32,000 bases of DNA. It comes from Thermoproteus tenax Kra 1. GTDB taxonomy: Archaea; Thermoproteota; Thermoprotei; Thermoproteales; Thermoproteaceae. The notes under the pieces were generated by a model, which searched no databases, was not told where the DNA came from, and saw nothing but the letters and a program-made list of their open reading frames with translations. A program made the translations under genes and the position numbers. The stretch is from NCBI RefSeq assembly GCF_000253055.1, contig NC_016070.1, positions 60,001-92,000 of the forward strand, given 5' to 3'. Below are positions 1 to 32,000 of the stretch, piece after piece (within the stretch, counting starts at the first letter, position 1; each line of letters starts with the position of its first letter).

Positions 1-67
1 CTCCCGGTTATGAGCCATACGCGGGACTTCGTCCCTGGGCGCTCCAACCAGGCTGAGCTACCCCCGC
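1..67 (-). tRNA. tRNA with CAT anticodon (elongator Met or Ile2), 5' portion only. It is interrupted by a ~20-nt non-canonical intron, and the 3' part lies beyond the window start.
   Basis: The reverse complement of 1-67 reads GCGGGGG TA GCTC AGCCTGGTTG GAGC G CCC[AGGGACGAAGTCCCGCGTAT]GG CTCATAA CCGGG AG. The acceptor strand, D arm and CAT anticodon loop are clear. The anticodon stem CCCGG/CCGGG forms only if the bracketed 20 nt are removed. Confidence 0.75.
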
Positions 68-86
68 AAGAAGAAATAGCGCGCGA

Positions 87-98
87 TTTTTTAAATTT
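87..98 (-). promoter_or_regulatory. TATA-like box for the tRNA(CAT) gene
   Basis: The minus strand reads AAATTTAAAAAA and ends about 20 nt upstream of tRNA position +1 (67). It is flanked by the 8-bp inverted repeat CGCGCGAT/ATCGCGCG (80-87 / 107-114). Confidence 0.5.
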
Positions 99-134
99 TG
101 CCGGCGATCGCGCGAAAGAGATAAAGCGGGCCAG

Positions 135-207
135 TGGGCCCGCCGGGATTCGAACCCGGGATCTCCCGCGCGTGAGGCGGGCATCCTAGCCGCTAGACTA
201 CGGGCCC
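135..207 (-). tRNA. tRNA-Val (anticodon CAC)
   Basis: The reverse complement reads GGGCCCG TA GTCT AGCGGCTAGGAT G CCCGC CTCACGC GCGGG AGATC CCGGG TTCGAAT CCCGG CGGGCCC A. This gives a complete cloverleaf with a 7-bp acceptor stem and a canonical T loop. CCA is not encoded. Confidence 0.93.
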
Positions 208-227
208 TTGACGCCATCTCCACACTC

Positions 228-238
228 TATTTTTAAGT
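228..238 (-). promoter_or_regulatory. TATA-like box for tRNA-Val
   Basis: The minus strand reads CTTAAAAATAG and ends about 21 nt upstream of tRNA +1 (207). This implies a very short or absent 5' leader. Confidence 0.5.
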
Positions 239-243
239 ATTTT

Positions 244-480
244 TGCCCGTTTATCCCTAGGCGCTCATTATTGACAACCTTTGACTCGCGCCCAGGGACT
301 TCCTCCTCGTCCGCGCCTTCACGGGCACCCGAGGTGCCTCCGGCGCGGCGCCATCGGGCATGGGGGGCAACGGCACTGCCCCCTCTCCTCCAGTCGGGGC
401 AGAGCCCCTCATGGAACTGCCCCTCACCGCCGTACACGTATTTAAGCCCTCCGCCCGCGCCGAAGACGCAGGGTTTTCCT
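244..480 (-). ncRNA. Candidate structured non-coding RNA of unassigned family, containing a K-turn and an RNase P CR-I-like motif
   Basis: No credible ORF is present. The minus strand folds into a chain of perfect or near-perfect helices: 472-467/459-454, 423-417/402-396, 383-377/369-363, 360-355/249-244, 350-308 and 299-253. Several G.U pairs would be C.A mismatches on the plus strand. The locus is GC-rich relative to flanking spacers. Confidence 0.5.
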
Positions 481-592
481 CAACGATAAGAAGTATGAAA
501 CAGCCTCAGTGGCGCTCTTTGGCCCAGAGCGACGGCTCTATAGTCGTTTAAGCCGCAAGAGAGGCGGTGCACTCTTCCGTTTCTCAACTCCT

Positions 593-619
593 TAGCGCCG
601 TATCTCACTAACGGCGCTA
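593..619. other. Perfect 9-bp inverted repeat or hairpin (TAGCGCCGT-N9-ACGGCGCTA)
   Basis: It is read directly from the sequence. It lies in the long non-coding stretch between the structured locus and the radical-SAM gene. Confidence 0.6.
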
Positions 620-703
620 TAGAGCTGTTCCTCCATATACGGCATAGGTCGGGGCGCCTTTTCTAACTCGCTGTCGATAAGGCACTACATCGGAGAAATT
701 TGC

Positions 704-1876
704 GTGTCCCGGCACGGCGAGCTCGACGAGAGGGATCAGCAGATAAATATAGTAGTCGACAAAGACATGGATCCCCGCAAGCTCGCCGCAGAGTTCGACA
801 GAAGGCCTCTGCTGGTGTTCTGGGAGTCCACTAAGGCGTGCCCGCTGGCGTGTAAACATTGTAGAGCCGACGCGATATTGAGGCCGTTGCCGGGGGAGTT
901 GGCCACTTGGGAGGCTAAGGCGCTGTTTGAGCAGATTACTGAGTTCGGCAAGCCGTATCCAGAGGTCATAATCACGGGAGGCGACCCTCTAATGAGGATG
1001 GACCTCTTCGAGCTCCTAGATTACGCAAAGGAGCTGGGGCTGCCGGTCTCGCTCGCCCCAGCTGTCTCTAAGAACTTGTTGGACGCCGTACCCGAGCTCA
1101 GAGGGAGAATAAAGAGCGCCTCGGTGAGCCTCGATGGGCTTAAGGCGACGCACGAGGAGATCAGGGGGGTCCCCGGGATATTCGACCAGACTCTGGAGGC
1201 GATTAAGGCGCTTCTCGGCGAGGGGATAAAGGTCCAAGTAAATACATTGGTATGGCGCAAGTCTCTACAGGAGCTTCCCGACGTCCTGAAGCTCATATAT
1301 GATCTAGGCGTGAGAGTGTGGGAGGTCTTCTTCCTGATAGAGACGGGGCGCGCCGTTAAGTCCCTCGACATAACGCCGCAGGAGTACGAGGACGTTGTCC
1401 AGTTCTTGGTCGACGTCTCAAGATACGGCGTCCAAGTAAGGACCGTTGAGGCGCCCTTTTACAGGAGGGCCAAGAGGTTGAGAGCCCAGGGGATGGCGTA
1501 CAGCTCGCCCCTATACGATAGGTTAGTCTCTAGGCTAAGGGAATTGATGGGAGATCCGCAGAGGCCCTTGGACCCAGCCGTAGTGCCCACCAGGGATGGC
1601 CACGGCATTATCTTCGTCGCATACGATGGGACTGTGTTTCCCAGCGGCTTCCTCCCCTATCCCCTAGGGAACGTGAGGAGGGAGTCCCTCGTCAAGATAT
1701 ACAGAGAGCACCCGCTTTTGTTGAAGATGAGACGGGGGGAGTTCGGCGGAAGATGCGGCGTCTGTGAGTTCAGAGACATCTGCGGCGGGTCTAGGGCGAG
1801 GGCGTTCGCCGCATTTAAGGATCCCTTGGCCGAGGATCCAGCTTGTATATATATACCAAACAAAAAATCTAATTAA
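704..1876 (+). CDS. Radical SAM enzyme with a C-terminal auxiliary-cluster (SPASM / NirJ-AhbD-like) domain
   Basis: It carries CPLACKHC (the CxxxCxxC motif), a GGDPL motif, and a C-terminal CGVCEFRDICGGSRARAF plus ACIY. The ORF track start is GTG-704. ATG-767 (MDPRKLAAEFDRRPLLVFWE) is a plausible alternative start. Confidence 0.85.
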   Translation: MSRHGELDERDQQINIVVDKDMDPRKLAAEFDRRPLLVFWESTKACPLACKHCRADAILRPLPGELATWEAKALFEQITEFGKPYPEVIITGGDPLMRMDLFELLDYAKELGLPVSLAPAVSKNLLDAVPELRGRIKSASVSLDGLKATHEEIRGVPGIFDQTLEAIKALLGEGIKVQVNTLVWRKSLQELPDVLKLIYDLGVRVWEVFFLIETGRAVKSLDITPQEYEDVVQFLVDVSRYGVQVRTVEAPFYRRAKRLRAQGMAYSSPLYDRLVSRLRELMGDPQRPLDPAVVPTRDGHGIIFVAYDGTVFPSGFLPYPLGNVRRESLVKIYREHPLLLKMRRGEFGGRCGVCEFRDICGGSRARAFAAFKDPLAEDPACIYIPNKKSN

Positions 1877-1996
1877 AAGAAAAATTGAAAAATGTAAAAT
1901 AATAAATTAATTATTGATAATAAATATTTTATTAAAGAAAGAGTAATATCTATATAGGTATATTGAGTAGTTATAAATAATTGCGATATTAGATAC

Positions 1997-2788
1997 ATGG
2001 CTTCGATCCAATTGGCTGCTACAACAACGACCACAGGCCCTGTGTGGAACGGCGTTTACTTTAACACCAATACAATAATACCGTGGCTCGTCGTGCTCTT
2101 GTTCTCCCTCTTGTACTTCGGCCTTTTAGCCTGGGCATGGATGCCGCGAGCTAACAAGCCCTTCGGGAAATTTAGAACTATCGATTTTGTCTATGTTGCC
2201 CTTACGGCGGCTCTGTTAATAGTATATAATTTCTTCATAAGCCCGCTGATCCCAAAGGTGGGCGCTGTGACTACCTACTTCTACTATCCCCTTATAGGCG
2301 AGATATTTCTCCTACAGTTGGTGGCGGCCCTCTCCGGCAAGCCGGGCGTCGTTGGGCTTACTATGTTTATATACACGCTTCTCTCCGACATAGTCCACTA
2401 CGGCTTCGGGGGCGAGCCCTTCTGGTTTATATACGAAGTCACCGCATATGGCGCTTTGATAGACCTCTGGCTAATAATACGCGGCGAGGCCGCGTTCACT
2501 CCGTACCTAAGGGCTGCGCGTGTGGCGACAGATGGCGGACAGCCCGCCGAAGAGGTCTCGCCTGGAGGCAATATGATGTGGGTGTTTATAGATGGCGCGA
2601 TAGCCGGCGGCTGGATAAGCCTAGCTTATCCTTTCTGGTGGAGAGGATTCTGGGGAACCTTCGTCATAGGCTATAAGACCACTGTGCAGTTCTGGGCCAT
2701 CACCAGCGCGACGCAGCTAGTCGCCGGCCTGGTGGTCGGGGCCATCCTGGGGCCGCTAATATACTATATAAAGAGAGTGGCCGCCTAA
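1997..2788 (+). CDS. Polytopic membrane protein, probably the substrate-capture (S) component of the adjacent ECF transporter
   Basis: The ORF is 263 aa with 6-7 hydrophobic helices. Its stop lies 6 nt before the ECF ATPase gene on the same strand, and TTATAAATAA sits about 20 nt upstream of the ATG. I recognise no CbiM or BioY signature. Confidence 0.55.
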   Translation: MASIQLAATTTTTGPVWNGVYFNTNTIIPWLVVLLFSLLYFGLLAWAWMPRANKPFGKFRTIDFVYVALTAALLIVYNFFISPLIPKVGAVTTYFYYPLIGEIFLLQLVAALSGKPGVVGLTMFIYTLLSDIVHYGFGGEPFWFIYEVTAYGALIDLWLIIRGEAAFTPYLRAARVATDGGQPAEEVSPGGNMMWVFIDGAIAGGWISLAYPFWWRGFWGTFVIGYKTTVQFWAITSATQLVAGLVVGAILGPLIYYIKRVAA

Positions 2789-2794
2789 CTCTTA

Positions 2795-4447
2795 ATGAAA
2801 GTAATAGAAATCGAGAATCTTTTTGTCAAATATTTGGATCCTCCCAGACTTGCCCTTAAAGGGATCAGCCTGTCTGTTGAGGAGGGGGATTTCATCCTCC
2901 TGGTGGGGAGAACCGGCTCGGGCAAATCAACGTTGATTAACTCAATAAATGGAGTTATCCCGAACGTCATAAAGGCTGAGGCCAGGGGGAGAATATCGGT
3001 GTTTGGCAAAGATCCCAGGGAGTCTCCAGTTTACAAAACGGCGTTGGACGTCGGCACGGTATATCAAGTCCCCGAGAGCCAGATCTTCGCGCTAGTGGTA
3101 GAGGACGATGTGGCATTCGGCCTAGAGAATAGGGGCATGCCGCCCGAGGAGATGAGGGGGAGGGTCAGAGAGGCGTTAGAGCTGGTGGGCCTGTGGAGGA
3201 AGAGAGACCATCCGACGTTCTTGCTCAGCGGCGGCGAGAAACAGCGGCTGGTCATAGCCTCCATTCTGGCGCTGAAACCCAAGGTCTTGATACTTGACGA
3301 GCCCACCTCTATGTTGGACGCAATAGGCACCGAGGAGGTCTTCCAGCTCCTGCGCAAGTTGAACGAGGAGGGCATGACAATAATCGTTGCCGAGCATAAA
3401 GTTGAGTATTTGTTGCCCTTTGTGGACAGAGTTGTGGCGTTGGAGAACGGCGTGATAGCCCTGGATGAGGAGCCCCACAGAGCTGTAGCTAAGGGCTTGG
3501 CCAAGTTCGGTGTTGAGGAGCCGCAAGTGGCCGCTCTGCATCGTGCGGCCAAGCCTGACGACGCGCTCTGTCCCATAACTGTAGAGGAATTCTTCGAAGT
3601 GGACAAAGACGTTAAAATCGAGGTGATATCAGAGCGAGAGGCGCCATCGGGCGAGGCTATAGTCAAGGCCAACGGCGTTGTCTTCAAGTATCCGGGCAAC
3701 GAGGAGCCTACGCTCAGAGGCGTCGATCTGGAGATACCTGAGGGCGCCGTCGTAAGCGTGGTAGGCCCGAACGGCTCCGGTAAGAGCACTCTGATGTATT
3801 TGCTCGTCGGCCTGTACAGGCCGACCGCAGGCTCGGTGGAGATAGCCGGGAGGGCCCCGGCCGATCTGTCCGGCGCTGAGAGAGTGAGGTTGGTGGGCTA
3901 CGCCTTTCAAGACCCCGACCAGATGCTTATGAACGTGACAGTTAGGGCGGAGATAGAGATGTCCCTGAGGTTGGCGGGATACAGAGGGAGGGCGCTCAAA
4001 AGCGTGGCGGAACAAGTGGCCAAAGAGTTGGGCATAGGCGATCTGCTCGAGAGAAGCCCCCACAAGCTCTCCGTGGGGCAGAGGCGGTTAGTCAGCCTGG
4101 CCGCCGTCCTGGCGCCGTCGCCGAGAGTGCTCATACTCGACGAGCCAACGCGGGGGCTTGATAGAGAGACTGCGGAGGTCACTATGAAGTACCTAATGTC
4201 GATAAGGAGGGAGCGCCGAATGACCATAATCATGGTCAGTCACGACATGAGACAAGTCGGTGATTACAGCGAGCTTGTCTACGTCATGTACGGCGGAAGG
4301 ATAGCCTACAAGGGATCTCCCGAGGACGTCTTCGCCGAGGCTGAGAAACATAGAGAGTGGGGCTTAAGCGCGCCGCAAGTGTACTGGGTCACGAGGCGCC
4401 ACGGGAAGAGATCGGCGAGTTTAAAGTTTGTAAGAGCCTATGTCTGA
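2795..4447 (+). CDS. ecfA: ECF transporter ATPase with two fused ABC cassettes (EcfA-EcfA' / CbiO-type)
   Basis: Walker A motifs are GRTGSGKST and GPNGSGKST, signature motifs are LSGGEKQR and LSVGQRR, and the Walker B motif ILDEPT occurs twice. Confidence 0.88.
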   Translation: MKVIEIENLFVKYLDPPRLALKGISLSVEEGDFILLVGRTGSGKSTLINSINGVIPNVIKAEARGRISVFGKDPRESPVYKTALDVGTVYQVPESQIFALVVEDDVAFGLENRGMPPEEMRGRVREALELVGLWRKRDHPTFLLSGGEKQRLVIASILALKPKVLILDEPTSMLDAIGTEEVFQLLRKLNEEGMTIIVAEHKVEYLLPFVDRVVALENGVIALDEEPHRAVAKGLAKFGVEEPQVAALHRAAKPDDALCPITVEEFFEVDKDVKIEVISEREAPSGEAIVKANGVVFKYPGNEEPTLRGVDLEIPEGAVVSVVGPNGSGKSTLMYLLVGLYRPTAGSVEIAGRAPADLSGAERVRLVGYAFQDPDQMLMNVTVRAEIEMSLRLAGYRGRALKSVAEQVAKELGIGDLLERSPHKLSVGQRRLVSLAAVLAPSPRVLILDEPTRGLDRETAEVTMKYLMSIRRERRMTIIMVSHDMRQVGDYSELVYVMYGGRIAYKGSPEDVFAEAEKHREWGLSAPQVYWVTRRHGKRSASLKFVRAYV

Positions 4448-5477
4448 ACTCGGCTTGATACTCTACAACCCACTGGTCAACTGGGCCATCGCACTGGTCT
4501 ATATGTTCTGGGGACCCGCCGCCGTTATATATTTGATATTCAAACTGATAGGCTTCAGAGGCTATATGTCGCTGTTCAGATATGTGCGCGGCGAAAGTTT
4601 CCTCTACAAACTGGACCCCCGGGTAAAGATACTTTTCTCTATTGTTGTGACAACGGTGGCTGCGATGACTGTGTGGTGGATCTCCGCCATATTGTTCGCC
4701 GTTATCATGGCCCTCTACGCCTTTACTACAGATGTTAAAGAGAAAATGAAAATAGTCGTCCCCTTGGTGTTGGCCTCATTTATTGGAACTGCGTGGGCGC
4801 AGTCGATGATAGTGCCCTATAGCTATCTGCAGTACGATTTCGGCGAAGTCCACTTTATCTACGCGTTTCCTCAAGCCTTCTCGGCCTTGGGAATAACCCA
4901 GGCTAACGGTACAGCCTATGTGCCCTTCTTGGGCTACGTCCAGAGCCCAGTGGGACTGACTTGGGAGGGCTTCCTCTACGGCCTACAAATAACTTTCAGA
5001 GCGGTGGCCGCCATAGCCTCCGGCCTTCTCCTGATCTTCACTACCCAACCCTCTGACATTCTCAGATCCTTAGAGAAGTCGGGGTTACCCGTGGAGTTCG
5101 GCTTCACGCTACTTTTGGCTGTCTCATCCGTGCCCAAGGTGCTTGAGGCCTCAATGACCACGTTGAACGCGCTTAGGGCTAGAGGCGTCGACTTCAGACC
5201 TAGGGGGGCCAACCCGTTGATATCTCTGATCAACAGTTTGCGCTACATCGTCTTGTCACTAGTCACTATCGTAATATTGACGGTCAGAGACGCTGTACAG
5301 ATAGCGATAGCGGCAGAGATACGAGGTTTTAGGGCCTCAAGGAGGCGTACCTACTACCGCGAGATTAAGATGAGTAGAATAGACTATGTGGCGCTTGTAT
5401 TGTTGATAGCTCTGTTGATCTTCGGAGTATATCTCTCGGGCATTCCAGGGTTCGGAGCAGTGCCATATAATCCCTAA
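4440..5477 (+). CDS. ecfT: ECF transporter transmembrane (T) component (EcfT/CbiQ family)
   Basis: It overlaps the ATPase stop by 8 nt and is polytopic. It has two Ala-Arg-Gly coupling motifs (ALRARGVDF and AAEIRGFRA). At 345 aa it is longer than usual. Confidence 0.8.
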   Translation: MSELGLILYNPLVNWAIALVYMFWGPAAVIYLIFKLIGFRGYMSLFRYVRGESFLYKLDPRVKILFSIVVTTVAAMTVWWISAILFAVIMALYAFTTDVKEKMKIVVPLVLASFIGTAWAQSMIVPYSYLQYDFGEVHFIYAFPQAFSALGITQANGTAYVPFLGYVQSPVGLTWEGFLYGLQITFRAVAAIASGLLLIFTTQPSDILRSLEKSGLPVEFGFTLLLAVSSVPKVLEASMTTLNALRARGVDFRPRGANPLISLINSLRYIVLSLVTIVILTVRDAVQIAIAAEIRGFRASRRRTYYREIKMSRIDYVALVLLIALLIFGVYLSGIPGFGAVPYNP

Positions 5478-6913
5478 TGCCTGAGCCCTACTGCCTCCTC
5501 TGAGAGACGTAGATACTTGTGTTCGCCGCTGACGACCTCTAGACTGACCGCCTTGGGCTCCACTAAGAAGAACGAAGTTAACGGCACGCCGGCGAGGCTC
5601 ACCAACGCCAACAGCTGGAACAGATGTGAGACGCCCCAGCTGTGTATAAGCGTCGGGAACACGAAGGTGGATATCGCTGCGCCCAACTTTCCGGCGGCCG
5701 CCGATATGCCGTGGCCAGTCGTCCGGTAACGCGTCGGATAAAGCTCTGCCGGCAACACGAAGGTAGTCGTGTTAGGGCCGAAGTTTATGAAGAAGAAGCT
5801 GAGCGAATATAGGGCCATGGCGATGCTCGCCGGAGCGAGCAAGACTGTGTTTCCACCGACTTGCGTCACAATGAAGGAGACCACGAAGTATATGAGGGCC
5901 ATGGCGATAAAGCCCATGTTCTGTATAGGCTTTCTTCCCAATTTATCGAGGGCCCAGGCCGCCGCAAAGTAGCCAGGGAATCCAACTAAGAAGGGTAGGC
6001 CTTGGTAAATAATGGTGTGCAGTACATCTGTAGGGCTCCCTAGGATGGAGGTGACCACAGCCCCCGAGAACACGCCGGTGCCGTACAACGCTATGTCCAT
6101 CAGAAACCAGGGCACTGTGGTGCCGATGAGGAACTTCCAGTAATTGGCTATGAACTTGTCGAAACCCAGCTGCTCTGCGCGGACGGGGGCTGTGATATCG
6201 GCGCCGAGCAACCTCGCCGCCCTCCGCGCCTCCTCCACATCGCCCTTGACGAGCAGAGAGTATCGCGGCGTCTCGGGTATCTTCCTCCTCAAATAAATGA
6301 CTGACATTGCCGGCAGAGCTCCGACGCCTAACATCACTCTCCACGCAATGTCGGGGGGCAGAAGGGCTACCGACGCAAGTGCAACTCCTATTGAGGCAAG
6401 GATTCCGAAGCCTTGGTTGGCGAAGACCAGCGCGACAAGCTTCCCCCTGTCTTTGACGTTAGAGTATTCGGACATTATCGTCGCCGATATGGGGTAATCG
6501 CCGCCTATGCCGAAGCCGAGGAGCGTTCTGAAAGCTATAAGCCACAACAAATTGGGGGCGAGCGCACTGAGGATGGCGCCCACGGTCAATATAGCGGCCT
6601 CAACGCCGTAGAGGTACTTCCTTCCGAGGCGGTCCCCCAGTACGCCGAACAATATCTGCCCCGCTATGGTAGCCCAGAGCGCCGCCGAGGCTAAGAGCCC
6701 CGTCCAGAGGTTCGCTTGAGGGCCGTGGAGCTCCTCAAAGCCCGGCACAACATAATTGGTCAAGACCGTCAGTACAGCGCCTATTATGAAGAGGTCGTAG
6801 GCGTCCGTGAAAAAGCCGGCGCCGGAAAGATACCAGATCTTTATATGGGCCCATGTGAGCTTAAGCTTATCTAAACTCTCAAAGGGAGCAAGGGGACGTC
6901 TTTCTTCCCTCAT
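5474..6913 (-). CDS. MFS transporter of the phosphate:H+ symporter (Pho84/PHT1-like) family
   Basis: The hydrophobicity pattern suggests about 12 TM helices. It has the GDRLGRK MFS loop motif and an N-terminal GFFTDAYDLFIIG motif that is characteristic of PHS-family transporters. Confidence 0.75.
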   Translation of the reverse strand: MREERRPLAPFESLDKLKLTWAHIKIWYLSGAGFFTDAYDLFIIGAVLTVLTNYVVPGFEELHGPQANLWTGLLASAALWATIAGQILFGVLGDRLGRKYLYGVEAAILTVGAILSALAPNLLWLIAFRTLLGFGIGGDYPISATIMSEYSNVKDRGKLVALVFANQGFGILASIGVALASVALLPPDIAWRVMLGVGALPAMSVIYLRRKIPETPRYSLLVKGDVEEARRAARLLGADITAPVRAEQLGFDKFIANYWKFLIGTTVPWFLMDIALYGTGVFSGAVVTSILGSPTDVLHTIIYQGLPFLVGFPGYFAAAWALDKLGRKPIQNMGFIAMALIYFVVSFIVTQVGGNTVLLAPASIAMALYSLSFFFINFGPNTTTFVLPAELYPTRYRTTGHGISAAAGKLGAAISTFVFPTLIHSWGVSHLFQLLALVSLAGVPLTSFFLVEPKAVSLEVVSGEHKYLRLSEEAVGLRH

Positions 6914-7126
6914 GTGATGGGGGAGGGGGGCGAGCCAAAAAACAATATGCTAAATTATACTTAAGCACAATCATAATACCAAGATTTCGTGAAAATATTA
7001 TAAAAACTAAAAAGATATTACTCTATAAAATTAAAAAATAATTTTAATAATAATTAAAATAAAATAAATTATTTTATATAGGATAAAGGAGGGAATATAT
7101 TTATAGGAAATTGACGTAGATGGCTT

Positions 7127-7711
7127 GTGTCGGTAGCGCACAGCCTTAAGGAATATGTTTTGAAACAGACCAAACTGGACAGAGTGATCAGATGGGGCAT
7201 CAAGTGGTCGATGTGGCCTGTGCATTTGGTGACGAGCTGTTGCGGCGTGGAGGTGGCCCACGTGTCAGGCCCCGTCTTTGACGCCGAGAGGTGGGGAGTT
7301 CTGCCCTTCAACACTATGAGGCAGACCAACGTCATACTTGTCGAGGGCACTATCACTAGGAAGATGGCCAAGGTTCTCAAGTGGGTCTACGAGCAGATGC
7401 CTGAGCCCAAGTTCGTGATAGCCATGGGCGCATGCGCCATAAGAGGCGGCCTCTTCTGGAACTCGTACCACGTCACACAGGTTGATACAATAGTGCCGGT
7501 GGACGCGTATATACCTGGCTGTCCGCCGACGCCCGAGGCCGTCATAAGGGCGTTCTTCATGGTCGGCAATAAGATATTGGGCAAGCCGGGCCCCGAGATC
7601 CAACCTATAAAAGTGGATCTAACGCCGTATCTGCCTCAGCCGAAGCCAGCAGCTAAGCCGGCCGCCAAGCCGGCGCAACAGTTGGCGCAAACGCCTCAAC
7701 AAGCGGCGTAG
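7127..7711 (+). CDS. nuoB: NADH-quinone oxidoreductase subunit B (20 kDa, N2 cluster subunit)
   Basis: It has the CCGVE, GACA and GCPP cysteine motifs. The GTG start lies about 20 nt after TATATTTATAGG. The C-terminus is low-complexity (PKPAAKPAAKPAQQLAQTPQQAA). Confidence 0.9.
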   Translation: MSVAHSLKEYVLKQTKLDRVIRWGIKWSMWPVHLVTSCCGVEVAHVSGPVFDAERWGVLPFNTMRQTNVILVEGTITRKMAKVLKWVYEQMPEPKFVIAMGACAIRGGLFWNSYHVTQVDTIVPVDAYIPGCPPTPEAVIRAFFMVGNKILGKPGPEIQPIKVDLTPYLPQPKPAAKPAAKPAQQLAQTPQQAA

Positions 7712-7713
7712 AT

Positions 7714-8247
7714 ATGTCGGCCAAGCTGCCGCCCAAGTGTCCCCAAGCCGCCGACCACGCCCTGTTGCCTAAACTGAAGGAGGCCCTCGGCAACGCCTTA
7801 TTACAACACGGAGTCTCGGCGGACGGCTATCTATGCATTATAGTTCCCGCCGACAAGATCAGAGAGGTTGCACAGAGGCTGAAGGAGCTCGGCTTCGACC
7901 ACACGCTCTCTGTGAGCGCCATGGACTACATGGAGGAGAAGAAGTTCGTGGTCATGTACACCTTCGCGTCGTATCTGTCGCCTGAGCTCAAGGGCCACCT
8001 TCTGAATGTGAGGGCGGAGATACCGAGGGACAATCCGCACATAGCCTCGATAGCCGACATCTTCCCCTCGGCTGATTACGATGAGAGGGAGTGCCACGAG
8101 ATGTTCGGCATATGGTTCGACGGCAATCCGCACATGGGCAAGCGCTTCCTGCTGGACCCTGACTGTTGTATAGACGAGAAGACCGGCAAGCCGCTATATC
8201 CGCTAAGGCGCGACTTCAAGGTGCCCGAGTGGGGTCTCTTCGGCTGA
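7714..8247 (+). CDS. nuoC: NADH-quinone oxidoreductase subunit C (30 kDa)
   Basis: It carries the ERECHEMFGIWFDGNP motif and starts 3 nt after the nuoB stop. Confidence 0.9.
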   Translation: MSAKLPPKCPQAADHALLPKLKEALGNALLQHGVSADGYLCIIVPADKIREVAQRLKELGFDHTLSVSAMDYMEEKKFVVMYTFASYLSPELKGHLLNVRAEIPRDNPHIASIADIFPSADYDERECHEMFGIWFDGNPHMGKRFLLDPDCCIDEKTGKPLYPLRRDFKVPEWGLFG

Positions 8248-8436
8248 GACTTGTGCTATAGAGGGGGCTACCGTTTGTCTCCATCTTCCTCTTAGCTTCA
8301 CCCGGAGGAGCTCGGGGCGGTCCGCAGAAGCCGTACGTCGGCTATGATGCGTTCTAAATCCTCCAGATGCGGCAGAGGAGTGTTGCGACAGCGACACAAT
8401 GGGGGCCGTGGGGACTTCGCGGGGGGAATGGACTCG

Positions 8437-8934
8437 TTAGTGGTACGTTTCACTTCTAATCAAAAGGAGAGGTCTCCATCTTTCCTCTAGCTCTTTCTCC
8501 CACCAGGCGGATAGGTCCCTCCCGAGCTTCTCAACTATATACCCAGGGGCCTCCACTCTGCTCGGCTTGTCTTTACCTACGATTATGAGGCGCGAGTACA
8601 CGAGGCCGTTCTCTACCACAATCTTCCTCACGTTGGCCCGCTCGGCGAGCACGACCGCTTTGCCTAAACAGTGCGAGACTAGCTTCTCGTCGCTTATCGT
8701 GTACGTCCTCAGAAAGCCACATGTGAGCTCGAAGAGCCCCGCAAAGATCGCTACAGCTATCGCGATGCCTATGGCAGCACAGATGGGCTCCGGCCGGCCC
8801 AATAGAAAGGCCGTGAGCGCTATGAGCGCTCCCAGTGCGGTGGCCACCGCGTAGTAGTCGGGAAATCTATACGTCTTCTCCACACTCTCAAAACTGTGGC
8901 GAAAATAACTCTTTCCGTCACTCGTCCTCAACAA
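8437..8934 (-). CDS. Hypothetical membrane protein with two TM helices and a C-terminal bacterial-PH-like (YdbS/YdbT-type) domain
   Basis: Hydrophobic helices YYAVATALGALIALTAFLL and ICAAIGIAIAVAIFAGLF are followed by an ~80-aa beta-rich domain. The TTG start overlaps the stop of the upstream mini-ORF (TTGTTGA). Confidence 0.5.
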   Translation of the reverse strand: MLRTSDGKSYFRHSFESVEKTYRFPDYYAVATALGALIALTAFLLGRPEPICAAIGIAIAVAIFAGLFELTCGFLRTYTISDEKLVSHCLGKAVVLAERANVRKIVVENGLVYSRLIIVGKDKPSRVEAPGYIVEKLGRDLSAWWEKELEERWRPLLLIRSETYH

Positions 8935-9086
8935 TTACAGCCTCCGCCGCTAGAGCCGGCCAACAGTTTGTTCTCCTCTGCAAGCTTCCTCCAACAGTCT
9001 GGACAAAGGAGCACAGCGCCTACTCCCTTGACGTATCCCTCCAAGAGCGCTGTATCGCCCCTCCCGCACAAATAGCATTTATACAC
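8928..9086 (-). CDS. Small zinc-ribbon protein (52 aa), absent from the ORF track
   Basis: It runs from GTG-9086 to TGA-8928 and translates to MYKCYLCGRGDTALLEGYVKGVGAVLLCPDCWRKLAEENKLLAGSSGGGCNC, with two CxxC pairs. It begins 12 nt after the upstream gene's stop and overlaps the downstream gene's start. Confidence 0.5.
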   Translation of the reverse strand: MYKCYLCGRGDTALLEGYVKGVGAVLLCPDCWRKLAEENKLLAGSSGGGCNC

Positions 9087-9098
9087 TGGAAAAACGAG

Positions 9099-10256
9099 CT
9101 ACTCCGTTTTAAATTGATCGGCCAGTGCGCGTTTTGCACCTTGCGCTCTCCGCCTCTCCTCGAGGGAGACTACGCCGAATACGACGGCCGAGGCCACATA
9201 GACGTCGACTATAGGGCTGAAGTCCGCCACATAGAAGCTGAACAACGTCGTGTTGCCTGAGAGATAGACGGCGAGGAGCCCCGCCCACATAGCCCAGGCG
9301 AACGCCGTAGCTGTAGCCAGTTTTGCGTTGCGCCGTATCAAGGGCAACGGCGTGAGCGCTATCCACATGAGCATCACCGCCACGTTGGTCCGCGCGTAGA
9401 GGCCTTCTCCTAGATAGAACGGGTGCACGTTGAGGAACCAGTCCCACGGAGTTGAGATCTGGCTCTCCGCCCCTCCAGCTATGTGGCCTGAGGTTATATC
9501 CCAGCCGAGCATGTGGAGGAAGGAGCTCTGTAGCCACTGCACAAGGCCTCCGTAGTATATTATCAAGGGCATCGACAGGGCGAGGTATACAGACGCGGGA
9601 ATCAAGAGCCCGTAGGCCACGCGTTTGACGGGCCTCTCCTCCAATTCGCCGATATAGTAGAGGTATGGAATAACGAGGGGAAACGTCGTCTCCTTGGCGG
9701 CGAAGGCCAGCCCGAGGGCCACCGACGAGGCGAACTTTCTGCCTGAAACGAGAAAATAAAGGGCCAGTAGCGCGAAAAAGCCGGCGTATGCGTCCAACAT
9801 AGCTATGCCGTGTAGGGCCCAGAACGTGGGATCCGTCGCCAATAAGAGCGCGGAGAGCACTCCGGCGAGCGCCGCTGCATCGTCGCCCTCTTCTCTCAAG
9901 AGTGCGCGGCCCGTCAGGAAGGCCGCGACCAGCGCAGCCCCGCCCAGTATCCATCCGGGAAGCCTCCAGGCGACTGGCTCGTACCCCAACGCCAGTATAG
10001 AGATGGCCATCAGATACTTTGCGAGGGGCGGATGCTCAGGGTTCAGATATGTCTCTATCCCGCTGGCGTTGGGATATGGAAAACCTTGAGTGACGTTGGC
10101 ATGGAAGACGTACCTCAGTATATTGAGCGAGGCAGGCGCATACCAGCTTTCGTCCGAGATGTACATCTGGAATTTAGAGAACTCCGTTGCTGTGTAGTAC
10201 ACGTAGACTGCGACTATCAGGGCCAAAACTACAAGCGACAACACGACGGCCCGCAT
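9099..10256 (-). CDS. GT-C fold glycosyltransferase (PMT/ArnT-like, GT39/GT83 type)
   Basis: It is polytopic. It has the DESWY acidic motif in the first extracytoplasmic loop and the EHPPLAKYL motif. Confidence 0.75.
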   Translation of the reverse strand: MRAVVLSLVVLALIVAVYVYYTATEFSKFQMYISDESWYAPASLNILRYVFHANVTQGFPYPNASGIETYLNPEHPPLAKYLMAISILALGYEPVAWRLPGWILGGAALVAAFLTGRALLREEGDDAAALAGVLSALLLATDPTFWALHGIAMLDAYAGFFALLALYFLVSGRKFASSVALGLAFAAKETTFPLVIPYLYYIGELEERPVKRVAYGLLIPASVYLALSMPLIIYYGGLVQWLQSSFLHMLGWDITSGHIAGGAESQISTPWDWFLNVHPFYLGEGLYARTNVAVMLMWIALTPLPLIRRNAKLATATAFAWAMWAGLLAVYLSGNTTLFSFYVADFSPIVDVYVASAVVFGVVSLEERRRAQGAKRALADQFKTE

Positions 10257-10313
10257 GAAGGAGAAGCTGGCCAGACCATTAAAAGTATAGCACCTCTATC
10301 ACTTAATTAACTC

Positions 10314-10335
10314 TATTCCATCAAAAGATGGAATA
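10314..10335. promoter_or_regulatory. 9-bp perfect inverted repeat TATTCCATC-AAAA-GATGGAATA next to the promoter of the molybdoenzyme operon
   Basis: It is read directly from the sequence. It abuts the AT-rich GAATAAAAAATTG element and lies 14-50 nt upstream of the candidate start codons (10349 and 10385). Confidence 0.45.
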
Positions 10336-10348
10336 AAAAATTGCATCT

Positions 10349-12847
10349 TTGGGACAAGATAAAAAATATCACATAGCAGATCGTGTGTTAAATGAAAAAA
10401 TTAGTCGGCGCGATCTAGTGAAAATTGGCGTCACGATAGGTCTATTGACGAGCCCAAGCCTCGCAATATGGAGGACGATGTCCCAAGCGCTATCATCAAA
10501 CGGCGGTCAAGTTCCAGTTATCCAAAGGACGCCCATTTATTGCGGGGCTTGTGGATCAAAGTGCGGTTTGTACTTTGTTAGAACAGAGAACTCTATGTAC
10601 ATAGAGCCCAACCCGAACCATCCACAACCGGGTATGTGCGCCCGACCGGCATCGGCGTTGCAAATATGGAGCCACCCGTTGAGGTTAAGAAAGCCTCTCA
10701 AGAGGGTGGGAAAAAGAGGGGAGGGGAAGTTTGAAGAGATAGACTGGGACACGGCGCTCAATGAGGTCGCAACAAAGCTCAAGGAGATCGCCGACAAGTA
10801 CGGCCCTGAGTCTATCGCGTTTACAAGACACGACCACATGTCATGGCACTTGCCGCTGATAGCCGCCCTAATAGGCACTCCCAACGTCATAGGTCAGGAG
10901 GAGACATGCCACGGCGCCTCAACTGCGGCAAGGCTCGCCGTACTAGGCGCCGGAGGTCCTCCGAGCGTTGATCCCGACTACAAGAACCTCAGCTACCTCA
11001 TCTTGGTCGGACGCAATCTGGACGCAGCCATGGGGTCTGTCAGATTATTGTCTATAGCGAGGGAGGCAGGCGCTAAGATAGTTGTAATAGACCCTAGGGC
11101 CCCCAATCTGGCTTTCTCGTCTGTGGAGTGGATACCTATATTGCCGGGGACTGACACAGCGCTACTGCTGTCTATGGCTTACGTGATAATAAACGAAGGC
11201 CTCTACGATGAACAGTTTCTGAAGAGGTATACTAATGCGCCCATGCTGATAAAACAGGACGGATCTCCGTTAACGCAGAGCGATTTGGGTCAACAAGGCG
11301 GTGCTTATATGGTATATGACTCCGCCTCCAACGAGGTGAAGCCGCTAGGAGCGGCGGCAGACCCCTCACTTATGTACGAGGGAGATATTCAAACTCAGTC
11401 AGGCCCAGTACACGTGAAGACCGTGTTTAGGTTGTTGATCGAGAGAGTCTCTAAATATGAGCCAAGAAAGGCCGCCGAAATCACTGGCGTGCCGCCCGAT
11501 ACAATTATAAGATTGGCGAGGGAATTTGCCACAAGGCGCGGAGTTATTGAGGACGGTTGGTACTCAGCGAGGAACGGAAACGATTTCGATATGTATAGAG
11601 CCATTCTGATACTCAATACATTAATTGGGAATATAGATAGGAGGGGAGGACTCTGTTTTCAGGAGCCGGCTAAATTCCCTAACTCCTGCACAGTGGGGCC
11701 TACTAAGATAGACACGATCCTGGGCGTATCGCTACCTCCTGTGAAATCTAAGAGGGTGGATCTGCTCAAATATCCGTTGGCCGTGAGCGCGTTCGACGCC
11801 TTGCTAGATGCTGCAATCACCGGTAGTCCATACCCGATTAAGGCGTTAATCATCGTGGGCACTGCGCCGTTCCACCGCGACGTCAATACGGAGAAGCTGA
11901 AGAGAGCGCTTGAAGCCCTAGACCTTGTCGTCACAATCGATATACTGCCGCAAGATCACGTTGATTGGTCAGACTACGTGTTCCCCGACTTGATGTTCTT
12001 GGAGAGAAGCGAGATATCGTCAGCGCCCTGGACGCTCGATGCTGCCGTGATCTTCTCCAACAAAGTACTGGATCCTCCTCCGGGAGTTGACGCACGCCAT
12101 GCATTCTGGATCTTATTAGAACTAGTGAGAAGGGCATGGCCTGATAAGGCCGCTCTAATAGGATACACTGAAAAATATTCAGATTACTCATTATTTGAGC
12201 AGTATGAAGAACTTATATTATATAAAATACTTGACTATTTATCTAGAGCATGGAATATATCAAAGGAATCGTTGGAGAAAGAACTCAGAGAAAAGGGATA
12301 CTACGTCCTCAAGAGGAAGAGCTATGAGGTAAAGCCGTATAAGGCCAGGCTGGCCACCCCCACGGGCCTGGTCGAGATATATTCTCTTGTCGCCTTAAAG
12401 CACGGCCTCGATCCATTACCAGATTGGAGACCACCGCCCGGCTATAGCGCCCCCAAGGAGCCCAATGAGTTCTACTTGATAACTGGGAAGGATCAAACGG
12501 TATCCGGCCACTTTGTGTTCACCTGGAACTCGAAGTATCTAACGGAGAGATGTGTCTGGATGAATCCGTCTGACGCTGAGCGTTTAGGTGTGAAAGACGG
12601 CGACGTTATAGTCATCGAGGGGGTCGACAACGGGTTCTCAGCCAAGACGTGCATCAGGGTCACAAACAGAGTTAGGCCGGGAGTGTTGTTTTCCTACGCC
12701 TTCGCTGGCGGCCATGTCTCAGCTCTGATACAGCCCCCATACGACTTCTTGAGGCTCGGAGTTAATCCACAGTGGTTCACAAAAGGGTATGTGGCGCCCG
12801 TAGTGGGCGCCGGGGCAACAAACTCGGTGGTCAGAGTGAGGATATGA
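10349..12847 (+). CDS. Tat-exported molybdopterin (bis-MGD) oxidoreductase catalytic subunit of the Psr/Phs/Ttr/Arr-like clade
   Basis: It has the twin-arginine motif SRRDLVKIG, the FeS motif CGACGSKC...C (Cx2Cx3Cx24C), and a candidate Mo-ligand Cys in TCHGAS. The product is ~830 aa. The track start is TTG-10349, and GTG-10385 (MLNEKISRRDLV) is a likely alternative. Confidence 0.85.
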   Translation: MGQDKKYHIADRVLNEKISRRDLVKIGVTIGLLTSPSLAIWRTMSQALSSNGGQVPVIQRTPIYCGACGSKCGLYFVRTENSMYIEPNPNHPQPGMCARPASALQIWSHPLRLRKPLKRVGKRGEGKFEEIDWDTALNEVATKLKEIADKYGPESIAFTRHDHMSWHLPLIAALIGTPNVIGQEETCHGASTAARLAVLGAGGPPSVDPDYKNLSYLILVGRNLDAAMGSVRLLSIAREAGAKIVVIDPRAPNLAFSSVEWIPILPGTDTALLLSMAYVIINEGLYDEQFLKRYTNAPMLIKQDGSPLTQSDLGQQGGAYMVYDSASNEVKPLGAAADPSLMYEGDIQTQSGPVHVKTVFRLLIERVSKYEPRKAAEITGVPPDTIIRLAREFATRRGVIEDGWYSARNGNDFDMYRAILILNTLIGNIDRRGGLCFQEPAKFPNSCTVGPTKIDTILGVSLPPVKSKRVDLLKYPLAVSAFDALLDAAITGSPYPIKALIIVGTAPFHRDVNTEKLKRALEALDLVVTIDILPQDHVDWSDYVFPDLMFLERSEISSAPWTLDAAVIFSNKVLDPPPGVDARHAFWILLELVRRAWPDKAALIGYTEKYSDYSLFEQYEELILYKILDYLSRAWNISKESLEKELREKGYYVLKRKSYEVKPYKARLATPTGLVEIYSLVALKHGLDPLPDWRPPPGYSAPKEPNEFYLITGKDQTVSGHFVFTWNSKYLTERCVWMNPSDAERLGVKDGDVIVIEGVDNGFSAKTCIRVTNRVRPGVLFSYAFAGGHVSALIQPPYDFLRLGVNPQWFTKGYVAPVVGAGATNSVVRVRI

Positions 12848-13410
12848 CGCGCCTGGCCTTTCTCTGGGATCAATCGAGGTGTATATCATGTGGCGCATGT
12901 ATTGCCGCGTGTAACGCCGGCAACTACAAGTCTTCTACGTCGTCTAATATATCGTGGAACTGGATAAGGACAAACATCAAGAGGATAGAGCTGGATAGAT
13001 CTATAAGGCCCATGGTACTTTTGGTACAGTGTCAACAATGCGAAAATCCTCCTTGTGTGACCGTATGTCCCACGGGGGCCTCCTATAAAGATTCCGAAGG
13101 CCTCGTCAAGATAAATTACAGACTATGCATAGGGTGTAGATACTGCATGGTGGCTTGTCCCTATCAGGCGAGATGGTTCGATGAGGAGGTATGGGCGCCC
13201 GTCAAGTGCATGGGCGAGGAATGCTTGGAGAGGATATCCAGAGGAGAGAGACCTATATGTGTGGCAGTATGTCCGGCTAACGCGAGGGATTTCGGGGACA
13301 TCGACGACCCCAATTCGAGCATCTCCAGGCGTTTGGCCGAGTCTAGGTATGTGAAGTTGTTAGAGAACGTGGGCACAGACCCTAAGTACTACGTTGTAGT
13401 GGGACCATGA
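12844..13410 (+). CDS. 4Fe-4S ferredoxin-type electron-transfer subunit (PsrB/DmsB-like)
   Basis: ATG-12844 overlaps the upstream stop (ATGA). Cys groups are CISCGACIAAC, CQQCENPPCVTVCP, CIGCRYCMVACP and CVAVCP. Confidence 0.85.
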   Translation: MTRLAFLWDQSRCISCGACIAACNAGNYKSSTSSNISWNWIRTNIKRIELDRSIRPMVLLVQCQQCENPPCVTVCPTGASYKDSEGLVKINYRLCIGCRYCMVACPYQARWFDEEVWAPVKCMGEECLERISRGERPICVAVCPANARDFGDIDDPNSSISRRLAESRYVKLLENVGTDPKYYVVVGP

Positions 13411-14576
13411 GGAGGCCCTACCCAGCGCTGATAAGCATCGGCATAGCCGCGTTAGGCGCCTTGTTGATATCCATAGGATATATGGCTAGGTCCGTCGAGG
13501 AGATACCCTGGGGCCTCCTAGTGCCGGGATATGTTTATTTTGCTCTAATGGCCACCGGCTCCAGCATCGTTAATTCAATATACACAGTTTTTGGCTACAA
13601 GGGTCCAGACAACGAATTAGAGAGGATCATAAAGTTAGGGATATGGTTTTCGCTGATAACTATAGTCCCCGCGTGGATTATGATATTGTTAGATTTGAGG
13701 AATCCGCTCTCTGCCTTGAATATATTTATCCACTATAATAACGGCGGCATCACTCTATTCTTCCAGTACAAGTCGGGCATAACTTGGATGGCTACTCTGT
13801 ATATGTTATTCGCGCTGACTCTGATGATAGAACTTATTTATTTCATCAGAAGCGGAGTCTCCGAGAAGCTGAGACGGATGAAGGCCCTAGAGTTTGGCAT
13901 AGCATTAGCTGTATTAATAGTTACAGTAGTGCTTCATAGCAATCTGGGCCAAGTCTTTGGCAACGTCGTCGCAATACCTGGATGGTACGGCCCCCACATG
14001 GCGTTGTATTTCATAGCAAGCGCTATAGCTATCGGCGCAAGCGGCCAAGCTCTGTTCATAGGCTATTACGCGGGAGGGCTCGGAATAAGAGAGTTTGTAG
14101 CCAGATATTACGCAAGGATTTTGATGATAACGATACCTGTTCTAGCATTCATAAAGGGTTGGATGATCATAAACGCCTGGTATAATCCAGCATCGTGGCA
14201 AGCGTATAGATTAATCATCAACTCGCCCGACTTCTATATCTTCGAGCTAGCTCTGTTGCTTATAGCTCCATTTATCTTGGCGACTATGGCGTATTATAAG
14301 AAAGATCTAAAGCTGACACTGTCGGCAGCTCTATTAGTCGCCGTAGCCGGCTTCGTGGATAAGTACGATTTGATAATAAAACCACAGGAAGCCCCTCTGG
14401 CACTCAGCTTGGGCGCTTGGGCTCAATTGGGCTCTATCCACTATATCCCATCAATATCCCAGATAGAGATCGCCGCAGGCTCCGTCCTACTCTACTTGGC
14501 ACTTCTGATACTCGGGACTTTGATCCTGCCCCTCAAACCCGGCGAAAAGCCGAAGGCTCTGTATATATTTAAATAA
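13407..14576 (+). CDS. NrfD/PsrC-type integral membrane quinol-interacting anchor subunit
   Basis: The ORF is 389 aa with 8-10 hydrophobic helices. It overlaps the FeS subunit stop by 4 nt and sits in the canonical third position of a PsrABC-type operon. Confidence 0.75.
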   Translation: MRRPYPALISIGIAALGALLISIGYMARSVEEIPWGLLVPGYVYFALMATGSSIVNSIYTVFGYKGPDNELERIIKLGIWFSLITIVPAWIMILLDLRNPLSALNIFIHYNNGGITLFFQYKSGITWMATLYMLFALTLMIELIYFIRSGVSEKLRRMKALEFGIALAVLIVTVVLHSNLGQVFGNVVAIPGWYGPHMALYFIASAIAIGASGQALFIGYYAGGLGIREFVARYYARILMITIPVLAFIKGWMIINAWYNPASWQAYRLIINSPDFYIFELALLLIAPFILATMAYYKKDLKLTLSAALLVAVAGFVDKYDLIIKPQEAPLALSLGAWAQLGSIHYIPSISQIEIAAGSVLLYLALLILGTLILPLKPGEKPKALYIFK

Positions 14577-14577
14577 G

Positions 14578-14590
14578 TATTTTTTACTTT
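14578..14590 (+). terminator. Oligo-T tract after the membrane-anchor gene
   Basis: TATTTTTTACTTT follows immediately after the stop codon. Archaeal termination typically occurs at T runs. Confidence 0.4.
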
Positions 14591-15391
14591 GTGTTCAAAC
14601 ATCTAAAGGAGGAAAAAATAAGAGGAGCCTCTTGGTATCTAGAGGAAATATTGAAAATCATAGCGGAGCGTGGCGCATCAGAGGAGGTCCTGGAGGAGGC
14701 CAGAAGAATAAGGCCCGGCATGGCCTCCATCGATGTGGCAATACTAACTATAGAGGCCGCGGGCAGAAAGGGGCTCGATCTGAGGGAGGTCGCCAGGCGC
14801 CTTGCATTATACGTAAGAGAAGCTCAAACGAAGTTGGACGATGTAATATCGTCGTTTGGTATCGAGTGTCCGGCTACAATGATCACAGTCAGCTACTCCA
14901 GAGCGGTCTCCAGGTTTATCCAGATCAAGGCTGGGTGCATTAGGAGACTCTATATTCTGGAGTCGCGCCCCGGCGAAGAGGCGCGCGAGGCGCTCAAGGA
15001 CTACCGGAGACATGTGGAAGTCGTGCCGCTGCCCGACTCAGCTATGGGCTCGGTCGAGTTTGACTATGCCGTGGTGGGCCTCGATGGGTATTACGGCGAC
15101 GGCTACGCTTTTAATAAGGTAGGGACCCTGCCTCTGTTGGCAACCGCCAGAGAATTGGGCGCGCGGAGCGTAGCCGTCTTCGAGAGCTATAAGATGGCCC
15201 CAGTCAAGTCCCCCGAGCCGTACATTATTGAGGAGGAGGTCTTAGGCGAAAGAGTGAGGCTGCGTCTGTTTGATAAGTTCAGGGTAGGCCTATTGGACTT
15301 CGTCGTGACCGACATAGGGGTCTTTGGAAGGCCCAGCGGAAGCTTGGCAGAGACAGGCTGGAGGAGGCTCGCGTCCGCCCTTGGTCTATAG
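14591..15391 (+). CDS. eIF-2B alpha/beta/delta-family protein (sugar-phosphate isomerase-like; short form)
   Basis: Family-like segments are ITVSYSRAV, ILESRPGEE, VVGLDGYYGDGYAFNKVGT and ARELGARSVAVFESYK. The start is GTG. Confidence 0.75.
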   Translation: MFKHLKEEKIRGASWYLEEILKIIAERGASEEVLEEARRIRPGMASIDVAILTIEAAGRKGLDLREVARRLALYVREAQTKLDDVISSFGIECPATMITVSYSRAVSRFIQIKAGCIRRLYILESRPGEEAREALKDYRRHVEVVPLPDSAMGSVEFDYAVVGLDGYYGDGYAFNKVGTLPLLATARELGARSVAVFESYKMAPVKSPEPYIIEEEVLGERVRLRLFDKFRVGLLDFVVTDIGVFGRPSGSLAETGWRRLASALGL

Positions 15392-15411
15392 CCTATGTCT
15401 AGAGCGCCTGC

Positions 15412-15705
15412 GCGCCCGGCGGCCTTGGCTAAGGAAAGACGGCCGGACGTATGGATCTACAACCCAGCCGGATATGCTTCAGTTGAAAGGACATGGCGCC
15501 CTCGCTTTCAATCGCAGTGGAAGAACCCCTCATTTCAGAGTTCGTCGTCCTCTTCCGCGGGAGCGGCTCCAGCGGGAGAGGGGGAATGCCGCCGGCCCTC
15601 AAGGGCCCGATCCCCTCCGCGGCTGCCCTGACCGGATGGGCGCGGCCCCGAGCCCCGGGAATCGGGCAAGGAAAGGGGGGCTGTGGCCGACAAAGCTTTA
15701 TTACT
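15412..15705. ncRNA. Second candidate structured RNA locus (family and strand unresolved, slight preference for the minus strand)
   Basis: About 300 nt of GC-rich sequence is open in several frames, but the translations are low-complexity. Nested helices are 15440-15444/15685-15689, 15463-15471/15632-15640, 15479-15482/15628-15631, 15483-15489/15505-15511, 15514-15517/15623-15626, 15519-15524/15551-15556, 15557-15563/15615-15620 and 15594-15598/15603-15607. A minus-strand-specific hairpin at 15543-15523 has two G.U pairs and tandem G.A pairs. Confidence 0.4.
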
Positions 15706-15722
15706 TGCATTAACCTCCCCCT

Positions 15723-16505
15723 GTGAGGATCACCATATTAGTCGATAATTACGTCACAGATCTGAGGTCGTTGAGGCTGGGGCTCAGGGCCGAGTGGGGC
15801 CTCTCCATGTATATACACGACTTGAAGATTCTGTACGACGCCGGCCTCTCCGGCGAGGTTCTTCTGCACAATATGAAGGCGTTGGGCATAGGCCCCGACG
15901 AGCCTGATGTGTTGGTGATAAGCCATAGGCACAGCGACCATACCGGCGGCGTGCCGGCGCTTCTTAGATCTAGGAAGAGGCCGATCACAGTGGTGGCGCA
16001 CAAGAACTTGTTCGCAAGGGCTTACGCGAAGGACAGCATAGGCGAGGTCGACATAAGCGCGCCGTTCGACGCCTCGTTTCTGGAGAGACATAACGCGAGG
16101 CTTGTGTTGATTGAGAGGCCCTACGAGATATCGAGCGGCGTCTATGCGTCGGGCGAGATTCCGAGGTCGTGGGGGCCCTCACACATTGGCGCCGTCTCCG
16201 ATCCGATCCCCGACGACATGGCCCTTTACATAAAGGATAAGGGGCTCGTGGCGCTTACAGGCTGCGGGCACGCCGGAGTGGAGAACATAGTCGAGTATGG
16301 ACTGAAGACGACCGGCGAGGGCTCCCTCCGCGCACTGATAGGCGGGCTCCACTTCATGGGGCTCAGTAGAGAGCGCGCAGAGGAGGCGACAAGATATATC
16401 GCCAGCAAGAGGCCGCAGAAGGTGGTCGGCACTCATTGCACGGGCATCCAGGGTATAGCGTTGTTGGCCGAAAAACTAGGCGATGCGGCGCAACAGGCGG
16501 AGTAG
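15723..16505 (+). CDS. Metallo-beta-lactamase fold hydrolase (COG1237-like archaeal family)
   Basis: It has HRHSDHTGG (the HxHxDH motif) and the N-terminus MRITILVDNY. The start is GTG. Confidence 0.8.
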   Translation: MRITILVDNYVTDLRSLRLGLRAEWGLSMYIHDLKILYDAGLSGEVLLHNMKALGIGPDEPDVLVISHRHSDHTGGVPALLRSRKRPITVVAHKNLFARAYAKDSIGEVDISAPFDASFLERHNARLVLIERPYEISSGVYASGEIPRSWGPSHIGAVSDPIPDDMALYIKDKGLVALTGCGHAGVENIVEYGLKTTGEGSLRALIGGLHFMGLSRERAEEATRYIASKRPQKVVGTHCTGIQGIALLAEKLGDAAQQAE

Positions 16506-16528
16506 GCATCGAGATCGCTCTCTAGCCG

Positions 16529-17596
16529 GTGGCGGTAGCTCTGAGAGCTAGATACGTCCTCTGGGACCTCGATCTAAAAGTTGTGGAAGACGGCATAGTT
16601 GAGATCGATGACGAGGGGAAGATAGTGGGCGTGGGCAAATACGCCGGAGAGCTGGCGCTCAACTTGGGCCACGTCGTGTTGATGCCCCAGTTGACCAACG
16701 CGCACCTACACCCTCTTGACGTCGTGATCGCGGATAGAGACGACTACTATATCGACGACTTAGTGGGGTGGCCTCACGGCATCAAGTACTGGGCTCTGAG
16801 AGAGGCCGTCCACAAAAGGAGACACCTAAGGCCTCTAGAGCATTTGGCCAAGAGGATAAAAAAGTACGGCATAGGATGCGTGGTGGCCTTCGCCGAATAC
16901 TCATGGAAGGACGTGGAGAGAGCCTTCTCTAAGTGGGGTATAGAGGCCATAGTATTCCAGGAGGGGCACGGCGATTTCCCCGAGGCGCCCTACGTACAGG
17001 TTGCCTCTCCTCTGGATCACGAGCCGGCATATTTGGCTCGCCTCAGAGAGCGCGCCCAGCTCGTAGCCACGCACGTCTCAGAGACCGAGGAGTGCCACAG
17101 GGAAGGCGACTTGGAGTTGGCGCTTGGCCCGCTGAACGCAGACGTGTTGGTTCACTTGGTCTACGCGGAGCCTGAGGAGATAGCCGCAATCCCGAGAGAT
17201 AAGACGGTGGTTGTGAACCCCAGAGCCAATGCATACTTAGTCGGAAGGCTCCCCAACTTGCCTGCCCTGCTCGAGCTGAAGCCCCTCCTGGGGACGGACA
17301 ACGTCTTCGTCAACGAACCCGACGTGTGGGCCGAGATAAAGTTCCTCCACGCCTACGCTAAAACTGTGGGCTGGCCCCTAGATGAGAAGGTTTTGATCAA
17401 GATGGCTACAATTTGGCCATGGGAGAAGCTCAAGTGCAATGCTCCGATACTGCCCGGCGTCAGGGCAAAGGCGCTGGCCGTCGAGCTGCCGTATCCCACC
17501 CACAACGTGTACAAGTTCTTGGCCAGAAGAGCAGGCCCTCAAGACGTGGCGGGCTTCATCGAGGGCAACGAGGTAAAGTTCCCCGACGAGCTCTAG
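16529..17596 (+). CDS. Amidohydrolase-superfamily metal-dependent hydrolase (deaminase/chlorohydrolase-like)
   Basis: It has LTNAHLHPLD (the HxH metal motif), later HVSE, and a GTDNV Asp motif. At 355 aa it is shorter than typical MtaD-type deaminases. Confidence 0.7.
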   Translation: MAVALRARYVLWDLDLKVVEDGIVEIDDEGKIVGVGKYAGELALNLGHVVLMPQLTNAHLHPLDVVIADRDDYYIDDLVGWPHGIKYWALREAVHKRRHLRPLEHLAKRIKKYGIGCVVAFAEYSWKDVERAFSKWGIEAIVFQEGHGDFPEAPYVQVASPLDHEPAYLARLRERAQLVATHVSETEECHREGDLELALGPLNADVLVHLVYAEPEEIAAIPRDKTVVVNPRANAYLVGRLPNLPALLELKPLLGTDNVFVNEPDVWAEIKFLHAYAKTVGWPLDEKVLIKMATIWPWEKLKCNAPILPGVRAKALAVELPYPTHNVYKFLARRAGPQDVAGFIEGNEVKFPDEL

Positions 17597-17597
17597 G

Positions 17598-18353
17598 ATG
17601 ATAGCGTACCTAGTGGCCTATGACGGCGAGCTCTTCTACGGCTTCACAGGACATCCTAGATCTGTAGAGCCAGCTCTGGCGAGGGCGTTGGGCAGAGTCC
17701 TTGGCCGCGGCTCGAGGACTGATCCGGGCGTGTCGGCGCTGGGAAACGTCGTAGTATCGCCGGAGCTCAAGCCGCTTGGCCAGATAAACGCTGCTCTGCC
17801 CAGAGGCCTCTGGGTCTGGGGTTACGCCAATGTGGAAGAGGGCTTCAACCCTCGGAGGGCCAGAGAGAGGACGTATGTGTACATAGCTCCGTACCGCGGC
17901 GAGGACGTAGAGCTCATGAGGAGGGCCGCCTCGCTCTTCGTGGGCGTCCACGACTTTAGGAACTTCGCCAAAGGCGTCGAAAATGCAATTACGCAGATAT
18001 TCTCAATTGACGTAGAGGACCGGGCCACCTACATAGAGCTCACCTTCAAAGGGAGGGGGTTCAAAAACAAAATGCTAAGGAAGATCGCCTGGGCGATTCT
18101 GGCCGCTGGCCGCGGAGTAGTCTCCGTTGAGGAGTTGGAAGAACTTCTGAAAAGCCGTGAGAGAAGGACACCAGTCCCCAGCGCTCCGGCGGAAGGCTTG
18201 GTCCTCCTGTCCATAGATTACGGCATACAATTTCAGATCGACAGAAATATCTTGTCCAGAATGTTTAGATATTTCCAATCTAAACATCAGTTATACATGT
18301 CGCTCTCTTATTCTTATATAAAAATTATTGAGAACATAGCCAAGCTTTTGTAG
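17598..18353 (+). CDS. truA: tRNA pseudouridine synthase A
   Basis: GSRTDPGVSALGNVV contains the catalytic-Asp motif RTDxGV. The ATG lies 2 nt after the upstream stop. Confidence 0.85.
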   Translation: MIAYLVAYDGELFYGFTGHPRSVEPALARALGRVLGRGSRTDPGVSALGNVVVSPELKPLGQINAALPRGLWVWGYANVEEGFNPRRARERTYVYIAPYRGEDVELMRRAASLFVGVHDFRNFAKGVENAITQIFSIDVEDRATYIELTFKGRGFKNKMLRKIAWAILAAGRGVVSVEELEELLKSRERRTPVPSAPAEGLVLLSIDYGIQFQIDRNILSRMFRYFQSKHQLYMSLSYSYIKIIENIAKLL

Positions 18354-18395
18354 GCAATGAAGAAGAGTTTTTAAATAGACTTCGCATAAGAACAC

Positions 18396-19043
18396 GTGGA
18401 GCCCTACTGCAACTTCGACGCAGCCGCGGAGAACGTGAGAGAGCTGTTGTACGACGAATTGGCGGAGCTGTACTGGGATATGCCCCGGAGGGAGATAGAG
18501 ACCGTCGTGGACATCGCCTGGAGGGACTTCCTCCACTATTTGTCCTACAAGTCGGGTATATACCTATCTCCGCGCTTCAGGGAGGACAGGGCGCGCCAAA
18601 GGCTCTGTGTATACATAATGAGCAAGTGGGACAAAGTGAGAGAGCTTGCTTCGGAGTGGATCGTCATGTGGTCGGCTAAGTGGCGCCAAAGGGTCAAGTT
18701 GGTCTTCAGCGATGAGGAGTTCAAGAGGGCCTCAGCCTCTGAGGACTCCCTCAAGCCCCACAAGAAACTTGATGAGTTCTTGGCCAAGACGGACCATCTG
18801 GAGCTTCAGCTCTTCACAGTGTCGAACTTAGTAAAGGCGGGCGAGCTCGCCGGCTTAGACCAGATTGCGGACTACATCATCAGAGACGAGGCCAACGCCC
18901 TCCTGCATCAATACGGCCTGGAGAAGGCCCTGGAGAAATACAGAGAGGGCGTATTGGCCGAGAGGATTCTGAGGAGGATAAAGAGCTTGAGCAAGGTCTC
19001 AGAGCCTCTCCTGATCATCAGAGTGGATGTGACTAGAGCCTAG
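18396..19043 (+). CDS. Hypothetical protein (helical, charged)
   Basis: The GTG start lies about 20 nt after TTTTTAAATAG. The 215 aa are non-repetitive. I recognise no motif. Confidence 0.5.
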   Translation: MEPYCNFDAAAENVRELLYDELAELYWDMPRREIETVVDIAWRDFLHYLSYKSGIYLSPRFREDRARQRLCVYIMSKWDKVRELASEWIVMWSAKWRQRVKLVFSDEEFKRASASEDSLKPHKKLDEFLAKTDHLELQLFTVSNLVKAGELAGLDQIADYIIRDEANALLHQYGLEKALEKYREGVLAERILRRIKSLSKVSEPLLIIRVDVTRA

Positions 19044-19519
19044 CCCAGCTGAGCAACGGTCAATGTTGATATATAGGCCGGCTCTCTGGGCTCAACGCCC
19101 TTAATGGTCACTTTGACCCACCCCTTCTGCGTGTAGAGAAAGCCGGTGAAGTTGGTGAAGACGGGCACTCTCGCGAACGCGAAGGCCCTCAGCGCCGTCT
19201 TCAGCTCCTCTACGTTCAACGTAGCTTCAGCTGATAGGCCGAGCCTGACCGAGGAGGCCTCGTAGGCTCTATCTATCCTCTTGAGCAACACAGCCCTGCT
19301 ACGGCCGCCGAGGGCCATGTATATATCAGCAGTGACCAAAATACCCGACTTATTTGTTCTCTCCACTGAGGCGACTCTGCCGCCGCTGCTGCCGTCGGGC
19401 GTCTCAAGCTTAACGGCGTCGCCCACCCTCAGGCCCAACGCCTCAGCTACATCGTTGGAGACTATCACTCTGAATCCAACGTCCTCCATATAGCCGCGCA
19501 ACCTCACAAGCGCGTACAC
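19040..19519 (-). CDS. Stand-alone cradle-loop-barrel protein (AbrB / CDC48-N-like N-terminal domain)
   Basis: VIVSNDVAEALGLRVGDAVKLE resembles the AbrB/VAT-N beta-barrel motif. The GTG start lies about 20 nt after TTTTATATTC. Its stop shares the palindrome CTAG with the convergent gene. Confidence 0.5.
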   Translation of the reverse strand: MYALVRLRGYMEDVGFRVIVSNDVAEALGLRVGDAVKLETPDGSSGGRVASVERTNKSGILVTADIYMALGGRSRAVLLKRIDRAYEASSVRLGLSAEATLNVEELKTALRAFAFARVPVFTNFTGFLYTQKGWVKVTIKGVEPREPAYISTLTVAQLG

Positions 19520-19620
19520 ATCGTGCTTTACTTAGTTGAATATAAAAGTCTAGCGGACGGCCGTTTGTCTGATTATAACGAGGCCGATCCGCGGCATCTT
19601 TAGGGACTGAGGACAAGTGA

Positions 19621-19808
19621 CACAATGACGTGGCTGTAGATTATGTCGATATCGGCGTAAAAACAGAGCTGGCCATGTTGAGATCCTCGGGTTGTGGCAA
19701 AACTACGATTAATCGCAGACATAAGGGGCCGAGGGGGAGGATATGCTTCTGTGATGACGATGTAATCTACAGATAAGGAACACGGCCATAGTTCTCCATA
19801 TTATGGTC
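19621..19808 (+). pseudogene. Decayed N-terminal fragment of a MalK/CUT1-type ABC transporter ATPase
   Basis: One frame reads HNDVAVDYVDIGVKTELAMLRSSGCGKTTINRRHKGPRGRICFCDDDVIYR*, which contains a Walker A SGCGKTT in its usual context. After a frameshift it reads IRNTAIVLH, which resembles the DRxIAMVFQ Q-loop. There is no start codon, and it has an internal stop and a shift. Confidence 0.6.
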
Positions 19809-19841
19809 TCAAATTTTATATGATAATTAATTCCTACAGAT

Positions 19842-21476
19842 ATGAGAACCTCAACAATAATAGCGGTCGTGGTAGTTGCAATAATAGTTATAGCGGCCTT
19901 AGCCTATTTAGTTTCTCAAGCCAGCAAACCATCGCCGGCGGCTACGACTACAAGCGCTACCCCGACTACAACGCCGACTGCAACGTCTGTCCCAACTACA
20001 ACGACAGCGCAGGCCGGGCCGACATTAACTATAGGTGTTACGGACAAGGTGACCGAGCTGGACCCAGCAATGGCCTACGACTTCTTTACGTGGGAGATAT
20101 TCTACAACACTATGTCGGGGCTCGTCATGTATAAGCCGGGCACTACTGAGCTAATTCCGGCCCTTGCGACTAGTTGGGAGGTTAAAGATAACGGCACTGT
20201 TTGGATATTCCACTTGAGACACGATGCAAAGTTCTGCGACGGTACGCCGGTAACGGCACAGAACGTGGTGTGGTCTATCGAGAGAGTCATGAGGATTAAC
20301 GGAGATCCGGCGTGGCTAGTTACATATTTCGTTAAGAATGTCACAGCTCTGGACAACTACACAGTGATGTTCGTGCTCAAAAGGCCTGTCGCCTATTTCC
20401 TGGCCCTTCTGGCAACTCCGCCCTACTTCCCTGTTAGTCCCAAATACAACCCAACACAAGTGGATCCAGATCAAACAGCAGGAGGGGCCGGCCCCTACTG
20501 TATATCTAAGTTCGTAAGAGATCAGGTTATAATACTGACCGCTAATCCATACTGGTACGGGCCACAGCCCTATTACAAGACAGTTATCATCAGGTTCTAC
20601 AGCGATTCCTCTGCGCTTAGATTGGCGCTTCAGAGCGGCGAAATAGATATAGCTTGGCGCACGCTCAGTCCGCCAGACCTCCAAGCGCTTAGAGCTAGCG
20701 GCAAGTACGAGGTGATCGAAATTCCAAGCATGTTCATACGGTATATGGTTATAAACACTAGGATGATAAACAATACGCTAGTCAGAGAGGCGCTTGCCGC
20801 CGCTGTGTGCAGATCTCAGATAATCAACGTGGTATTCAACGGCACAATGTCTCCGCTCTACACAATGATACCATCCGGCATGTGGGGAGCTGTGCCTGTG
20901 TTTAAACAGTTGTACGGAGATTGTAATACTACTCTGGCCCAACAGTTGCTTCAGAAAGCTGGATACTCGGCGAACAATAAGCTTGTCATAGATCTATGGT
21001 ATACTCCATCGCACTATGGAAGCACCGAGCAAGATATAGCCGCATTGCTGAAACAACAATTGGAGGCTACTGGAATGATACAAGTGAACATAAGATCGGC
21101 CGAGTGGAGCACGTATACTGATTATGCCAGGAAGGGCGTGATGGAGGTATATCTGTTGGGTTGGTATCCTGACTATCTTGACCCAGACGACTACATGGTG
21201 CCCTTCTTCAGAACTGGCGCAAACTCGTGGTTGGGCAACGGCTACTCGAACCCAACTGTCGACGCCTTATTGGATAAGGCATCTGTTCTAGTGAACCAGA
21301 CTCAGAGAGCTCAGATATATGCAGAGGTGCAGTACATAATAGCTAGAGAAGCCCCCATCGTGCCCTTATTCCAAGGCAAATTGTTTATAGTGGCCAAGCC
21401 AGGCATTAAGATAGTCGTGGATCCCACGATGATATTGAGATACTGGCTTATTTCATATAGCGGCCAATCATCCTAA
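19842..21476 (+). CDS. ABC transporter substrate-binding protein, family 5 (DppA/OppA-like), membrane-anchored
   Basis: An N-terminal TM helix is followed by a Thr/Pro-rich linker (PSPAATTTSATPTTTPTATSVPTTTTAQ) and then an SBP-5-like body. TATA AAATTTTATATGATAATTAA lies 12-30 nt upstream of the ATG. Confidence 0.85.
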   Translation: MRTSTIIAVVVVAIIVIAALAYLVSQASKPSPAATTTSATPTTTPTATSVPTTTTAQAGPTLTIGVTDKVTELDPAMAYDFFTWEIFYNTMSGLVMYKPGTTELIPALATSWEVKDNGTVWIFHLRHDAKFCDGTPVTAQNVVWSIERVMRINGDPAWLVTYFVKNVTALDNYTVMFVLKRPVAYFLALLATPPYFPVSPKYNPTQVDPDQTAGGAGPYCISKFVRDQVIILTANPYWYGPQPYYKTVIIRFYSDSSALRLALQSGEIDIAWRTLSPPDLQALRASGKYEVIEIPSMFIRYMVINTRMINNTLVREALAAAVCRSQIINVVFNGTMSPLYTMIPSGMWGAVPVFKQLYGDCNTTLAQQLLQKAGYSANNKLVIDLWYTPSHYGSTEQDIAALLKQQLEATGMIQVNIRSAEWSTYTDYARKGVMEVYLLGWYPDYLDPDDYMVPFFRTGANSWLGNGYSNPTVDALLDKASVLVNQTQRAQIYAEVQYIIAREAPIVPLFQGKLFIVAKPGIKIVVDPTMILRYWLISYSGQSS

Positions 21477-21479
21477 CAG

Positions 21480-22283
21480 CTATATCTTTTTTCTCAATCC
21501 GTATTTTTCGGCAAGGCTATCGCCCAATAGAGAGAACCCCAACGCAGCCAAGACGATCATAAGGCCTGGCAATAGTAGCCACCATGCCCCATTCAGTATA
21601 TAGGACTTCGCTGAGGACAAGTCGGCCCCCCAGTCGGGCGTCGGAGGGACTACTGTGTAGCCGAAGAACGCCAGAGCGGCTTCTGTCAAGATGGCATCGG
21701 CAAGATTTATTGTGGCTATTACTACTAACGTCAGAATTAGAGTGGGCGTGATATGCCTTATGATGATGTGCCGGGTGGATGCACCGAGGGCTTGAGCGGC
21801 CTCGATATATTGAAACGTCTTCACGACCAACGTCTCATTACGTGCAACTCGGAAGTAAGTGGGTATATATACGAAGCCTATCGCTAAGGCCGCGTTAAGA
21901 GGACTAGGGCCCAACACGGCGGCTATCGCCATCGCCATTAATAGTCCTGGAAAGGCGTAAAGGCTATCCATGATCATAGTCAACACTCTATCTACCCATT
22001 TTCCCACATAGCCCGACATCATGCCCAATACGGCTCCGATGAGGGCCGAAATAGCTGTGGCTAACAATGCCACGCCCAAGGGCACTCTTCCGCCGTAGAT
22101 AAGTCTGGCCAAAACGTCTCTCCCTAAATAATCGGTTCCTAAAGGATGGCTTAGACTTGGAGGAAGAAGAGGGCTTGAGGAAGATAACGTGGGATCCACG
22201 TTGTACACCAACGGCCCTATAAGCACGAATGCGGCTAGGAAGGCCACAAGACCAGCCCCGAAATAAAGCTTCAGCTGTGCCAT
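21480..22283 (-). CDS. ABC transporter permease (DppC/OppC-like)
   Basis: It has six hydrophobic segments and the EAA-type loop IEAAQALGASTRHIIIRHITP. Confidence 0.85.
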   Translation of the reverse strand: MAQLKLYFGAGLVAFLAAFVLIGPLVYNVDPTLSSSSPLLPPSLSHPLGTDYLGRDVLARLIYGGRVPLGVALLATAISALIGAVLGMMSGYVGKWVDRVLTMIMDSLYAFPGLLMAMAIAAVLGPSPLNAALAIGFVYIPTYFRVARNETLVVKTFQYIEAAQALGASTRHIIIRHITPTLILTLVVIATINLADAILTEAALAFFGYTVVPPTPDWGADLSSAKSYILNGAWWLLLPGLMIVLAALGFSLLGDSLAEKYGLRKKI

Positions 22284-23302
22284 GAGCCCCTCCTGAGCCT
22301 GGGGTCAACTACTATATTTATTAAATCTACTATTATATTTATTATAACGACAATGATAACATAAAATATAACAATACCTTGTACTGTTGGATAATCTAAA
22401 TATTGTATTCTTTCAAGTAGCAGCGTTCCCAGGCCCGGCCAAGAGAACGTTGTCTCTGTCAACACAGCTCCTTGAAGCAACAACGCTAGCTGAAGACCCA
22501 TCATTGTGATTGTTGGCACGAGGGCTGCTCTGTACGCCCTCATTAAGATGCGCCACTTCGATAGCCCAGCCGCTCTGTAAGTGGTTATAAAGTCCTCTTC
22601 CAACATCTTCACCATATTGTTTCTTATGAATCTCGTGAACACGCCCGAGATAACAACCCCCAAAGTTATAGAGGGCAGCACTAGATGTTTCAAGGCGCTG
22701 ATTAGGGCCGGCCAATCGGCAGATATTATGGAGTCAACGACATATAGCCCAGTGTAATGAGGCGGCTCCAGACCCGGCGTAATTCTGCCGCCTACAGGCA
22801 AAACCTTCAAATAAACCCCGAACACAAGCTGGAGCGCCAGGCCGAAGAAGGGTATAAACAAAATGTATGCAATTATAGCATAAAGTCTAACAGCCTCGTC
22901 TACGTTTTTCCTAAAATATGAAGCGAGGAACGCCAGTATATGCCCTATTGCCACACTCACTAAAAACGAGGATATAGCGAGCTCTACAGTTGCCGGGAAC
23001 CTAGCCATTATGTCGTCAATCACCGGCCTACTATCGACGAAGCTAGTCCCTAAGTTGCCCGTGAAGACTCCCTTTATGTAGTCGATATATTGAAGATAGA
23101 GCGGTTTATCTAACCCGGCCTGATGCATCAACTGTTGGACATACTCGGGCGGCGCCTTCTGGCCCACTATCGCCTCTATAGGGTTTCCAGGTATCACCCT
23201 GAGTATGATGAAGACTACGGTAAGGAGAATAAACATAGTGGGCAAGGCCAGCGCGAGCCTCAGTAATATGTATCTGAGCGGACTCATGATCTCACTAGCC
23301 AA
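22271..23302 (-). CDS. ABC transporter permease (DppB/OppB-like)
   Basis: It is polytopic, has the loop TYRAAGLSKWRILMRAYRAALVP, and overlaps both neighbouring genes. Confidence 0.85.
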   Translation of the reverse strand: MASEIMSPLRYILLRLALALPTMFILLTVVFIILRVIPGNPIEAIVGQKAPPEYVQQLMHQAGLDKPLYLQYIDYIKGVFTGNLGTSFVDSRPVIDDIMARFPATVELAISSFLVSVAIGHILAFLASYFRKNVDEAVRLYAIIAYILFIPFFGLALQLVFGVYLKVLPVGGRITPGLEPPHYTGLYVVDSIISADWPALISALKHLVLPSITLGVVISGVFTRFIRNNMVKMLEEDFITTYRAAGLSKWRILMRAYRAALVPTITMMGLQLALLLQGAVLTETTFSWPGLGTLLLERIQYLDYPTVQGIVIFYVIIVVIINIIVDLINIVVDPRLRRGSWHS

Positions 23303-24249
23303 CAGCTCACTTTATGTCCTCTGGCTAGCTCGGCTTCAGGGGGCTCCTCTTTGCTACATACATCCATAGCGAAGGGACAGCGCGGATGGAAGCGGCAGCC
23401 AGGCGGCGGATTAATTAGGCTGGGCACCTGCCCTTTGATGAACCCCAGCTCTTTATCTTGTCTCAAAGTCGGAGTAGATCCAAGTAATGCCATAGTATAG
23501 GGATGTTTCGGCGACGTCAGTATATCGTCGATATCTCCTACTTCCACTATCTTTCCAGCGTACATAACTGCGATTCTGTCCGCAATCTCCGAGGCCAGGG
23601 CCAGATCGTGTGTAATCAGTATCATAGATGTATCCCTCTTTAACTCCTTTAGGAGTGAGATTATATTAGCTTGAGTTATTACGTCCAGCGCCGAGGTCGG
23701 CTCATCGAGGATCACCACGAGAGGTCTCATGATAATAGCCAGGGCTATTATGACTCTCTGTTTCATACCGCCTGAGAGCTCGAAGGGATACATGTTGAGC
23801 ACTGTCGCAGGTAGACCCACCGATTTCAAGGCGTCGGCCGCTAGCTTTAAGCTCTCGTTCTTGTTAAGCGGCCTATGCTCTCTTAAGATCCGGTATATAA
23901 AATCGCCGATAGTAGAGACGGGGTCTATGGCGTTCATAGACGCTTGGAACACCATAGAAATACGCTTCCACCTCACCTCTCTCCTTAACGTCTCCTCATC
24001 AAGCGACACTATATCAAATGCTCTATCTGTATCGTATAGAACAATTTTTCCCTCGTAGAGTGCCACATTTTCAGGCAATAGGCGCATTATGGCATACCCT
24101 AGCGATGATTTCCCGCTGCCCGACTCTCCTACTATCGCCAAGACCTCACCGCTTTTTAACGTGAAGGAGACGCCGTCTACAGCTTTGACAAGCCCCTGCC
24201 TTGTTCTGTAGTAGAGCTTGAGCCCCCCCACTTCTAAGACGGTTTGCAC
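23284..24249 (-). CDS. ABC transporter ATP-binding protein (DppD/OppD-like) with a Cys-rich C-terminal extension
   Basis: Motifs are Walker A GESGSGKSS, signature LSGGMKQR, Walker B VILDEPTSALD, and C-terminal PPGCRFHPRCPFAMDVC. The GTG start lies about 25 nt after CTATAAATTC. Confidence 0.9.
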   Translation of the reverse strand: MQTVLEVGGLKLYYRTRQGLVKAVDGVSFTLKSGEVLAIVGESGSGKSSLGYAIMRLLPENVALYEGKIVLYDTDRAFDIVSLDEETLRREVRWKRISMVFQASMNAIDPVSTIGDFIYRILREHRPLNKNESLKLAADALKSVGLPATVLNMYPFELSGGMKQRVIIALAIIMRPLVVILDEPTSALDVITQANIISLLKELKRDTSMILITHDLALASEIADRIAVMYAGKIVEVGDIDDILTSPKHPYTMALLGSTPTLRQDKELGFIKGQVPSLINPPPGCRFHPRCPFAMDVCSKEEPPEAELARGHKVSCWLVRS

Positions 24250-24288
24250 CGAGTAACATGGGTTTAATAAAAAGAATTTATAGTCAAT

Positions 24289-24915
24289 GTGGACTTGGCG
24301 GTCCCAATAGGCAGATTCAAAACTTTAGAGGATGCAACTCTAATTGTGAGACCGGAGGGGGCTCTGGCGGTTGGGAAGGGGCCAGGCGGCTACGAGGAGA
24401 TCCCAGTGTCTCTCGAAGAGGTCGCGCCGTATGTGTCGCCCTACGCTGACGCATACGACGAATTTCTGGGCAGAGTGGCCGAGGCCTTGGGAGAGAGATA
24501 CTCTCCCCAGGACAAGTCGGCGGTGGACAAATGGCTTGAGGCCCACATCAAGGCAGTTGAGACTTTAGGCGCCAAGTGGGCGAGGATCGTGGACTCTCTG
24601 GGCCCCTTCGCCTTCAGGAGAGTGGTCCCTAAGGTCTACGTACCATATATGGGCTCGAGCATCACTGCGACGTACCTTATATATCCGTTCGAGAACTCCC
24701 TGGTCTCGGCCGATAACAAGGGGAGGACTATGGCGATAGGCAGCGTGGCCGTCGAGTGGGGCGGAGCTACGGTCTTTAAAGCCGGTCTCAGAACTCTTCC
24801 GGGCGCCATAGTCTTAGCTCAAGCGCAGCCGGGCTTGGCCCAACCTCTCCCGCGAATCCTCCAGGCCCTGGAGTCTCTCGTGGCCCGGGTATCTAGGATA
24901 GCGCCGCCTCCTTGA
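24289..24915 (+). CDS. Hypothetical protein
   Basis: The GTG start lies about 20 nt after TTTAATAAAAAG. The 208 aa have ordinary composition, and I recognise no motif. The 3' end overlaps the convergent gene by 23 nt. Confidence 0.5.
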   Translation: MDLAVPIGRFKTLEDATLIVRPEGALAVGKGPGGYEEIPVSLEEVAPYVSPYADAYDEFLGRVAEALGERYSPQDKSAVDKWLEAHIKAVETLGAKWARIVDSLGPFAFRRVVPKVYVPYMGSSITATYLIYPFENSLVSADNKGRTMAIGSVAVEWGGATVFKAGLRTLPGAIVLAQAQPGLAQPLPRILQALESLVARVSRIAPPP

Positions 24916-25570
24916 TCAATAGATAGCCCCAGCCGGAGGGGCTCCAGAATTTCTCGGCGCTTAGGATTTTCACAGATCTCTTCAACAACGGACTCCTTAG
25001 GACGAAGGTCTCGAACTCGCCGCCCTCCCCGACGGGGGAGAAGCCGTACCTTCTGCTTAGCTCTATCAGTCTCCTCGCCTCCTCCGGCCCCACCCTAGCG
25101 CCGAGCCACCTCTCGTCTAGGCCCATGGCCATCGCGGCCACTATGATGAACTCCTCAGCTTCGGCTTCCTCCAGGAGCAGCTCCTCTTGGTTTTTCCCCC
25201 ACAGAGGAGAGATATGCCTAAGTCCCAGGCGTTCGGCCAACCTGTCTACTCTCTCCTTTTGGTACCTCGAGGCTATGGCCCCGGTCACGACGCCTTCAGC
25301 TCCGCACTCACGTTTGTATTTGGCCAAAGCATCGCCTAGCTCCTCGACTTCCCTCTCCTTTACGCCGGAAACTTGGATCAAATAGTGCGGCAGGCCCATG
25401 GACTGGCCGTGTAGAAGGGCCCATCTGGCGTTGACTGCGTGGAACATATAGGAATCCTGCCTCCCAGGCTCGGCGGTGAGAAGGCACTTGACGACGTGCC
25501 CCTCTTGTACCGCCTTGATGAGCGCATAGTGGCTGTCCTTGCCGCCTGTATATAGGGCGATTAAATCCAT
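24893..25570 (-). CDS. dph6: PP-loop ATP pyrophosphatase of the MJ0570 / diphthine-ammonia ligase (Dph6-like) family
   Basis: MDLIALYTGGKDS is a PP-loop motif. I chose ATG-25570. The 85 extra N-terminal codons in the track ORF overlap the divergent gene and look non-coding. Confidence 0.75.
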   Translation of the reverse strand: MDLIALYTGGKDSHYALIKAVQEGHVVKCLLTAEPGRQDSYMFHAVNARWALLHGQSMGLPHYLIQVSGVKEREVEELGDALAKYKRECGAEGVVTGAIASRYQKERVDRLAERLGLRHISPLWGKNQEELLLEEAEAEEFIIVAAMAMGLDERWLGARVGPEEARRLIELSRRYGFSPVGEGGEFETFVLRSPLLKRSVKILSAEKFWSPSGWGYLLIKEAALS

Positions 25571-25594
25571 AAATTGAGTTTGATACATATATTT

Positions 25595-26059
25595 GTGGAA
25601 TGCCCCTATTTTGTTGAGCCGAACTTGGCCGGCAGCTGTATGCCGGGGAGAGCCGACTTGGGCAAAATTACATCTCTCGGCATAAAACACGTCGTGGCTC
25701 TCGCTGAGGACTGGGAGTTTAAGTTCTACGGAGGTTGGGAGGGAGTTCACGAGTACAAGGAAGAGCTGGAGGACAGAGGAGTTAAGTTGCTCCACTGGCC
25801 TACGCCGGATGGCCACCCGCCTCAAGACCTCCTGGCGCTAGTCCGCATAATTGAGTCGCTCCTGAGGGCTGGGCCCGTCATGGTGCACTGCGTCGGAGGC
25901 ATAGGCAGGACTCCAACGACTCTGGCAGCATATCTTATATATAAGGGGGCGGATGTCCACGAGGCCCTCAGAAGGGTGTCCGAGGCCGTCCCCTCGATCT
26001 CTATAAGCGAGGAGCAGTACAACGCCCTCCTTGAGCTCGAGGCGGAGCTCAGAGGATGA
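25595..26059 (+). CDS. Protein-tyrosine / dual-specificity phosphatase (CX5R)
   Basis: VHCVGGIGRTPT is the P-loop. The N-terminal FVEPNLAGSCMP aligns with the start region of small archaeal PTPs, which favours GTG-25595 over TTG-25574 or ATG-25640. Confidence 0.8.
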   Translation: MECPYFVEPNLAGSCMPGRADLGKITSLGIKHVVALAEDWEFKFYGGWEGVHEYKEELEDRGVKLLHWPTPDGHPPQDLLALVRIIESLLRAGPVMVHCVGGIGRTPTTLAAYLIYKGADVHEALRRVSEAVPSISISEEQYNALLELEAELRG

Positions 26060-26751
26060 CCGAAGTATTCGTTGGAACTAGCGGCTGGCTGTACGACTGG
26101 AATCCCGACTCCCTAGACTGGTACGTAGAGAGCTCGGGGCTCAACGCAGTGGAGTTGAATGCAACGTTCTACAGATATCCATTTAGGAGCCAGGTGGCGA
26201 GTTGGGCGAGGAGGGGGTCAAGGCTCCGTTGGTCCGTCAAAGTACACCGCTATATAACCCACACCAAGAGGCTCAAGGAGGACGCCCTAGGCGCCTGGGC
26301 TAGGTTCAAGGAGCTGATGGCTCAGCTCGACCCCTATGTGGACTTCTACTTGGTCCAACTCCCGCCTGCATTCGACAAGAGGGATAGACACGTGGAGAGG
26401 CTCAGATCGTTCGCCGAATCGACCGGGCTGGGCCGCCGCCTGGCCGTCGAGTTCAGACACGCGAGTTGGTTCAACGAGGACACAGTGAAGCTCTGCGAGG
26501 AGCTGGGGATAACGGCAGTGTCGGTGGATGAGCCGGGCTACACTTGGATCGTCGCAACTGGAGACATAGTTTACTTAAGGCTCCACGGGCGCACCTCTTG
26601 GTACGCCCACGAGTACAGCGAAGAGGAGCTAAGGGAGCTGGCTGATGCCGTGCTCTCGTTGAGACCTAAGAGGGTCTATGCCTTCTTTAACAACGACCAC
26701 TGGATGTTGGAGAACGCCCGCGCGATGATGCGCCTATTTAGTAAACGATAA
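26056..26751 (+). CDS. DUF72 (YecE-like) family protein
   Basis: It has the N-terminal pattern GTSGWLYDW ... VELNATFYR and overlaps the upstream stop by 4 nt. Confidence 0.8.
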   Translation: MTEVFVGTSGWLYDWNPDSLDWYVESSGLNAVELNATFYRYPFRSQVASWARRGSRLRWSVKVHRYITHTKRLKEDALGAWARFKELMAQLDPYVDFYLVQLPPAFDKRDRHVERLRSFAESTGLGRRLAVEFRHASWFNEDTVKLCEELGITAVSVDEPGYTWIVATGDIVYLRLHGRTSWYAHEYSEEELRELADAVLSLRPKRVYAFFNNDHWMLENARAMMRLFSKR

Positions 26752-26773
26752 ATCACCACATCGGTTGGAGGCC

Positions 26774-27727
26774 ATGGAGTACATAACATTGGGGAGAACC
26801 GATATGAAAGCGTCAAGGATAGGAATGGGGGCTTGGCAGTTCGACGAAAACGCGTGGGGCCCCATGGACTACGAGAGGGCGAAGTCCGTTGTGGCCAGGG
26901 CCTATGAGGCGGGCATAAACTTCTTCGACACAGCCGCCGTATATGGCAGAGGGAGGTCGGAGGAGTTCTTGGGCAGAGCTATAGCGGAACTCGGGCTGAG
27001 GGAGCACGTCTACATAGCCACGAAGATACCGGGGGAGTGGCACAGACGTAACGACGTTTTCAAATCTGTGGAGAACCAGAGACGTCGCCTCAGAGTTGAC
27101 GCAATAGATCTGATACAGCTCCACTGGCCATCCTGTTGGCACAACGTCCCCATATGTGAGACCATGAAGGCATTGGAGGAGCTCGTGGACAGAGGCCTCG
27201 TGAGGTATATAGGCGTGAGCAACTATCCGACACAGCTGTTAGATGCGGCTCGATCTTGTCTATCTAAGACGGACATCGTGACGAGCCAGAACCGTTACAA
27301 CTTGTTGGAGAGGGAGGCCGACAAGGAGCTATTGGGCTATCTCAAGAGGAATGGAATAGTCCTCATCGCCTGGTCTCCGTTAGCTAAGGGCGCCGTCACA
27401 GGCAAATATACCCCCCAGAGCCTCCCTCAGTTCAACGACGTGAGGAGGAACGATCCTCTATTCCAGCCCGAGAACTTGAAGGCAGCCATGCCGCTTATAG
27501 AGGAGGTCAAGAGGCTCGCGGTGAAGTACAACAAGACGCCGGCCCAGATAGCGCTCAACTGGCTCATAAGAGATCCCCACATATATCCGATCCCCGGCGC
27601 CAAATCCCCCGAGCAAGCCATCGAGAATGCGGGCGCCGCCGGCTGGCGCCTCTCCGACGAGGACTGGGCCTCGTTGGACAAGGTCAGCAGAGAGGTCGCC
27701 GAAAAGATAAGCTATGTGACCTATTAG
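26774..27727 (+). CDS. Aldo/keto reductase
   Basis: Motifs are GMGAWQF, FFDTAAVYG, LHWP and GVSNY. I prefer ATG-26774 to the track's TTG-26765. Confidence 0.85.
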   Translation: MEYITLGRTDMKASRIGMGAWQFDENAWGPMDYERAKSVVARAYEAGINFFDTAAVYGRGRSEEFLGRAIAELGLREHVYIATKIPGEWHRRNDVFKSVENQRRRLRVDAIDLIQLHWPSCWHNVPICETMKALEELVDRGLVRYIGVSNYPTQLLDAARSCLSKTDIVTSQNRYNLLEREADKELLGYLKRNGIVLIAWSPLAKGAVTGKYTPQSLPQFNDVRRNDPLFQPENLKAAMPLIEEVKRLAVKYNKTPAQIALNWLIRDPHIYPIPGAKSPEQAIENAGAAGWRLSDEDWASLDKVSREVAEKISYVTY

Positions 27728-28647
27728 GGCGTCAGAGCCGCCAGGGCGGCCTTGGCTGTGTGCAGCCTGTTCTCGGCCTGATCCCACACCACAGACCTCG
27801 GCCCATCTATCACATCGTCTGTGACCTCCTGACCTCTGTGCGCCGGCAGACAGTGCATGAAGAGCGCTTGAGGCCCGGCCAGGGACATAACTCGGCCGTC
27901 TACTTGATAGGGCCTCAGAAGTCTCACCCGCTCCTCGGCCTCTTTCTCAAACCCCATGGAGACCCACACGTCGGTGTAGACTGCGTCTACGCCCTTTACG
28001 TCCTCTAGCGAGTCGCTCTGGTATATACTGGCGCCAGTCTTGTCCGCATCATCGGAGAGCTTGGAGATATCGTTACGCCACAGCTGTCTGGGCCCAATTA
28101 ATCTGACCTCCCATCCCAGCTTCGACCCTATCACGGCCAGGCTCGCCGCCACATTGTTCCCAACATCGCCGACAAAGGCGACCTTAAGCCCGCTCAACTT
28201 TCCCTTCTTTTCCCACAACGTGAGAGCATCCGCGAGGGCTTGGAGCGGGTGGAATTTGTCCGAGAGGAGGTTAATGACGGGGACGTCGGCATACTGGGCG
28301 AGCTCCTCCAGCGAGCTGTGGCTGTACACCCTTGCCGCGATGACGTGTACATACCTAGACAGCGTCCGCGCAGTATCGGCCACAGTCTCCCCACGGCCCA
28401 ACTGTAGCTCCTGCGCCGAGGTCACTATGACGTTCATGCCAAGCTGGTAGGCTGCCACGGAGGTGGAGACCCTAGTCCTCGTGGAGGGCTTCTCAAAGAT
28501 CAATATTGCAGTCTTCCCGGCATGTATAGGAACAATGATTTCCCCTGCGTGGTACCTCGCCTTGAGGGACTTGGACATCTCTAGCAACATTATAACCTCG
28601 TCCGGCTTAAACTCCATGAGGCTCAACAGATCTCTGCCCCTTAGCAT
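27724..28647 (-). CDS. argF: Ornithine carbamoyltransferase
   Basis: Motifs are FEKPSTRTR, HPLQALAD and HCLPAHRGQE (HCLP is the ornithine-type motif). I chose ATG-28647, about 21 nt after an AT-rich TATA region. Its stop overlaps the convergent AKR stop. Confidence 0.85.
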   Translation of the reverse strand: MLRGRDLLSLMEFKPDEVIMLLEMSKSLKARYHAGEIIVPIHAGKTAILIFEKPSTRTRVSTSVAAYQLGMNVIVTSAQELQLGRGETVADTARTLSRYVHVIAARVYSHSSLEELAQYADVPVINLLSDKFHPLQALADALTLWEKKGKLSGLKVAFVGDVGNNVAASLAVIGSKLGWEVRLIGPRQLWRNDISKLSDDADKTGASIYQSDSLEDVKGVDAVYTDVWVSMGFEKEAEERVRLLRPYQVDGRVMSLAGPQALFMHCLPAHRGQEVTDDVIDGPRSVVWDQAENRLHTAKAALAALTP

Positions 28648-28700
28648 AGCATGAAGTTTAACGCCATTATAATTTTTTATTGTGGAATAAAGGAGGACCT

Positions 28701-29471
28701 GTGGACGTAGCTCTTTATGCAAGGAGGGGGCGCAAGGCGCCCCAAGTGTTGAGGTTCGCCGAAGAGCTCGGCCTCCCCTATGTCCTAGATCTATCGCGCG
28801 AGAGCTTCGATAAATCCCCTTATCTACATGCAGTGGAGCTTGAGGAGGAGCTTAGGACGTTGCCTGGCACCATAGTCTTTCCCTATTCCGACGACTTCTA
28901 TAAATATGTGGCCATCGCAGATCTATTGAACGTGAAAAGGCTCGTCATGCCCCCTCCTCCCTCGATAGAGGGGCTGCAGAGGATATACGAGGAGGCCGCG
29001 GTCTACTCAGTGGAGGTGAGGTGGCTCTATGGATACCCGCCGCTGGCCAGGCCAGCCGATGTTGAGAGAGTGGCTGAGGTTGTGCATCCCAGGGCCGCCA
29101 AGATAGTGTACGACGTGGCGAAGGCCAAGTCTAACAAGGAGATAATACACAGTCTAGTGCGTCTACAGGGCTATATTGCCTCGATATATCTCTCCAACAA
29201 GAGCGGCTCGAAGAGTCCGCGTTTGCCGCCCTTTGATCCAAGAGGAGTCATAAACTACGTAGACGTCATTCAAGCCGCCCTCCTCCTTCAGTGGGATGGA
29301 CAGTACGTCCTCAGAATGGCTCCGGAGTATGCAGACAGAGCTCCCTCGCAGCTCTCCATTATGAGGGAGGTGGAGGAGACTTTCAGAAACACAGGTAGGG
29401 CATCAAAAAAGGTACAGAGGATGGTAGCCTCGGTCCTCAACGAGATATTCTCGCAGAGCGGCCTAGAATAA
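28701..29471 (+). CDS. Hypothetical protein, possibly a xylose-isomerase-like TIM barrel
   Basis: GTG-28701 is preceded by GGAGG with 4-nt spacing. The pattern IYLSNKSG...PPFDPRGVINYVDVIQALL...WDGQYVLRM loosely resembles the AP-endonuclease-2/sugar-isomerase barrel. The functional call is weak. Confidence 0.4.
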   Translation: MDVALYARRGRKAPQVLRFAEELGLPYVLDLSRESFDKSPYLHAVELEEELRTLPGTIVFPYSDDFYKYVAIADLLNVKRLVMPPPPSIEGLQRIYEEAAVYSVEVRWLYGYPPLARPADVERVAEVVHPRAAKIVYDVAKAKSNKEIIHSLVRLQGYIASIYLSNKSGSKSPRLPPFDPRGVINYVDVIQAALLLQWDGQYVLRMAPEYADRAPSQLSIMREVEETFRNTGRASKKVQRMVASVLNEIFSQSGLE

Positions 29472-29557
29472 TATCGGAATCGGAAATGAGTTCTAAAAAG
29501 CTGGCGCCCAGAACTTATTTATGCCGTGCAAATCCAAGAGCAAGAAGACCGCCGAGG

Positions 29558-29968
29558 CTAAATCGGCCTAGCGAGAGCAGACTTTAATTTTTCGACGACC
29601 TCTTTTGCGACCTCCTCTTTTATCTCCTCTTTGCCGTGCCACGCGAGGTTGCCGCCCCACCTCGGGATCACGTGTATATGGAAGTGGAATATCATCTGCC
29701 CGGCCTCTCTCCCGGCGTTTGTGACTATGTTGACGCCCTTGGCGCCCAGCCTTTTCCAAACTCTGGCGAAGAACGCGGCAGTCGTGAAGCCCCTCGCCAC
29801 TACGTCGTCGGGCGCGTCGAACACGCTCTCGTAGTGCCTCTTGGGCACAACCAATAAGTGTCCATAAGACGCTGGATATTTATCTAAAAATACCACGAGG
29901 TCTTCGTCCTCATATACTTTCCAGGCGGGCAACTCCCCCTTGATTATTTTACAGAATATGCAGTCCAT
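29558..29968 (-). CDS. HIT-family (histidine triad) nucleotide hydrolase/transferase
   Basis: It has the HFHIHVIPR triad and the N-terminus MDCIFCKI. I chose ATG-29968. Confidence 0.85.
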   Translation of the reverse strand: MDCIFCKIIKGELPAWKVYEDEDLVVFLDKYPASYGHLLVVPKRHYESVFDAPDDVVARGFTTAAFFARVWKRLGAKGVNIVTNAGREAGQMIFHFHIHVIPRWGGNLAWHGKEEIKEEVAKEVVEKLKSALARPI

Positions 29969-29983
29969 GGCGAGGAGGGATAT

Positions 29984-29995
29984 GAAATATAAAAC
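29984..29995. promoter_or_regulatory. Single AT-rich TATA element shared by the divergent HIT and MaoC genes
   Basis: GAAATATAAAAC is centred about 22 nt from ATG-29968 (minus strand) and about 23 nt from ATG-30013 (plus strand). Confidence 0.45.
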
Positions 29996-30012
29996 TATTG
30001 AGAGCAACGGCC

Positions 30013-30462
30013 ATGGGGCTCACCTACGACGAGTTTCAGCCCGGCGCGAGGATAGTGAGCCACGGCGTCACCGTCACAGAGTCCCACATAGTCCAATTTG
30101 CAGGCCTCACGGGCGACCATAACCCGCTTCATCTAGACGAAGCTTACGCCAAGGGCACTATATTCGGCGGCAGGATCGCCCACGGCCTCCTTACTCTTTC
30201 TCTAGCAGTGGGGCTCATAGCACACTATCTGTACGGAACCACCATAGCGTTGTTGGAGGCTGGCGGAAGGTTCCTCAAGCCGGTCAAGATAGGCGACACT
30301 ATACGCGTGGAGGCCGAGGTGGTCGACAAAAGGCCCTCTGAGAAATACGACGGAGGTATAGTGCACCTGAGGCTTGACGTCAAGAACGACCGGGGCGACA
30401 CAGTCGCCGTGGCTGAGATAAAGGCTCTGGTGTCGCGTAAGAGATGGCAAGGCTCTACGTAG
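30013..30462 (+). CDS. MaoC-like (R)-specific enoyl-CoA hydratase / hot-dog fold dehydratase
   Basis: It has the motif GDHNPLHLDEAYAKGTIFGGRIAHG and is ~150 aa. I chose ATG-30013. Confidence 0.8.
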   Translation: MGLTYDEFQPGARIVSHGVTVTESHIVQFAGLTGDHNPLHLDEAYAKGTIFGGRIAHGLLTLSLAVGLIAHYLYGTTIALLEAGGRFLKPVKIGDTIRVEAEVVDKRPSEKYDGGIVHLRLDVKNDRGDTVAVAEIKALVSRKRWQGST

Positions 30463-31205
30463 TGGGGCTGGGGATCTCGCCTGCGTTTTTGACTGAGGCC
30501 GCCAAGGAGGCCTTGGAGCGCTCCGATTGCGTCTTCGCCGACTCCTACACAAGCTACTACGACTTCAGCAAGCTCGGCGCTCGCGTCACTCTTTTGGACA
30601 GGAGGGAGCTCGAGGATAGAAGTGGGGCAGCCATAGAGGAGTGTCTGAGGAGGGGCAAGGACGCCGCCCTCTTGGTCCCCGGAGATCCCCTCACGGCCAC
30701 TGCCCACGCCGCCCTCATAGCTGAGTTCAGGAGGAAGGGCCACGAGGTCGTGGTGATACCTGGAGTGTCCATAGTCTGCGCTGCGTTGTCGGCATCGTGT
30801 CTCTCAGTATATAAGCTCGGAGGCGTGGCCACTGTGACGTACCCGAGGCTGGGAGTTTACTCGCTGAGGCCCTACGAGGTGGTCGAGCAGAATCTGCAGA
30901 GGGGTCTCCACACGCTTCTGCTCCTCGATATAAGAGACGACGGAGGCTTCATGACGCCCTCGGACGCCGCCAATATACTGATGGAGCTTGAGGCGCGGGA
31001 GAGGAGGGGGGTCTTCAGCGGAGATAGAAGAGTGATAACGGTCTATCGCCTCGGTTGGCCCGAGGGAGGCGTAGCCGCGGCTCCGTTGGCCGAGTTGGCC
31101 TCTTCTGCATATCCAGCGCCGGCGGTAATCATAGTGCCCGCACGCCTCAGCCCTGTGGAGAGGGAGTGCCTCGTCTCGCTCTACGGAGCTCCCTTAGACA
31201 TATAA
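30444..31205 (+). CDS. dph5: Diphthine synthase
   Basis: The N-terminus MARLYVVGLGISP...VFADSYTS and the GDPLTATAH motif match the tetrapyrrole-methylase-fold Dph5 family. It overlaps the MaoC 3' end by 19 nt. Confidence 0.85.
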   Translation: MARLYVVGLGISPAFLTEAAKEALERSDCVFADSYTSYYDFSKLGARVTLLDRRELEDRSGAAIEECLRRGKDAALLVPGDPLTATAHAALIAEFRRKGHEVVVIPGVSIVCAALSASCLSVYKLGGVATVTYPRLGVYSLRPYEVVEQNLQRGLHTLLLLDIRDDGGFMTPSDAANILMELEARERRGVFSGDRRVITVYRLGWPEGGVAAAPLAELASSAYPAPAVIIVPARLSPVERECLVSLYGAPLDI

Positions 31206-31226
31206 ACAGTCCGGATAGATATAGAC

Positions 31227-32000
31227 ATGAGCATTAGAGCGCCCATAGCAGTCGTAGTGGGGCACGTAGACGTGGGGAAGACCCTCCTTCTAGATAAGAT
31301 AAGGGGCACTGCTGTGGCCTACCGGGAGCCCGGCATGATAACGCAACACGTGGGGATGTCCTTCGTCCCGTGGGCGGCAGTGGAGAAGTTCGCAGGCCCT
31401 CTAGTGGATAAACTGAGGCTGAGGGGGAAGATATGGATCCCCGGCTTTCTCTTCATAGACACGCCGGGACACGCCGCTTTCTCCAACTTGAGGAAGAGGG
31501 GGGGTTCCGTGGCCGACGTGGCCGTGCTCGTCGTCGACATAACTTCGGGGCTCGAGGAACAAGGCCTTGAATCGCTCAACCTCATCAGAGCAAGAGGAGT
31601 GCCCTTCGTGATAGCGGCCAACAAGTTGGACAGAATCTATGGGTGGAAGTCGGAGCAGAATAGGCCGTTTCTCTTTTCAGTGGAACAACAAGACTGGCAC
31701 GCAGTCTCGTTGCTCGAGGAGTCCATCGGGAAGCTCATAGATCAACTGTCCAGGCTCGGCATAGAGGCGGATAGATATGATAGAGTCAGAGACTTTGCAC
31801 AACAAGTCCCTATAGTGCCCACGAGCGCCGTGACGGGCGAAGGCATAGCGGACCTACTCCTGACATTAGCCGGCATATCGCAGAGGTTTGTCTCAAAGGA
31901 GAAGCTCGCCGTCAGAGAGGGGCCCGCGAGAGGCGTTGTGATGGAGGTAAAGGAGGAGAGGGGGCTTGGCACCGTGTTGGACGCCATAATCTACGACGGA
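31227..32000 (+). CDS. infB: Translation initiation factor aIF5B (IF-2), N-terminal part; the ORF runs off the window end and is not in the ORF track
   Basis: Manual translation gives [27 protein letters not shown]...[10 protein letters not shown]...AANKLDR. These are the G1 (GHVDVGKT), G3 (DTPGH) and G4 (NKLD) motifs. Confidence 0.9.

Follow-up and report, generated by a model that had tools for sequence, protein, structure and literature searches.

The 559-nt spacer between a tRNA-Val gene and a radical-SAM/SPASM gene of Thermoproteus tenax Kra 1 raises the question of whether its GC-rich, hairpin-dense DNA encodes a stable RNA that annotation has missed. An earlier reading of the letters (the original prediction) had proposed an unannotated structured RNA on the minus strand of positions 244–480. 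The spacer occupies positions 208–766 of the window, the whole 32-kb stretch of DNA that we analysed, and no gap in the window is longer. The radical-SAM/SPASM gene to its right (767–1876) encodes the product CCC80738.1/WP_014125996.1, and its ATG at 767 lies 15 nt past a TATA box at 743–752. Four more proteins of the window were checked and likewise gave exact matches. The start of this gene is placed in two ways: Logan contig gene calls put it at GTG 704 (390 aa), and the TATA box together with the NCBI annotation puts it at ATG 767 (369 aa), with a leaderless mRNA. At the left edge of the window, the minus strand of positions 1–67 holds the 5′ part of a tRNA-Met(CAU) gene, truncated by the window edge. 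The intron of this tRNA (about AGGGACGAAGUCCCGCGUAU) sits at a non-canonical position inside the 5′ strand of the anticodon stem, and because it splits that strand, the gene was missed by both ARAGORN and Rfam.

The spacer had been described as richer in GC than its neighbours, which the measured values bear out: 120-nt windows within it reach a GC fraction of up to 0.75, compared with a mean of 0.54 for the whole 32 kb and values of 0.15–0.64 in other spacers. Spacers 1877–1996 and 6914–7126 are extremely AT-rich (GC 0.15 and 0.24, respectively), which sets the composition of the candidate well apart from that of typical promoter spacers in this genome. The only other spacer as GC-rich as the candidate's is a second ORF-free island at 15392–15722, where GC rises to 0.77. 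This island has no match in Rfam or Pfam, and its ORFs are missing from the protein collection that we searched. A kinship between the two islands was considered and rejected, the likeness being marginal (equalled in 4 of 200 shuffles) and the hairpins not being preserved.

The claim that the spacer contains no credible ORF also stands, as we found neither the GC1/GC2/GC3 pattern of real genes nor a relative in any of the six frames. A small unannotated protein would have to come from an ORF at 198–437 on the minus strand (79 aa) or from one at 208–489 on the plus strand (93 aa). Both ORFs are present, and in the 79-aa ORF the second codon position is the poorest in GC. Their composition is rich in Pro, Arg, Gly and Ser, however, and neither exact ORF occurs in a protein collection that contains T. 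tenax proteins, which indicates that no gene has ever been called here in T. tenax; ORFs that overlap the tRNAs or lie in the rest of the spacer are likewise missing from that collection. We searched 5.8 billion clusters with the two ORFs and with a six-frame concatenate, the latter serving as bait for miscalled ORFs in relatives, and found no relative in any frame. Pfam holds no family for the ORFs of the region. The sole match of the 79-aa ORF among 1.84 billion representatives was to seven separate stretches of one 2766-aa protein, which we read as low-complexity noise. On these grounds we consider a small protein extremely improbable. The original prediction had also named a decayed protein gene as an outcome that would count against an RNA, and the six-frame search gives no such signal.

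Folding of the region on the two strands

All of the helices listed in the original prediction for the minus strand of 244–480, and both of its long hairpins, pair as described (Table 1), and the five G.U pairs that it named become A.C on the plus strand. The minus strand of 244–480 has a minimum free energy (MFE) of −120.4 kcal/mol with a z-score of −3.4 against dinucleotide shuffles, and it is the most stable of 530 segments of 237 nt drawn from both strands of the 32 kb. It lies 3.5 sd below the GC trend, versus 0.9 sd for the plus strand. A control segment of the second GC-rich, ORF-free island (15400–15695) gave z-scores of +1.8 and +0.4 and thus no excess structure, so GC content by itself does not explain the fold signal. 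The signal of 244–480 is real and lies above chance.

The z-scores distinguish the strands poorly. Those of the minus and plus strands are −3.4 and −3.0 for 244–480, −3.9 and −3.4 for 208–766, and −3.5 and −3.6 for 244–423, which indicates that the minus strand owes much of its raw advantage to being rich in G. Equal z-scores on both strands would also be expected from palindromes at the DNA level. At the scale of 80-nt windows, the GC core at 260–420 is unexceptional, and within 244–480 only the hairpin HP5 (windows 220–319), with a local z of about −3, and the segment 360–439 stand out. Locally, the spacer folds most strongly outside 244–480, in a hairpin at 594–618 (AGCGCCGU/ACGGCGCU; context 560–640), where 80-nt windows reach z-scores of −4.6 and −5.7. 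Related strains carry a 5-nt insertion, AGCTC, near this hairpin, which could lengthen its stem by way of GAGCT at 620–624.

Table 1. Coordinates of the candidate RNA, its predicted parts and the neighbouring tRNA signals
Feature	Positions	Strand	Remarks
tRNA-Val(CAC)	134–207	minus	Found by ARAGORN and Rfam tRNA (65.5 bits); same strand as the candidate, downstream of it
tRNA-Val promoter box CTTAAAAATAG	227–237	minus	
Proposed structured RNA core, about 180 nt	244–423	minus	5′ domain 423–362 and 3′ three-way-junction domain 360–244
Closing stem, 3′ strand	244–249	minus	Ends 7 nt before the tRNA-Val TATA box
HP5	253–299	minus	12-bp stem, tandem G.A (287.265, 286.266), two more pairs, 15-nt loop
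HP4, kink-turn hairpin	308–350	minus	Read from sequence
Closing stem, 5′ strand	355–360	minus	6 bp; pairs with 249–244
HP3	363–383	minus	Stem GGGGGCA/UGCCCCC; pairs verified
HP2	396–423	minus	Stem GGGGCAG/CUGCCCC, two G.U and two C-G pairs, AUGA loop; pairs verified
TATA-like box CTTAAATA	439–446	minus	AT-rich islet in GC-rich DNA between HP1 and HP2, preceded by purine-rich GGAGGG
HP1	454–472		Placed on the minus strand in the original prediction; in the plus-strand reading, a hairpin followed by UUUU at 474–477

The single fold that had been proposed for the whole of 244–480 holds only in part. Its helices exist, but the complete arrangement scores −99 kcal/mol, well above the MFE. The MFE structure instead pairs 467–453 with 350–336, and a high pairing probability is reached by HP5 alone (0.99). 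The segment 423–244 on the minus strand has an MFE of −94.5 kcal/mol and a z-score of −3.5, and both its MFE and its centroid structures contain the closing stem, the kink-turn hairpin HP4 and HP5, which together form the three-way junction of the original prediction. The competing long-range helix is lost in this segment because its bases lie upstream of the predicted start of transcription (see below). In the 5′ domain, the arms of HP2 and HP3 are alike (GGGGCAG/CUGCCCC), which makes a nested alternative fold possible. The nested form has an energy of −34.9 kcal/mol versus −31.3 kcal/mol for the two tandem hairpins, and the two forms are mutually exclusive. The pair could therefore be a switch or merely a duplicated hairpin.

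The kink-turn hairpin and a putative promoter

The sequence of HP4 contains every element of a kink-turn, namely a C stem, a 3-nt bulge, tandem sheared G.A/A.G pairs and an NC stem. The C stem (338–333/329–324) comprises 6 bp closed by a UCG loop and is followed by the bulged nucleotides C323, G322 and U321. Next come the sheared pairs G320.A339 and A319.G340, then A318.G341, and finally the NC stem (342–350/317–308) of 9 bp, in which A310 is bulged. The minus strand of the 32 kb holds no second copy of the motif. In shuffles of the 237 nt, a kink-turn with a C stem of at least 6 bp and an NC stem of at least 5 bp arose once in 3000 trials, and one with 6 bp in each stem arose in none of 3000, figures that overstate the significance because the motif was noticed post hoc. 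When the pattern is relaxed, shuffled sequence yields about 4.4 examples per 64 kb. For a hairpin that already has a 3 × 6 internal loop, GA/GA would by our estimate be rightly placed in about 1–2% of cases. The G.A pairs of the HP4 kink-turn become C.U on the plus strand, as do the tandem G.A pairs of HP5.

Archaeal kink-turns generally bind L7Ae. With its canonical stem, CGU bulge and tandem sheared G.A/A.G pairs, HP4 is like the L7Ae-bound, Kt-7-like hairpins of archaeal H/ACA, C/D and RNase P RNAs. It further resembles Kt-7-type kink-turns in having A.G at 3b.3n and C-G at −1, and its bulged strand has the GUGA of a C box. Unlike the kink-turns of archaeal sRNPs, HP4 has no companion boxes or pocket.

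HP5 also bears a likeness to the tRNA-Met gene at the window edge. Its 5′ arm (GUCCCUGGGCGC, 287–298 vs 31–42) is a perfect complement of nt 28–40 of the pre-tRNA-Met, across the exon–intron junction, and its 3′ arm GAGCGCCUAGGGA (254–266) copies the tRNA-Met sequence GAGCGCCCAGGGA. The 12-mer complementarity is reached in 2 of 300 shuffles. The match may reflect chance, a tRNA-derived duplication or an antisense contact.

Upstream of HP2 on the minus strand lies the TATA-like box CTTAAATA, which resembles the box of tRNA-Val, CTTAAAAATAG, and is readable in either direction. In the leaderless genes of the window, the start codon lies 16–19 nt past the TATA box, and the same spacing from 446–439 leads to a predicted start at 423–420, the first bases of HP2. 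From this putative promoter we infer that transcription would begin at about G423–G420. At the other end, no run of four or more U occurs on the minus strand between 480 and 208, that is, no terminator precedes tRNA-Val, so a minus-strand transcript would read into the tRNA.

Dicistronic sRNA–tRNA transcripts of archaea have been described for C/D box sRNAs. As in these dicistrons, the candidate is followed immediately on its own strand by a tRNA, and no terminator separates the two. It is unlike them in that tRNA-Val has its own TATA box and the candidate is not a C/D box sRNA; co-transcription is in this case something that we infer.

Relatives, strains and known RNA families

With the radical-SAM protein as query, genome and metagenome contigs yielded 141 loci, with a best identity of 78–79%. 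The nearest relatives of the protein among these loci are in Thermoproteus sp. CP80 (78%) and in hot-spring metagenomes; in CP80, other ORFs abut the radical-SAM gene upstream, and synteny is broken. Neither blastn nor nhmmer found DNA like 244–440 in any fetched locus, a single-sequence covariance model had no match in 41 Thermoproteaceae loci, and phage and plasmid collections as well as three viral-contig scans gave none. A family of REP-like repeats based on the palindrome GGGGCAG/CUGCCCC gained no support in the DNA covered, as the pair of arms is single in the window and missing from 145 loci. A further copy of the candidate as an interspersed repeat or MITE was likewise not found in the 32 kb or the 145 loci.

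Exact look-ups of the radical-SAM protein of the window returned no record, and members of its cluster led to four Logan contigs (L142–L145). These contigs, from four independent runs, represent strains with about 97% protein identity by our estimate. Their left ends fall at 441, 479, 479 and 511, whereas their other ends are scattered; if contigs broke at random, ends would cluster in this way with a probability of about 1e-5 by our estimate. The clustered ends point to a diversity hotspot, a repeat, or a drop in coverage over the GC-rich hairpins, and the breaks at 441–511 as such hint at local variability or a repeat. Within 244–480, these contigs cover 441–480, where L145 differs from Kra 1 at 462, 467 and 473. 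With 3 changes in 40 nt, compared with about 3–4% in 481–703, no other part of the spacer varies as much in this strain. At 467, C is replaced by T, which disrupts an HP1 pair on the minus strand and yields a G.U on the plus strand. HP1 (472–467/459–454), which the original prediction had counted among the helices of the minus-strand RNA, therefore loses support as a part of it, in agreement with the predicted start at about 423. No other hairpin was seen to vary in a related strain; HP1 lies upstream of that start and is probably outside the RNA.

The same change is compatible with a functional, C-rich RNA of about 220 nt on the plus strand, which would start at about 253–257 from the tRNA-Val TATA box read in reverse and end at a hairpin followed by UUUU (454–477). 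The plus strand has T-runs at 474–477 and 659–662 and the minus strand has none, the L145 substitution preserves pairing as G.U on the plus strand only, and the plus-strand z-score for 244–423 is −3.6. There is also a weak, sub-threshold likeness to sRNAs with CCUCCUCCC motifs (ar14, E = 0.2; CcsR1, E = 6), and CCUCC-type motifs in such an RNA could pair with Shine–Dalgarno-like GGAGG. These Rfam matches are far below threshold, however, and the plus strand turns the kink-turn and tandem G.A pairs into C.U mismatches and the five G.U pairs into A.C. Its MFE falls just 0.9 sd below the GC trend, and no purine-rich stretch lies upstream of the reversed tRNA-Val TATA box. We consider an RNA on this strand quite unlikely.

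A stronger contender, though still a somewhat unlikely one in our judgement, is a spacer with no function at all, in which a rearrangement scar or decayed sequence marks a tRNA-linked break in synteny, the GC-rich palindromes arose by accident or have a role as DNA only, and no stable RNA is produced. Even CP80, at 78% identity, does not share the gene order upstream of the radical-SAM gene, and no fetched locus carries similar DNA. The strand-symmetric z-scores fit this explanation, the window contains another GC-rich, ORF-free spacer, and 441–480 is both the most variable part of the spacer in L145 and the place where the contigs of four samples break. Against it, the control spacer shows no excess structure, the six frames give no sign of a decayed gene, and one strand combines a well-placed TATA-like box with interior G.U pairs, tandem G.A pairs and a kink-turn close to consensus, a coincidence that would be hard to obtain by chance.

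If an RNA is encoded on the minus strand, it is not one of the kinds to which the original prediction had pointed: RNase P RNA, SRP RNA and the known archaeal sRNA families are all excluded. At the gathering thresholds of Rfam 15, tRNA-Val is the sole match in the 32 kb, and with lax filters (E ≤ 10) the best scores are 10–20 bits, compared with thresholds of 35–95. A member of a known family could have escaped the models, for instance a guide of the H/ACA-like or C/D kind, a tRNA rich in introns, or part of an RNase P or SRP RNA in rearranged or permuted form. By our own reading, GAGGAAGUCCC (306–296) and AGGGCUU (450–444) on the minus strand could pair, in permuted order, as a P4-like helix that has a bulged U, and HP4 looks like the top of an H/ACA(-like) guide (PMC4652768). 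The T. tenax genes for RNase P and SRP RNA sit elsewhere in the genome, however, no partial Rfam match to either RNA appears at E ≤ 10, and the region has no ACA triplet, C/D box pair or extra tRNA and only a chance level of bulge–helix–bulge (BHB) motifs. An escaped family member is thus very unlikely in our estimation.

The individual families were examined in turn. The type T RNase P RNA of T. tenax is reported at NC_016070 1226650–1226847 (PMC7191817), and we rejected this identity since the gene is elsewhere, no partial covariance-model match exists, and the two P4-like motifs are wrongly ordered. With the RNase P gene at another locus and no covariance-model match, we judge the likeness of GAGGAAGUCCC and AGGGCUU to CR-I and CR-V to be due to chance. 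The SRP RNA of T. tenax is permuted and circularised and lies between TTX_0683 and TTX_0684 (Plagens et al. 2015, PMC4731332). The candidate shares its organism with that RNA but differs from it in locus and in having no convincing BHB motif; SRP RNA, including the permuted form, was rejected on the grounds of its other locus, the lack of a covariance-model match at E ≤ 10 and BHB-like motifs at chance level. A circular RNA marked by BHB motifs was rejected for the same reason, such motifs being no commoner than chance. A C/D box sRNA was rejected as well: on both strands of 1–800, no RUGAUGA/CUGA pair occurs 30–80 nt apart, save a spurious one inside a tRNA, and the supplementary tables of the T. 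tenax C/D sRNA paper hold no sequence from the spacer. ARAGORN, run with introns of up to 250 nt and lowered thresholds, finds only tRNA-Val, which excludes a further tRNA within the reach of a test that would miss introns at non-canonical positions.

HP4 also has traits of the H/ACA(-like) guides. In these guides, a kink-turn or K-loop sits above a 10-layer GA stem, and an ACA or ANA box follows 14–15 nt 3′ (PMC4652768). Ten layers can be counted in HP4, from C348-G311 to A339.G320, and the pairs 349–309 and 350–308 extend the stem past the A310 bulge. The bases 14–15 nt 3′ of the stem are CCC/CCU, and no ACA triplet occurs on the minus strand of 208–480, which led us to reject a guide of this type. 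The candidate shares with the H/ACA-like pseudouridine guide sRNAs of Pyrobaculum (Bernick et al. 2012; PMC4652768) its organism family, as well as a hairpin that contains a kink-turn and a stack of three G.A pairs. It differs from them in having no ACA/ANA box or pseudouridylation pocket, and in that HP4 is part of a multi-domain RNA of about 180 nt, whereas the Pyrobaculum H/ACA-like sRNAs measure 60–70 nt.

Another parallel exists in the High-GC (Hgc) non-coding RNAs, which Klein, Misulovin and Eddy reportedly obtained in 2002 from screens for GC islands in hyperthermophiles. Rfam includes Hgc families. Like these RNAs, the candidate is an ORF-free GC island in the genome of a hyperthermophile with mostly AT-rich spacers. 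Unlike them, it has no sequence or structure match in Rfam, and the second GC island in the window carries no structure signal. The contrast in GC is also weaker than for the Hgc RNAs because the genome is 54% GC.

A possible L7Ae-type RNA beside tRNA-Val

The candidate region is ORF-free, GC-rich and exceptionally foldable, contains a consensus kink-turn hairpin and falls in no described family. These properties are still best read as originally proposed, as a structured RNA on the minus strand that annotation has missed. Three features of that strand now add to it: the kink-turn of HP4, the tandem G.A pairs of HP5, and a TATA-like box whose predicted start yields an MFE structure with a three-way junction. 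Even so, the RNA remains a candidate, and the z-scores do not separate the strands. We also counted against it the post hoc recognition of the kink-turn, the TATA-like element that reads either way, and the absence of a minus-strand terminator, together with a core (260–420) that is unexceptional at 80 nt and the contig breaks at 441–511. We tentatively put it at slightly below an even chance that the minus strand of 244–423 encodes an orphan structured small RNA of the L7Ae type, about 180 nt long and possibly co-transcribed with tRNA-Val.

In the scheme that we propose for such an RNA, a transcript would begin at about 423 on the minus strand, and its core of about 180 nt would fold into a 5′ domain, as HP2 and HP3 or in the nested form, and a three-way junction made up of the closing stem (360–355/249–244), the kink-turn arm and HP5. 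By analogy with known archaeal kink-turns, L7Ae could bind at the kink-turn arm, so that the RNA would act as the scaffold of a small RNP. The transcript would continue into tRNA-Val, which would also be transcribed from its own promoter. The RNA would then be freed in two steps, RNase P cutting at the 5′ end of tRNA-Val and the remainder being trimmed as far as the closing stem. The complete scheme, that of a lineage-specific, L7Ae-bound RNP of an undescribed class whose two-domain RNA of about 180 nt has a switchable 5′ domain and is freed from an sRNA–tRNA-Val precursor by the enzymes of tRNA processing, is in our view rather unlikely to be correct in all its parts.

The interpretation as a minus-strand RNA is thus plausible and somewhat strengthened, though unproven. 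It is directly testable, as 13.45 million small-RNA reads of T. tenax are published (Plagens et al. 2015, PMC4731332) and the kink-turn hairpin is suited to a simple binding assay. Should the region prove not to be transcribed, it would serve as a warning that a spacer may be GC-rich, full of hairpins and equipped with a kink-turn that looks perfect, and yet have no function. Essential RNAs of T. tenax have repeatedly been missed by annotation, among them the T-type RNase P RNA and the permuted SRP RNA. If real, the candidate would belong, as an orphan, to the familiar class of stable RNAs with kink-turns in hyperthermophilic archaea, and it would add to T. tenax an uncharacterised stable RNA that, by analogy, would probably function as an L7Ae RNP.

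What the first reader, a model, noticed from the sequence alone, without database searches (positions are those of the whole stretch)
308..350. Textbook kink-turn (Kt-7-like) inside the structured locus, implying an L7Ae-binding RNA
The minus-strand hairpin reads CGCCGCGCC-GGA-GGCACC-UCG-GGUGCC-CGUGAA-GGCGCGG-ACG. Its parts match a K-turn as follows:
- C-stem: 338-333 paired with 329-324, closed by C324-G338.
- 3-nt bulge: C323 G322 U321.
- Tandem sheared pairs: G320.A339 and A319.G340.
- An A318.G341 3b.3n pair.
- A 7-bp NC stem: 348-342 paired with 317-311.

This is the consensus K-turn geometry bound by archaeal L7Ae in C/D and H/ACA sRNAs, rRNA and RNase P RNA. A perfect K-turn is unlikely in random spacer, so it argues that the locus is a functional RNP RNA. 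I find no C/D boxes and no ACA box in the expected positions, so it does not look like a standard guide sRNA.
Basis: partly seen in the sequence, partly recalled or inferred. Interest (0 to 1): 0.65.

Follow-up and report, generated by a model that had tools for sequence, protein, structure and literature searches.

The report
K-turn arm of unannotated archaeal RNA
The kink-turn is really there and sits in one arm of a conserved, previously unannotated small structured RNA of a hot-spring archaeon, but a related copy of that RNA lacks the kink-turn, so it looks like an optional protein-binding add-on and not the core of the RNA's function.

Summary
Minus strand 350->308 folds into a hairpin whose internal loop has the Kt-7 layout. 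A motif this good is expected about 0.03 times per shuffled 32-kb window, or 1-2 times per genome, so on its own it proves nothing.

Comparative data show it lies inside a real RNA gene of about 173 nt, window ~418->246, minus strand. The gene has a TATA-like box and four hairpins (A-D). Two homologues were found in uncultured archaea, L006 and L032. Ten base pairs change on both sides and stay paired. No Rfam family matches and no ORF is conserved.

The K-turn hairpin (arm C) is kept in L006 with three compensatory pairs. However, L006 was found with a pattern that demanded the K-turn core. L032 was found through gene neighbourhood, independently of the K-turn, and has a different arm C with no K-turn.

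A second G.A/A.G motif on top of helix D has its key bases conserved in all three copies.

The RNA fits neither C/D, canonical H/ACA, RNase P nor SRP RNA. The Pyrobaculum H/ACA-like hairpin is the closest module.

Best reading: an optional L7Ae-binding architectural K-turn in a new structured ncRNA family. The family's function lies in an invariant core, CGAGGNGGAAGUCCCU...AGGGAYAAACGG.

The parts
439..446 (-). TATA-like box CTTAAATA, 26 nt upstream of the first conserved bases (AUGAGGGGC, 412-404).
   Evidence: Sequence reading. L006 (GUUUAUAA) and L032 (GUUUAUUA) have equivalent boxes 26-32 nt upstream of their (AU)GAGGGG. The promoter role is inferred.
246..418 (-). Proposed ncRNA gene, about 173 nt. 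The ends are approximate: the 5' end comes from the TATA spacing, and the 3' end comes from the end of conservation (AAACGG, 252-247) and the tRNA-Val promoter at about 227-237.
   Evidence: Homologues L006 3609-3790(-) and L032 3935-4137(+). Model R1 scores 156.6, 169.9 and 119.4 bits. MFE z-scores are -2.5, -5.75 and -4.7. No Rfam family matches. No called or conserved ORF.
396..408 (-). Hairpin A: GGGGC-UCU-GCCCC, preceded by AUGA.
   Evidence: MFE. AUGAGGGGC..GCCC(C/U) is shared with L006. The 5' domain is much larger and different in L032.
363..383 (-). Hairpin B: stem 383-378/368-363, plus A377-U369 in the window only. The loop GUGCCGU (376-370) is invariant.
   Evidence: 6 pairs, 4 of them changed on both sides, 100% of cells paired. 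The loop is identical in all three sequences.
355..357 (-). 5' strand of short helix Px (C357, C356, G355), pairing with 302-304. Px closes the junction that carries arm C.
   Evidence: C-G and C-G are invariant. The third pair is U-A in L006, A-U in L032 and G.A in the window. That swap accounts for the only substitution inside the otherwise invariant CGAGGNGGAAG.
308..350 (-). Arm C, the K-turn hairpin of the finding. NC stem 348-342/311-317. G341.A318, G340.A319, A339.G320. Bulge C323 G322 U321. C stem 338-333/324-329. Loop 332-330. Possible extension G349-C309 and C350-G308 with A310 bulged.
   Evidence: Against L006 there are compensatory changes at 344/315 (G-C to C-G), 336/326 (C-G to U-A) and 334/328 (C-G to G-C). 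Pair 346/313 goes G-C to G.U, the loop goes UCG to AGU, and L1 goes C to A. Arm C is not conserved in L032.
300..309 (-). Invariant junction CGAGGAGGAA. It includes the Px 3' strand at 304-302 and runs straight into helix D (GUCCCU).
   Evidence: Identical in the window and L006, with one covarying substitution in L032. In my metagenome pattern only AGGAGGAAG was forced. The flanking CG and GUCCCU were not.
253..299 (-). Hairpin D: a 12-bp stem (299-288/253-264) and a 23-nt loop. On top of the stem sit tandem G287.A265 and A286.G266, preceded on the 3' strand by A269 A268 U267. This is a K-loop-like motif.
   Evidence: 12 pairs, 100% of cells paired, 2 compensatory and 3 one-sided changes; the lower 6 bp are invariant. 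Columns 104 (A) and 127-128 and 130-133 (AA, GAGC) are invariant, and 103 is G/A/G. Loop length is 23, 29 and 31 nt in the three sequences.
247..254 (-). Conserved 3' tail A(U/C)AAACGG. ACGG (250-247) can pair with CCGU (373-370) of loop B, giving a candidate pseudoknot.
   Evidence: Invariant in the three sequences. The 4 candidate pairs never vary, so they are neither supported nor refuted (helix 2).
134..207 (-). tRNA-Val(CAC) immediately downstream, with its own A-rich TATA-like box at about 227-237. It is context only, not part of the RNA.
   Evidence: No tRNA lies next to the homologues in L006 or L032 (sequence reading).

Best explanation
Positions 350-308 (minus strand) form a genuine simple K-turn. 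It lies in the variable arm (arm C) of an independently transcribed, compactly folded ncRNA of about 170-215 nt. This RNA belongs to a family that is not in Rfam.

Proposed working:
- The RNA folds into hairpins A and B, a three-way junction closed by the 3-bp helix Px that carries arm C, and a long helix D.
- The invariant loop of B (GUGCCGU) probably pairs with the invariant 3' tail (AAACGG).
- In Thermoproteus tenax and in the L006 organism, L7Ae binds the arm-C K-turn. It kinks the arm by about 120 degrees and locks the junction at high temperature. This is the architectural role L7Ae plays at the movable K-turns of archaeal RNase P and SRP RNAs.
- The family's actual function, which is still unknown, resides in the invariant core CGAGGNGGAAGUCCCU...(A)AUGAGC...CUAGGGAYAAACGG. 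It most likely involves base pairing or protein recognition.
- That core includes a second G.A/A.G motif on helix D. This may be the family-wide L7Ae site.

Shown: the motif, the gene-like conservation, the helices, and the loss of the K-turn in L032.

Inferred: transcription, L7Ae binding, the pseudoknot, and the architectural role.
For: - The motif is exact and is the only such hit in the window.
- The host RNA is conserved in L006 and L032. 91.8% of cells are paired, and 10 pairs are changed on both sides. None of 500 shuffles reaches the observed values, and slid controls give 3 or fewer.
- Transcript-sized pieces fold better than shuffles, with z = -2.5, -5.75 and -4.7. They keep hairpins A, C and D in each sequence; B is kept in the window and L006 but is largely repaired with the 3' tail in the L032 fold.
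- TATA-like boxes sit at the same distance in all three sequences.
- G.U pairs and the G.A pairs exist only on this strand.
- Both stems of arm C carry compensatory changes between the window and L006, at positions the search pattern left free.
- Arm C is the most variable part of the RNA: 38-67% identity, against 63-76% for the rest without loop D. It is replaced in L032. This matches the behaviour of peripheral K-turn helices in RNase P RNAs, whose K-turn positions differ between types (PMC13462272).
- L7Ae is known to bind many ncRNAs, including 6 unknown sRNAs in Sulfolobus RIP-seq (PMC5539422).
- Helix D carries the invariant A...AA(U/C)GAG G.A/A.G signature in all three sequences.
Against: - Only three sequences were found, and one of them was ascertained by the K-turn pattern. 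Conservation of the G.A/A.G core therefore has no independent support.
- The only independent homologue lacks the K-turn.
- A motif of this quality is expected 1-2 times per genome by chance.
- There are no expression data and no L7Ae binding data.
- The function of the host RNA is unknown.
- The loop B-tail pairing never varies.
- The helix-D motif has a 23-31-nt loop in place of a C helix, and L006 has A.A at 2b.2n. Both are atypical for L7Ae sites.
Confidence: 0.45

Rival explanations
1. Arm C with its flanks is a Pyrobaculum-type H/ACA-like pseudouridylation guide. L7Ae would bind the K-turn, Cbf5-Nop10-Gar1 would assemble on the 9-11-layer 'GA stem', and the conserved 3' flank (A)CGAGGAGGAAG would pair with rRNA or tRNA to place a uridine at the base of the stem.
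For: - The layout nearly fits the RNAMotif descriptors for Pae sR203-sR210: single-stranded 10 nt, 6-9-bp stem, one non-canonical pair, RANN, C stem, 3-4-nt loop, 6-7 nt ending in UGA, stem, single-stranded 18 nt (PMC4652768 supplement).
- The 3' strand CGUGAA is the same as in Pae_sR202.
- The GA stem is within the published 8-13 range.
- These sRNAs often lack an ACA box and a lower stem.
- Thermoproteus is the sister group of Pyrobaculum.
- The 3' flank is invariant.
Against: - The hairpin is embedded in a conserved RNA of 170-215 nt, whereas the published H/ACA-like motifs are single K-turn hairpins flanked by about 10 and 18 single-stranded nt.
- There is no ANA box 14-16 nt after the stem; the window has C-C-C there.
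- The inner C stem is 4 bp where the descriptors ask for 5-6.
- In L032 the K-turn and the 5' pocket strand are absent although the 'guide' CGAGGUGGAAG is kept. The conserved tract therefore cannot depend on an H/ACA pocket.
- The single substitution in the 'guide' covaries with a base inside the RNA (Px), which points to intramolecular pairing.
- No target could be tested, because no rRNA was available.
Confidence: 0.15
2. Arm C is simply a variable structural arm of the ncRNA. Its asymmetric internal loop looks like a K-turn by coincidence or drift, and L7Ae plays no part.
For: A chance expectation of about 1-2 such motifs per genome. The arm is replaced by a K-turn-less hairpin in L032. The conservation in L006 was forced by the search pattern.
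Against: - The loop carries the full Kt-7 core, including 3b.3n = A.G, the closing pair C-G, and L3 = U.
- The same geometry, with a 6-bp C stem, a 3-nt loop and a 3-nt bulge, is kept between a Thermoproteus and a differently composed uncultured archaeon, while 11 other positions of the hairpin changed.
- In L7Ae-rich hyperthermophiles a perfect K-turn would almost certainly be bound (inference from PMC5539422).
Confidence: 0.2
3. The RNA is related to RNase P/MRP RNA. Arm C would be a P3-like variable hairpin followed by a CR-I-like tract (GAGGAAGUCC against the universal GAGGAAAGUCC), and the tail AGGGAYAAACGG would resemble CR-II (AGGGUGAAACGG). It could be an accessory or degenerate RNase P-type RNA in lineages with the reduced type T enzyme.
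For: - Sequence resemblance of the two most conserved tracts to CR-I and CR-II. The consensus sequences are recalled from memory, so this is a lead only.
- The variable hairpin lies directly 5' of the CR-I-like tract, as P3 does.
- Type T RNase P RNAs lack CR-II, and no separate specificity component has been found (PMC13462272; PMC3579882).
- L7Ae is an RNase P subunit.
Against: - No RNase P model scores even at E<=10 on 195-271-nt slices.
- The topology differs. The 'P4' strands form a local hairpin, the ACAAAC follows the helix where in RNase P it would precede it, and there are no P1/P2 and no P15-P17.
- T. tenax has a normal type T RNase P RNA scoring 124-167 bits with the type T model.
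- There is no room 3' of the RNA, because the tRNA-Val promoter lies about 20 nt beyond the tail.
Confidence: 0.05
4. The region is a cis-acting leader or spacer co-transcribed with tRNA-Val, or a leftover of an integration event at the tRNA genes. It would then not be a gene of its own.
For: There is no oligo-T terminator between the RNA and tRNA-Val. The region upstream of the radical-SAM gene is not syntenic in the closest relatives. A 12-nt stretch (299-288) is complementary to the neighbouring intron-containing tRNA (31-42).
Against: - The homologues in L006 and L032 have no tRNA nearby and lie in other contexts and orientations.
- tRNA-Val has its own TATA-like box.
- The 12-mer lies in helix D, whose sequence covaries.
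- Four complementarities of 12 nt or more occur in this window alone, so the tRNA match is at chance level.
Confidence: 0.05

Closest known systems
Simple K-turn, Kt-7 type (H. marismortui 23S rRNA), the L7Ae/L30e binding motif
   Same: Identical core letters and polarity: C helix closed by C-G, 3-nt bulge, G.A and A.G, 3b.3n = A.G, then the NC helix.
   Different: Here the C helix is a 6-bp stem capped by a triloop, inside a small ncRNA. Geometry and protein binding were not measured.
Pyrobaculum H/ACA-like sRNAs sR203-sR210, and the canonical sR201/sR202 (Bernick 2012; Toffano-Nioche 2015, PMC4652768)
   Same: A single hairpin interrupted by a K-turn with ...GA.../...NGUGA-A..., a 7-9-bp basal stem plus one non-canonical pair, a short C stem with a 3-4-nt loop, often no ACA box, and the same family of organisms.
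   Different: Embedded in a longer conserved multi-hairpin RNA. No ANA box at +14-16. No conserved pocket. The K-turn is absent in one homologue while the flanking tract stays invariant. No target was identified.
Peripheral K-turns of archaeal RNase P RNA (P12, P16/P17) and of Sulfolobales SRP RNA helix 5
   Same: An L7Ae site placed in a variable helix of a larger structured RNA. It is present at different places, or absent, in different lineages and has an architectural or chaperone role.
   Different: The host RNA is neither RNase P nor SRP RNA by covariance models.
K-turn in the 5' UTR of l7ae mRNA and other mRNAs (L7Ae translational autoregulation, PMC5539422)
   Same: A stand-alone K-turn hairpin outside the classical guide RNAs.
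   Different: No conserved ORF overlaps or follows it. The downstream gene is a tRNA.

Membership tests
K-turn (simple, Kt-7-like) | Watson-Crick C helix ending in a -1b.-1n pair, followed by a 3-nt bulge on one strand. | tested here: met
   338-333/324-329 closed by G338-C324. Bulge C323 G322 U321.
K-turn (simple, Kt-7-like) | Tandem G.A/A.G at 1b.1n and 2b.2n, followed by the NC helix. | tested here: met
   G320.A339 and A319.G340, then A318.G341 and 7 bp. The trans sugar-Hoogsteen geometry itself cannot be tested with these tools.
K-turn (simple, Kt-7-like) | Core conserved among homologues while the helices covary. | tested here: inconclusive
   Kept in L006 with 3 compensatory pairs, but the core was demanded by the search pattern. 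Absent in L032, which was found independently.
K-turn (simple, Kt-7-like) | Binding of L7Ae. | not testable with these tools
   Needs EMSA, footprinting or RIP-seq.
Box C/D sRNA | C box RUGAUGA and D box CUGA forming the terminal K-turn, plus C'/D' boxes and 10-12-nt guides. | tested here: not met
   No such boxes in 246-418 on either strand (sequence reading). No Rfam C/D hit above noise.
Canonical archaeal H/ACA sRNA | Lower stem of 5-9 bp, pseudouridylation pocket, and an ANA box 14-16 nt 3' of the upper stem. | tested here: not met
   Only the 3-bp Px helix. Positions +14 to +16 after G311 are C297 C296 C295. The 5' pocket strand is absent in L032.
Pyrobaculum H/ACA-like sRNA (sR203-sR210) | Hairpin geometry of the published RNAMotif descriptors: 6-9-bp stem, one non-canonical pair, RANN, 5-6-bp helix, 3-4-nt loop, 6-7 nt ending in UGA. 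| tested here: inconclusive
   All elements fit except the inner helix, which is 4 bp where 5-6 are asked for.
Pyrobaculum H/ACA-like sRNA (sR203-sR210) | A free-standing single-hairpin RNA whose single-stranded flanks are complementary to rRNA or tRNA around a target U. | tested here: not met
   The hairpin is part of a conserved RNA of 170-215 nt. The flank substitution covaries intramolecularly. Targets in rRNA could not be searched because no rRNA sequence was held.
RNase P RNA (archaeal type A/M/T) | A match to the covariance models; P1-P4 with long-range P4, P15-P17, and CR-I, CR-IV and CR-V. | tested here: not met
   No RNase P family at E<=10 in any of the three loci. Only a 10-nt CR-I-like word.
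SRP (7S) RNA | A match to the Archaea_SRP model; helix 8 with a GNAR loop and conserved internal loops. | tested here: not met
   No hit.
L7Ae-regulated mRNA leader | A K-turn in the 5' UTR or start of a conserved ORF. | tested here: not met
   No protein in 5.8 billion matches any frame. Length differences between the homologues are not multiples of three. The downstream gene is tRNA-Val.

The most novel reading that the evidence does not exclude
The host RNA is a new class of compact, pseudoknotted archaeal RNP RNA that contains L7Ae. Its invariant core (GAGGNGGAAGUCCC ... AGGGAYAAACGG) would be functionally related to the CR-I and CR-II elements of RNase P. For example, it could be an accessory RNA or independent ribozyme acting with the reduced type T RNase P, which lacks CR-II and Rpp21, or it could act in another RNA-processing step.
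Probability: 0.06. Interest if true: 0.85.

Novelty: new variant of a known kind. Interest (0 to 1): 0.5.

Why it matters
K-turns bound by L7Ae organise every major archaeal RNP: the ribosome, C/D and H/ACA guides, RNase P, and SRP in some lineages. A conserved, structured RNA of about 170 nt that carries a textbook K-turn yet fits none of these classes would add a new client to the L7Ae network in Thermoproteus. It also gives a concrete candidate among the 'unknown sRNAs' seen in L7Ae pull-downs in other Crenarchaeota.

The family further offers a natural experiment. One and the same RNA core occurs with and without the K-turn arm. This can show whether such K-turns are essential or are thermostabilising add-ons.

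If the resemblance of its invariant core to RNase P conserved regions proved meaningful, it would bear on how the reduced type T RNase P works.

Tried and rejected
1. Known families. Rfam at gathering threshold and at E<=10, on the window, on 195-889-nt slices, and on both homologous loci. Only tRNA-Val and noise were found.

2. Synteny route through the downstream radical-SAM gene. This used genome contigs, one protein search and four contig look-ups, one of which found no record. Relatives at 65-84% identity (L001-L005) have different upstream neighbours and no copy of the RNA.

3. Coding reading. A concatenate of all six-frame ORFs over 198-608 has no match among 5.8 billion proteins. No frame is conserved.

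4. Guide for the neighbouring intron-containing tRNA. The 12-nt complementarity (299-288 against 31-42) lies in a covarying helix. It is one of four complementarities of 12 nt or more in the window, so it is at chance level.

5. Canonical H/ACA folds for arm C or hairpin D (lower stem, pocket, ANA box). They do not fit, and the pocket is not conserved.

6. RNase P, type T or a permuted or split version. There is no model signal and the topology is wrong.

7. More homologues.
- Neighbours of the MFS gene in six further lineages (L035-L042) lack the RNA.
- Three viral-contig scans gave only chance hits in coding DNA.
- PLSDB plasmids gave no match.

8. Literature.
- A string search for the conserved words found only primers.
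- The Bernick 2012 RNA paper is not held.
- The sR203-210 alignments in the Toffano-Nioche supplement are illegible in the stored text.

9. Taxon of L006 and L032. Cluster look-ups returned no organism names.
Full report
**1. What is in the sequence**

- 348-342 pairs with 311-317 (7 bp).
- 338-333 pairs with 324-329 (6 bp, closed by G338-C324).
- The loop is U332 C331 G330.
- The 3' strand carries the extra C323 G322 U321.
- G320/A319/A318 face A339/G340/G341.

Polarity and core letters are those of a simple K-turn of the Kt-7 type (3b.3n = A.G); that comparison rests on my own knowledge. The 49-nt piece folds this way (-27.2 kcal/mol, 65% of the ensemble). On the plus strand the loop would be UUCACG/UCC, so the motif exists on the minus strand only.

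**2. Is it more than chance?**

A purpose-written scan finds this as the only hit in the window once NC>=5 and C>=4 are required. The scan asks for an NC helix, N-G-A, a C helix, a loop, the C helix return, 3 nt, G-A-N, and the NC helix return.

Dinucleotide-preserving shuffles give 0.027 hits of this quality per 32 kb on both strands, and 3e-4 per shuffled 208-703 region. Scaled to a 1.8-Mb genome, one or two such motifs are expected by chance. The motif alone therefore proves nothing, and comparative evidence is needed.

**3. Where we are**

The window carries the following:
- a tRNA cut by the window start (1-67, minus strand, CAU anticodon, with what reads as a non-canonical intron);
- tRNA-Val(CAC) at 134-207 on the minus strand;
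- a 496-nt G+C-rich gap;
- a TIGR04053-type radical-SAM/SPASM gene at 704-1876 on the plus strand.

The best named relatives are Thermoproteus sp. (84%) and Pyrobaculum (72%). A member of the 99% identity cluster lies on an NCBI contig of 1,841,542 bp. That is the published size of the Thermoproteus tenax Kra1 chromosome (PMC3189178), so the window is almost certainly T. tenax.

No Rfam family other than tRNA matches the region, even at E<=10 on short slices.

**4. Finding relatives**

The region upstream of the radical-SAM gene is not syntenic in relatives at 65-84% identity. It holds no copy of the element there.

No predicted protein anywhere matches any reading frame across 198-608.

One metagenome scan was run with CCGGAGG-N9-15-CCNNTGAAGG-N8-AGGAGGAAG. 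That pattern fixes the K-turn core and part of the 3' flank and leaves the stems free. It returned a single contig, L006.

The MFS transporter gene next to the element in L006 led, through its 86% identical orthologue, to L032 (identical in L033). L032 carries a third copy in the opposite orientation relative to the MFS gene.

Six further MFS neighbourhoods (L035-L042) lack the element. Viral contigs and plasmids gave nothing real.

**5. The host RNA**

The three sequences align over about 150 nt of core (A2).

Shared features:
- a TATA-like box 26-32 nt upstream of (AU)GAGGGG;
- hairpin B with an invariant loop GUGCCGU;
- a short helix Px (CCN/N'GG) enclosing a variable arm C;
- an invariant tract CGAGGNGGAA running into helix D (GUCCCU...AGGGA, 12 bp);
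- a 23-31-nt A-rich loop;
- an invariant tail A(Y)AAACGG.

On my structure, 91.8% of cells are standard pairs and 10 pairs have changed on both sides. None of 500 column shuffles reaches the observed values, and sliding the partners gives at most 3 such pairs.

Helix by helix:
- Helix B has 4 compensatory pairs out of 6.
- Helix D has 2 compensatory and 3 one-sided changes.
- Px shows a U-A to A-U swap between L006 and L032. This explains the only substitution in the invariant tract. The window has G.A at that position.

Transcript-sized pieces fold into these hairpins with z = -2.5, -5.75 and -4.7. In the L032 fold, hairpin B is largely repaired with the 3' tail.

Other points:
- G.U pairs and the G.A pairs fix the strand.
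- Length differences are not multiples of three and no frame stays open in all three sequences.
- The loop of B (CCGU) can pair with the tail (ACGG), but these bases never vary, so that pseudoknot remains a proposal.
- A covariance model built from A2 finds just these three copies in 116 kb of held sequence.

The finding therefore lies inside a real, unannotated, structured ncRNA gene, window ~418-246 on the minus strand.

**6. How the K-turn behaves in the family**

Between the window and L006 the arm keeps its exact geometry while 11 positions change.
- 344/315 goes G-C to C-G.
- 336/326 goes C-G to U-A.
- 334/328 goes C-G to G-C.
- 346/313 goes G-C to G.U.
- The loop goes UCG to AGU.
- L1 goes C to A.

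That is good evidence for the two helices. However, the six core purines, L3 and the two closing pairs of each helix were fixed by my search pattern. Their conservation in L006 is therefore not independent evidence.

L032 was reached without reference to the motif. Its arm C is CCCAC-GACCCG-CAGGG-AUACCCAAGA-CCCUG-UGGG. That gives two 5-bp helices separated by a 6-nt bulge on the 5' strand, with no tandem G.A and no 3-nt 3' bulge.

Arm C is the least conserved part of the RNA, at 38-67% identity. The rest without loop D is 63-76% identical. The K-turn is thus facultative: present in two lineages, absent in one.

**7. A second candidate L7Ae site**

On top of helix D all three sequences have, on the 5' strand, N-(G/A)-A. 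On the 3' strand they have A-A-(U/C)-G-A-G next to the stem. In the window these are G287.A265 and A286.G266, with A269 A268 U267 as the bulge-like bases.

A286, the AA and the GAG are invariant. This is the NC-side signature of a K-turn or K-loop. But the C helix is missing, replaced by a long loop, and L006 has A.A at 2b.2n. I treat it as a lead only.

**8. What it is not**

- Not a C/D sRNA, because there are no boxes.
- Not a canonical H/ACA sRNA. The lower helix is only 3 bp, positions +14 to +16 are CCC with no ANA box, and the 5' pocket strand is absent in L032.
- Not RNase P RNA. No model signal appears at E<=10. The two 'P4-like' strands form a local hairpin. There is no P1/P2 and no P15-17. 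T. tenax also has a regular type T RNase P RNA, whose K-turn is at P16/P17 (PMC3579882 and PMC13462272).
- Not SRP RNA.
- Not an mRNA leader.
- The 12-nt complementarity of 299-288 to the neighbouring tRNA (31-42) is one of four such matches in the window and lies in a covarying helix. I regard it as chance.

**9. What it most resembles**

As a module, arm C is closest to the K-turn hairpins of the Pyrobaculum H/ACA-like sRNAs. The published RNAMotif descriptors fit except for one base pair in the inner helix. The 3' strand CGUGAA is the same as in Pae_sR202.

As a system, it behaves like the peripheral K-turns of RNase P and Sulfolobales SRP RNAs. These are L7Ae sites in variable helices of a larger structured RNA that differ between lineages.

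The tract GAGGAAGUCC resembles the universal CR-I of RNase P, and AGGGAYAAACGG resembles CR-II. Both consensus sequences are recalled from memory, and covariance models do not support either resemblance. I keep this only as the most novel reading.

**10. Verdict**

The locus is a functional structured RNA, and the hairpin is a structurally maintained arm with a textbook K-turn in T. tenax and one other lineage. But the K-turn is not a constant of the family, and L7Ae binding is untested.

The best explanation (confidence 0.45) is an optional, L7Ae-bound architectural K-turn in arm C of a new ncRNA family whose function lies in its invariant core.

The rivals:
- H/ACA-like guide (0.15).
- K-turn look-alike without L7Ae (0.2).
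- RNase P-related RNA (0.05).
- Leader or spacer (0.05).

I rate it a new variant of a known kind, with interest 0.5.

Noticed in passing
window 1-67 (minus strand): The 5' part of a tRNA, cut by the window start. It reads GCGGGGGUAGCUCAGCCUGGUUGGAGCGCCC[AGGGACGAAGUCCCGCGUAU]GGCUCAUAACCGGGAG. This looks like tRNA(CAU) with a 20-nt intron at a non-canonical position inside the anticodon stem. ARAGORN and Rfam do not report it.
   Followed up: partly
window 288-299 against 31-42; also 31952-31965, 3640-3652, 18522-18534: The RNA has four perfect complementarities of 12-14 nt to other places in the window. One of them falls on the exon/intron junction of the neighbouring tRNA, and another pairs GGAGGAAGUCCCU with a site inside the ORF at 18396-19043. 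I judged them chance-level, but the tRNA case was not tested in other genomes.
   Followed up: partly
window 420-703: The rest of the 496-nt gap holds further strong hairpins that are not shared with L006 or L032. Examples are CGCUCU-UUGGCCC-AGAGCG at 513-531 and GCGCCGU-AUCUCACUA-ACGGCGC at 595-617. Nothing is known about them, and no C/D boxes are present.
   Followed up: no
L032 3783-3900 (plus strand), just upstream of the RNA copy: This stretch has C/D-box-like words: CUGAUGAG, GUGAAC, CGAUGAG, and CUGA at about 3893. It also has a weak nhmmer similarity (E = 0.002) to the GGAGGUCCCUAGG part of the RNA. It could be a neighbouring sRNA or a partial duplicate.
   Followed up: no
L006 compared with L032 and L037: The RNA gene is inverted relative to the MFS gene between L006 and L032, whose MFS proteins are 86% identical. 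It is absent from the same gap in L037 (83% identical). The RNA core of T. tenax is closer to L006 (75.6%) than L006 is to L032 (67.9%). The locus is mobile or fast-evolving, so horizontal transfer cannot be excluded.
   Followed up: partly
L006 363-557 (plus strand): An ORF with CPxCG...CPRCG zinc-ribbon motifs that looks like the C-terminal end of a TnpB/OrfB-type transposon protein. It lies 3 kb from the RNA.
   Followed up: no
window 704-1876 and relatives L002-L005: Everything left of the radical-SAM/SPASM gene differs between T. tenax and its closest relatives: an ABC transporter in one, and DUF3800 or EVE-domain genes in others. The tRNA-Val / tRNA(CAU) / RNA block therefore sits at a synteny break.
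   Followed up: partly
literature, PMC3189178: The T. tenax genome paper states that RNase P RNA and 7S RNA genes were not found with the Rfam of that time. RNase P RNA was later found as type T. I did not check whether the 7S RNA of this genome has since been located. It is not in this window.
   Followed up: no
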